A stretch of 63,815 nt of DNA, counting the filler, from Octopus bimaculoides (taxonomy: Eukaryota): the NCBI RefSeq assembly GCF_001194135.2. It is 7 parts of 6 records of this genome, joined end to end, with 100 filler letters (N's around TTAATTAATTAA, not from the genome) between each part and the next. Parts side by side here need not be neighbours in the genome. Positions count along the whole stretch, not along the records: positions 35,922 to 52,138 come from NC_069008.1; 6 more parts are not named here. One strand, written 5' to 3'. A program made the position numbers and the translations under genes. The notes beneath the pieces are model-generated. The model worked only from the letters and a program-made list of their open reading frames with translations, searched no databases and had not been told where the DNA came from. Positions 1-63,815 of this stretch are shown one piece after another. Numbering within the stretch: position 1 is the first letter of the stretch; each line of letters starts with the position of its first letter.

Positions 1-30
1 CTCTTGTTTATCTTTTATATATATATATAA

Positions 31-199
31 ATACGACGGGCTTCATTCAATTTCCGTCTACGAAATCCACTCACAAGTCTCTGGTCGGCCCGAGGCTATA
101 GTAGAGGACACTTCCTCATGCTGCAACATAATGGGATTGAACCCGGAACTATGTGGTTGGAAAGCAAGCCTCTTTCCACACAGCCACTCCTGCGCCTAT
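31..199 (-). mobile_element. SINE-A, 5' (tRNA-like head) half
   Basis: Reverse complement reads ATAGGCGCAGGAGTGGCTGTGTGG...GTTCCGGGTTCAATCCC...GTAGACGGAAA.TGAA.GAAGCCCGTCGTAT, matching the full copy at 59016-59436. Confidence 0.9.
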
Positions 200-365
200 C
201 TAAACATTTTTCATTACTTCCCGACAACTTAATAATACACTTCAATATCATTCGTGAGATAATTCTTTCGGACTAAACCAACGATAAACGACATATTTCA
301 TGTTTACCTGTCAAAACATTAATTACTAGTCATGACAATACATTTATCAAATTTTTAGAACACAT

Positions 366-539
366 ATAAGCTGTAGGTGTGGCTGTGTGGTACGAAGCTT
401 GCTTCCCAACCACATGATTCCGGATTCAGTCCCACTGCGTGGCACCTTGGGCAAGCCTCTTCTACTATTGCCTCAGGCCGACCAAAATCTTGTGAGTAGA
501 TCTGGTAGACGGAAACTGAAAAAAGCCAGTCGTATATAG

Positions 540-583
<44 letters not shown>

Positions 584-656
584 CTTTGTTTCTGCGTTTG
601 TACCCCATCACTGCTTCGTAACCGCTGTAGGTGAGTTTTCGTCCCCGTAACTTAAC
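366..656 (+). mobile_element. SINE-A, head + internal (TG)n + truncated 3' half
   Basis: GGCTGTGTGG...GTTCAGTCCCACTGCGTGGCACCTTGGGCAAG, then a microsatellite, then CGTCCCCGTAACTTA as in other copies. Confidence 0.9.
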
Positions 657-673
657 AAAAATGTGATGAAATA

Positions 674-1026
674 TGAGGTGCGTTCAAGAGATATCCCACT
701 TTATGTTTTCCCGCCAAAACTAATGCTGAGATGGCAAAAACCTTTGGGTGGGAAGAGATGTCACTCGTTCTGTGCATGGGAGAAAACTATCGTGCCATTA
801 GTCCGCGTTGTTTCCTGTTTGTTACGGCTAGAGTACCGACATGTAGTGTGTACTTGTAGGGTTTTCGTTTTCACTCAAGATACTCGAACGCATCGAGCAG
901 AGACTATATGCCCACGTCTCATCCTCAGAGATGATGGTCTCCATGAAGTGTAGGTCGCGATTTTGCCCACGCGGTATTAATTTTGGAGATAAAAAACTAA
1001 GTCGGATACTTTTTGAACGAACTACG
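674..1026 (+). mobile_element. Tc1/mariner-type MITE / deletion derivative
   Basis: TA at 672-673 and 1027-1028. Imperfect TIRs TGAGGTGCGTTCAAGAGATATCC / GGATACTTTTTGAACGAACTACG (16/23 by eye). Internal CGCATCGAGCAGAGA (RIEQR) resembles a mariner transposase N-terminus. Confidence 0.6.
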
Positions 1027-1284
1027 TACGTAGCAAAATTTTGTGGTTTTGTAGAAAAATAAATGTATGAAAAATCCAGAAAAGAATTGTTTGAAAAATT
1101 CAGAAAAAAATTGTATGAAAAATCCATAGTGGAAATAGACACGATTTATTGCTGTATAAAATAAAACATATTTAACTTCCCTTTAAAGAATCCAAATGCT
1201 GTAGACAAATGAAAATCTGTACTACAAAAGCAAAGTACTACAGAAGCTAGCATGCAATAAATAACGAAGATAACCTAGCAACTA

Positions 1285-1490
1285 GTTTTATCTCATTTTG
1301 GCACGAAGCCAAGAATTTTGAGGGGACCAGAGAGTCGATTACATCGACCCTGATGCTCAACTGATACCTATTCTAACGACCCTGGACGAAGAAATGCAAA
1401 GTTGACTGCAGTGTTTTTAGAACATACTCAGCCAGAAGAAATGCTGCTATTCATCATTTAGCGTCGGACGCGGTAACGATTCTGCGAAAA
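1285..1490 (-). mobile_element. SINE-B, decayed
   Basis: GTCGATTACATCGACCC...AAAGTTGAC...CTAACGATTCTGC-like motifs match the reverse complement of 61311-61541. Confidence 0.7.
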
Positions 1491-3730
1491 TAGGGCTTAC
1501 GGAGAAAACGAAAGAGAGGTTTTAACACTTAAAAGTTGCTCCTGCGTATGTACATGTAACTGTAGACGTGGACAACATTTTTCTATGTTTTGCTAAGTCT
1601 TTCCTCTTTATGCCATAAATATCATACAAAGGAAAGGCTGCCGATAGGGCCTATGCAATCAGGCAACAGGGTAGTTGTGACAACGCAAAAAGAGCTATAA
1701 CTGATATCACGTGGTATGCTGACCGACCATCTCGTAATTCGGCAATCAATCGCCCAGTAATCTTACTTTCTTTTTCATTGACGCAGAAAGGATGAAAAAC
1801 AAAGTGGCTTTGCCAGGATTTGAAATCATTGAGTTGGAACAAATACTGCGGGACATTCCGTTAGTCATACTTTCCTGCAACTATGTTAATTTACCACCTT
1901 AAGGGGGAAGATATGAATAACGCCTAAAAATTCAATAAAGATCGCAGAAGTACACATTGAAATACACAGCGATAACAAATGTGTAGCCCGGAGGTTATAC
2001 CAAACGAAGACCGAATATACAACATGGTTCACATGAGACCGACAAGGCGTATGACGTAGAAGGATCTAAGTGAAATAATATAGAAACTAGAAGGATATAT
2101 CTCTTAATCAATGACCCCGTATCAGATTAAAAATCATTCCAGTCTTGGAAAGGATAATCTGGTTTACGAAAGCAGAAACGAATATAATACGGCCTAACAG
2201 GAAATTCTACTTGTGGGAATAAAATACTCGTAAATGAAAAGATTCTATAGAATGATCTGCGTCGTACATCAGCTGTTGTAGTCTCGAAACAAACTGTGCT
2301 TGATCCTAATCGAGATAGACACACAGCTAAATCACTCACGAAAAACTGGAAAGAGAATATAATGCATAAAATTGAGAAAGTAAAAAAAAAAAAACATGAC
2401 CAAACATATTTTACGAACTAAACAAGGTGAGATCCAACAAGACGGAACAGTAAAATAAGAAAAAAAACTGAAGATAAAAGGTCAGTAACAAAAAAAATAA
2501 AACCTCCTGGTGACGAAAGAAATATTCACACAAAGCATAACTCGATGAATGTGGTTTTCATTGAATCAATTGTTAATTCGATGTTTGTATTATGATCACA
2601 TTGTACAGCTCTGCAGTTGTTCATCGCAGCGTCATTTTGTGATACTGGATATTTTTTTCTTCTTTCGATGTTCAGACCAGTTTCTGCTCTATTTTTGAAA
2701 TGCTTTTTTTCACTTGTTTCGGTTCCTTTCTTTGATATTATGTTCAATGATCTTCTTATTGCTTTCTATTGAAATTACTTTTCTCGAGCGTTTCTCTTCT
2801 TTCTTTCTTTCTTTCTTTCTTTTTTTTCTCTCTTGCTTTTGGCAATCATTCTTTGGCTTTGAGTATGAGTCTGATAACTTGTGTATCTATATACAGTTTC
2901 AGTTTGTGTATTATGCATTCTATTGCTATGTTTTGCTAAACTATCTTTCACGCACACACGCTTATATATATATATATATATNNNNNNNNNNNNNNNNNNN
3001 NNNNNNNNNNNNNNNNNNNNNNNNNNNNNNNNNNNNNNNNNNNNNNNNNNNNNNNNNNNNNNNNNNNNNNNNNNNNNNNNNNNNNNNNNNNNNNNNNNNN
3101 NNNNNNNNNNNNNNNNNNNNNNNNNNNNNNNNNNNNNNNNNNNNNNNNNNNNNNNNNNNNNNNNNNNNNNNNNNNNNNNNNNNNNNNNNNNNNNNNNNNN
3201 NNNNNNNNNNNNNNNNNNNNNNNNNNNNNNNNNNNNNNNNNNNNNNNNNNNNNNNNNNNNNNNNNNNNNNNNNNNNNNNNNNNNNNNNNNNNNNNNNNNN
3301 NNNNNNNNNNNNNNNNNNNNNNNNNNNNNNNNNNNNNNNNNNNNNNNNNNNNNNNNNNNNNNNNNNNNNNNNNNNNNNNNNNNNNNNNNNNNNNNNNNNN
3401 NNNNNNNNNNNNNNNNNNNNNNNNNNNNNNNNNNNNNNNNNNNNNNNNNNNNNNNNNNNNNNNNNNNNNNNNNNNNNNNNNNNNNNNNNNNNNNNNNNNN
3501 NNNNNNNNNNNNNNNNNNNNNNNNNNNNNNNNNNNNNNNNNNNNNNNNNNNNNNNNNNNNNNNNNNNNNNNNNNNNNNNNNNNNNNNNNNNNNNNNNNNN
3601 NNNNNNNNNNNNNNNNNNNNNNNNNNNNNNNNNNNNNNNNNNNNNNNNNNNNNNNNNNNNNNNNNNNNNNNNNNNNNNNNNNNNNNNNNNNNNNNNNNNN
3701 NNNNNNNNNATATATATATATATATATAGT

Positions 3731-3900
3731 CAATCCGAACAAGAACAAACAAGAAAAAACAACAACGCGAGGATGTGGAACAAGTACTGTGTTATTGGAC
3801 GCTCAAGAAAGGAAAGAAAAAAAAGAGGATTTCACGTTTCGAGCAGGAGCACTTCATCAGAAATATAGAAAAAGTTCAAAGGAGGGTAGACGCAGAAAGA
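3731..3900 (-). mobile_element. Penelope-like (PLE) terminal unit with minimal hammerhead-like motif
   Basis: Minus strand 3864->3829: ATTT CTGATGA AGTGC TCCT GCTC GAAA CG TG AAAT. Unit abuts (TA)n. Confidence 0.5.
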
Positions 3901-5395
3901 AAATCGCCAACGATACACACGCGGTCGCATATATATAGAAATATAAAAACGGATTTTCATGCAGTATCCGCCAATCAAATTCACTCTCAAACAGCGGTCG
4001 GCCACGCAGTGGACCTGCTCAAAACCCACGTTGCCATGCCTGCGCTATCTTGCGTGTCTATACATACATACATACATACATACATACATACATACATACA
4101 TACATACATACAAATATACATACATACATATATAAACACACGTATAACCCCACACGCGGCACACACTTACACACAATAGCTTACAATCGTAAGCAAATAT
4201 TCAAGTATATCGGAACCGTGTAAGGAAATATCTACTGCAAGTTTTAAAAAATAAGTTGAAAGAATGGAGCATTTAAATGTTAAAACATCTTGTTACCAAT
4301 GAACGTAAAACCAGTTCTGTAAAATAAAGTGCAGACATCTTATATGAACAAGGGTAGTTATTATTTGTAAACTCTGGTAGAACTTGTAAATATGAATCAA
4401 ATGAGAAAAGCTATAAATTGAAAATAAATAACTGTCAGATTTGATCAAGGAAAGACTATTGTTAGTAATATAAGGAGTAATTGAGTTAAGAGTACGGTCT
4501 TAAATGTTTGGCCATATATTGTAGTGAATTACTCCATGAATTTGAAAAATGTTTATAGATGTATTGGCACAGCGAAGTAAATTAAAAATAGTAATGAAGG
4601 GAATAAATTTAGAGATTGACTTAATGAAGCAATAATATAGATAGACAAAAACTGTAAGTTAATCTATATAATGATATTTTATTGCAGAATACGCAAAATA
4701 GAAATTATAATAGATAAAAAGTTACTACTTAATAATTCTGAAAAGAAACTGACTGAGATATTATGAAAAAATAAATACAGAGATAAATGTTTCTGAAAGA
4801 ATATATTAATGTGAATAGAATAAAACAGATTATAAAGAAACCATGAAATTAAACAGAATCACGCGTAGAAAAATATAAAATGAAGCGAAGTAAAAATATT
4901 AAAGTAGATTTGGAAGGCGAAAAAATTTCTACTGGAGACAGAAGCGGCGCTAAGAAAATACGTATACATCGATATGTATACGGAGAGGAATTTACGTAAT
5001 GAATATATCAATCTGAATATGAAAATAAGAATAGAATCACTCATGGAAGAAGATAGAATGTGTAGTGAAGGAAAATTTACATATATATATATATATATAT
5101 TATATACAGCAGGCGTGCAAGAGTAGAAGTTTTTTTCCATTGGAAATACAAAGGTGGGAAAATAAATGAAACGGTGATTATAATGAGAGTTGTATAAAAG
5201 CAAATAAACTACCGAAGTTTATAATAAACAGTGTTAACAAATGAACCACTGAAATTGTGTGTGCGTGTGTAAATCACGTAGTAGGACTGAACCCGGCACC
5301 ATGAGGTTGCGAAGCAAATTCCTGACCACAGATTTCCGCTTATAACCCCACCTGAGCATACAACCCAGATTTGCAACTGATATGTTTATATCAGT

Positions 5396-5540
5396 GAGAG
5401 TTTACAAAAAAATAACAAAAAACGAAGACGGGTGTGTAAACAACAAACAGATGTATAAGTTTAACGGCTTTTACGTTTCGAGCCTACGCTCTTCAACAGA
5501 AAGGCATAGAGATAAACAGAGAGAGAAAATAAAATAAAAC
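5396..5540 (-). mobile_element. PLE-type terminal unit with minimal hammerhead-like motif (copy 1 of family)
   Basis: Homologous to 11276-11464 (GACGAAGAC.GG.TGTGTAAACAACAAA..GATGTAT.AGTTTAACG; ACGTTTC.AGCCTACGCTCTTCAAC.GAAAG). Confidence 0.55.
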
Positions 5541-5603
<63 letters not shown>

Positions 5604-6064
5604 CACATAATGTATTAATATATATATATATATACACACTTATAGTGATATACTTGTATTGGATATATATCTTACGAAAGGTATTATAATATTATATATC
5701 CTCAAATTAGTCTGCGCCTATTATATTTGATTCTTCCTGTACGAGATGATTTGTGTTTAGTTGTATCGTTGTATTGTTAGGCTATTTATAGGCTTAATTT
5801 CATTTTTTATATGAATGTAAGTATCTAATTTTTGTGAGATAGTACCTGGGCTTGTGTTTATTATTGACATAATGACCGTCACACCATGAAACAACAACGG
5901 GAATCTATGCATTTGTTTCAACCTTTCAACCATTATTCGACACCAGTCTAGTTTTTATCGCGCTTGATGTTAATCAAGGACAGTCCAGGTATGATAAACC
6001 CATTTTTCTTTATATATCCAAACACATGTTTGTCCTATTCATGCGAACCTTTTTTCAAAGACTT

Positions 6065-6128
6065 CACCGTGCGATTGCACCGTGCTATTGCACCGTGCGA
6101 TTGCACCGTGCGATTGCACCGTGCGATT
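6065..6128. repeat. 13-bp minisatellite (CACCGTGCGATTG) x~5
   Basis: Five consecutive near-perfect units read directly. Confidence 0.95.
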
Positions 6129-6567
6129 ATATTATGCTGCTCTTTCTGATAGTGTGAGTGGCTGATTAGTTTCTGGTGTCTGTGCCTATATATGTATTGT
6201 TGCTGTTGTTTTCTGCCCATCGGTCAATAACATATTTTTGTATGTGTAACGTAATAGTTTAGAAAAAAAACCATTGGTTTCATATCTAGCGTGAACTAGA
6301 CATCTCTTCAGTTTCTCTAAACGATAACCGTTCTCTGTAATATATATACATATATATATATATATANNNNNNNNNNNNNNNNNNNNNNNNNNNNNNNNNN
6401 NNNNNNNNNNNNNNNNNNNNNNNNNNNNNNNNNNNNNNNNNNNNNNNNNNNNNNNNNNNNNNNNNNNNNNNNNNNNNNNNNNNNNNNNNNNNNNNNNNNN
6501 NNNNNNNNNNNNNNNNNNNNNNNNNNNNNNNNNNNNNNNNNNNNNNNNNNNNNNNNNNNNNNNNNNN

Positions 6568-6602
<35 letters not shown>

Positions 6603-6606
<4 letters not shown>

Positions 6607-6775
6607 GATGGGCTTCCATTCCGTTTCCGTCTACCACTACCAAACTCACACACATGACATTTGTTGGTCCGAAGTAATAGTAGAAGCCAATTGATCAACA
6701 GTGAGATAGAAGTTGAAACCACGCGTTTGCAAAACGATCTTCTTCATCACACAGCAATGTCTGCTGCGTCTATAG
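6603..6775 (-). mobile_element. SINE-A head, decayed
   Basis: CGATGGGCTTC...TTTCCGTCTACC...CACACAGC, reverse complement of the SINE-A 5' half. Confidence 0.65.
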
Positions 6776-7689
6776 CTTCTTAACTACACACACACCGATG
6801 TGTGAGAATTTCATATTTACTTGTATTTCCAAGCTGAAATCCTCCAATGTACATTAATCTACAACAGATTAACGTCATATCCGCAAAGATAAGCTCTCTT
6901 TATTTGTTTGTTACTTTTTCTTTACCAACTGACATCTTTTCAAACGTTTTTTTCCAGTAATGACAGTGGATAAAAAGTTCGCTTAGTTTTAAGTACCTGA
7001 CTGATTTTAGTCGATATGTAATCTTCCATCCCCTGCTTTGTTGACTAGATAACTTTAAGTACCAACAGAATACATAAAATAGGCCACAAAAGATAATTTT
7101 GTCAACGTCACTGATCTTCCAAACATATGCGTAGATTACAACGAAATATAAAAGATATATATATATGTGTGTGTATATATATAAAATATAATAATTATCT
7201 TTGAAAGCTAGCTTTCGTTTCAAATTTCCTGAGAATTTTGTGCTTGAGCACATTTAGTAAATATATAAATCTATATCACTGTTTGATCATTTATTCATTG
7301 TTGTGTGGAAACGATCGATCTTAACCTTGTAAAACACTGGAATATGAAGCTCAGTATCCTACTTCAAGCTCTTGACTTTTGCTTCTTTTTTGCTATGTGT
7401 GCATGAGTGATAATATATATATATATGTATGTGTGAATGTATGTATGTTACATGCATTTACATGCATGTATGGAAATATATGTGTGTGTGTGTGTGTTTG
7501 TGAGTGTATTTATACTCCATTTATACTCCATTATTTTATATTATCTGCTCCATTACACTCGAGGTGCTGAAGCATGTTTCAATCATCCCATTCGAGAGAC
7601 AAGTTCTATACTAGTGATATGCTGCCTCAATGCACTCAGACTGCACAAACAACAGCTCACCATTTCAATGATATACCGAAATATCATCT

Positions 7690-8310
7690 CCACGGTCCAT
7701 CTTGCTGCTAGATATAGCAGCCAACTGAAATTACATGTTTTTTTTTTCCTCTCTCGCAAAAGACTGCTCTAGTACAATTTAAACCACAGGTTTATATGTA
7801 GCAACTGAATAGGATAATAAGGGATCACAGCTCTAGCATCAATTATTTATAGTCAGCCAAGGAACTTTTTAACCCGCTCACGTAGGGCCAATCTAGATGT
7901 TAGATATAGCAGCCAAATATTCAGAAATTATATCTTCTCTTTCACAAATAATTCCACTTATATAATTTAACTCTTTTTTTTTTTTAGAATATTCTTATTG
8001 AAACACACTACTTTTGTTTCATTTAGTATACAAAATAAGGAAAAGGTTAGTAATATAACTGTGTCATTATTATGTAGCTTGGAATTCTAAGTGAAAGTTT
8101 TAAAAGCGGAGATTGTATCATACAACCAATGGCTGTTTCAGACAAGTTGGTATAAAAATGGTTAAAGAACAACAATACATCTAGAGATTGAATAAGATGG
8201 GGGAGGCGACATCTCCAAAGTCGACCTATCTGCTAGTTATAGCAGCCAACATATTAATATTATGCATTCTCTCTCACAAAAGGACCTCATTAATATAATT
8301 TAAACAAATC
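7690..8310 (+). repeat. Three dispersed decayed copies of a (G)CTAG(A/T)TATAGCAGCCAA tail motif
   Basis: Copies at ~7705, ~7898 and ~8234. An inverted relative (GACTGCTATTTCTAGCAGG) lies at ~37790. Confidence 0.6.
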
Positions 8311-8504
8311 ATATACCAACGGAACGAGATGGCAAGTCATCATCCTTTCGTTCAATTTAGCGACGATATGAAGCAACTGTACAAAACTACAAATCTTTTC
8401 TCTTACAAGACTAGAATTCTTTCTGTTACCACTAGAACAACTACGACACGCTTCCTGCTGTTGGATAATGTATATTCGGTGAAAGCTTAGGTAGGCCTAA
8501 ATAG

Positions 8505-9500
8505 TGGCTTCAAATTTTGGCACAAGACCAGCAATTTCGGTGCAGGGTTAAGTCGATTACATCGACTCCCCCCACCCAGTGCTCAACTAGCAATTATTTT
8601 ATCGAAAGGACGAAAGGCAAAGTCAACTTCGGTAAAATTTGAACCCAGAACGCAGATACGATCGAGATGCAGCTAACTGTTTTTTTAGGCGTGCTACCGG
8701 TTCTGGCAGCTCGCCCCCTTATACGTAGGTCTAAATAAACTTTTCTACTAAAGGTACATGACCTGAAATTTGGTGGGAGTAGGCCAGCCGATTAGATAGA
8801 CCCCCAACACGCAACTGGAGAGGATGGAAAGACAAAATCGACCTCGGTGGAATTTGAACTCAGAACGTAAAGACGGACAAAATGCCGCGGAACATTTTGC
8901 CCGACATGCTAACTATTCTTTTCTGCTCTACACGCAAGGTCCGATGTTTATGGTGAGGGCGGCCATTTGATCAGATCGACATCAGTACGCAACTGGTATT
9001 TAATCTATCGACATCCTAAAGAATGAAAAAGGGAAGGTCGACCTCGGCGGAATTTGAACTCAGAACATAAAGACAGACGAAATACCTCTAAGCATTTCAC
9101 CCGGCGTGTTAACGTTTCTGCTAGCACACCACCTTACGGAAAGACGGACAAAAATGCCGCTAAACATTTTGCCTGGCGTGCCAGCGGTTCTGCCTGCTCA
9201 CCGCCTTGCGGAAAGACGGTTCTGTCAGCTCGTAGCCTTACGGTAAGACGGTTCTGCCAGCTGGCAGCTTTATATGTAGGCCTAAGTAATAGTAATTTCT
9301 TACATAGGCAGAAGTGCAGACAGTTCATAAGAGGACAGTCGTTCATATCAACAGCAGTACTTGACTAGTAATTTATTGTAGCACACCGGATGAATGATAA
9401 TCAAAGTTCACCATGGTGACATCTGAACTCAAAACGTAAAGATCCAGAAAAAAGAATAACGTTGTAGGACTTTGTCCGACACTCTGATGATTCTGTTAAA
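8505..9500 (-). mobile_element. Head-to-tail cluster of ~4 SINE-B copies plus tandem head duplications
   Basis: Recurrent AAAGTC(G/A)AC.TCGG.GGAATTTGAACTCAGAAC and GGTTCTG(C/T)CAGCT motifs at ~8620, 8835, 9035, 9135-9270 and ~9410. Confidence 0.8.
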
Positions 9501-9539
9501 CCCACCCACCCCATGTGTCCAGCTGTTGATGCCGACCGA

Positions 9540-9838
9540 AGAAGCTCCACAGTTACCATTGTACGTATATCTATGATGGTAGTCCCTCATAGACCGAGTA
9601 AAATGGTTTTGAAATTTGTTGCAGAGCAACCTGCACAAATGATTTGTATAGAGAGATCTCTCCATCAAATCGACGTTTCCTAAACAGGAGAAACACACAT
9701 CAGGTATCGAAGGGATAGTGGAACTGCGTGGGTTGATGTGATTGACTCAAGAACACAACGCACCCCACGGATCTTCAATTGAAACCACTATCTCGCAATC
9801 ATGAGTACAACTCCTTAACCACTAGGCTATGTATCCTC
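9540..9838 (-). mobile_element. tRNA-derived SINE remnant
   Basis: CTCAAGAACACAACGC...GAAACCACTATCTCGCAATCATGAG...CCTTAACCACTAGGC is the reverse complement of a tRNA-like head plus GTGTTGTGTTCTTGAG. Confidence 0.5.
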
Positions 9839-10701
9839 GCTAGGTATAGCTATAACACAGAATTATCAAGCAAAACTGTGATAACAGCTTCTGACACGAC
9901 GAAAACATGGCAGCCTGTATGATATCATTCACGCACCACATTGACAATAAAGTGATTTTCGCCACCATCCCATTTAATTTACGGAAATAAAATAAAAATA
10001 TCTCCGGGTGAATAAAGCTACCATCTTTAAATGAAAACAAAATTGACCAGACGATATGTTTAAATGGTGATGGGGAAAAGAACGTACGGTGCCGAGACAG
10101 AAATTTGATAAAAACCAATGTTATAATCAGACATAATCAAATAAAATAGTGATGAACTGGTGGAAAAGAGACAGTTCGCTAATACGTTAAAAATGAGATG
10201 TGAAGTTAGTTGGAAAGTTAAAAGTGGGCGATAATTCAAGCAAAGATCAACAAATCGCCATATGATTCTTCAGAACAAAAAAAAAAATACATATGAAAAA
10301 TTTAATTATTGTCTGTTGATTAATCTTTATTTCCCACCATCTTAAATTCTCTTGAGTAATTAGTAGCATTTCAATTGTTAACATAATAGCACCTTCAACA
10401 AGTTAATTCACATTCATGTCTGTTTTTTTCTACTTCAACTATATTTGTAACAGTCTTTCATTTTCACGTATATTCATACTATATCTACGCATTTGTATAA
10501 ATCGATTTAATTCAAGTTAATATGATAGCTCTTAGAGTAAAGTGTTTCAGCAGAATATATTACAATACAATACATAAGTGTTTATAATAGACAAACCATT
10601 TGGTATCACCAGGTTATTGACTGTTATTTTTCTCTTGCCTGAAGTACAATCCATATAAACTGTTGTGGTTTGAGGGAGGAGAAAATTGCGTTTGCATCAA
10701 T

Positions 10702-10774
<73 letters not shown>

Positions 10775-10996
10775 NNNNNNNNNNNNNNNNNNNNNNNNNN
10801 NNNNNNNNNNNNNNNNNNNNNNNNNNNNNNNNNNNNNNNNNNNNNNNNNNNNNNNNNNNNNNNNNNNNNNNNNNNNNNNNNNNNNNNNNNNNNNNNNNNN
10901 NNNNNNNNNNNNNNNNNNNNNNNNNNNNNNNNNNNNNNNNNNNNNNNNNNNNNNNNNNNNNNNNNNNNNNNNNNNNNNNNNNNNNNNNNNNNNNNN

Positions 10997-11030
<34 letters not shown>

Positions 11031-11032
11031 TG

Positions 11033-11113
<81 letters not shown>

Positions 11114-11275
11114 TGTATCTTTACTCCTGTACTCAGCAACTTAAGCTTACCAAATTCCAGCACTTGCTTTCCCCGATAGTATATATACGTGTATGTGTGT
11201 GTTTGTATGTATGTGTGCGTGTATGTATATGGGTTTGTCTTGTCTATCTGTATATATATATATATATATATATAT

Positions 11276-11464
11276 GGGAGAATTTACGAAAAAAACAACA
11301 GACGAAGACAGGTTGTGTAAACAACAAATTGATGTATTAGTTTAACGCTATGGAATAGAGAAAGTCTTCGACGTTTCCAGCCTACGCTCTTCAACTGAAA
11401 GGAACACAGAAAGAAATAAGGAGAAAAACAAGGAGAAAAAAATATAAATGTAGAGGTCAGCAAT
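11276..11464 (-). mobile_element. PLE-type terminal unit with minimal hammerhead-like motif (copy 2)
   Basis: Homologous to 5396-5540 and flanked by (TA)n on both sides. Confidence 0.55.
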
Positions 11465-11634
11465 CTATATATATATATATATATATATNNNNNNNNNNNN
11501 NNNNNNNNNNNNNNNNNNNNNNNNNNNNNNNNTTAATTAATTAANNNNNNNNNNNNNNNNNNNNNNNNNNNNNNNNNNNNNNNNNNNNATATATATATAT
11601 GTATTATGTATGTATGTATGTATGTATGTTGGCT

Positions 11635-12318
11635 CCATGTGCAGTCTTCTTGCGCTTACAGAGTATCTCAACAGGCATGATAGACCAGCACAATATATTC
11701 ACTGGGTAATTTGCAAAACCCTAGAAGTGCCCCATGATAAAAAGTGCTGGGAACACAAACCACCTCCAGTGCTTGAAAATGATCACATCTCACTCCTCTG
11801 GAGCTTCACCGTCCAAACTGATAGAAAGATAGATGCGAATAAGCCAGACATTATATTAAAAGATTTCAGACAAAATCAAGCCTCCTCATTGATATGACTG
11901 TCCCAATTGACATAAATGTATCTGTCAAGACCTACCAAAATCTGAGCAATTATAAAAATCTTGAAATAGAAATTGACAAGATGTGGAACTTCAAAGGTAA
12001 AACAATACCTGTTGTCATAGGTGATCTAGGAATGATAGCAAAGATCGGTGGTTCAAACCAAGCCCAGACACCAGGAAACCCCAAAATAGCAGAAATTCAA
12101 AAGATAGTGCGCATGGGAACCACCCGTATCCTAGGTAAACTACTGTCAATGTAATCTCAAATGTTCTCTTAAACATTCTCTCGAACAATACTATGTTCAA
12201 AACCAAATATATGACACCCTACGCATAACATCAACATGAACTTCTAACGTGTTGTCCCTTGAGGTCTCTGGGTGAGACTTGGAGTCAACTTATACAAATA
12301 CAAAGCAAAAGTCAACAT
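11635..12318 (+). mobile_element. R4/Dong-like non-LTR retrotransposon, 3' fragment (REL endonuclease + 3' UTR), family 1
   Basis: ORFs 11610-11897 and 11894-12154 give YLNRHD..AQYIHWVIC, ANKPDIIL, (ID)MTVPID, YKNLEIEI.KMW, IPVVIGDLG, i.e. a REL domain with one frameshift. The 3' end runs into (TAA)n. Confidence 0.85.
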
Positions 12319-12356
12319 ATAATAATAATCATAACAACAAAAACAACAACAACAAC

Positions 12357-12419
<63 letters not shown>

Positions 12420-12448
12420 CATAATAAATAAATAAATAAATAATAAAT

Positions 12449-12765
12449 AAACTTTCAAAATACAAAGACCTGGAAATAGAGATAACTCGAATGTGGAAAC
12501 TAAAAACAGAAACAATTCCTATCATAGTAGGTGCCTTAGGTATAATAAAAAAATATTCAGACAAATACATAACAAAAACACCAGGACTTACAAATATATA
12601 TAACATACAGAAAATTGCACTACTGGGTACTGCACACATTCTACGCAAAACACTTTCAATACAGTAAACATAAGAGCACCACAGCAAACCACAGCACATA
12701 CCCAAGGCGCATAGAGCTGCGCTCGATAGTGAAGTGAAAGCACGTTATAAAAATAAAACTACTGA
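12449..12765 (+). mobile_element. R4/Dong-like 5'-truncated copy, family 2
   Basis: Uninterrupted frame 12449-12667: KLSKYKDLEIEITRMWKLKTETIPIIVGALGII...IQKIALLGTAHILRKTLSIQ*. TAA/AAAT repeats on both sides. Confidence 0.9.
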
Positions 12766-12785
12766 ATAATAATAANNNNNNNNNN

Positions 12786-12977
12786 TAACAAAAACACCAG
12801 GACTTACAAATATATATAACATACAGAAAATTGCACTACTGGGTACTGCACACATTCTACGCAAAACACTTTCAATACAGTAAACATAAGAGCACCACAG
12901 CAAACCACAGCACATACCCAAGGCGCATAGAGCTGCGCTCGATAGTGAAGTGAAAGCACGTTATAAAAATAAAACTA

Positions 12978-12985
<8 letters not shown>
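12786..12985 (+). mobile_element. Duplicate of Dong family-2 3' end across a 10-N gap (probable assembly overlap)
   Basis: Appears identical to 12570-12770. Confidence 0.8.
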
Positions 12986-13036
<51 letters not shown>

Positions 13037-13049
13037 TGATGATGATCAC

Positions 13050-13088
<39 letters not shown>

Positions 13089-13091
<3 letters not shown>

Positions 13092-13250
13092 TTCTACTAT
13101 AGGTACAATACCTGAAATTTGTGAGGAGGGCATAGTCGATCACATCGACTTATCCCTGCGCTCAACTGGTACTTATTTCATCAACCCCGAAATAACGATA
13201 GGCAAAGTCAACCTCGACAGAATTTGAACTCAGAATATAAATAGAGACAA
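13089..13250 (-). mobile_element. SINE-B, 3' two-thirds
   Basis: CCTTTCTACTATAGG.ACAA..CCTGAAATT...GTCGAT.ACATCGAC...GGCAAAGTCAACCTCG..AGAATTTGAACTCAGAA. Confidence 0.8.
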
Positions 13251-13514
13251 CTATCTTCTATCGGGCTAAAGATCCAGCTTGCTCACCACTTTTTTTGTTA
13301 CTTAATACAAAATATGCATAATTGTTGCATCAACAGAAAAATAATTTGCAGTATTTACGTTCTGGGCTCAATTGTACCTTTTGAAACGATCGATGTCGAT
13401 AAAATGGAGTGACAATCAAGAACCTGAATCACTGTATTCGAGTAAGCCCTACACTTAAGTTATGTCGGCTTTGTCTATCAATTAGAAACAATATTAGTGC
13501 TAAATATTTCGGAA

Positions 13515-14995
13515 TAGTAAAATGATATTATGAATACATGGAAAGAGTATATAGGAGATTTATTTCATGATGTGAGAGTAATCTTGCCTAGTTTTTCTGA
13601 CTCTAATGTGGGTTCAGAGATCCTATCATCTGAAGTAAAGGCAGCCATTAAAATTATGAGAAAAGCAAAACTACTGGACCAGACGTAACTGTCATTGAGA
13701 TGACAAAATTATTAGAGAAATATAGAATTAGAAAACCGACAGATATAATAAAAACATATACGATGATGGTAAGCTTCCAGATGATCTGAGTAAATCCATC
13801 CTTATTGCATTCTCAAAGAAATCAGGAGCCGTGGACTGTGAACAAAATTTCACAATTAGTCTTATAAGTCACGTAACAATGATCATTCCGAGAAGAAGCA
13901 GAATAACACCTGAGATTGAAATTTAACTGATTGGTTTTGTGAAAGATGCCGGTACTAGGACTGCTATTTTTGTATTGAGACTGATAACAGAACGGGATCC
14001 GGAGATCCAAAGAAACGTATTCCTTTGTGTTATACATTACACAAAACCCGTCTTCAAAGTAAGACATGACATGATATTTGAAGAACTCAGTAGCCTTGAT
14101 ATGCATGGAAAAACCTCCATGTGCATTTAGGTGGATGGAGAATGCGATGAGAGGGGTTTGAAGAGGATGGGATATGTCACCAGATCTCTTGAATTACTAT
14201 AGCGAATTGACCATAAGATAACTAAAGAAAGAAAAGAGTAAAAGAGTAGGAGGCAGAAACATCACAAAAATAAGGTATGCAGATGACACAGAACCGGTAA
14301 AAGGACTTCAGAGACATTTGGATGAAGTGGATAGAGAATGTGAGATGAAGTTTCTGTTCTTAAATTGCAAAACAGAGTGTATTATGGGAACAAAGAAGAG
14401 AACCCCAAAGTGCGTGCTAAAAGTGAATAATCAAATTATTAAGCAAGTAACATGCTGCAACTACCTAGGTACTTTGATCACAGAAGATGCAAGATGTATG
14501 AAAGAGATCAAAAGACAAATAGCGCTGGCAAAATCTGCATTCTCAAAATTGTATGACATCTTCAGAAACTGTACTATGACCGTCTTGACCAAGATCTGTA
14601 TATTGAACTGCTATATGTACCCTGTGTTAATGTATGTAAATGAGGCAGGAATGAAAGGGTGCTTGGAGAGCTACGAAATGTGGTTCTGAAGAAGAATATT
14701 GGGGATAACATGGACAGAGTGTTTAAGGAAGAAGCGATAACCTAGGTTGCAGAAAATAGGAAACTGACTCGTGAGAAACGGGAAAACAACTGAGATTTCT
14801 TAGTCATGTGACGAAGGATGACAGATTAGAGAATTTACCGATGATCGGAGAGAGTCAAGGTAAAAGAAGCAGAGGAACGAGAAAGATTATGTGGATGTCA
14901 AACTTGAACTGGTTGAAAGGAAGGAGAATTAGACATCAAGAACTGAAAATGTTGCAAAGAACACCGAAACAAAGAACTGGGAGTTGCAGCAGGAC
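13515..14995 (+). pseudogene. Decayed RTE-clade LINE reverse transcriptase
   Basis: Frameshifted pieces WKEYIGDLFHDVR; GFVKDAGTRTAIFVLRLITER; RYADDT (AGGTATGCAGATGACACA ~14275); NYLGTLITEDARCMKEIKRQIALAKSAF; LENLPMIGESQGKRSRG. Confidence 0.9.
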
Positions 14996-15094
14996 GCGAT
15001 TGCCTCTGTCTTTATGCTGTATACGGTACTTAAAGAGAAAAGAGAACAAAATGTGTGTGTGTATGTGTGTGTGTCTGTGTGTGTGCGTGTGTGT

Positions 15095-15632
15095 GTTTCC
15101 TTTTATCTTTTACTTCTACCAGTCAGCCGTGTATGGCCACGGTGGGGAACCACGCTGTAGAACTTTTAGTCGAATGAATCAACCCCGACCCCAAAACTTA
15201 TTTTTATAAGGCCTTCTACTTATTCTAACCGTACCGGTATCAGAATCGCTAAGTTAGGAGAACGTAAACACATCGACACGGTTCTCAAGCGGTGGTAAGG
15301 GACAAACACACACGCACACACACATACACTACGTGACACCTTGTGCTAGTGTTTTCTACTATATCCTTGGGTCTACCAAAGCCGTGGGAATTGATTTAGT
15401 AGGCGTGTATGTGTATATCTACGTGTGTGAATATGTGTGTGCGTGTTTAAATTTGTCTATCTCCACCTATTAACAACCGGTGTTGCTTTCTTTTCTTGCC
15501 CGTATATTAGCTGTCGGCAAAAGAGATCGATAGAGTAAATGCGTTAATTTAACAAAGTACTGGGGTCGATTTCAGAGACTAAACACTTCAACGTGGTCCC
15601 CTAGCATCGGTGCAGTCTACTGACTGAAAAAA
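15095..15632. mobile_element. Decayed SINE-A fragments in opposite orientations (- 15095-15330; + 15330-15632)
   Basis: Matches to both halves of the SINE-A consensus seen at 59016-59436. Confidence 0.65.
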
Positions 15633-15661
15633 AGTGATATATATATATATATATATACATA

Positions 15662-15987
15662 AAGTGGCACTCCGTCGGTTACAACGACGTGGGTTCCAGT
15701 TGATCCGATCAAAGGATCAGGCTGCTCGTGAAATTAACGTGCAAGTTGGTGACCACTCCGCAGACACGTGTACCCTTGACGTAGTTGTCAGGGGGATTCA
15801 GCGTGACACACTGTGTGACAAGGCCGACCCTTTGAAATGCAGGTACTACTCATATTTGCCAGCTGAGGGAACTGGAGCAACGTGAAGTAAAGTGTGTCTT
15901 GCTCAAGGATACAACGCGTCGGCCGGTATTGAACTCACGACCTTATTATCGTGAGCCGAATATCCTAACCATTTGGTCACGCGCTTT

Positions 15988-15988
<1 letters not shown>
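15662..15988 (-). mobile_element. SINE-C-tailed SINE with a variant middle segment
   Basis: GTGGCACTCCGTCG...GTGAAATTAACGTGCAAGT as in SINE-C, followed by CCAGCTGAG.GAACTGGAGCAACGTGAA..AAAGTG..TTGCTCAAGGA.ACAAC and a tRNA-like head. Confidence 0.8.
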
Positions 15989-16042
<54 letters not shown>

Positions 16043-18772
16043 AGAGAGAAATAGGAATAATGAGAGAGTGAGAAATAATAGATAGATAGATAGACAGATA
16101 GATAGATAGATAGATGACAGGTTCATCGTATTTATAGAGAAATAAATTTTGGTTCAGTAGATTAGTTTTTGTATCTTAACACAGCAGAGATTAAGCATTG
16201 TTGAGATCAATAAACATAAATTCAATTTAATTTGTTTATGTCGAATTGATTTCCTGTCTTATTAACAATGGTTTGCCAGTAATTTACCAGCTTCATGGGA
16301 GAAAATCTCATTGAATACTTAGAAATAAAGATCTTTGTAGTCTTAAAGAGCAGCAGCAAACCGAATAGGCAGAATGACGTGACGGACAGTCAATTGTGAG
16401 TTTACCGATTCGTATCACATCATGGGTTCTGAGCTGTATCCATGTTCATTATAATTAGCTCAGAATCGACAAGTGCAGCTGGCTGTAAATATCCTGTTGT
16501 AGAGAGATGAGGATCTGCTTTATTTATGGATATCTTCATATACTTGCTGTAATGAATACAGAATGGCTGAATTGTCAATAAGTTCACATCGCATTCATGA
16601 GAACTCGGCTTCGATACCACGTCTTGCATACGTAAAGCATACAATGATGGGAAAATGACCTCGTCCACCCGTTAGGAGAACGTAAACACACCAATACCGG
16701 TTGTCAAGCAGTGGTAAGGGACAAACACACAAACATGTAAGAGCACGCACACACACGCGCACGTACACACACACACACACACTAATTAAAAGAAACAATC
16801 GGAGTGTTAAGTATTGCGACGCTAGATTTGAAAATCTTGGGTTGTCAAAGAATTCAGTGAATATCGACAGGTTAATTCATAACTGAGGGGATTGAGCAAC
16901 TGATTCTTCATCGCCGAAACTGATGGAGATTCATTTCCTTCATTTCCATAAGTAAAGATTTTCCTACGCGCGAGTATATTTCAGCAACGAACTCTTCTAA
17001 GCCGGCGTCTTGTAGTAATATAAGCGACAGCGGCTTTGGATAAGCCTAAAAGTTAGACTAGTTTACACCAAGCTTGATCAATTTTTATTGAATTCAGTCG
17101 TAATCGCGTTGCTTTTCTTCCCCTGGGATCGATAAAATACGAATTGAAGCAGTCTTACATTACTGTAATCGGACAATCACTTTCGTCGTTTATGTCTGTT
17201 TTAGAAATAATTATTAAGTGTTGTTTTAGCAGAAAATACCACTAAACTACACAGATCCATGTCTGGTTGTTACCTTTATATTGCTGTAGAGATGCCGGTT
17301 TATGTAGGGGTGACGAGGGATGAGGAGAGGCAATATATCTTGAGGAAGGTTATCAATTTGGGTTTGCAAGTTCTAATGAGCCACGAATGCGATAAGACTG
17401 CAATAGAGTTAGTTCTATTGAGAATGCTAAGTTGAGAATATTAATACAAATTGCACGAAACTGAATGAAGAAAGGAAAAGGTTTCTGGAAGGTATATATG
17501 GTAGTAAAAACTACTTAACGAGCATTATGTTGCAGAAATGGGAAGACTAATAAATCTGTAGAGAAAAAAAACAGCAGGCAATATCTGATGCAGCAAAAAC
17601 ATCAGCCTGGCCTGCTTTCCAGAACACTGTCAGTCTTATCTCTAAAAGTGATGGGTGGGGGTGTCACTTTATACTCGGCCTTGGATACATGTCCGAAAGC
17701 ACTCTCTTCTATCGAATGTAGCGATCAGTAGCATTACTTTATTATCGTATGATGAGCAGAAAAAATGCACGAGAACAGCGAATAACAAACCATTGCTGAA
17801 ACTATACGAGGTAAAAAAAATATATAAAATATTTTTTAAAAAAGGGAAAACCTAAAACGTGTGGAATGAAATAAACAAAACTGTAAGGAAGTTGAATCTC
17901 CTCAGAAAAACATTGTACGGCCCACAGTAGTGCGCCAGGAAGAAGAGGACGTAGTACACACACACACACACACANNNNNNNNNNNNNNNNNNNNNNNNNN
18001 NNNNNNNNNNNNNNNNNNNNNNNNNNNNNNNNNNNNNNNNNNNNNNNNNNNNNNNNNNNNNNNNNNNNNNNNNNNNNNNNNNNNNNNNNNNNNNNNNNNN
18101 NNNNNNNNNNNNNNNNNNNNNNNNNNNNNNNNNNNNNNNNNNNNNNNNNNNNNNNNNNNNNNNNNNNNNNNNNNNNNNNNNNNNNNNNNNNNNNNNNNNN
18201 NNNNNNNNNNNNNNNNNNNNNNNNNNNNNNNNNNNNNNNNNNNNNNNNNNNNNNNNNNNNNNNNNNNNNNNNNNNNNNNNNNNNNNNNNNNNNNNNNNNN
18301 NNNNNNNNNNNNNNNNNNNNNNNNNNNNNNNNNNNNNNNNNNNNNNNNNNNNNNNNNNNNNNNNNNNNNNNNNNNNNNNNNNNNNNNNNNNNNNNNNNNN
18401 NNNNNNNNNNNNNNNNNNNNNNNNNNNNNNNNNNNNNCAATCAATCCAAATAAAGGGAGAGAGCTGACTTGGTGAGTGTTCTAGTTCGGTTTAGCTAGAT
18501 GTTTCCTAAATGTGTCTCAGCAGACAGCTTTCATTTTTATTGCTACGTTTTTCGAAATTAAATATCTTGTTTTATTATTACATCTATTTCATTTTTTTTT
18601 TTATTATTACACTTCTAATATGCCGATTATTTACCATCCGCAACCTCGCTCATGCTTATATATAACGTTTTGTCCCACCCCACACCTATTGGGAACTCCT
18701 TTACTCTTACCATTCTTTGTGTCTTATTGAACTTTCTGAGGTCAAAGAAATCATCATAATCGTCGTCGTCGC

Positions 18773-18808
<36 letters not shown>

Positions 18809-20174
18809 ACATATCATCGTCGTTATCATTATAATTATTATGGATACGTTCTTCTTTTTCTCATTGTTATCGTCGTATTTGTCACTGTTCTCGTCATTGC
18901 TGTTCCATGACACGACAAAACTTGTTTATACATATTTTGCGAGATCAGAAAGTTTGAATTATTTCTCCGTTTTTTACTGAATGAGAAATATTGGGTTTTA
19001 TTAGTTGACAAGGAAACCGGTTAGAAAGTCCATATGTGCATTTTCCTTAGTGGAGTGTGCTTTAAGGTTTGTACGTTAGACATTTGTTGTTTTTTTTTAT
19101 GTATATATATCGTGCAAGCAAATACATTGCAAAGATGGCGCCAGCAATAAAAAGAAAGTCAAAAATATATCGAAATGTCCCCAGAAGCATAGATGAATAG
19201 AACATATTTTACAAAGAGAAAAGAAACAATGTGAACATTAATAAATGCACAAACACGCACAACTCAATAAAACTATAAAAGAAGTCTGTCCTTGAGCATT
19301 AACAATAGAAAAGAACAAAATGTGGAATGACGATAACTACAACAATAACAGTAACAACAACATTAATTCACATTTGTCTGTAGAGCATTAAAACGAAAAT
19401 ATTTTTGAACACGTCAGCTTTATCTATGATGCTAGCGTAAGTGAAAGGTTGGATACAACTAAACTCCCATAAAGAAGGTAATCGTACAGTGTTATGTGAG
19501 GCAATGACAGTACCACCTTTCCCTAACAGTATATTCTAGAAAAAGTAAGGAAGAGCAGCACATTTTTGTGTATATCGAAAAATGACAGGGACTTTCAGTC
19601 GACTTTTCTGTGAGAAGAATTATTATCCATCGAACTCGTCAAAGTCTGTCGCACTGAATACCTGATATTTAGGACCGAGCATACAGCAAAAAAGTAAGAT
19701 ACGACTCCATGGAATATTTTTGCTGTATTTCGTTTCGTTACCTAAAGATAAAATTTTTATTCTAACATAATTCAACTTTGGCTTTCGTCATTTCGGGATT
19801 CCGATTAACTGAGATGGCAAATAAAAATGATTCATCCCTGCAAAAACTCGTTCGATCATGTCAACTAGAAAATCAATAGTTTTGCTTTTAGCACAATTGA
19901 TTATCGGAAAAATCCTGATTCTTTTAATTTTGCTGTAAAACATTAGTTGCAATGAGAACTGTTTATTGCCTATCTGACTTTCCGTTATCTTTAAATCTAG
20001 TTATGATACTCGTTGGGTAAAATCAAAATAGGTAGATATCAGGGCAAGCGCGATATGTACATCAGTTTACAAGATAATTGGGTTTATTGAAGTGGGCATT
20101 TCACTGCATGTATATAACTATGTGTGTGTGTGTATGTGTGTGTATGTGTATGTCTATATATATGTATATATGCA

Positions 20175-20255
<81 letters not shown>

Positions 20256-20329
20256 TTAGAACTGAGCATACATATGTGTGTGTGTACGCACACACATAGA
20301 TAGCCAGAAAGATAGATATATATATATAT

Positions 20330-20397
<68 letters not shown>

Positions 20398-20400
20398 TAA

Positions 20401-21965
20401 GAAACTCTAGGGAAGGTGAACAGCATGCTTTCGGAAAAGTAACCACCACCTATTACAAGTTTTTCAACCCTTAAACTTGTTCGACCTTAGATGGTGCCTC
20501 TCTGCTGCTACCTTCTGTGCTACTGTCTGGCTTGTAATCTGAATCTCAAGCTGCCCCACAATCAAGATACCTTAGATGACGTAAGCACTTCGGTTTAAGG
20601 CATTAGTTGAACGTATGGTAAATTATACCTTCTGAGGTTCTCTTTCATTCCTCTTCGACCAAATTAAGTTGGGAATCTTCTTATCTGCTTCTACCATTGA
20701 CTTCAGCTGATCTGGTTCTCTTTTTTTCCGGATATCAAGAGCCATTTCATGAACTCGTTGGCAGATTTACTCACAAACCCACTAGCTCCCAATTCTATGG
20801 CAAGAACTTTGTCTTGAAAGCAAAAGTTTCTTAATTTGATGCCTAAATTTGTCGTATTTTTTTTTCCAGTTTTGTAAATACAAGTCCACTCGTTGTTTTC
20901 ATATAATATAGTGAATTCGGTCTGAATCACTTGCTTTAACGAAGGTAAACAGAGTACAATCTCTTTCACTTTCTGAAACACCATCAATATTTCACTCAGC
21001 GTTGATGGATCATTAACCCTGCGCGTGTAAGCGACGCCGGGTTATTGTAGTCACTCGTCTTTCTCTATCTGTATGTTTTCAAAATTACGAGAAAATAGCT
21101 GAAGGGGTTTTCACCATATTTGGCAGAAATACTCATTGGATGGGTGGCTCGAACTCTTTACATTGTGGATTGATTATCTTCAACACTGGTGAATGGTGAA
21201 TCAAAATGTTTCTTTTCTTTGTTACATATGCGTAAACGATAGGCAGAGGAAACGCCTTTTGATGTCATTTTGTTGAAATATGAATTCGTCAGAGAATAAA
21301 TTCATTAGATTAAATTTTACTTTATCCTTGTGAGCTCGCAGGGGAGGCATCGCACTTCCGGTGCTTTTTTTCTTTCTCATTACTGAATGCTTCTTCTGTT
21401 ATTGCTGTCTACATAGGCTCCAGGTTCTCAAGTGATTCATCGGAATGAAAATTGGAATAAGTTTTCTTCGGGTGTTGCTCAAGAGTTTCTTTATCTGTTA
21501 CCAGAGTCTCAGACTTTGTGCGAACAGTTTCCTAGCAACGTAGAAGTGATATCTGAAGAATTTATTTTTGGATTTTCTTCTTACTATTCCTTTCCCCCGA
21601 TTCTACTATTCTGAAAGTACTGTCCTTGAAATCTTTCTAGATCTTATACAGCTCTTAAATCTTAAAATATGATGCTGCCTTCATTTGTATTCTGAGATTT
21701 CTTTTCTCCCTCAGGATGTTATCTGTTAGTCGTTGACACGTGGAATTAAGAAGGGGCGTTCTCACCCGTGGCAATTTCACTCCATAGGTTTCCCTACAGT
21801 TTGCATAAAGAATATCACTAAATTTGGCTAGTTTGTGCTTCAGCGTGCTCTTTCTTCTCAGTTCATTCAATTTGAGAACTAATGCTCTGTCTAGTCTTTC
21901 CTGAATTTTGTGTGATGGGAGTGGACTGCACTTCTGGGTTCCAGGTTGAGCTTGTTGCGTTTGGC
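20401..21965 (-). mobile_element. HERO-like (R2 superfamily, REL) LINE remnant with RT deleted
   Basis: Minus-strand pieces KLAKFSDILYANCRETYG, KFF..ARKLF..LVTDKETLEQH.KKTYS (pre-RT region) and LCLPSLKQVI..EFT..YE...LAIELGASGFVSKS...IWSKRNE (REL C-terminus). The 3' end abuts (TATC)n. Clade assignment is from memory of HERO motifs. Confidence 0.65.
21013..21330 (+). mobile_element. Helentron/HINE-like non-autonomous insertion within the HERO remnant
   Basis: TTAACCCTGCG...CGCCGGG hairpin-like start, TATTGTAGTCACTCGTC..TCTATCTGTATGT, then AAAATAGCTGAAGGGGTTTTCACCATATTTGGC, similar in layout to 41791-42100. Confidence 0.45.
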
Positions 21966-22213
21966 ATCAGGGTCTATACAAATTTCACATCCAAATCAAC
22001 AGAAAACAAAATTATACCAACATGAACACATCACTTCTATGCAATCGTTCACCGGAGAAAGAAGTGTGTGATTCATGAAGCAACATTTGACTGATTTAGT
22101 ACTACACCTCAAAAACGCCATTCCTAATCTCCTTTCCTAATCGATGGTATAGAAGTGTGCGTGAGTGTATGTATTTGTGTGTATGTGTGCATGTAGTCTA
22201 AGAGCAGAATGTG

Positions 22214-22250
<37 letters not shown>

Positions 22251-22383
22251 AGGCCACTAGGTGGAATGCAAATGTGCTAGAAGAAGATCACATGTCATGT
22301 GTCTACTAAGACCGGATAATTCTCAAAGTGCTGGTTACCTGGTATTAAATTGATATTAATTAGTATCCAATTGTTACCCTATT

Positions 22384-22431
<48 letters not shown>

Positions 22432-23067
22432 TCAAAGACATGCATACATGCGTATGTGTGTATGTGTGTGTGTATACAGACACACACGTATATGTATGTA
22501 TGTATGCATACATTTATATATCTATGTAAAATATAGGAACGATTTATTTTTATACCACCAAAGACTTAATTAATAAAATGAAAAAATGTTTCCAGTGACC
22601 TAAAATATACTTCAGCCATAATAAGCTATTCACTATATAACCTACATATCAGTGTTGTTAACATGTCTGGGAAAGTGCTGATGCAGTTATACCACGTTAT
22701 TTTAATTTGAATTATTGAGCTGTTTGTTCACTAACTTATAGTAAGCATACAGCAGAAAAATAGAGCAAGTGATCGGATTGACCAAGCATAGATGCTGCGA
22801 CTACTTGTACATTAATGAAAAGTAAACAAAGAAACAAAAAATCAATGAATACAAGCCGTGACTGCAGTAACTCATTACGACCAAACATCAGCAGATCTTG
22901 GGTAGAAACATCGATTACGCAACGAATGGATGGTGAGAAAACGGAAGATGGAGAACACGGAAAAGAACATGATGGTAAGGATGAGAGGAGGAGGAATATG
23001 GGAGGGGGAAGATGATGGAATAATCGTGATAAGAAAAATAAAATAATATGAATTAGGAGCAGGAAGC

Positions 23068-23221
23068 TAATAATAATAATAATAATAATAATAATGATGA
23101 TGATGATGATGATAATGATGATGAGGAGGAGGAGGAGGAGGAGGAGGACGAGGAGAAGAAGAAGAAGAAGAAGAAGAAGAAGAAGAAGAAGAAGAAGAAG
23201 AAGAAGAAGAAGAAGAAGAAG
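23068..23221. repeat. Compound microsatellite (TAA)n(TGA)n(GGA)n(GAA)n
   Basis: Read directly. Confidence 0.95.
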
Positions 23222-23425
23222 GGTTTCAAATTTTGTCGCAAGTGCAGCCATTTTGCGGGAGAAGATGAGACGATTACATCGACCCCAGTGTTTCACTGGT
23301 ACTTAATTTAGCAAACCCGAAACGATGAAAGGCAAAGTTGATATCGGTGCAATTTGAACTCAGTACGTGAAGACAGACGAAATACTGCTGAGCATTTTGC
23401 CCAGCTTGCTAACGATTCTGCGAGC
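23222..23425 (-). mobile_element. SINE-B
   Basis: GTTTCAAATTTTG..GCAAG...CGATTACATCGACCCCAGTG...ATGAAAGGCAAAGT...CTAACGATTCTGC. Confidence 0.8.
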
Positions 23426-24169
23426 AATAATAATAATAGGGATTTCTTTATTCCTTATTAATGTTTTAACATAGTTTTTCAACTCCATCAGTGTGTACAT
23501 AGTAAAGAAATGATAATACCTGTAACTAGAAATGTCCAAAATGTTCTTAAGACAGTAGGCGAATTCAAACGCTGAAGGAAGAGTAAAAGGAAAAGGTACT
23601 TGGTATTCATGCAACAAACAAAGGTTGACGGAATTAAAGAACGTTGGTTGTGGCTGATGGACAGAAATTTGCTACGAGAAATCGAAACTAATTATATCCG
23701 CTCAACAACGAGTCAAGACAAATCTGATAGAGGCAATGACTGATAAATCTAAATCAGGGAGCAAATGTTGAATATATGGGAAAATAGACGAAGGAACTAA
23801 CCCTATCTTGAGGAAAGACAGTAAGCTAGCAAAAGAATGAGTATAAGCGCAGACATGATTGTATAAGTAAAAGAGCGCCCAGGGATATTAGCCGAGTGTG
23901 TGGATTCAAAATAATACAAAATTTATCTGAACACGAACCAGAAGCTGAGCTAAAGAATAAGAATAACATGTTAATAAAGCTATGTGAGAACAGACTGGAT
24001 GTCAAAAATAATACCAGGACAGAACTCGAGAGATAAAGATATTGTGGAAGACTAAGACGATAACTATTGCTGTGGTAATTGGTACACTTGACACAACACC
24101 GACACTGGTACACAAGTAAGCATTTAGTCCGACTAGTTAAATATTCTGCCAGCTCACCGCTCTCATAAG

Positions 24170-24215
24170 GATGATGATGATGATGACGACAACGACGACG
24201 TCGACGATGATGGTA

Positions 24216-24273
<58 letters not shown>

Positions 24274-24455
24274 CGACGACGATGATGATGATTGGGTGGT
24301 TGTGGTGGTGGTGGTGGTGGTGGTGGTGGTGGTGATGATGATGATGGTGATGATGATGATGGTGATAGTGATGATGATGATGATGATGTTGATGACGACG
24401 ATGATGATGATGACGATCATGATGATGATGACGATAGTGATGATGATGATGATGC
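24170..24455. repeat. Compound microsatellite (GAT/GAC/GGT)n
   Basis: Read directly. Confidence 0.95.
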
Positions 24456-27400
24456 AAGAACGGAGGAGAAGGAGAAGGAAAAATAGAAGACATCCACAAA
24501 AATGTTTAAATAATGATAATAACGGTCTCGAGTTTTTCTTTTAAAATGTCAAAATTGAAATGTACGTCGCCATCATGATTCTTTTTTACGCCAATAACCG
24601 AGATAAGACATCTCATTATGTTTGTTGATAAATACTTCTTTGTGTATTTAATGTTGCCTATCTTTCAACAACCAAGTATATTAGTCTACTTTGATTATGC
24701 AATGCATTTGCGCTCCAACTAATGGATAGATAACTATTGTCATTATTTCTGCTATTCCAAATAATGTTCAATGACAAAGGAAATGTATACGCTCCTGTTG
24801 TCAAGTGTATTGTTGCTTAAAGGAAAATGTCTCCTACCTAGAAACCCAACAGTTGGTTTACTGATGCATATATTTCATATTTAAACTGAAAGAAAATATT
24901 AACATTAAGGCTCTACAGTCGTCTCGAATCAAACCTCAGAAAGAGATATGTTGTTAATCTCATGAGACCTGAATCTCAATATTTTCTCATTTCCCAGTAG
25001 ATTTAGCCAGATACATGATAACAAATAATGATAATCTCTTCACCAAAGCGGGAAGTACAGTATTGGCTCGATATAAATGTTGATTTGCTCCCGGAGATAG
25101 CTCGTAAAGCGAAAGGTCGTAACGCAGAACAATAATTTCCAATTGTAGCAATGAAATGTTATGCCTTCATTCTACTCGGTCACTGTGTAGTGGCGTCAGA
25201 ACCAGTGTTTCTACATGTTGCGACGTTGCCACACACACAAAATGGCTGTTTCACCGTTGTATATTCATTATAAAATAAAACTCATAAACCCAGTGTTTCG
25301 TAAAGCAGGTACCCGTAAAGTGAAGTTTTACTGTACATTTAATTTCCTTCATTTCTGTCACAACTGCCGAGTATATGAATATCTCTGATTAGATCTCGAG
25401 ATGTAAAAGTGGTTTTCTAACCCTTTACTTTAGCAGAAGGCTCCTTCTTACGGTTTACTAAGAAGAGGAAAGGCAGTAACTGAGATCTTTTTCAGCGTTT
25501 TCAAATCTGGTAGAAGAAACGTCGTGATGTTGAGACTAAAGAATAGGCATGAATACGTGTAATCGAGAGAACTTCGGTGTGACTGCAAACGACAAAACGC
25601 AACACATATCATATGGAATGAATACGTGCAACGAATAGCTATTAAAGGCAACCAAGGGCTAAGTGATGGTACAAAACCGGCGATGGATTATATCTACAAC
25701 CCACGAATGGGAGAGTTTCTTCCAACAAGCTCCACGTTGTTTCCGTCTATTTTAATCCCACCCTGAGTCTTTGGTAGTTTTGTTGTTATGTGAGAATGCA
25801 TTTGCTCAACTTGCCACTCAGTGTAATTGTGAACTTCGCAACCATACAGCTATACAATTATGCGGCTATAACTACGCTGATATTTTCAATATACACATGA
25901 CTATCAATGCTTAATCAGCGCACGTATGTAACTGAATTATTTGACAGCATACTATTAATTAGTTTGTAGTATCCTCAGTTAGTATTTCAAACCCGATATA
26001 ACGTGTTCCCGGCTTAGGCAGCTCCTGCTAACAGTATCTTGTTTCTTGCGAGGGTTACAGGTACTACGCAATTCAATTTGAGTTGAGGTTATATTTTCTT
26101 CAGATGTAAGATAACTGAGTATTAATGTTGTACGATATAGCATTGACTAGTACGTTCCACAAACAAAAACAGTCCCCCTGCCACCGCCAAAACACATGAA
26201 AAATAACTTAAATCCTCGGCTGTGGGTAAATAAATTCATTGTTTTATCGGAAAGAAAATCTAGCGAGAAAACGTAAGTGGGACTCCTAAGTCAATCTATC
26301 GTTTGACTGACTGTATTTCGGCATGTCCTGTTGCTAAACGGGTGCCAAACATATTGCTCTGCATACCTTTAGGCTATATCAACTGAACCATCCAAATATA
26401 TTCATACCTCCAGCCCAGACCTGCTCGAGAAAGGTCTCTCAGTGACTGACCAATATTGTAATTACTGTTATATCTCGGGATAGACGGAACCCAAAGACTA
26501 AACGGCTTTATACTCTGAATATTCATCATAGGATGAACAACAGATAAAACAGTTGTTACAAAATCTGATGTATACCCAACGTTAGTAGCAACATAATTGT
26601 GACCATGTTCATGAAGCCGAAATCCCGATCTTAATCGTGACTTCTGAACGTTGAGATCACATTCAAACTATTTACTCTGAGGTTACTTGTTTCCATTAAG
26701 ATAAGTGGTTTGAAAGCAGATGTGCCTTCCACAAGGTTACAACTAAAAACGTACAGACGAAACTATATATCAAATAAGTACATGTAGACCGATATAAGTT
26801 GCTAGTTTACAACTATTCGTAACGCAATTTATCCCAATAGGGACTTGAAGCAGCGTTTTTCAGATTCATTATATCATCTTCACATAAAGGTTTCATACTC
26901 TACACACACTAGCAATGCACAATATAGTTACGCCCGATAGTTGTCAGAATGTCTTGATAAATGTTTCAGTAAATAACTGCGGGATATTGCAATGCCTCTG
27001 AAATAGCATTCATTCAAGTAAGTTTTTATGAAGGAAATATTGAAATTACCCGTAAGTAATAAGATCTGCATGAAAATAATTGTACTCGTTACTTTGCCTC
27101 TTTTACTTCATATTTTGTTGTAACTGTTACAAAAATTATGACATGAAAGTGTATATGAAGCATTATATAATCATAAAACTGATTCCGATGAATATGAAAC
27201 TAAAATTGAGCATGAAGTGAATGACGTAGCAGTCATTATTTGACACACTCTGACATATTGATAAATAAATAAGTAAATATTTAGTGTTTCGTATCATAAA
27301 AGTGATTGTAGAAAACATTCACTATCTTTTAATGCAAAAACATACACAGATGGCAAGGAAATAAAATTGCCTGAATAAAGAACATTAATTGGAGGCAGAT

Positions 27401-28832
27401 AAATGAGAATTTAATACGAATATGAAATTGGAAATAAATAATTCATTCTAAACTTCATTAGGATCAATCCTATCTTTTTCACCAGCATGCTACCCACACG
27501 TGATGAAGCGCTGGTAATTATTGAAGAGACTGTGTTAAATGTGATATCCAGCGTTTCTTGACTATGCCACATATGTTTCATCGTCCGCTTCTTGTTCATA
27601 AATCAATTATAATTGCTCATTAGAGAAGGCTACGACGAGAAAACATTAATTATTCAATAAAATAAAGATTTCGAAATTCCATCCCTGTTTTCATATAAAT
27701 TTCGTTACATATTCTCAAAGTTTCAGATTCAGAGTGGAAAGTGAAACATAATTGCATCAAGCGTGAAAGTAAATGTGATTAAATTAATTAAAATGGCTTC
27801 CGCAAAGGATTGTGAAGGCATCATATTCACGGTTAGTCAGAAGATAAATTCTTTTTCAATAAAGCATGCAAATTAAATATAGTAGAGAAAGAAACACAGC
27901 GTGTTAAAGCAAAATGGCTCCGGAGACATTCTAAAATGTATCTCTTAAAAAAAGGGTAGCTAATTTATACCAAAGAAGAAATATATATGACATATAGTAC
28001 ATCACTGTGCAGTCAATTACACTATATTCTAACACGCCTTTAAAATATATTCAGCTTTCAAATTCAAGTTGATAAAGAAATGTTAATATTTTTTTATCAT
28101 AAACACAAAGTCATAATTAGCTCATTTTTATGATTAGACATAAAACTGCTGGAGTAATAAGAACAATAAAGCAGTAAAACATCGGACTAAAAAATGGTCT
28201 GCATTTATTTATGTTCTTATATGCTCCAAATTCGAATCCTACCGACATCGGTTTTATATATCATGTGAATGAGCAACTGAATCCTTGGCACCAAGCATTT
28301 CTTAAACATAGTTAAAACCAAGAGTCAATACAAAAGAAATTGTCGTAGACACGTGTTTTCCTCGGCTTGTAGAGGGAAGGTAGAATAACTGTCCTGCTGA
28401 TGACGCCTTTTGAGGTAGAAACATGTCTCCATGACTGTCCTCTTGTCTTCTGTCAATGAAACTGTCCTTTTCATTAATGAACAGTCAACTTTGGAGAATT
28501 CTTAATTCTTGAGATTATCTCCCCTTCACCAATGGATCTAATCTTAAATGCCATTTGGTTATTTTGAGACATAATCTTGAGGCGGATATAATTTCAGGAA
28601 ACCAAGGATTTTTGTTGTATGGCATTTGATATACCTGCATTTGTCTATCTTGTTCAAATACACGCATCTGGCCAATCTCAGTTATTTCCCTTAGCTCACT
28701 TTTGTTCATAAATATAGGTGTATATGTGCGTTTGCATGGTGTGTGTGTGTGAGAGAGGAAGAGAGAGTGTGTGTGTGTGTGTGCGTGCATGCGAGAGTGC
28801 GTGTGCGTGTGTGTATGTATGTGTGTGTATAT

Positions 28833-28868
<36 letters not shown>

Positions 28869-29455
28869 CTGTGGATTGTTCTCCATCAATTTTGCTGATG
28901 AGGACTTCATTGCTCGATTGATTAATTACCTGCTAATTAAATTAACATATATTTAGTCGAACAGTTCAAAAAGCATAATCAGCGTAACAGTCTGTACCTT
29001 CTGAATTGCAGGTGTTATCTACCCGACTGGCTCCCAACAGTTCCTGTCCATCCAATTTCACTCAAAAGCTAAGAGTTGTCTCATATAGCAGAAAAAAAAA
29101 CTTACGGCCAAGATGTCACACAGAGAGACTGAACCCGGAACTTTGTATTTTCGAAGCGAACATTTTAACTATTCGGCTACTCGACCATACTTGTACCTAA
29201 GATATTACTCTCCACGCCTTTCAACCACCCCGAAATGGGATTCTGTCATTTGAGCAACCCAAGATCTCCATATATCCTGGAATAACCAGGATAAATCCGT
29301 GAATAACAAATCGTGGAGTAAAACTTTGAGTAGACGGACAGCTTTCCATATTGTATACCCATGTATATGTGCACGTGTGTTCCGAATTAATGGATTTCAG
29401 AGTGCCAAAATTCCAGAGATCTTGACTCCCATTCTAATTTTATTTACTTGCTTAG

Positions 29456-29521
29456 GATTTAGTTAAAGAAGAAAAGGCAGCATCCAAGAGCCTTTCCAGA
29501 GCCTTTAAGACTGAGCTGTGA
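29456..29521 (+). CDS. Candidate terminal coding exon DLVKEEKAASKSLSRAFKTEL*
   Basis: Branch-like CTAAT (29434-38), pyrimidine-rich tract, TTAG acceptor at 29452-55, then 21 open codons and a stop. No upstream exon identified. Confidence 0.3.
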   Translation, partial: DLVKEEKAASKSLSRAFKTEL

Positions 29522-30797
29522 AAAGGATTAAATTATTCTCCGGCGAAGACTTGGCTTGGATGCTTGAAAAACTGGAATCCTTTCAAAACATGCCAGTATC
29601 AGGAAGTGATGTCAAACTGAGCGACCTCTCAAGAACCTGTTCTGTTTCCGAACAAACTTTGCCATTGTTTCCGTCCGTCAGTCAAATTTCATTCATGAAC
29701 CTTTGGTCGATGCAAGATTACTGTAGAAGACATGTAGTGGTATCGAACTGCAAACCACACTATTGCAAGTTAAACTATTTAACCCCTCTGCTATTTCTGC
29801 GCATTGCATTCAAATTTATCCCATAAATACAGTACTTTGTCACTTTATATGTAAACCATATGAAATACCACCCGATTGGCCTGTCCTGAATCAAAACGAA
29901 ATTACTGTACTGTGATAAGATCTCAAAATTTTAGATATATATCTGACAATATATCTACTTGCTCACGCCACTTCTGCACTTCTCCATATTACAACATATA
30001 CATATAACTATGTGCACGTGTGTCTAAGCATGCGATTGTAGCTGTACGAATTTGTGTGTCTATATGTATATGCATGCATGCACATATGTACGTACGTATG
30101 TATGTACGTACGTATGTATGTATGTATGTATGTATGTATGTATGTATGTATGTATGTATGCATATATGCAAATAAGTATCTATGTTTGATTACTACTTTC
30201 AGCATACGTGTCGAGATCATTTAACAAATATTCAAACCGAGCACCAGATTACACGGATGTTAATGAATCATGCTATAGATATCGATGCAATAAGCGAGGC
30301 TGCCAAAAGCATCTCTCCTCATTATACCTCCCTCTTTCATTCCTTTGTTTCTCCCTCCTCTCTCTCGTTCTCGCACTCACTCACATATACACTCTCTCTC
30401 TCTTCTTGCTCTCAATTCTCTCCCCTTTCTTTCTCTCTCATTTCTCGTTTCCTCTTTCTCTTTCTCTTTCTCTTTCCCTTTATCCACAACAAGTCTAAAC
30501 ATGATGGGCTTTACATGTTAATCATTAAAGCGTATACAAACGATTCCTCCGCTCCCACGAACTCATACCACCACACTGCCATATTCTCTACTTGACCAGC
30601 AACTAGAAAATTGATGTCGTTATTCTCCGTTGCAATTAAAAGTTCGGGAAACAGATTTTAACAAAAGAATGGATCTATATATTGAAGTTGTTTCTCTGAC
30701 AATGAAATATCTGAACAAACTCTCTCTTTCTCTCTTCCTTTCTCTGTTTCTCATTTTCTCTCTCTTTCCCCACATACTTTCTCCCTTTCTCTCTCTC

Positions 30798-30868
<71 letters not shown>

Positions 30869-32200
30869 NNNNNNNNNNNNNNNNNNNNNNNNNNNNNNNN
30901 NNNNNNNNNNNNNNNNNNNNNNNNNNNNNNNNNNNNNNNNNNNNNNNNNNNNNNNNNNNNNNNNNNNNNNNNNNNNNNNNNNNNNNNNNNNNNNNNNNNN
31001 NNNNNNNNNNNNNNNNNNNNNNNNNNNNNNNNNNNNNNNNNNNNNNNNNNNNNNNNNNNNNNNNNNNNNNNNNNNNNNNNNNNNNNNNNNNNNNNNNNNN
31101 NNNNNNNNNNNNNNNNNNNNNNNNNNNNNNNNNNNNNNNNNNNNNNNNNNNNNNNNNNNNNNNNNNNNNNNNNNNNNNNNNNNNNNNNNNNNNNNNNNNN
31201 NNNNNNNNNNNNNNNNNNNNNNNNNNNNNNNNNNNNNNNNNNNNNNNNNNNNNNNNNNNNNNNNNNNNNNNNNNNNNNNNNNNNNNNNNNNNNNNNNNNN
31301 NNNNNNNNNNNNNNNNNNNNNNNNNNNNNNNNNNNNNNNNNNNNNNNNNNNNNNNNNNNNNNNNNNNNNNNNNNNNNNNNNNNNTATATATATATATATA
31401 TATATATCACGCATTTTCTTTCATTCATTCCTCTTGTGTTCGCTTCTCCCTGTCTTTATTTATTTACCCCTTTCTCTTATTACTCTCTTTCTATCCGTCT
31501 TTTTGACTATATTTCCGTATATACCACTGTGGATACAATGGAACTTAACGATCTCCGTAGAGCTTTATCGTTATGTATTCAGAGATAATTAGCAACTGAC
31601 AAGCTGAGAGACAAGACAGTTGCTACTATCTGAGTATACATACAAACAGACAGACACACGCACGCACGCACGCACTCAGACACACACACACACGCAATCA
31701 CACACATGCACAGTCATACACATGCAAACACTTCTGCATATTTACACGCATGTATGCCTGTATATGAATATGTAAACATTACTAATTGCACGTTACCAAT
31801 TAAATGTACGTATAAGAGATATTTACACAGTATTTCAGATCTTAATCTAAACAAAACAGATATATTTTTCAGAGCTGACGCTCATTCTTTTCTTGTTCTG
31901 TGTAATACGTCTCTTTCTTAATTCCAATGTCTTGATAATTTAGAAGAAATACTTGTTTTGTTGAATCAAAATATTTCCTAATCCGTATACATGAGGATTA
32001 TCCGGTAACTATTATTGGTTTGAATACATACAGTAGCACAAATTCACCTTACATGATTAAATGGAGAACGAAACTTCACAGTGAATCTAACAGAGATCCA
32101 ATTCATCTTTATACCACCTGGAGGCAAAGAGTGATGAAAATCCAAAATACATAAGACTGAAATATTGACAGAAATTAAGTTCTATTTTTCTCAAATTGAT

Positions 32201-32598
32201 GGGAAGACAAAATTCATAGTGTACGTAGCGATAAGTGAGGATATTCTACAATCACCTTCCATATTGCAATGGGGTACTTATTCATATCAAACAGAAGTTT
32301 CAAAATATAATCTTTTGAGATCCCTGTCAGTTCCACCTGTTGTTCACTAGGACCTCAGAAGCATCAACAGTGGGTTTGAAATGTAATTTCCAACGTGGTA
32401 TCATGTTTTTAAAAGTCAATATTTCATTGTATTTCTTCAATCAATGAATTTAAAATAGCAGGATAATCTATAAATGATTCACATGCAAATCAGCATCAAC
32501 ATTTTTAACCAGGGAAAAATATTCACCTAACAGTTACATTTGAGTAAAAAAAAAAAAAGGCATTGATAAAAACTAGACAGTTGTCCTACTGGCGCACA
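32201..32598 (+). repeat. Left arm of ~400-bp diverged inverted repeat (unclassified element)
   Basis: Aligns in reverse with 33102-33432 plus 34122-34145, e.g. GAAGCATCAACAGTGGGTTTGAAATG vs CATTTCAAACCTACTGTTGATGCTTTC. Confidence 0.8.
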
Positions 32599-33101
32599 GT
32601 AACTGTGTTGTTAAATTAATAGCGCTGTGAGTATTTGGCAGCGATGCACCATCTACTCACGTCAGATTAACTCTTATTGACATCAAATGGCGTTCTATTT
32701 GAAAATATATCGTTGGCAGTTTTGTTGCGTCCCCAGGTTTCGTATTTCTTACAATACATTTTACTATTTTCTCAGCTAAAAAGCCTACTAAAAGACATGA
32801 AAGAGTAAGCTGTGTTTTTTTTTTTTTAATTGGAATGATGATTAACAATTATAGATGTATGTATGTATGGATGGATGGATGGATGGATGGATGGATGGAT
32901 GGATGGATGGATGGATGTGTACGTGCATCCGTGTGTATGTATGTAGATATTTATGTACGTACGTATGTATGTATGTAAGTATGTACGCACATACGTACGT
33001 ATGTATGCATGGATGTATGTGTGTGTGTACGTGTGTTGGTTCCACTAGAAATTATATTCAAACTTCGTGTTACTACAATAAACTCTTGTAAACCGATCTA
33101 G

Positions 33102-34145
<1,044 letters not shown>

Positions 34146-34150
34146 TGAAT

Positions 34151-34308
34151 CAGGAGTGGCTGCGTGATAAGTAGCTTGCTTACCAACCACATGGTTCCGG
34201 GTTCAGTACCACTGCGTGGCACCTTGGGCAAGTGTCTTCTACAATAGCCTCGGGTCGATCAAAGCCTTGTGAGTGGATTTGGTAGACGGAAACTGAAAGA
34301 AGCCCGTC

Positions 34309-34343
<35 letters not shown>

Positions 34344-34553
34344 TGTGTGTGTATATGTTTGTGCGTGTGTCCCCTACCATCGCTTGACAACCGATGCTGG
34401 TGTGTTTATGTCTCCGTAACTTAGCGGTTCGGCAAAAGAAAGCGATAGAATAAGTACTAGGCTTACAAAGAATAAGTCCTGGGGCCGATTTGCTCGACTA
34501 AAGGCGGTACTCCAGTACGGCCGCAGTCAAAATGGCTGAAACAAGTAAAAGAG
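34151..34553 (+). mobile_element. SINE-A, near full length
   Basis: Head, internal (TA)n/(TG)n, 3' half and AAAAGAG tail. Confidence 0.95.
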
Positions 34554-34600
34554 AGAATTAACTTCTAACTACCACGAAGACACCTTCAATATAACTATCC

Positions 34601-34771
34601 AAGGCGGAGAGCTGACAGAATCGTTAGCACGCCAGACAAAATGCTTAGCGGCATTTCGTTGGTCTTTACGTTCTGAGTTCAAATTTCACCGATGTTGCCT
34701 TCGCCTTTCATCCTTTTGGGGTCGATAAAATAATTATGCGAACTTGTTGGCCTGGTGCCAAAATTTGAAAC
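34601..34771 (+). mobile_element. SINE-B with internal deletion
   Basis: AAGGCGG.GAGCTG.CAGAATCGTTAGCACGCC...GAGTTCAAAT (B-box-like)...GGGGTCGATAAAATA...GCCAAAATTTGAAAC. Confidence 0.85.
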
Positions 34772-36017
34772 GAATCTAAGTATCCACGGGTATGAATCTA
34801 GGATATCGTAACGTGTATCCTTTCATGGTAACACCAATTACACAAACATTGTTCAACAAACAGAAAAGAATGTTTAAAGAGTCAATAAAATGTAGTTTTA
34901 CATTTACATTTCTTAATGAAGTATTTATAACTATTTCCATACTACATGCAACTATCAGTCTCAGTATGTAAATATTTATGCAACGTCTTTCCATTACACT
35001 TTATTCAATGTCGTCCTTTAAATATAAAAAGGTTATCCAAACTTGGATTGAAGAGATTTCACCTCTTTAAGATGTAAGGGAGAAATTCGTACCTACCCTC
35101 CCGTGATAATAATCTCAAACTTACAGAATAAACAAAGTGTGTTTTAACATTATCTTTAAACAAATATAGCACATATTTCATTCACGTATTACTATCTACC
35201 TAATCGTCTATGTATCTCTCTGTATATTTCTCTTTTTATACTCCACTATATTTATCTCTTAGCATACATACATACATGCATACATACATCCATAAATACG
35301 TACATATAATGGTATATTCGTTGATCTATCTATCTACCAAATGCTATTAAAGTAACGAAGTAACCAATATGAATGAAGTGAACAACACAAGAATAGTTTC
35401 ATGTAAGGCACTCTAGAGATTTTGTATTTAGTAGATTTTTGTCTATATGGGATCATTTGATTACATAGCGAATAGAGTGTTATAGGTCTGTACCAATAAT
35501 ATAGCTAGCCATGCGAGCACATCTTTGTGTGAAGTTTCATGAAAGATAATATTATCTAACAAAAGATAGCAAACGTGATCTATAATAACATTTTCTCTCT
35601 TTACTTGAATGCTTTTCTGCTGCTTTCAACTATAATGAGAATATACACAGAATACAGACTAGTACAACTTCCACCTTGGTATTCCTTTTTTTTTTTTCAT
35701 CTAGATAAAAAATCTAGTGCTTACTCAATTATTGCTCCTGTTATCAGTATCAAATATCGACATTGTTATAGGAACAATCAATCGCTGTCTGATTATGTGT
35801 GTGGATGTGTGTGCGTGTGTGNNNNNNNNNNNNNNNNNNNNNNNNNNNNNNNNNNNNNNNNNNNNTTAATTAATTAANNNNNNNNNNNNNNNNNNNNNNN
35901 NNNNNNNNNNNNNNNNNNNNNCACACACACACGATGAGCTTCTCTCTACCAAATAAACAGTGCGTGTGTTTATTACCGGCATAATGCCTCTCCCAAGGTT
36001 TAATTATATTAATTTTC

Positions 36018-36252
36018 TTATTTCTTTATTGCCCACAAGGGGCTAAACATAGAGAGGACAAACAAGGACAGACACAAAGGGATTAAGCCGATTACATCAA
36101 CCCCAGTGCGTAACTGGTACTTAATTTATCGACCCCGAAAAGATGAAAGGCAAAGTCGACCTCGGCGGAATTTGAACTCAGAACGTAGCGACAGACGAAA
36201 CACCGCTAAGCGTTCCGCCCGGCGTGCTAACCTTTCTGCCAACTCGCAGCCT
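36018..36252 (-). mobile_element. SINE-B, tail-type-2 subfamily
   Basis: Reverse complement closely matches 61311-61541, including the tail ...TTTAGCCCCTTGTGGGCAATAAAGAAATA. Confidence 0.95.
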
Positions 36253-36365
36253 TCTGTCCATATTAAGTTTCTGTATACACATTAGCAATCCGCTAAATCA
36301 TCCATAGATTTCTATGGTGACAGATTTCTATGTACTGACAGAGCATTAAGTCCGGAATCAGGCGA

Positions 36366-36436
36366 GTCGAGCGGTCTCTACTGATGAGGCTACGGAATTA
36401 GCCGAAACTGACCGATCAGTATAGGGAATTCTCGAC
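36366..36436 (+). ncRNA. Type I hammerhead ribozyme, full-size
   Basis: GTCGAG-cgg-TCTCTA CTGATGA GGCTA cggaat TAGCC GAA ACTGA ccga TCAGT A TAGGGA-att-CTCGAC. Perfect core, stem II 5 bp, stem III 5 bp, stem I 6+6 bp with an internal loop, GUA cleavage triplet (cut after 36421). Confidence 0.92.
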
Positions 36437-36666
36437 CGGTGTTTTCGGATGATTACAGTCCCTGTTAGTACACATGTATACAATTATGTGATTTTAACTA
36501 CAGCAATAGAGCGTTTTAGCTCTTATTTCTAGCAATGTAGCTGTTCTAACACGCTTAGCCACATTTAGTAACAATTATAGTTTTCCTTTTTGGTAACACA
36601 TTGCACTCGGCTGTCTATATTAATTTCGCGCGTGCGCATCTGTGTGTGTGTGTATTCTTTTATTTC

Positions 36667-37412
36667 TTTATTTGTTTCAGTCATTTGGCTGCGGCCATGC
36701 TGGAGCACCGCCTTTAGTCAAACAAATCGACCCCAGGACTTATTCTTTGTAAGCCTAGCGCTTATTCCATCGGTCATTTTTGCCGAACCGATATGTAACG
36801 GGCACATAAACACAGCATCGCTTGTCAAGCGATGGTGGGGGGACAAGCACACACAAACACACACACACACACACACACACACGACAAGCTTCTTTCAGTT
36901 TCCGTCTGCGAAATCCACTCACAAGGCTTGGGTCGGCCCGAGGCTATAGTAGAAGACACTTGCCCAAGGTGCCACGCAGTGGGACTGAACCCGGAAACAT
37001 GTGGTTGGTTNNNNNNNNNNNNNNNNNNNNNNNNCTTTATTTGTTTCAGTCATTTGGCTGCGGCCATGCTGGAGCACCGCCTTTAGTCAAACAAATCGAC
37101 CCCAGGACTTATTCTTTGTAAGCCTAGCGCTTATTCCATCGGTCATTTTTGCCGAACCGATATGTAACGGGCACATAAACACAGCATCGCTTGTCAAGCG
37201 ATGGTGGGGGGACAAGCACACACAAACACACACACACACACACACACACACGACAAGCTTCTTTCAGTTTCCGTCTGCGAAATCCACTCACAAGGCTTGG
37301 GTCGGCCCGAGGCTATAGTAGAAGACACTTGCCCAAGGTGCCACGCAGTGGGACTGAACCCGGAAACATGTGGTTGGTTAGCAAGCTTCTTACCACACAG
37401 CCACGCCTGCGC
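36667..37412 (-). mobile_element. SINE-A, represented twice across a 24-N gap (36667-37010 = 37035-37378)
   Basis: Apparently identical sequence either side of the gap; the ORF track shows identical translations. Confidence 0.9.
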
Positions 37413-38082
37413 CTGTGTGCACATGCGCGCGCGCGTGTGTGTGTGAGTGTGCGTGTGTGTATTTGTGTCTGTGATTGTCCCCCACCACCGCTCGACTGCA
37501 GGTGCTGGTGAGTTTACATCCCCGTAGCTTAGCAGTTCAGCAAAACAGACCGATAGAATGAGTACCAGCTTCAAAGAAAAAAAAAAAGGATAATAAAAAA
37601 AAAAGTACTGGCGTAGATTTCATTCAACTAAAAACTCTTCGAGACGCTGCTCCAGCATGGTCGCAATCAAATAACTGAGACGTGTAATGATAATAAAAAT
37701 AAAAATAAAAATAAAAGCGAAAAGAAAAAAACAAAAGGGGAGAAAAGAAGCACTAAACGACTCTGGAGGTGATTTGAGAAAGATACTGTTGACTGCTATT
37801 TCTAGCAGGTGGTATGAGCCACTAATTACCCTCGCACTTTAGCATCGCAGGATATTTGGTGGGCGTTGTTGGTGTTGTTTTAAATAGGGAAAAACTTCTG
37901 AACCTCAAAACGTCGTTGATGCATCTCGTCAAATATGACAATAGCCCACATAAACGCAACACAGTCACCATGCACGTCCCCTTACTCGGCCGCCTCACAA
38001 ACAACCCGCTCAATGCAACGCCCGGGAAGAGGTCAAACGCGGTGAGGTGACATGGGTGTATGTGTGGAGGAGGAATGTACGT

Positions 38083-38118
<36 letters not shown>

Positions 38119-39041
38119 ATGTGCGTGTCTCTCCATATATGTATGTGTGCGTGTTGGTAAATGTGTGTATATGTATATATNNNNNNNNNNNNNNNNNNNN
38201 NNNNNNNNNNNNNNNNNNNNNNNNNNNNNNNNNNNNNNNNNNNNNNNNNNNNNNNNNNNNNNNNNNNNNNNNNNNNNNNNNNNNNNNNNNNNNNNNNNNN
38301 NNNNNNNNNNNNNNNNNNNNNNNNNNNNNNNNNNNNNNNNNNNNNNNNNNNNNNNNNNNNNNNNNNNNNNNNNNNNNNNNNNNNNNNNNNNNNNNNNNNN
38401 NNNNNNNNNNNNNNNNNNNNNNNNNNNNNNNNNNNNNNNNNNNNNNNNNNNNNNNNNNNNNNNNNNNNNNNNNNNNNNNNNNNNNNNNNNNNNNNNNNNN
38501 NNNNNNNNNNNNNNNNNNNNNNNNNNCCTCCCCCCCAGCATCGCTTGACAACCGATGCTGGTGTGTTCACGTCCCCGTAACTTAGCGGTTCGGCAAAAAG
38601 TGACCCGATAGAATAAGTACTAGGCTTACAAAGAATAAGTCCTGGGGTCGATTTGATTCGACTAAAGGTGGTGCTCCAACATGGCCGCAGTCAAATGACT
38701 GAAACAAGTAAAAGAGTAAAAGAGTATATATATATATATATATATATATATACTTGTATATATACACACGCATCGTTGTTTATACCTTAAGTATGTATGC
38801 ATGCATGTGTGTGCGTGCGCGAATACGTATATGTATGTGTGTGTGTGTATGTGTTAAGCGTGTGCGTGTGCGTTCGTGCAAATGTCTGTAAATGTGTATA
38901 TGAGAATGTATATATATATGCTTGTATATGCACACACACATCTTTGTCCACACCATAAGTATGTATGCACGTATGTGTGTTTGTGCACGAGTACGTATAT
39001 ATATGTGTGTGTGATTGTATGTGTGTGTGTGTGTGTGTGAT

Positions 39042-39076
<35 letters not shown>

Positions 39077-39480
39077 TTCCCAATCTTATGCTTCCGGGTT
39101 CAGTCCCAATGTGTTGCACCTTGGGCAAGTGTCATCTACTAGAGACCTAGACCAACCAAAAACTTGTGAGAGGATTTAGTAGACGGAAACTGGAATTGAA
39201 GGAATCCCGTCGTTTATATGTATGTGTATGTATGTGTGTGCGTGTGTGTGTGATTATGTGCGCGTGTGTGTACGTTTGTATCTTTGAGCTTGACAACCGG
39301 TGCTGGTTTGTTTACATCACTGTAACGTAGCAGTTCGGTAAAAGAGACGAACTGAGCAACGATAGGGATTTTTAGAATACAAGTACTAGTGGCAATTTGT
39401 TCGACTAAAACCCTTTCAAGACGGTACTCCAACATGGCCGCAGTTCAAATGACAGAAACAAGTAAAAGATTATATATCTA

Positions 39481-39965
39481 CGAGGTGGTATCAAAAAGCT
39501 CCCGGATTAGTTCTTTAGCGCGCAAACAGATGGCAGCACACAGTTGCGTGCGCAGTGAGAGCTAGCAGTAACCTCTATAAAGCAGTGTGCCGAGTGTCAT
39601 TGCTGTGCTTACTTTGCAAGTTGTGGAATCTGTGTTTTGTGGAATCTGTGTTGTCAGCGATTTTGTCATGGACAAGCACAAAGAGCTAACGTGAAATTTT
39701 GCGTTAAACTTGGGAAGTCTGCTGCAGAGATATTGCTTCGGCAACCTTACAGCAACGCGGCAATGGATCGTACGCAATGTTTCGAGTGGCATGGCCGCTC
39801 CAAAAGCAGATGAACATCCTTGGAAGACGCTGAGTGATCTAGAAGAGCTGACATGAAACTCACCCCTGGAAATGTGGTATTGTGCATTGAGAATTCTTCC
39901 CCCAGGGCCAGACCATCAATCGAGGGTTCCACTGCGATGTTTCGAAGCGTTTGAGGCAGGACATC
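39481..39965 (+). mobile_element. Mariner derivative, second copy, 3'-truncated
   Basis: TA-CGAGGTGGTATCAAAAGC left TIR; [16 protein letters not shown]; GQTINR. Homologous to 33433-34121 and cut by SINE-B. Confidence 0.85.
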
Positions 39966-40300
39966 CCGAAAGGATGTAAGGCAAAGTCGACCTCGGCGGA
40001 ATTTGAACTTAGAAAGTAACGGCAGACGAAATAGCGCTAATCATTTCGTCCAGCGTGCTAACGTTTCTTATTGCTTTATTGCCTACAAGGGGCTAAACAT
40101 AGACGAGACAAACAAGGACAGACAAAGGGATTAAGTCGATTACATCGACCCAATGCGTTAACTGGTACTTAATTTATCGACCCCGAAAAGATGAAAGGCA
40201 AAGTCGACCTCGGCGGAATTTAAACCCAGAACGTAACAGCAGACGAAATACCGCTAAGCATTTCGCCCGGCGTGCTAACGTTTCTGGCAGATCGTCGCCT
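39965..40300 (-). mobile_element. SINE-B partial head (39965-40067) + full tail-type-2 copy (40068-40300)
   Basis: Match to the reverse complement of 61311-61541. Confidence 0.9.
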
Positions 40301-40568
40301 ATAATTACACAAAATTATAGTGGCAATGGTTATTGTTTCTAAAAAAGATTTAACTACACATTTATTATAATACCTACTAATATAGATTGTACTCTTGCTC
40401 TCCTGTTCTTCTATATTTGTATGTATAGCTGAATTTATGTACGTACGTGTGTGAGTATGCTGTATGTCTGTACGCATGCGTATGTGTGTGTAAATATGTG
40501 TATGCATGTATACATGTATATAAAAATGCATACGGATATGAATAAACACTCACATAAATGCACAGACA

Positions 40569-40636
<68 letters not shown>

Positions 40637-41790
40637 NNNNNNNNNNNNNNNNNNNNNNNNNNNNNNNNNNNNNNNNNNNNNNNNNNNNNNNNNNNNNNNN
40701 NNNNNNNNNNNNNNNNNNNNNNNNNNNNNNNNNNNNNNNNNNNNNNNNNNNNNNNNNNNNNNNNNNNNNNNNNNNNNNNNNNNNNNNNNNNNNNNNNNNN
40801 NNNNNNNNNNNNNNNNNNNNNNNNNNNNNNNNNNNNNNNNNNNNNNNNNNNNNNNNNNNNNNNNNNNNNNNNNNNNNNNNNNNNNNNNNNNNNNNNNNNN
40901 NNNNNNNNNNNNNNNNNNNNNNNNNNNNNNNNNNNNNNNNNNNNNNNNNNNNNNNNNNNNNNNNNNNNNNNNNNNNNNNNNNNNNNNNNNNNNNNNNNNN
41001 NNNNNNNNNNNNNNNNNNNNNNNNNNNNNNNNNNNNNNNNNNNNNNNNNNNNNNNNNNNNNNNNNNNNNNNNNNNNNNNNNNNNNNNNNNNNNNNNNNNN
41101 NNNNNNNNNNNNNNNNNNNNNNNNNNNNNNNNNNNNNNNNNNNNNNNNNNNNNNNNNNNNNNNNNNNNNNNNNNNNNNNNNNNNNNNNNNNNNNNNNNNN
41201 NNNNNNNNNNNNNNNNNNNNNNNNNNNNNNNNNNNNNNNNNNNNNNNNNNNNNNNNNNNNNNNNNNNNCCTCTGAATATACGGGGCTGATGCGGGTGGGG
41301 GGGGGCGGTTTCACACTATATACACACGTAATATATATAGGCACAAGCGTGGCTGTGTGGGGGTAAAGAGGTTGCTTCCCCGACTATGTGGCCCTAGGTT
41401 CAGTCTCATCGCACGGTACCTAACCTCTGACGGGCCGAAACTTAATGAATGTATATGGTACATGAAAACTGTCACATACACACACACACACACACAAGCA
41501 CAAACGCAGACAACGTTTTTTGTGATGTCCTGTATACATACATGCTTGTATGTATACATATAGGTGTCGGTATGTACATATATGTATGGATATATGCATA
41601 TAATTATACATGTATGTCAATACATACATAAAATCATTCCATCTTAAAACTTCTCTGCATCATGATCCAAAATGTAAGATCCTTTCTACCCTGATGGAGA
41701 AGAAGGTTTCTGGTTACCTGAATATCGTATGGAACCTTACATCATATGATATTTCTATTACCTGATGTAGTTCTATTAGTTTTGTTTTCC

Positions 41791-42100
41791 TTATTACCTC
41801 CGCCTCGGCGAAGGCAGGAGTATTGTTTTTCAGTTGCCTTTGTTTGTTTGTTGGTTGTCTCTGGACGAGATATCTTAAGAACCGCTGGATGAATTCGGAT
41901 GAAAATTTCAGGAATGTTTGGCCTCGTGACTGGCACGAACTAATTAGATTTGGAGATCGATTCGGTACCGGACAAGAATTCTGGATTATTGTTCCTGTAC
42001 TTTTTTACTTAATTTTTGAGATTGGTCGGGTTCATTTTTAGCATTCTCGTTTGTGAGAGTTGTCGAGCTTATTTCACATATTCTCATTTTAAAAATCATC
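41791..42100 (+). mobile_element. Helentron/HINE (DINE-1-like) non-autonomous element, 5' part
   Basis: TTATTACCTCCGCC..GGCG.AGG hairpin start, (TTTG)n, then GATATCTTAAGAACCGCTGGATGAATTCGGATGAAA.TTTCAGG. This is the layout of HINE-type elements, recalled from known families. Confidence 0.6.
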
Positions 42101-42102
42101 TT

Positions 42103-42216
42103 GAGAGGACGTTGGCAGAGTGGACGTTGGCGGAGAGGACGTTGGCGGAGGACGTTGGCTGAGAGGACGTTGGCGGAGAGGACGTTGGCGGAGGACGTTG
42201 GCGGAAGACGTTGGCT
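42103..42216. repeat. Minisatellite (GA)GAGGACGTTGGC(G), 13-15 bp units x~8, running into a gap
   Basis: Read directly. Confidence 0.95.
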
Positions 42217-42687
42217 NNNNNNNNNNNNNNNNNNNNNNNNNNNNNNNNNNNNNNNNNNNNNNNNNNNNNNNNNNNNNNNNNNNNNNNNNNNNNNNNNNNN
42301 NNNNNNNNNNNNNNNNNNNNNNNNNNNNNNNNNNNNNNNNNNNNNNNNNNNNNNNNNNNNNNNNNNNNNNNNNNNNNNNNNNNNNNNNNNNNNNNNNNNN
42401 NNNNNNNNNNNNNNNNNNNNNNNNNNNNNNNNNNNNNNNNNNNNNNNNNNNNNNNNNNNNNNNNNNNNNNNNNNNNNNNNNNNNNNNNNNNNNNNNNNNN
42501 NNNNNNNNNNNNNNNNNNNNNNNNNNNNNNNNNNNNNNNNNNNNNNNNNNNNNNNNNNNNNNNNNNNNNNNNNNNNNNNNNNNNNNNNNNNNNNNNNNNN
42601 NNNNNNNNNNNNNNNNNNNNNNNNNNNNNNNNNNNNNNNNNNNNNNNNNNNNNNNNNNNNNNNNNNNNNNNNNNNNNNNNNNNNNNN

Positions 42688-42714
<27 letters not shown>

Positions 42715-42718
<4 letters not shown>

Positions 42719-43135
42719 TTGCCGTATTTCTCCGGCCGCTTTAACAATCTGAGTTCAAATCTCGCAGAGTCATCTTTTCCTTTCACTTTTTCGAGGTCGG
42801 TAAAATAAAATACCAGTCAAAAACTGGTGACAATGAAATCAACTGGCCCCTCTCCCCACAGAATTTCAGGCCTTGTGCCTATAGTAGAAAGGATTATTAT
42901 GTGAGATTGTTTTTAAGGTGATAAGCTAACAGAATCGTTAGCACGCCGGACAAAACGCATAGCAGCATTTCGCCGGTTTTTATGTCCTGCGTTCGAATTC
43001 CACCGAGATACACTTTGCCTTTCATCCCTTTCGGGATCGATGATATAAAGACCCAGAATGCTCAGGTCGATTTTATCGATTAACTCTTTCCCCCTCAAAA
43101 TTTCAGACCTTGTGCCAAAATCTGACGCCATTATT
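42715..43135 (+). mobile_element. Two tandem SINE-B copies (42715-42900; 42914-43135)
   Basis: GAGTTC(A/G)AAT B-box-like motifs; tails GCCTTGTGCCTATAGTAGAAAGGATTATTAT and CCTTGTGCCAAAATCTGA. Confidence 0.8.
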
Positions 43136-43289
43136 GTGCACATGATTCATCAATATATTAATTTTGATCCACCAAAATGTTTCCTTCGACCATATCTATA
43201 CTCCTTTAGGTGCCACGTCTAGAATGTAGGATATAGGGACTAGCGTTGCTAGAGTGTGCCGTCTGAGGCGGCTCTTCTGTTTGCCGCCT

Positions 43290-43840
43290 CGGCTGTGTAG
43301 TAAGTAGCTTGCTTACCAATCACATGGTTCTGAGTTCAGTCCCACTGCGTGGCACCTTGGGCAAGTGTCTTCTACTATAGCCTCGGGCCGATCAAAGCCT
43401 TGTGAGTGGATTTGGTAGACGGAAACTGAAAGAAGCCCGTCGTATATATGNNNNNNNNNNNNNNNNNNNNNNNNNNNNNNNNNNNNNNNNNNNNNNNNNN
43501 NNNNNNNNNNNNNNNNNNNNNNNNNNNNNNNNNNNNNNNNNNNNNNNNNNNNNNNNNNNNNNNNNNNNNNNNNNNNNNNNNNNNNNNNNNNNNNNNNNNN
43601 NNNNNNNNNNNNNNNNNNNNNNNNNNNNNNNNNNNNNNNNNNNNNNNNNNNNNNNNNNNNNNNNNNNNNNNNNNNNNNNNNNNNNNNNNNNNNNNNNNNN
43701 NNNNNNNNNNNNNNNNNNNNNNNNNNNNNNNNNNNNNNNNNNNNNNNNNNNNNNNNNNNNNNNNNNNNNNNNNNNNNNNNNNNNNNNNNNNNNNNNNNNN
43801 NNNNNNNNNNNNNNNNNNNNNNNNNNNNNNNNNNNNNNNN

Positions 43841-43879
<39 letters not shown>

Positions 43880-44090
43880 GTTTGTGTATCTGTGTTTGTC
43901 CCCCCAACTTCGCTTGACAACCGATGCTGGTGTGTTTACGTCCCCGTAACTTAGCGGTTCGGCAAAAAGAGACTGATAGAATAAGTACTAGGCTTACAAA
44001 GAATAAGTCTTGGGGTAGATTTGCTCGACTAAAGGTGGTGCCCCAGCATGGCCACAGTCAAATGACTGAAACAAGTAAAGGAGTAAAGAG
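43290..44090 (+). mobile_element. SINE-A whose internal microsatellite contains an N-gap
   Basis: Head 43290-43445 and 3' half 43880-44090. Confidence 0.9.
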
Positions 44091-44199
44091 TATATATATT
44101 GCTTACAGCAGACCCAAAAGTGCCGTCCCTTTAAAAGTGCCGCCCAGGGCGGACTGCTCCCTTCCCCAGCTACGCTAGTGGGTATCGGCAATCATGTTA

Positions 44200-44634
44200 A
44201 CAGTTCCATTTCCTGGTGCTTAATGTCTTTTTCTACCAACCAATTCGTCAGGGTTGACATTTATATCATCCTTTTCCTTCCTCTCCTTCTTTCCCTTTTA
44301 ATCTTCCCGGTCATCGCCAGATTCTCCAGGTCCTGTTTCCTCATCACATATCCCAGAAACCTCAGTTGCTTGGCAATTATCCCACGAAACATTTTCCTAT
44401 TTACCGCAACCCGAGTCAACACTTCTTCATAGAATCTATGTCTGTCCGTAATATCCTCAATATTCGCCTTCGGAACTACAGTTCCTATTAGCAATGTCAC
44501 ACTTCCATACAGTAACACAGACTAGACATAGCAGTTCAATATATGGACTTTGGTCTTGGTGCTGAGAGCACAATTTCTCAAGATGTTATTTTGAGAATGC
44601 AGATTTTGCCAGCACCATCACCAGATATGCAAAA
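44200..44634 (-). pseudogene. RTE LINE 3' fragment, same family as 13515-14995
   Basis: LLYGS..; KQLRFLGYVMRKQDLENLAMTGKI..RRGRKR. Shares GCTGGCAAAATCTGCATTCTCAAAAT with ~14523. Confidence 0.85.
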
Positions 44635-44663
44635 GTGAATATTTTATGGCGTATGTGTTGTGT

Positions 44664-44952
44664 GTTGGCACTCCGTCGCTTACGACGTCGAGGGTTCCAG
44701 TCGATCCGATCAACAGAACAGCCTGCTCGTGAAATTAACGTGCAAGTGGCTGAGCACTCCACAGACACGTGTACTCTTAACGTAGTTCTCGGGGGATATT
44801 CAGCGTGACACAGTGTGACAAGGCTGACCCTTTGAATTACAGGCACAACTGAAACAGGAAGTAAGAGAAAGGTGTGATGAAAGAGTACAGCAGGGTTCGC
44901 CACCATCCCCTGCCGGAGCCTCGTGGAGCTTTAGGTGTTTTTGCTCAATAAA
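44664..44952 (-). mobile_element. SINE-C
   Basis: Reverse complement of 51459-51837; runs into a gap. Confidence 0.95.
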
Positions 44953-45496
44953 NNNNNNNNNNNNNNNNNNNNNNNNNNNNNNNNNNNNNNNNNNNNNNNN
45001 NNNNNNNNNNNNNNNNNNNNNNNNNNNNNNNNNNNNNNNNNNNNNNNNNNNNNNNNNNNNNNNNNNNNNNNNNNNNNNNNNNNNNNNNNNNNNNNNNNNN
45101 NNNNNNNNNNNNNNNNNNNNNNNNNNNNNNNNNNNNNNNNNNNNNNNNNNNNNNNNNNNNNNNNNNNNNNNNNNNNNNNNNNNNNNNNNNNNNNNNNNNN
45201 NNNNNNNNNNNNNNNNNNNNNNNNNNNNNNNNNNNNNNNNNNNNNNNNNNNNNNNNNNNNNNNNNNNNNNNNNNNNNNNNNNNNNNNNNNNNNNNNNNNN
45301 NNNNNNNNNNNNNNNNNNNNNNNNNNNNNNNNNNNNNNNNNNNNNNNNNNNNNNNNNNNNNNNNNNNNNNNNNNNNNNNNNNNNNNNNNNNNNNNNNNNN
45401 NNNNNNNNNNNNNNNNNNNNGGTTATTTGATGACGGTGAACCTACCAGGCATGACTGAAAATATTTTCTTACATTCAAATCCACTAAATTCTAACA

Positions 45497-45851
45497 CAGG
45501 GCGTAGGAGTGGCTGTGTGGTAAGTAGCTTGCTTACGAACCACATGGTTGCGGGTTCAGTTCCACCACGTGGTACCTTGACTGAAACAAGTAAAAGAGAG
45601 GGGGTTCTCAACCATTTGCGTGTGTGTGTATGTTTGTGTGTCTGTGTTTGTCCCTCCCCCCCCACAACATCGCTTGACAACCGATGCTGGTGTGTTTACG
45701 TCCTCGTAACTTAACGGTTCGGCAAAAGAGAACCGATAGCATAAGTACTAGGCTTAGAAAGAATACGTCCTGGGGTCGATTAGCTCGACTAAAAGGCGGT
45801 GCTCCAGCATGGCCACAGTCAAATGACTGAAACAAGTAAAAGAGTAAAGAG
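45497..45851 (+). mobile_element. Rearranged SINE-A (head fused to tail, then a second 3' half)
   Basis: ...CACGTGGTACCTTGACTGAAACAAGTAAAAGAG followed by (TG)n and a normal 3' half. Confidence 0.8.
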
Positions 45852-46100
45852 TAACAACACAACAGTGAATTGCTGATGCTGAACATACCTTCTTACATTC
45901 AATTCCACTAGATTCTAATCGTGAATTTGCAGCAATGACGTTACTGTTTCTCTTTTTATAACTTAAATCCAAGCTGTTATAACTGCAGCATCTCTGAGTC
46001 AACCTTCGCGTTGCTAACGTCACACATCGTAAACTAGCAACAGCCAATGTGGGTGTCGATGCTATAATAAAGTCTTTATAATATATAATCTCTTTAGATA

Positions 46101-46430
46101 GTGGAGGCGCAATGGCCCAGTGGTTAGGGCAGCGGACTCGCGGTCATAGGATCGCGGTTTCGATTCCCAGACCGGGCGTTGTGAGTGTTTATTGAGCGAA
46201 AACGCTTAAAGCTCCACGAGTCTCCGGTACGGGGTGGTGGTGAACCCTGCTGTACTCTTTCACCACAACTTTCTCTTACTTCCTGTTTCTGTTGTGCCTG
46301 TAATTCAAAGGGTCAGCCTTGTCACACTCTGTGTCACGCTGAATATCCCCGAGAACTACGTTAAGGGTACACGTGTCTGTGGAGTGCTCAGCCGGAAACC
46401 TCGACGTCGTAAGCGACGGGGTGCCAACAA
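46101..46430 (+). mobile_element. SINE-C (tRNA-derived head)
   Basis: GTGGAGGCGCAATGGCCCAGTGGTTAGGGCAGCGGACTCGCGGTC...GGTTTCGATTCCC (A/B-box-like); tail GACGTCGTAAGCGACGG.GTGCCAACAA. Confidence 0.95.
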
Positions 46431-46439
46431 AAAAACCTG

Positions 46440-47245
46440 ATGCACAAAAGGGACAGAGATGCAGACAAAGCAGCAAAATGTGACAACCGGTGCAGACTTT
46501 GTGGATTTAACACTGAAGATATTACCCACATCATAAGCAGTTGTCCGAAAATGTCATTATGGTATTATCTACCGATGAGACATGATGTTGTAGCGAGGAC
46601 ACCGTACAATGAAGATCCGTCGGAAGGATAACCTCAAAGAGAAAGAAATAAGGACCTACAGTATGGTAGAAGATGTAGCAAGAAGGAGTACAAGTGGAAT
46701 GCCCCAGCGAAAACCTCAATTAAATGTAAACATAATAGACCAGCCAGTAAAAATCAGCTGCCCGGCGGATATTAACATAAAGCTAAAGATCAGTGCAAAA
46801 GAAAATACATACGTTGAACTATTGAGGAATCTACAATTACTCTACCCAGATTTCAAGTTCAGGTTTATACCTGTAATTATTGGGGAACTGGGATATGTAA
46901 CACGCTGCCTAAATACCAATCTTGAGAAACTAGGCGTCTCAAAACCAGAAAGGAGTAATCTCATTCGAAGACTACAGTTCTAATCCATCACTGGAACTGT
47001 AAAAGTCTGTGAAACTTTCCAGAAGTTTATCATTTCAGTATATATGATTAACATGATTAGATATGGAAGTGTATGCATGAGAAGACATACATGAAACAAA
47101 ACATACCAATCTACATACATACATACATATATACAAAAATACTGTTGATGTTGAAATTCTAGTGAAGGAGCCTTGGATCTAGGTTAGAAACCGGCTCTTT
47201 CTCTATTGGTAGAAAATCTTGAAATAAAACTGAACAATGATGTAC
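46440..47245 (+). mobile_element. REL-endonuclease LINE (R4/Dong-like), 5'-truncated, family 3
   Basis: CRLCGFNTEDITHIISSCP (CCHC), RHDVVAR, KISAKENTYVELL, FIPVIIGELG. The 3' end AATAAAACTGAA is followed by (TACA)n. Confidence 0.8.
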
Positions 47246-48989
47246 ATACATAATACATACATACATACATACAGGTATCTATGTATGTATAGGTATAGGA
47301 GTGGCTGTGTGGTAAATAACTTGCTTACCAGTTATATGGTTCCGGGATCAGTCTCACTGCGTGGCACCTTGGGCAAGTGTTTGCTACTATAGCCTCGGGC
47401 CGACCAAAGCTTTGTGACGTGGTAGATCGAAACTAAAAGAAGCCTGTCGTATATATATATATATATATATNNNNNNNNNNNNNNNNNNNNNNNNNNNNNN
47501 NNNNNNNNNNNNNNNNNNNNNNNNNNNNNNNNNNNNNNNNNNNNNNNNNNNNNNNNNNNNNNNNNNNNNNNNNNNNNNNNNNNNNNNNNNNNNNNNNNNN
47601 NNNNNNNNNNNNNNNNNNNNNNNNNNNNNNNNNNNNNNNNNNNNNNNNNNNNNNNNNNNNNNNNNNNNNNNNNNNNNNNNNNNNNNNNNNNNNNNNNNNN
47701 NNNNNNNNNNNNNNNNNNNNNNNNNNNNNNNNNNNNNNNNNNNNNNNNNNNNNNNNNNNNNNNNNNNNNNNNNNNNNNNNNNNNNNNNNNNNNNNNNNNN
47801 NNNNNNNNNNNNNNNNNNNNNNNNNNNNNNNNNNNNNNNNNNNNNNNNNNNNNNNNNNNNNNNNNNNNNNNNNNNNNNNNNNNNNNNNNNNNNNNNNNNN
47901 NNNNNNNNNNNNNNNNNNNNNNNNNNNNNNNNNNNNNNNNNNNNNNNNNNNNNNNNNNNNNNNNNNNNNNNNNNNNNNNNNNNNNNNNNNNNNNNNNNNN
48001 NNNNNNNNNNNNNNNNNNNNNNNNNNNNNNNNNNNNNNNNNNNNNNNNNNNNNNNNNNNNNNNNNNNNNNNNNNNNNNNNNNNNNNNNNNNNNNNNNNNN
48101 NNNNNNNNNNNNNNNNNNNNNNNNNNNNNNNNNNNNNNNNNNNNNNNNNNNNNNNNNNNNNNNNNNNNNNNNNNNNNNNNNNNNNNNNNNNNNNNNNNNN
48201 NNNNNNNNNNNNNNNNNNNNNNNNNNNNNNNNNNNNNNNNNNNNNNNNNNNNNNNNNNNNNNNNNNNNNNNNNNNNNNNNNNNNNNNNNNNNNNNNNNNN
48301 NNNNNNAAAAAAAAAAAAGATGAGGTAAGGTAAGGTGAGAGAAGTGGCGGTGTGTCGGACTCGCTTTTAAAACACAGACACTCTCCTCTCTTAGTAAAAG
48401 AAAAAAAATAACAAAAAAAAAAAATGAAGAAAAAAGCCTGGCGAGATATTTGATTGGCGAAGAAGAAAGGCATCGCTACTCTTAACAGCCTTTGTTGGTC
48501 ATCGTACGGCCAACATAAACACAGATTGATACATGCAATATACACACGTACACACACATATATATATATATACACGCATACACATACATACATACATGCA
48601 TACATACATACATACATACATACATACACACTCATACATTCACCCATCCATTCATATATATATATATATAATTACGTATATAAATACACACACACAATAT
48701 ATATATTGTGTGTGTGTATGTATGTGTGTACATATATATATATATATACATACAAACATATATATGTTTATACACACACATATATATATATATATATACT
48801 TACACACACACACACACACACACACATACACACACACATATAAACGTATTTACATTCATTTACAAATACTTATCTATATTCATATGGGTGTATACATACG
48901 TATATGTATATATATACACACACACATATATATATATATATGTATATGTACACACACACACATATATATATATGTATATGTATATATGC

Positions 48990-49023
<34 letters not shown>

Positions 49024-50940
49024 GAATGGACATATATATATATGAATACACACTCACACACAGACATATATATTGTATATGTATGCATAATGCGTGTGTG
49101 TGTGTACGTAGATGACTTTGAAGCTGGCGGCCATTTTGGGCAAATTTGTAATATAAAGAAGCCACTATCTTTCCTCTTGTTAATGTTGTTAAATGCTCTG
49201 TTATTTTAGAACATTCTGCTGTTTTTTTAAAAATTTATTTTATTTAACTATGAAACCGGTCGCAATCGTCGTAGTCGTAGTCGTAGCCATGGTCGTAGTC
49301 GTTATCGTCGTAGTGGTCGCAGTTGATGTGGCCGTCGCTGTCACCGATGTTGTTAGTGTGGTCGTTGTTCTGGTTCGTGTAGTTCAAGAATCATTTCTCT
49401 GCGGTCCATAAGCTCAGGTTGAGTCCAGTATTGCGTAAAGTAGGTGCGTATGTGTACTCCAGGCGAACCAGGGCGAAACTCCACGCGTACGCACACGCAC
49501 GCACACACACGCACACACACACACGCGCACACACACACGCACACACACGCAAACACACAGAGACACACACATACACCACACACAGAGACAGACAGACACA
49601 CAGACACATATACACACTCAGAGACACACACAAACACATACAGACAACACACACACACACACAGACGCACACACACAGACGCACGCACACAGACACACAT
49701 AGACAGGATCTTGTTCAAAACGGGGGCACCAGTATTTTCTTAACGAAACACTTTGAAACTTGGGACACTGGTACAATGTGTCATATAAAACATCTTTTTC
49801 TCTTAGTCTTCTTAACAAAAAAACGTACATCGCAAGTTATTTCATGTTAAAGTTGTCGTATTTCTGTAATTTCAACCAATGACTGACGTCCATTCAGCCG
49901 ATATACATTAAGTGCTGACTACGTAAACAAACAATTCTGGCGGTGATAAAATTATTATTTCCTTGTCAAAAAATGGCTGAAGCATATTGGCAGTAGCTAA
50001 TAAACCTTTCTATTATAGGCACAAGGCATGGTTTTTGAGGGAAGGAGCAAGTCAATTNNNNNNNNNNNNNNNNNNNNNNNNNNNNNNNNNNNNNNNNNNN
50101 NNNNNNNNNNNNNNNNNNNNNNNNNNNNNNNNNNNNNNNNNNNNNNNNNNNNNNNNNNNNNNNNNNNNNNNNNNNNNNNNNNNNNNNNNNNNNNNNNNNN
50201 NNNNNNNNNNNNNNNNNNNNNNNNNNNNNNNNNNNNNNNNNNNNNNNNNNNNNNNNNNNNNNNNNNNNNNNNNNNNNNNNNNNNNNNNNNNNNNNNNNNN
50301 NNNNNNNNNNNNNNNNNNNNNNNNNNNNNNNNNNNNNNNNNNNNNNNNNNNNNNNNNNNNNNNNNNNNNNNNNNNNNNNNNNNNNNNNNNNNNNNNNNNN
50401 NNNNNNNNNNNNNNNNNNNNNNNNNNNNNNNNNNNNNNNNNNNNNNNNNNNNNNNNNNNNNNNNNNNNNNNNNNNNNNNNNNNNNNNNNNNNNNNNNNNN
50501 NNNNNNNNNNNNNNNNNNNNNNNNNNNNNNNNNNNNNNNNNNNNNNNNNNNNNNNNNNNNNNNNNNNNNNNNNNNNNNNNNNNNNNNNNNNNNNNNNNNN
50601 NNNNNNNNNNNNNNNNNNNNNNNNNNNNNNNNNNNNNNNNNNNNNNNNNNNNNNNNNNNNNNNNNNNNNNNNNNNNNNNNNNNNNNNNNNNNNNNNNNNN
50701 NNNNNNNNNNNNNNNNNNNNNNNNNNNNNNNNNNNNNNNNNNNNNNNNNNNNNNNNNNNNNNNNNNNNNNNNNNNNNNNNNNNNNNNNNNNNNNNNNNNN
50801 NNNNNNNNNNNNNNNNNNNNNNNNNNNNNNNNNNNNNNNNGTATTCTTGGAATCATAATCCTCGAAAATGAACAGAGATTATCACGGCTGGATTGGCTTT
50901 AGGTTAAACGGGACACGGATGTTTCAGAATTTTCCCCCAA

Positions 50941-51262
50941 TAGGCGCGGGCGTGGCTGTGTGGTAAGTAGTTTGCTTCCCAACCACATGGTTCCGGGTTC
51001 AATCCCACTACGTGGCACTTTAGCTCAGTGTCTTCTACTATAGCCTTAGGCCGACCAAAGCCTTATGAGTGGATTTGGTAGACGGAAACTGAAAGAAGCC
51101 CGTCGTATATACGTATATATGTGTGTGTGCGCGGGTGTGTTTTGTGCCTGTGTTTGTAACTCACCACCATCGTTTGTCAAACTTAGCGGTTCGGCAAAAG
51201 ACAACCGATATTATAAATAATACGCTTACAAAGAATAAAGTCCTGTGGTCGATTTCTTTGAC
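50941..51262 (+). mobile_element. SINE-A with internal deletion
   Basis: TAGGCGCGGGCGTGGCTGTGTGGTAAG...GAAGCCCGTCGTATA...AACTTAGCGGTTCGGCAAAAG. Confidence 0.9.
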
Positions 51263-51458
51263 TAAAACTCGCGCGTGCACATGCGCGTGCGTGTGGTCGA
51301 GATTCAATTGTTTGCCAAGTCATTTGAGCTGGAATCTGAGAGCAGATATTGAAACAGAACCGGAAGTACGGAGTTAGATACTGACAGTTTGGGCAGAGTA
51401 TCAGTGACGAAATATTCATATAGCGATAGTCTTTTTGATATTTAATCATATATAGTAT

Positions 51459-51837
51459 GTGGAGGTGCAATGGCCCAGTTGTTAGGGCAGCGGACTCGCG
51501 GTCATAGGATCGCGGTTTCGATTCCCAGACCGGGCGTTGTGAGTGTTTATTGAGTGAAAACACCTAAAGATCCACGAGGCTCCGGCAGGGGATGGTGGCG
51601 AACCCTGCTGTACTCTTTCACCACAACTTTCTCTCACTCTTACTTCCTGTTTCTGTTGTACCTGTATTTCAAAGGGCCAGCCTTGTCACACTGTGCCACA
51701 CTGAATATCCCCGAGAACTACGTTAAGGGTACACGTGTCTGTGGAGTGCTCAGCCACTTGCACGTTAATTTCACGAGCAAGCTGTTCCGTTAATCGGATA
51801 AACTGGAACCCTCGTCGTCGCAACCGACGGAGTGCCA
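51459..51837 (+). mobile_element. SINE-C, full length
   Basis: Head as at 46101; tail GACGGAGTGCCA. Confidence 0.95.
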
Positions 51838-51909
51838 CGATATGTAGTATGTATGTAGATACACACATACGTACATACATACACACATATATAATATTGT
51901 TGTTGTTGT

Positions 51910-52138
51910 TGGCACTCCGTCGCTCACGACGTCGAGGGTTCCAGTTGATCCGATCAACGGAACAGCCTGCTCGTGAAATTAACGTGCAAGTGGCTGAGCA
52001 CTCCACAGACACGTGTACCCTTAACGTAGTTCTCGGGGAGATTCAGCATGACACAGTGTGACAAGGCTGGCCCTTTGAAATACAGGTACAACAGAAACAG
52101 GAAGTAAGAGCTTTAGGTGTTTTTTTTTCGCTCAATAA
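51910..52138 (-). mobile_element. SINE-C, inverted tail-to-tail with 51459-51837
   Basis: ~200 bp reverse-complement match to 51637-51837. Confidence 0.95.
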
Positions 52139-52238
52139 NNNNNNNNNNNNNNNNNNNNNNNNNNNNNNNNNNNNNNNNNNNNTTAATTAATTAANNNNNN
52201 NNNNNNNNNNNNNNNNNNNNNNNNNNNNNNNNNNNNNN

Positions 52239-52273
<35 letters not shown>

Positions 52274-52609
52274 GTATATAATATTTATGTGTATGTGTGT
52301 GTGTAATTAGGAAAAGCAAATTATTATTTATTTGTTTTATTAGAAACTATGCTGTAATTAATACTCCTTAAACAGTGATGCTGCTGCTGCTGTTGCTGCT
52401 AATTTCCAGTCTAGACTAAAATCTTGTTAAGCAAACAAACCTTTACAAAATTCATCAAAATAATGAGTGAAAGTTTATGTGGTCATCGACTTATTAGCTA
52501 TAGAAGCTAAATCCCATTGAGTTACACTTTGTTGTCTTAGAAGTACAAACATGCATTGGATAATGTAACCATGGCTACAGGGCTGATTAAGACCCGTAGA
52601 GGCCCTTAA

Positions 52610-52821
52610 CCCTTTTGTTACCGTATTTCTCTTGAGATGCTCTGTGTTCCTGTCAATTAATTTTAAATATATCAAAGGATTTAGTAAAATATCATTAAGC
52701 CAGTGTTAGGAACATTAATTGTGACTAAGGTTTGGGGGAAGATTTTAATTCAAAACTTCTGAAAACAAGACATTTGTACTCAAAGCCAGAGGCGGATTCA
52801 GCTGGATTGGTATCAAAAGGG
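52610..52821 (+). mobile_element. piggyBac-type MITE copy 1
   Basis: TTAA | CCCTTTTGTTACC ... GGTATCAAAAGGG | TTAA. Confidence 0.9.
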
Positions 52822-52902
52822 TTAATACAAGTCAAATATGGTAACAAAGTTACCATATTTAACACAGAGAGTATTAAAATGTTACCATATTATCATATTT
52901 AA

Positions 52903-53124
52903 CCCTTTTGTTACCATATTTCTGTTGAGATGCTCTGTATTTCTTTCAATTAATTTAAAGTATATCAAAGAATTTAGTAAAATAACTTAGTTATCATTAA
53001 GCTTGTGTTAGGAACATAAATTGTGACTAAGGTTTAGGGGAAGATTTTAATCCAAAACTTATGGAAACAAGACAGTTGTACTACAGAGACAGAGGTGGTT
53101 TTAGGTAGTTTGGTATTGAAAAGG
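52903..53124 (+). mobile_element. piggyBac-type MITE copy 2
   Basis: TTAA | CCCTTTTGTTACC ... GGTATTGAAAAGG | TTAA; body homologous to copy 1. Confidence 0.9.
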
Positions 53125-53660
53125 TTAAACACTTTAAACATTTTGGTGCCGCCAAATATTTGTGATTCAAAATATAAACAATATTAAACCATAAAATATA
53201 TTTTTATTTTTCAAAATCAAACAAAACTAACAGTGAGATGGAAAATAATGTTGATTTTTGTATATTTCCACTTTATATCTGAAAAGTTTTCTCCTACTTT
53301 TTTAATTACGAAGTCTTTGATCAAATCCTCACCATCAACACGGAATTATATTTCTGCTCAATAAACCACTTTGGATATTATTTCAACAAGTTTAAAATGA
53401 TGTCTTTTGTGCTGTAAACCACTTACTATTTCTGTGGTGCTCCACTTCTCTTGATGCTCTAAGCATGTGCTTCTTTTGGTTAATGGTCAATCCAGCACTT
53501 CATGACTACCTTTAAAAACAAGAAGGTCACATCTTGAAGAAGCTATTAAACAGACATTCAAAGATGTAGAATAGATAAAACCAATAATAGTATTTGTATT
53601 CCAGCTCTTTACATTCTCATTTCAAACCCTTACTCAGGTCATTTTGTTTTTCATCTTCAG

Positions 53661-53721
53661 GATTGATAAGATAACGTACCAGCTAAACACTAAATACAAT
53701 GATATTGTAGCAGTAATTTGA
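53661..53721 (+). CDS. Candidate terminal exon (x)IDKITYQLNTKYNDIVAVI*
   Basis: Strong acceptor ATTTTGTTTTTCATCTTCAG at 53641-60, then 19 open codons and TGA. No homology recognised. Confidence 0.25.
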
Positions 53722-54476
53722 AACTAAACCACTAGGTGGCCAACCAGACATCACAATTAAACCAGTTGCTTCAAGTGATTGGTGTATTGAGCAACCAATC
53801 AGCGTTAACCCATTGCATAATTCAATCTTCTAGAATCATGCCCTATAAAATGGTGGTTTTTAACAGTAGTAGCAGAATGCTGAGGCAGCCACATCTGTCT
53901 CCTGTCTTGCCACATCCAGCCAGTTAAGACAAATGGCTAATAGTAGATAGGAATTTACATCTCCACGAATATAACACAGTTATTTTCCAGTCACGATGGG
54001 TCAGCCACAAATTGCTGTATCAGTAAAACTTGTTGCAAACTCCAAGCAGTACACCTCTCACAGTATTTAATTACTACTGGTTAGTATTTGTAAAAGACCA
54101 ACACAGTTAAAACTCTAAGTGCAGTAATGCGTTGTCAGTTATTTCTTCACATGACCCGAGAAATACGAGTCGTCAACTCAGATCAGCCAACAACACCAAC
54201 AACAACAACACTACAACTCGTGACAGTATTAACTCCTCCCATCTCATGAAAATTCCTGACCTCATGGCTAAATTAGAAACAGTTATCAATTACATATCTA
54301 TGTATTAGGGTGAAGCCAAATGGCCTTGTGGTTTGGGTGTTGCAGACATGATTGCAAGATTGTGGTTTTGATTCCTGGATTTGAATAATTTGATTCCAGG
54401 ATTTAAATAACGGATATTCAGGGCTTTGTCCAATGGTTTAAAAAATAATTGTTTAGATTCATTTAATATACTATGT

Positions 54477-54690
54477 GGAGACACATGGCTTAGAGGTTAG
54501 GGTGTTAGACTCATGACTGTAAGATTGTGGTTTGGATTTCTGAACTGGGTGATGTGTTGTGTCCTTGAGCAAAACACTTCATTTCATGTTGCTCCAGTCC
54601 ACTCAGCTGGTAAAAAGGAGTAATTCTATGATGGGTCAAGATCCTGTTTAAAGAGGAATATAGATGCCAGAGAAACCAGGAAACTGGAAT
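54477..54690 (+). mobile_element. CpG-decayed tRNA-derived SINE
   Basis: GGAGACACATGGCTTAGAGGTTAGGGTGTT...GTGTTGTGTCCTTGAGCAAAACACTTCATTTCATGTTGCTCCAGTCCACTCAGCTGG. Confidence 0.75.
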
Positions 54691-54775
54691 GTAAATGCCA
54701 GAGAAACCAGGAAACAGAGTAATGAGGACTAACCACCAACCACTTATATATATATACATATACATACAAATATAT

Positions 54776-54844
<69 letters not shown>

Positions 54845-54849
54845 GCTGC

Positions 54850-54995
54850 TATTAGTTTCTGTCTACCAAATTCACTGATAAGACTAAGACTTTGATCAGC
54901 CCAAGGCTTTGACCAAGGTGCCACACAGTGGGACTGAACCTGGTACTGGAACCCTGTGGTTGGGAAGCAAACTTTTTACCCAACAGCCACGCCTG
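54850..54995 (-). mobile_element. CpG-decayed SINE-A head
   Basis: CCAAGGTGCCACACAGTGGGACTGAACCTGG (consensus CCACGCAG...AACCCGG). Confidence 0.8.
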
Positions 54996-55043
54996 ATATA
55001 TGTGTTTATTTAAAGAAATCATATAGAAATTAATACTCTTTAA

Positions 55044-55265
55044 CCATTTTGATACCAACCCGGCTGAAACTACCTCTGGCTGTGTAGTACATATGTCTCA
55101 TTTTCAAAAATTCTGAATAAAAATCTTCCACTAAACCTTAGTCGCAATTTATGTTCCTAACACTAGCTTAATGATAACTAAGTTATTTTACTAAATTCTT
55201 TGTTATATTTAAAATTAATTGAAAGAAGCACAGAGCATCTCAACAGAAATATGGTAACAAAAGGG
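55044..55265 (-). mobile_element. piggyBac-type MITE copy 3 (inverted)
   Basis: TTAA | CCATTTTGATACC ... GGTAACAAAAGGG | TTAA. Confidence 0.9.
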
Positions 55266-56368
55266 TTAAGCTGTTTTGGCTGCTGCTGCTGCTACTGCTG
55301 CTTATATGTAGTTATAGAGTCAAAGCCCATTAGGCAAATAAACCTTTGCAAACTTTGTTGGAACAAGTTGTGTGGGTTACCCTTCCTTCTCACCCCTACC
55401 CGATATCATTACAACCAGTTAGCTGCTCTTCATTTATTACAACCTGCCAATGTACTGTAAGCCTCTCCCCTACCTTTTCCACTCCTAGGAATTTATACAT
55501 TCCAATATCCACTCCCCCACCCCCTTCCTGATTACATTAATTACTGACACAGCCAGTTTTCTGTACACCTCACTCCATCCCCCTCTCAATATAATGAATA
55601 CGTTCCTTTTCCGTTTCTAGGGAATCCATACATTACAAACAAAACTAACAGCCTCCCATAAGCACCCCCACTACCACCTTACTTAACTTCACACTTTCAG
55701 CACCCTCAACTGGATTATAGAGAGATGTGAGCATGTGAGCCATAGTAGAGGCAATCCCAACAAGAAGGGCAGAAGCTCTGTAAATTCTACATGGATAAGG
55801 TGTGGTTTCCATAAACCACATTATGAAAAAAAACTTTTCTAGGAGAGCAACAATGCTGAATAAGACCTAACACAGAGTAGAGGGGACACATTAGTTCTGA
55901 CTGAAAAAAAAAAAATCCTCAAGTGCTGAAGGCATGATAAAATGTACTCCATCATTTGTTGTGAGGTGGTATAAAAAAAACACATCTAAGTGAAAAAAAC
56001 AAGCCAAAAAATCATGACTGTTGAATCAATGAAAAACATTAATTGCCTAAACAGAGCTACAGTAATCTCTTTCTGATGTACACAGAGTCAGGTGAAACAC
56101 CTGGTTAGATGTGAAAATCTTTTACCCAATAATATTGTTAAAGTGTGTGCTGCCCAAGCAGGCCCTGTATATGATGCTACAATCCCCAAGCCTCCAAGCT
56201 GATACAGGTTTATACAGCAGACTCAAAAGTANNNNNNNNNNNNNNNNNNNNNNNNNNNNNNNNNNGCAGAAAAAACATTGTCTGGGGTAGATTGCTTTTC
56301 CTCAGCCTCCTCTAACTACACAACTGCTTTTATGCATCAACAAATGTTTGCACATATTTTCTCTTCAG

Positions 56369-56468
56369 AAACAGAAAACATACATCAAACAACAATCTAC
56401 ATACCACACGAAACAAAAGTAGCACACACAAAACTTCAGGGCAACCACAAATGCTATTGTTATGAAAG
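56369..56468 (+). other. Candidate internal/5' exon, 100 nt
   Basis: TTTTCTCTTCAG acceptor and AG|GTAAGT donor. One frame is open throughout (TENIHQTTIYIPHETKVAHTKLQGNHKCYCYE); alternatively ATGAAAG at the 3' end could be a start. Confidence 0.4.
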
Positions 56469-56764
56469 GTAAGTAAGAAGAGATTGTAGACACACTGGTG
56501 CAAAGATGGACAGGCGTGAACTATGTATAAGTGATTAGATGGAAGGTAGCCTCAACCAGATTTCTTATGGGCAAGGAACACAAGTGCAAATTGTCTCTCT
56601 CTTTTCTTCTTCCTCTCTCCTTTACTCTCTCTTTTCCTCTTCCTCTCTCCTTTCCTTCCCAAATAGGGTAAGCCATGTGTCATCTCTACAGCAAGATATT
56701 TATTTCTGTACCTCTATCACACTCTAACTGTTCATCGTTTGGCACAAAGCCAACCTCCTCAGTT

Positions 56765-56985
56765 GAGGTGGGGTCTTGCCGTGCAAGTTACTTGGTGACC
56801 TCACTAGTGCTGGTGCCACATAAAAAGCACCTAGTACACTCTGGAAAGTGTTAGGAAGGGCATCCAGCTGTAGAAATCATGCCAACATAGACAAGAAAGC
56901 TTGGTGCAGCCTTATCATGTACCAGCTCCTGTCAAACCATTCAACTTGTGCCAAAGCAGACTTTAAATGATAATGATGATGACAG
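56765..56985 (+). mobile_element. CpG-decayed retroposon 3' part ending in (GAT)n
   Basis: GTTAGGAAGGGCATCCAGCTGTAGAAA.CATGCCAA...GTCAAACC...AAATGATAATGATGATGA. A related tail with CpG intact (GCATGGAAAGCGGACGTTAAA) is at ~57862. Confidence 0.6.
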
Positions 56986-57822
56986 TATACACACACACAC
57001 ACACACGCACACACACACACACACACTCACTCACTCACAAACATGTGTGTTTGTGAGCATGTGTGTGTGTGGTTATGTGTGAGAAAGGAAGCAAGAGTTC
57101 TTGTATATGCTCTGACATTACTAAACTCCCTTAGCATATGTGTGTACAAACACATGCACTAACATACTTTCATGCACACACACACATACACATACAGGAG
57201 CAATATGCAAAAGAAAAAGTAAAAAAACTAATCTAAAATATACAGACCAGAATTTAACCAATCAGCCCTATCAATGTCACCCCACCCACCCCATCCCACT
57301 CAACCTAATAAAAGAAAGCTGACTTCATTAACTCTATTGTCACACAGTTGTACTCTGGCCCTTAATTCTACCAAAGTAAACCAAATACTCAGCCAATGGC
57401 TTGTGTAGCCTTACCAAACACCTTGTGGCACTATTGTTCTAATATCAACACCATATCTTGCAATAGCTTCAGTTCAGTATGGCTTCATCACAGCTCTGAT
57501 AAACATTTCCTTTGCTATACTTCCTGTATCTAGTGTCTTGTTACATGTAACTTTTTTTTTATTTATTTCAATTCGGTTGCTTTTTAATGAATGAATGTTT
57601 GTTGTATATCGCAGTCTGCAGTTAGTTGTTTTTATTTTTGTTGTTGTTGTTTTGTCCTCGAACTGCCCTGATTTAGAATTTCTATGATCAAAAGCATCCC
57701 AGCTCAGACCATTTTGTTTTTCCTTGGTATCGTGTTGCTGTAGACTACATTCTCCAATCTGTCCTTTTCAAGATGGTAAGGTATGACTTGCAGAAGATAT
57801 TTTTTTCTTTTATTCACACACA

Positions 57823-57854
<32 letters not shown>

Positions 57855-57925
57855 CCCATGCTAGCATGGAAAGCGGACGTTAAACGAAGATATATAGCTA
57901 TATACTTTATTTAAAAGCAGCAGAA

Positions 57926-58068
57926 ATATAACAAAAAACTGTTACTTGGAGTTTCACATTCCCGTTTATCAGACAGTTTTGTTAGAAATGGGAAAAACTT
58001 ACCCATTTCTAACAAAACTGTCCGATGAACAGGAAAATGAAACTCCAAATAACAGTTTTTTGTTATAT
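57926..58068. repeat. 67-bp-arm palindrome (9-nt loop) carrying inverted minimal hammerhead-like motifs
   Basis: Arms 57926-57992 and 58002-58068 have 6 mismatches by hand count. The right arm runs into a gap. Confidence 0.9.
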
Positions 58069-58169
58069 NNNNNNNNNNNNNNNNNNNNNNNNNNNNNNNN
58101 NNNNNNNNNNNNTTAATTAATTAANNNNNNNNNNNNNNNNNNNNNNNNNNNNNNNNNNNNNNNNNNNNA

Positions 58170-58502
58170 CTCTTTACTCTTTTATTTGTTTCAGTCATTT
58201 GACTGCGGCCATGCTGGAGCACCACCTTTAGTCGAGCAAATCGACTCCAGGACTTATTCTTTGTAAGCCTAGTACTTATTCTATCGGTCTCTATTGCCGA
58301 ACCGCTAAGTGACGGGGACATAAACACACCAGCATCGGCTGTCAAGCAATGCTAGGGGGACAAATACAGACACACAAACACACACACACACACACATATA
58401 TATATACATATACATATATACGACGGGCTTCTTTCAGTTTCCGTCTACCAACCATGTGGTTGGTAAGCAAGCTACTTACCACACAGCCACTCCTGCGCCT
58501 AT
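58170..58502 (-). mobile_element. SINE-A with deletion in the 5' half
   Basis: Reverse complement of the 59016-59436 consensus. Confidence 0.9.
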
Positions 58503-58907
58503 AGTATGTAATCTACAAGCATGTTTCTGGTATAGTTTATGATCTACATTAGTTCAAATGGTATAGCTTGTGATCTACACCGACTTTTTGATCTACGTTT
58601 AAAATTCATCTATTTACTCGACTTCCGGTTGGTTTCGTATGTAAACCAAAAAAACTTTTATGATTTAAACACTTTTGTTGGAAGATTTTAAGAACAAACG
58701 AGCAAAATCTCTTTATTGCATTTTAAAATGATATCCGCGCTGTTTACAAACAGTCGCAGTATTTATGTTTCTAGTATGAAATAAAAATCAAGAAAAATTC
58801 TTTTTTTTATTTTTTAAACGTTTAACCCACTCCTCTAATTATAATTGCAAATTTAGAACAAAATTTTTAATGTAGTCTAGGTTTAAGTTGCTGTAGATCA
58901 CATACTA
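58502..58907. mobile_element. MITE-like element with 16-bp TIRs and subterminal GATCTAC repeats
   Basis: TAGTATGTAATCTACA ... TGTAGATCACATACTA (15/16). Internal GGTATAG(T/C)TT(A/G)TGATCTACA x2. TSD not identified. Confidence 0.65.
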
Positions 58908-59015
58908 CACCGGACCCGCCGGGAGCTTACCTGTTGCCCTAAGGACGTTCGTCAGCTTAAGAGAACGATTACATTTAAACAAAATGCTTTTCTTTAATTT
59001 TTGTGAACAAAAATT

Positions 59016-59436
59016 ATAGGCGCAGGAGTGGCTGTGTGGTAAGTAGCTTGCTTACCAACCACATGGTTCCGGGTTCATTCCCACTGCGTGGCATCTTGGG
59101 CAAGTGTCTTCTACTATATCTTCGGGCCGACCAAAGCCTTGTGAGTGGATTTGGTAGACAGAAACTGAAAGAAGCCTGTCATGTGTGTGTATGTGTGTGT
59201 GTTTGTGTGTGTGTGTGTATATGTTTGTGTGTCTGTGTTTGTCCCCCAACATCGCTTGACAACCGATGCTGGTGTGTTTAGATCCCCGTAACTTAGCGGT
59301 TCGGCAAAAGATACCGATAGAATAAGTAGTAGGCTTACAAAGAATAAGTCCTGGAGTCGATTTGCTCGACTAAAGGCGGTGCTCCAGTATGGCCGCAGTC
59401 AAATGACTGAAACAACTTAAAAGAGTAAAAGAGTAA
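59016..59436 (+). mobile_element. SINE-A, full length (reference copy)
   Basis: ATAGGCGCAGGAGTGGCTGTGTGG head, internal (TG)n, and (AAAAGAGT)2 tail. Confidence 0.95.
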
Positions 59437-59454
59437 AGCACCAACTTCTCCTAC

Positions 59455-59775
59455 TTAAGGTTATCAGACGGTATCCAACATTCATCGGGTATGTTTCGAT
59501 CCTAAACCGTACCACCCATCCATCCGTTAGCAGGTCAGGTAATGGTGTTCAAATCACTACCCGTTTGCTCCTACAAGCTTCCAACAGAATTCCTCTCGTT
59601 CTTGCTCTATAACAAACAAGAGGCCTTTACAGTGACCCCGTTTTCGTACGACCAGCTGTCTTCCACTCTACTCTTGTAATTATGGTGGCCGTAAACATTC
59701 ATTCTTCATACAGACTGTACGGGAAATCCTCTACTATTGCCCTCGACAGGGAATAGCTGTACCTGCCATATATTC
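59455..59775 (-). mobile_element. HERO-like REL LINE 3' end
   Basis: Minus strand WQVQLFPVEGNSRGFPVQSV*RM ... KASCLL*SKNER resembles the HERO C-terminal PVE.G.RGF and ASxWLW motifs. Confidence 0.6.
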
Positions 59776-59807
59776 TCATTATTATTTTGCAAAATGTTTT
59801 GGCATTT

Positions 59808-59858
59808 GGCAGTCTTACGTTCATTGCAGTCTTACGTTCATGGCAGTCTTACGTTTCT
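59808..59858. repeat. 17-bp tandem repeat (GGCAGTCTTACGTTCAT) x3
   Basis: Read directly. Confidence 0.9.
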
Positions 59859-60083
59859 GCCTGTGAAACGCTTGCCAACATAACATAAATATAAGCTACT
59901 TTGCAGTTTAGTTAATTGCAGACACACGTTTTGTTTAATTTATCTAGCATGAAAAGTTTTGTGATGGTGGAGATATCCTCCTGTTATACTAATCATAAAT
60001 ATAAATAAATAAATAAACAAAATAAAACAATCGAATAAGACTAGCGAGGAGTTAGCAATGAGTTTTTGAAATTAATGGAGAAC

Positions 60084-60117
<34 letters not shown>

Positions 60118-60134
60118 TTATCTACACATACATG

Positions 60135-60178
<44 letters not shown>

Positions 60179-60412
60179 NNNNNNNNNNNNNNNNNNNNNN
60201 NNNNNNNNNNNNNNNNNNNNNNTTAATTAATTAANNNNNNNNNNNNNNNNNNNNNNNNNNNNNNNNNNNNNNNNNNNNTATATATATACACACATTGATA
60301 TACATATATACATATATACATGTATATATATATATATATTTATATATGGAGAGAGAGGGAGAGAGAAATATGCGTATGTTCATATACATACATATATATA
60401 AATGTGTGTGCG

Positions 60413-60486
<74 letters not shown>

Positions 60487-61099
60487 CATATATATATATA
60501 TGTACATATGTACATACACATGCATAATTACACACATAACGACAAACACACACCAACACACCTGCACACACACACATATATATATATATACACACATGCA
60601 TACATGCATACATACATACATATATATGTATGCATGTATGTATGTATATATGCATACAAAATTTGATTTTATAATATCTAATCAATGCTTGTGTGATTAA
60701 GAGAAAGTAATTTTCAGTGGAAGAGCGAAGGATTATCTCATTATTGTTTCTTTTCATTTTTCTTATCATTGAATAATTATTTCCTTTTGCAAATATTTTT
60801 TTTCCTTCTCCAAACAATGCTTAATGAAATAGCTCCATTTTGAAATTTACGTCCCTTACAGATGACAATTATTTTACTGGCATAAGAAAGATTAAGATGC
60901 TGACGGACGAAGATTATAACGATGACGATGATGATGACCGTGTTGATGACGACGACTACGATGACAGCCATGATAATGATTATGATGATAATAATGGTTA
61001 TTATAATCCTTTCTTCTATAGGTACAAGACCCCGAATTTTCGAGGAGGCGCACAGTCGATTGCTGTGGAGTTAAGTCAGAAACAGAGGAATTCATTTTA

Positions 61100-61250
61100 G
61101 CAGATCAGGGTTAATGTCTGGCCACCAGAAACCACCAAGAATGGATACTTTAAAAATGATGCTGATCTTGTCAACCGCTTTTGTGGAGCAGCCAAGGAAG
61201 CGATTGACCGCCTCGTCTCCGGATGCCCTATGCTTGCCTCAAATTAATAT
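61100..61250 (+). mobile_element. Decayed R4/Dong-like zinc-knuckle fragment
   Basis: RFCGAAKEAIDRLVSGCPMLASN*Y approximates CRLC...ETIDHLVSGCP.LA..EY. Confidence 0.6.
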
Positions 61251-61310
61251 GTTTATTTCCAGTGATGGAGGTGGCCAGTATTTTCACAGGAAAGGCGAGC
61301 TGGCAGAAAT

Positions 61311-61541
61311 GGCGGCGAGCTGGTAGAAACGTTAGCACGCCGGGCGAAATGCTTAGCGGTATTTCGTCTGCCGTTACGTTCTGAGTTCAAATTCCGCCGA
61401 GGTCTACTTTGCCTTTCATCCTTTCGGGGTCGATAAATTAAGTACCAGTTACGCATTGGGGTCGATGTAATCGACTTAATCCCTTTGTCTGTCCTTGTTT
61501 GTCTCCTCTATGTTTAGCCCCTTGTGGCCAATAAAGAAATA
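61311..61541 (+). mobile_element. SINE-B, full length (reference copy, tail type 2)
   Basis: GGCGGCGAGCTGGTAGAA (A-box-like)...GAGTTCAAATTCC (B-box-like). An 18-bp head duplicate lies immediately upstream. Confidence 0.95.
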
Positions 61542-61771
61542 TCTATTTTCACAGGAACGTACACCGTTAATCTGGACTCCATTATCAGGATTTCTATTTT
61601 ATTTTATCGACCGCAAAAGAATGAAAGACAAAGCTGAACTCGATGACATTTGAAATCACATGATAAAGATCCGTCAGAATTACCGCCAGGCATTTCGTCC
61701 GATGCTCTAACGATTCTGTCTGTTTGTTACCTGTTTGCACATAATGATAACAACAACAACATCTACAACAG

Positions 61772-61832
<61 letters not shown>

Positions 61833-61835
<3 letters not shown>

Positions 61836-61973
61836 GATCAATTATTGATCAATAAAGCCATAACTGAAGACAGCCGCAGAAAGAAGAAAGGCCTCAGTAT
61901 GGCCTGGGTGGACTACCAAAAGGCTTTCGACAGTGTTCCCCACACGTGGATTCTGGAAACACTAGCCATAAAC
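61833..61973 (+). mobile_element. R4/Dong-like RT fragment, 5' junction in (TAA)n
   Basis: KDQLLINKAITEDSRRKKKGLSMAWVDYQKAFDSVPHTWILETL with no stops; continues into a gap. Confidence 0.9.
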
Positions 61974-62313
61974 NNNNNNNNNNNNNNNNNNNNNNNNNNN
62001 NNNNNNNNNNNNNNNNNTTAATTAATTAANNNNNNNNNNNNNNNNNNNNNNNNNNNNNNNNNNNNNNNNNNNNGTGTGTGTGTGTTTCCGTTATTTCAGT
62101 TTCGTACAAGGCTGCGCTGGGTCGGCCTGGGGTTGGGTTGTTTTCGAGGGTCTTGGGTCGAACCTCTGAGTTCACTCAACTTTTTGACATAAGCATTATC
62201 TGTTTTCTTTATTCAACGTTTTGAGTTCTATACGAAATAGTTTGCACTGTTAAATCTATTGAATTATATTTATAATAAGATCTACCTACCTACCTACCTA
62301 CCTACCTACCTAC

Positions 62314-62377
<64 letters not shown>

Positions 62378-63073
62378 TCTTATACAACCTAATCTGTTTT
62401 TCATTTTTTGTAACATTTAAAACATTTTCTGTGATACACGATCCCTTTCGATTGGCGTTTTTTATTTTTGTTATTTTTTCACGATCCCTATTCATCGAAA
62501 TTTTCTTTTTCTCCCTTTTTTTTTAAAAAAAAAAGCAAAGCTCTACATTGTATTTTGTCCCCTCTGTGTTCGGCCCTGTGTGGCTAAAAAAAAATAATAA
62601 CATATCTATCTATGCATGCATGCATGTATGTATGTACGTATACACACGCACGCCCACACTCACGTATTTGCGAAGAAAGTGAGACGAATGCAAAATAAAA
62701 CGGAAGAAAAATAAATATATAAATATCTAAATACGTAAATAAAATACTATACAAATATAACAAATAAATAGAATAAAAAATGTCATTAAATCCCAACTCA
62801 TTTATGTTAAAGTTTTTATAATGTTACAAAGTATAGAGGAAGTAACTGGCATTTTCACAACGTTACTTATTCTTTTCTACGGAATCCCACAGGGGTCAGC
62901 TATGATTTTGATCCTATCTTGTTCATTTATGAAATTAATTGGCAGTGATATTCTGGTCTTGGTTGATTTAATTGGTCTATAAGCGAGTTGTCTCTATATA
63001 AGATGTGTCTGTTATTTTTAGGTCCCAATGGAAATAAAATGTTCATTGCTTATTATTATTATTATTATTATTA

Positions 63074-63174
<101 letters not shown>

Positions 63175-63177
63175 CTG

Positions 63178-63210
<33 letters not shown>

Positions 63211-63221
63211 TCNNNNNNNNN

Positions 63222-63570
63222 NATCTTTCTGTTATCTTATGATTGTTTCAGTCATTAGACCCTAGGCATGTTGGGGCATCGTCTTGAAGAATTTTCAGTT
63301 GGAAGAATGAAACAACCCCAGTACTTTCTTCACAATCGATGCTGATTTGTTTACGTCCCGGTAACTTAGCGGTTCAGTTAAAGACACCGATAGAATAAGT
63401 ACTACAAAGAAAAAGTCCTGGGGTAGATTTGCTCGACTAAAGGCGGTGCTCCAGCATGGCCTCAGTCAAATGACTGAAACAAGTAGAAAAGTAATATATA
63501 TATATACCACAGGGCTTCTTTCAGTTTCCGTCCGCCAAATCTACACACAAGGCTTTTGTTGACTCGAGGC
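63222..63570. mobile_element. Three SINE-A fragments in alternating orientation
   Basis: - tail 63222-63330, + 3' half 63335-63490, - head 63505-63570. Confidence 0.7.
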
Positions 63571-63783
63571 ACTAAATGGAACGACAAAAGATTTCGATCA
63601 TCGGGACATTATAAATTGACACAAATAATCTAGAAATCAAAAAGACATCGTCTGACATATTATAAAACAAAATTGAAATAAAGGCATTCTATTGTGAAAG
63701 TTGCCCGGTAACGACGGGATACTCAGCTAGTGCGCATGTGTGTGTATACATATGCATATGTATGTTATGTATGCTTGTATATG

Positions 63784-63815
<32 letters not shown>

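What the first reader, a model, noticed from the sequence alone, without database searches (positions are those of the whole stretch)
36366..36436. Canonical, apparently intact type I hammerhead ribozyme in probable octopus DNA
Seen: all conserved core nucleotides (CUGAUGA 36381-87; GAAA 36404-07; U36420, A36421) with fully paired stem II (GGCUA/UAGCC, loop CGGAAU), stem III (ACUGA/UCAGU, loop CCGA) and a bipartite stem I (UCUCUA/UAGGGA, then GUCGAG/CUCGAC, separated by a CGG/AUU internal loop). Established: this is type I hammerhead architecture, in which the stem I bulge and loop II make activating tertiary contacts; such full HHRs occur in non-LTR retrozymes and some Penelope-like elements. 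Inference: a functional self-cleaving RNA cutting after GUA at 36421, much better preserved than the surrounding decayed repeats, so either a recent insertion or under selection. It is not part of any SINE/LINE recognised here, and only one copy is in the window.
Basis: partly seen in the sequence, partly recalled or inferred. Interest (0 to 1): 0.85.

Follow-up and report, generated by a model that had tools for sequence, protein, structure and literature searches.

The report
Intact hammerhead ribozyme in octopus DNA
A complete, textbook type I hammerhead self-cleaving RNA motif really is encoded at 36366-36436 of this octopus DNA, most likely as a lone copy of a small ribozyme-carrying retroelement, which is a well-known kind of sequence in invertebrate genomes and so is a sound but ordinary find.

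Summary
All invariant core nucleotides and three fully paired helices of a type I hammerhead ribozyme (HHR) lie at 36366-36436 (+). The predicted cut is between A36421 and U36422. A descriptor search finds this one site in the piece and none as good in 3000 shuffles. Extrapolated to an octopus-sized genome, chance gives about 0.6 such cores, and about 0.04 once the outer helix I is required.

New here:
- Helix I continues into a 147-nt hairpin (36331-36472).
- A 16-nt direct repeat 357 bp apart brackets the low-GC, single-copy segment between two SINEs.
- Helix III is long (5 bp), so the motif should work as a monomer.

These features fit a solitary monomer of a non-LTR retrozyme or a Penelope-related element. 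However, no tandem array, no second copy and no RT/endonuclease ORF is present, and no relative could be retrieved.

Caveats: Rfam calls nothing at its gathering scores. The nearest-neighbour model also favours a competing helix (65% against 3% for native helix III).

The DNA is octopod (79% protein match to Octopus vulgaris). Type I HHRs are already recorded in molluscs and cephalopods, including 235 loci in the giant squid. Verdict: a real feature, a new member of a known kind, of low-to-moderate interest. Activity, expression and selection remain untested.

The parts
36366..36436 (+). Complete type I hammerhead ribozyme motif (71 nt)
   Evidence: Read directly. Unique descriptor hit, 0/3000 shuffles as good. 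Hammerhead-fold energy is -22.6 kcal/mol.
36366..36371 (+). Helix I, distal 5' strand GUCGAG; pairs with 36431-36436
   Evidence: Six Watson-Crick pairs.
36372..36374 (+). Loop 1 (internal loop of helix I), 5' side CGG; the opposite side is AUU 36428-36430
   Evidence: It sits 6 bp from the core, as in canonical metazoan type I HHRs (PMC4209133).
36375..36380 (+). Helix I, proximal 5' strand UCUCUA; pairs with UAGGGA 36422-36427
   Evidence: Six pairs, one G-U wobble (U36377-G36425).
36381..36387 (+). Catalytic core C3-A9, CUGAUGA (G5 = 36383, G8 = 36386)
   Evidence: Aligned to the CUGAUGA of the Rfam hammerhead consensus.
36388..36403 (+). Helix II GGCUA/UAGCC (G10.1 = 36388, C11.1 = 36403) capped by loop 2 CGGAAU 36393-36398
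   Evidence: 5 bp.
36404..36406 (+). Catalytic core G12 A13 A14 (GAA); G12 = 36404 is the general base
   Evidence: The role is assigned from established hammerhead mechanism (PMC6155905).
36407..36420 (+). Helix III ACUGA/UCAGU (A15.1 = 36407, U16.1 = 36420) with tetraloop CCGA 36412-36415
   Evidence: 5 bp. This is longer than the 1-2 bp usual in metazoan type I HHRs (PMC4209133).
36421..36422 (+). Cleavage site: A17 (36421) | U1.1 (36422); expected products are 36366-36421 with a 2',3'-cyclic phosphate and 36422-36436 with a 5'-OH
   Evidence: The position follows from hammerhead numbering applied. Cleavage itself was not tested.
36422..36436 (+). 3' strand of helix I (UAGGGA, loop AUU, CUCGAC)
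36331..36472 (+). Extended imperfect hairpin in which helix I continues outward; the hammerhead junction sits at its tip
   Evidence: Fold of 36330-36476: -53.5 kcal/mol, z = -4.0, 0/200 shuffles. Duplex of the flanks alone: -26.8 kcal/mol, reached by 2/1000 shuffles and 7/296 genomic controls.
36254..36269 (+). Left copy of a 16-nt direct repeat, CTGTCCATATTAAGTT
   Evidence: 14/16 identical to 36611-36626, spacing 357 bp. 6/300 shuffles of the 501-bp region give a repeat as good.
36611..36626 (+). Right copy of the 16-nt direct repeat, CTGTCTATATTAATTT; it is either a target-site duplication of a 341-bp insert or the start of a second 357-bp unit
36251..36658 (+). Non-SINE, single-copy, low-GC segment that carries the ribozyme, bounded by SINE 36015-36250 (-) and SINE 36659-37009 (-), with a (GT)n tract at 36640-36655
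   Evidence: SINE borders come from BLAST against an Octopus vulgaris locus. No other copy of 36251-36625 is in the piece or in L153. GC is 39.8% for the 357-nt unit.

Best explanation
This is a genuine type I hammerhead ribozyme inherited by descent from a hammerhead-bearing retroelement. It is most likely a solitary (monomer) genomic copy of a small non-autonomous non-LTR retrozyme, or a close relative derived from Penelope-like element terminal repeats.

Proposed mechanism, if the + strand is transcribed:
1. Helices II and III form as local hairpins.
2. The 3' strand UAGGGA..CUCGAC closes helix I.
3. Loop 2 (CGGAAU) docks on the internal loop of helix I (CGG/AUU).
4. The 2'-OH of A36421 attacks the adjacent phosphate, with G12 (36404) as general base and the G8 (36386) 2'-OH as general acid.
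5. This gives a 5' fragment ending in a 2',3'-cyclic phosphate at 36421 and a 3' fragment starting with a 5'-OH at U36422.

Because helix III is 5 bp long, the motif should act as a monomer, unlike the dimer-dependent newt and PLE hammerheads. Helix I extends into a hairpin of about 47 bp, so the two products would stay paired. In a tandem retrozyme that geometry favours re-ligation and circularisation. A lone copy can make only one cut and no circle.

Shown: the motif, its topology, the extended hairpin, the direct repeat, single-copy status in the piece, and the octopod origin. Inferred: descent from a retrozyme or PLE, catalytic activity and transcription.
For: - **Motif:** the core and all three helices are intact. 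It is the only descriptor hit, with 0/3000 shuffles as good and 0 hits at 4/3/3 or better in 40 Mb of Markov sequence.
- **Rfam:** the hammerhead model aligns CUGAUGAG..CGAAAC with E = 1.8e-4.
- **Geometry:** helix I runs 6 bp to loop 1 and helix II is 4-5 bp with a 6-nt loop, as described for canonical metazoan type I HHRs (PMC4209133).
- **Flanks:** they extend helix I beyond chance.
- **Unit:** the carrying segment has a 16-nt direct repeat at 357-bp spacing and 39.8% GC. Folded as a circle it has z = -3.6 and is 60% paired. This matches the published retrozyme description: units of 170-400 nt, low GC, highly self-paired, target-site duplications longer than 4 bp, and 350-390 bp units in a mollusc (PMC7229834).
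- **Dispersed monomers:** copies of this kind are reported for retrozyme families (bioRxiv 10.64898/2026.07.22.740005).
- **Taxon:** octopod. Type I HHRs are known in cephalopods (PMC6962438).
Against: - **No array:** there is no tandem array and no second copy in 16 kb here or in 20 kb of O. vulgaris, so the defining retrozyme arrangement is absent.
- **No relatives:** none was retrievable, so there is no family consensus, no covariation and no copy number.
- **Rfam:** nothing is called at gathering thresholds.
- **Competing fold:** the nearest-neighbour model prefers the helix ACUGAU 36380-85 / AUCAGU 36415-20. MFE is -24.2 against -22.6 kcal/mol, and occupancy is 65% against 3% for native helix III. 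That model ignores core and tertiary interactions.
- **Loops:** their sequences cannot be matched to the archetypal tertiary-contact nucleotides with these tools.
- **Direct repeat:** it is only moderately significant (6/300) and AT-rich.
- **Left edge:** the piece ends 444 bp upstream of the ribozyme, so upstream context is missing.
Confidence: 0.6

Rival explanations
1. It is the hammerhead of a Penelope-like element: a remnant of a PLE terminal repeat (pLTR) whose RT/GIY-YIG ORF has been lost or lies beyond the left edge of the piece.
For: PLEs carry HHRs in both flanking repeats, and most genomic PLE-HHRs occur as single motifs from truncated elements (PMC4209133). Retrozymes and pLTRs are phylogenetically interleaved. 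PLEs, including old Naiad remnants, exist in Octopus (PMC8557442). The segment ends at a (GT)n microsatellite, and some PLEs prefer microsatellite targets. Only 444 bp lie upstream before the piece is cut.
Against: No RT or GIY-YIG ORF or Pfam hit occurs anywhere in the 16-kb piece. Metazoan PLE-HHRs are described as minimal: short helix I, long helix II of 6-8 bp, almost no helix III, poorly active and dimeric. This one has a bulged 12-bp helix I, a 5-bp helix II and a 5-bp helix III.
Confidence: 0.17
2. It is a host-recruited (domesticated) single-copy ribozyme acting in cis on a host transcript, for example in an intron or UTR, like the conserved intronic type I HHRs of amniotes. It is then kept intact by selection.
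For: It is single-copy in the available sequence and has no defect in 13 core positions or 22 base pairs, while the neighbouring SINE is about 12% diverged from its relatives. The long helix III gives monomer competence, which suits a lone motif. Precedents are in PMC6155905.
Against: No gene annotation, transcript evidence or orthologous sequence is available. The one O. vulgaris locus obtained was not orthologous. The surroundings are SINE- and microsatellite-rich with no convincing coding ORF. Intactness can equally reflect a young insertion.
Confidence: 0.1
3. It is a hammerhead-derived fossil that is catalytically silent. It is either never transcribed or trapped in the more stable alternative fold, so it has no present function.
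For: The alternative helix is predicted at 65% occupancy against 3% for native helix III. There is no detectable promoter-like or tRNA-like element upstream. It is a solitary copy that cannot yield a circular RNA.
Against: Helix III is a local hairpin that forms first in growing-transcript folds (transcript ending at 36421). Thermodynamic models omit the core and loop-loop energy that stabilises active hammerheads. All catalytic nucleotides are intact.
Confidence: 0.1
4. It is a chance match to the hammerhead descriptor in AT-rich repetitive DNA.
For: The extrapolated expectation is about 0.6 motifs with 6/5/5-bp helices per 2.7-Gb genome (extrapolated), which is not negligible if many windows were screened. 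Rfam gives no gathering-level hit.
Against: The added 6-bp outer helix I lowers the expectation to about 0.04 or less per genome, and the roughly 35 further pairs beyond it (2/1000) lower it further. The canonical 6-bp/4-5-bp spacing of the loops is not demanded by the descriptor but is present.
Confidence: 0.03

Closest known systems
Canonical metazoan type I hammerhead ribozymes of non-LTR retrozymes (for example Mytilus galloprovincialis and Acropora millepora; Cervera & de la Pena 2020, PMC7229834)
   Same: Type I topology and a full catalytic core. Helix I has an internal loop 6 bp from the core and helix II is capped by a 6-nt loop. The carrier sequence is low-GC, a few hundred bp long and strongly self-paired. 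The putative 357-bp unit falls within the 350-390 bp reported for the mussel. Self-cleavage as a monomer is expected, as for invertebrate retrozymes.
   Different: There is no tandem repeat here, only one copy plus a 16-nt direct repeat. No sequence relative was retrieved. Helix III (5 bp + CCGA) is longer than the 1-2 bp usually described. The loop nucleotides cannot be matched to the archetypal tertiary contacts. Expression as circular RNA is untested and impossible from a single copy.
Minimal hammerheads in the terminal repeats of Penelope-like elements (Cervera & de la Pena 2014, PMC4209133)
   Same: Type I hammerhead in a metazoan retroelement context. They are often found as single dispersed motifs from truncated elements, and PLEs are present in octopus genomes.
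   Different: PLE motifs have a short helix I, a long helix II (6-8 bp, often with a 5' bulge) and virtually no helix III, and they work poorly and as dimers. This motif is a full, monomer-competent hammerhead, and no RT/GIY-YIG ORF is nearby.
Schistosoma mansoni Sm-alpha hammerhead (SINE-like retroposon; the crystallised full-length type I HHR)
   Same: Type I, with helix I bulged after about 6 bp, a 6-nt loop on a short helix II and a stable monomeric fold. It is carried by a small non-autonomous retroposon.
   Different: No tRNA-like pol III promoter region was detected upstream (ARAGORN found none). The loop sequences differ. The comparison of loop sequences rests on my recollection of the Sm-alpha sequence and was not tested here.
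Rfam Hammerhead_1 loci annotated in the giant squid genome (235 loci; PMC6962438)
   Same: Type I hammerheads in a cephalopod genome.
   Different: This octopus motif does not reach any Rfam hammerhead gathering score, so it would be missed by the pipeline that counted those loci.

Membership tests
Hammerhead ribozyme (any type) | Invariant core: C3 U4 G5 A6 N7 G8 A9, G12 A13 A14, the A15.1-U16.1 pair, and H17 (not G) | tested here: met
   CUGAUGA 36381-87, GAA 36404-06, A36407-U36420, A36421; descriptor hit.
Hammerhead ribozyme (any type) | Three helices radiating from the core, with G10.1-C11.1 closing helix II | tested here: met
   Helices of 6(+6), 5 and 5 bp; G36388-C36403.
Hammerhead ribozyme (any type) | Score at or above the curated Rfam gathering threshold for a hammerhead family | tested here: not met
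   No family reaches its gathering score in the piece. The best is Hammerhead_3 at 29.3 bits against 48.5, a permuted partial alignment. Clan filtering hides the Hammerhead_1 score, which must be lower.
Hammerhead ribozyme (any type) | Mg2+-dependent site-specific self-cleavage giving 2',3'-cyclic phosphate and 5'-OH ends | not testable with these tools
   Needs in vitro transcription. The thermodynamic model predicts a competing fold.
Type I topology | Helix I open-ended; helices II and III closed by loops | tested here: met
   Loop CGGAAU closes helix II and loop CCGA closes helix III. The 5' and 3' ends emerge from helix I.
Canonical metazoan type I HHR (PMC4209133 definition) | Helix I of about 6 bp up to loop 1, and helix II of about 4 bp capped by loop 2 | tested here: met
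   6 bp to the CGG/AUU internal loop. Helix II is 5 bp, or 4 bp plus an A-U closing pair, with a 6-nt loop.
Canonical metazoan type I HHR (PMC4209133 definition) | Conserved loop 1 / loop 2 nucleotides that make the tertiary contacts | tested here: inconclusive
   A and U residues are available in both loops (CGGAAU; CGG/AUU), but no reference alignment was available. Mussel retrozyme HHRs also lack the archetypal nucleotides and still cleave.
Canonical metazoan type I HHR (PMC4209133 definition) | Short helix III (1-2 bp) with a small palindromic loop, implying dimeric action | tested here: not met
   Helix III is 5 bp with the non-palindromic loop CCGA, so it is predicted to be monomer-competent.
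Non-LTR retrozyme | Type I HHR inside short tandem repeats (150-450 bp units, dimers to multimers) | tested here: not met
   There is one HHR and no tandem repeat of the segment. Only a 16-nt direct repeat occurs at 357-bp spacing. Upstream sequence is cut 444 bp away. Monomer derivatives are known.
Non-LTR retrozyme | Low GC (below 45-50%) and a highly self-paired unit of about 170-400 nt | tested here: met
   The hypothetical 357-nt unit has 39.8% GC, circular MFE -92.1 kcal/mol, z = -3.6 and 60% paired. The unit boundaries are inferred from the direct repeat.
Non-LTR retrozyme | Expression as linear and circular RNAs of unit length | not testable with these tools
   No transcriptome access.
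Penelope-like element | HHR within direct terminal repeats flanking an RT + GIY-YIG ORF | tested here: not met
   No such ORF or Pfam match is in the piece. The left side is cut by the piece's edge, so an upstream ORF cannot be excluded.
Penelope-like element | Minimal HHR architecture (short helix I, long helix II, vestigial helix III) | tested here: not met
   This motif has full-length helices.
Sm-alpha-type SINE-like hammerhead retroposon | [quoted passage not shown] | tested here: inconclusive
   ARAGORN finds no tRNA-like structure. The adjacent tRNA-derived SINE (36015-36250) is on the opposite strand and is a separate insertion. A/B boxes were not searched formally.

The most novel reading that the evidence does not exclude
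The motif could be a single-copy, selectively maintained, monomer-active hammerhead that processes a specific octopus transcript. That would make it a domesticated regulatory ribozyme in a cephalopod, analogous to the ultraconserved intronic hammerheads of amniotes. Alternatively it could be the first sampled member of a cephalopod retrozyme family, invisible to Rfam, that yields abundant viroid-like circular RNAs.
Probability: 0.1. Interest if true: 0.55.

Novelty: new member of a known kind. Interest (0 to 1): 0.25.

Why it matters
If active, this locus adds octopods to the animals known to encode monomer-competent type I hammerheads. It also gives a concrete handle for asking whether cephalopods have retrozyme-type circular RNAs. 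The handle is a 71-nt motif inside a 147-nt hairpin and a putative 357-bp unit.

The case also illustrates that covariance-model annotation at Rfam gathering thresholds misses perfectly canonical hammerheads with a long helix III. Published counts, such as the 235 loci in the giant squid, are therefore probably underestimates. Beyond that it does not change what is known: type I hammerheads tied to small retroelements are widespread in invertebrates, including molluscs.

Tried and rejected
1. **Rfam at gathering thresholds over the whole piece:** no hit. E-value mode gave only a permuted Hammerhead_3 alignment and a weak RAGATH-1-hammerhead alignment. The Hammerhead_1 score is hidden by clan filtering.
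2. **Fetching the source contig or other copies through ORFs:** three window ORFs, including the 41-aa minus-strand ORF that spans the ribozyme, are not on record. A protein search with that ORF found no candidate.
3. **DNA scans with CTGATGAGGC-N10-GCCGAAAC:** the metagenome and viral collections returned 152 loci. All were unrelated phage or bacterial hammerheads or coding chance matches, and none shared this loop 2 or helix III.
4. **Orthologue attempt:** the O. vulgaris locus reached through protein P0001 is only a paralogous repeat landscape. It shares SINEs with the piece but not the ribozyme segment.
5. **PLE test:** Pfam scans of the non-gap ORFs in the piece found no RT or GIY-YIG domain.
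6. **tRNA-like promoter:** ARAGORN found none.
7. **The 16-nt repeat as the neighbouring SINE's target-site duplication:** an ATATTAAKTTTCT-like string also lies at the SINE tail (about 36004-36018). Its register relative to the SINE ends is off by 7-10 nt, so this was left unresolved.
8. **Sigma-70 promoter/terminator scan:** not used, because it is irrelevant to eukaryotic DNA.

Full report
**Observation.**
The + strand at 36366-36436 reads GUCGAG-CGG-UCUCUA-CUGAUGA-GGCUA-CGGAAU-UAGCC-GAA-ACUGA-CCGA-UCAGU-A-UAGGGA-AUU-CUCGAC. In standard hammerhead numbering:

| Element | Position |
|---|---|
| C3-A9 | 36381-87 |
| G10.1-C11.1 | 36388-36403 |
| G12-A14 | 36404-06 |
| A15.1-U16.1 | 36407-36420 |
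| H17 | A36421 |
| U1.1 | 36422 |

Helix I has 6 pairs (one G-U wobble), a symmetric 3x3 internal loop, then 6 more pairs. Helix II has 5 pairs with a 6-nt loop, and helix III has 5 pairs with a tetraloop.

**Is it more than chance?**
- A descriptor written for this purpose finds this one site in the piece. It found none with helices of at least 6/5/5 bp in 3000 dinucleotide-preserving shuffles, and 2 at the 4/3/3 level.
- The simple pattern CTGATGA-N(8-36)-GAAA alone is not significant: 22 of 100 shuffles contain it. The weight lies in the helices.
- In 40 Mb of order-1 Markov sequence there were 9 hits at the loose 3/3/2 level and none at 4/3/3.
- Extrapolating geometrically gives about 0.6 chance motifs of this quality per 2.7-Gb genome. 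Requiring the outer helix I lowers this to about 0.04 (inference).
- The flanks pair further. 36330-36476 folds into one hairpin of -53.5 kcal/mol (z = -4.0). The flanks alone form a -26.8 kcal/mol duplex, matched by 2/1000 shuffles and 7/296 genomic controls of the same geometry.

I therefore treat it as a hammerhead by descent, not a coincidence.

**Database recognition.**
- Rfam reports nothing in the piece at gathering thresholds.
- In E-value mode the best match is Hammerhead_3 at 29.3 bits (cut-off 48.5, E = 1.8e-4). It aligns CUGAUGAG..CGAAAC correctly but treats helix I as a hairpin, so it is a permuted partial alignment.
- A truncated query gave the same result, plus a weak type I-shaped alignment to RAGATH-1-hammerhead.

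The motif would be missed by routine Rfam annotation.

**Folding caveat.**
The 3' strand of helix III (AUCAGU 36415-20) can also pair with ACUGAU 36380-85, which overlaps the core. The MFE structure uses that helix, at -24.2 against -22.6 kcal/mol for the hammerhead fold. In constrained ensembles native helix III has 3% occupancy and the alternative helix 65%, whatever the flank length. These models omit the non-canonical core pairs, coaxial stacking and loop-loop docking. In growing-transcript folds the local helix III hairpin forms as soon as it is made. Activity is therefore likely but not assured; I put robust in vitro cleavage at about 0.65.

**Context.**
The DNA is octopod. A 124-aa ORF at 46609-46983 is 79% identical to an Octopus vulgaris protein and 50% identical to an O. 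bimaculoides protein.

BLAST against a 20-kb O. vulgaris locus fixes two minus-strand SINEs, at 36015-36250 and 36659-37009. The ribozyme lies in the 408-bp segment between them. Apart from the terminal (GT)n tract, that segment has no other copy in the piece, in the O. vulgaris locus, or in the 152 metagenomic and viral loci fetched.

Within the segment, a 16-nt direct repeat (36254-69 and 36611-26, 14/16 identical) lies 357 bp apart; 6/300 shuffles do as well. This could be a target-site duplication around a 341-bp insert, or the overlap of 1.04 units of a 357-bp repeat. A hypothetical 357-nt circle has 39.8% GC, z = -3.6 and 60% of bases paired.

No RT or GIY-YIG ORF and no tRNA-like structure is present. 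The piece ends 444 bp upstream of the ribozyme.

**Comparison with what is known.**
- Canonical metazoan type I hammerheads have a 6-bp helix I and a 4-bp helix II whose loops interact. Helix III is usually 1-2 bp, which makes them dimer-dependent (PMC4209133).
- They reside in non-LTR retrozymes. These are tandem units of 150-450 bp with low GC, target-site duplications longer than 4 bp and highly self-paired 170-400 nt circular RNAs. Units of 350-390 bp occur in the mussel (PMC7229834).
- Dispersed monomer copies exist, and retrozymes appear to derive from the terminal repeats of Penelope-like elements (bioRxiv 10.64898/2026.07.22.740005).
- Metazoan PLEs themselves carry minimal hammerheads.
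- A giant squid genome paper lists 235 Rfam Hammerhead_1 loci (PMC6962438). I found no paper describing one in Octopus.

The present motif matches the canonical helix I and II geometry and the retrozyme-like carrier properties. It fails the tandem-repeat criterion. It differs in having a long helix III, which predicts monomeric activity, sensible for a lone copy.

**Explanation and rivals.**

| Explanation | Confidence |
|---|---|
| Real type I hammerhead in a solitary retrozyme-type (PLE-related) retroelement copy, able to cut once at 36421/36422 if transcribed, with the products held together by the long helix I | about 0.6 |
| Truncated PLE terminal repeat | 0.17 |
| Domesticated host ribozyme | 0.10 |
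| Catalytically silent fossil | 0.10 |
| Chance | 0.03 |

Intactness across 57 constrained positions, next to a SINE about 12% diverged from its relatives, is suggestive only.

**Verdict.**
The feature is real and correctly described. It is a new member of a known kind, with modest added points: it is invisible to Rfam, helix III is long, and helix I is extended. Interest is low to moderate. The decisive work is a genome-wide homology search and a simple cleavage assay, neither of which was possible here.

Noticed in passing
window 36666-36965 and 37035-37334, flanking the N run 37012-37034: Two 300-bp blocks that are 100% identical (a SINE copy) sit on either side of a short assembly gap. This looks like a gap-closure duplication artefact rather than a real tandem duplication (D9).
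   Followed up: no
window 35922-52138: 24% of the piece is N (3950 of 16217 bases) in at least ten gaps, and much of the rest is CA/TA microsatellite. It is a low-quality draft scaffold, so local structure near gaps should be distrusted.
   Followed up: no
window 36015-36250 (-), 40065-40300 (-), 39965-40068; L153 17727-17960: A tRNA-derived SINE family with about 88% identity among copies, shared with Octopus vulgaris. A second, more abundant SINE family occurs at 36659-37009, 37035-37414, 43291-44092, 45500-45854, 47289-47467 and 50939-51274.
   Followed up: partly
window 51637-51837 and 51910-52110; also 44663-44794: A 201-nt inverted repeat, 95% complementary with a 72-nt spacer, forms a foldback structure with mirrored 108-aa ORFs. 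One arm is 97% identical to 44663-44794. No Pfam domain was found.
   Followed up: no
window 42103-42215: A minisatellite of about eight 15-nt units (GAGAGGACGTTGGC) abuts an assembly gap.
   Followed up: no
window 46609-46983 (+), 46791-47252: A 124-aa ORF is 79% identical to an Octopus vulgaris 'hypothetical predicted protein' and 50% identical to an O. bimaculoides protein, with no Pfam domain. The DNA is 82% identical to L153 10150-10590. It is probably a repeated, transposon-derived sequence.
   Followed up: partly
window 36380-36399 vs 36411-36430; 36353-36365 vs 36393-36405: Short internal direct repeats lie inside and just upstream of the ribozyme: ACTGATGAGGCTACGGAATT / ACCGATCAGTATAGGGAATT at 75% identity, and CGGAATCAGGCGA / CGGAATTAGCCGA. 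The first underlies the competing alternative helix. Their significance is unknown.
   Followed up: partly
window 36306-36342: A 16-bp unit (AGATTTCTATG...) is repeated 2.2 times just upstream of the extended hairpin and forms its own small stem-loops. The 78-nt stretch 36253-36330 folds with z = -3.1.
   Followed up: no
L020, L089, L121, L126, L141 and other metagenomic or viral loci: Many phage and metagenome contigs carry hammerheads with the same CTGATGAGGC..GCCGAAAC frame, often in repeated families. One example is the ...ACCCGCTGATGAGGCCCCGGCGGGGGCCGAAAC... series, with several copies per contig in L112, L093 and L069. They are unrelated to the octopus motif.
   Followed up: no
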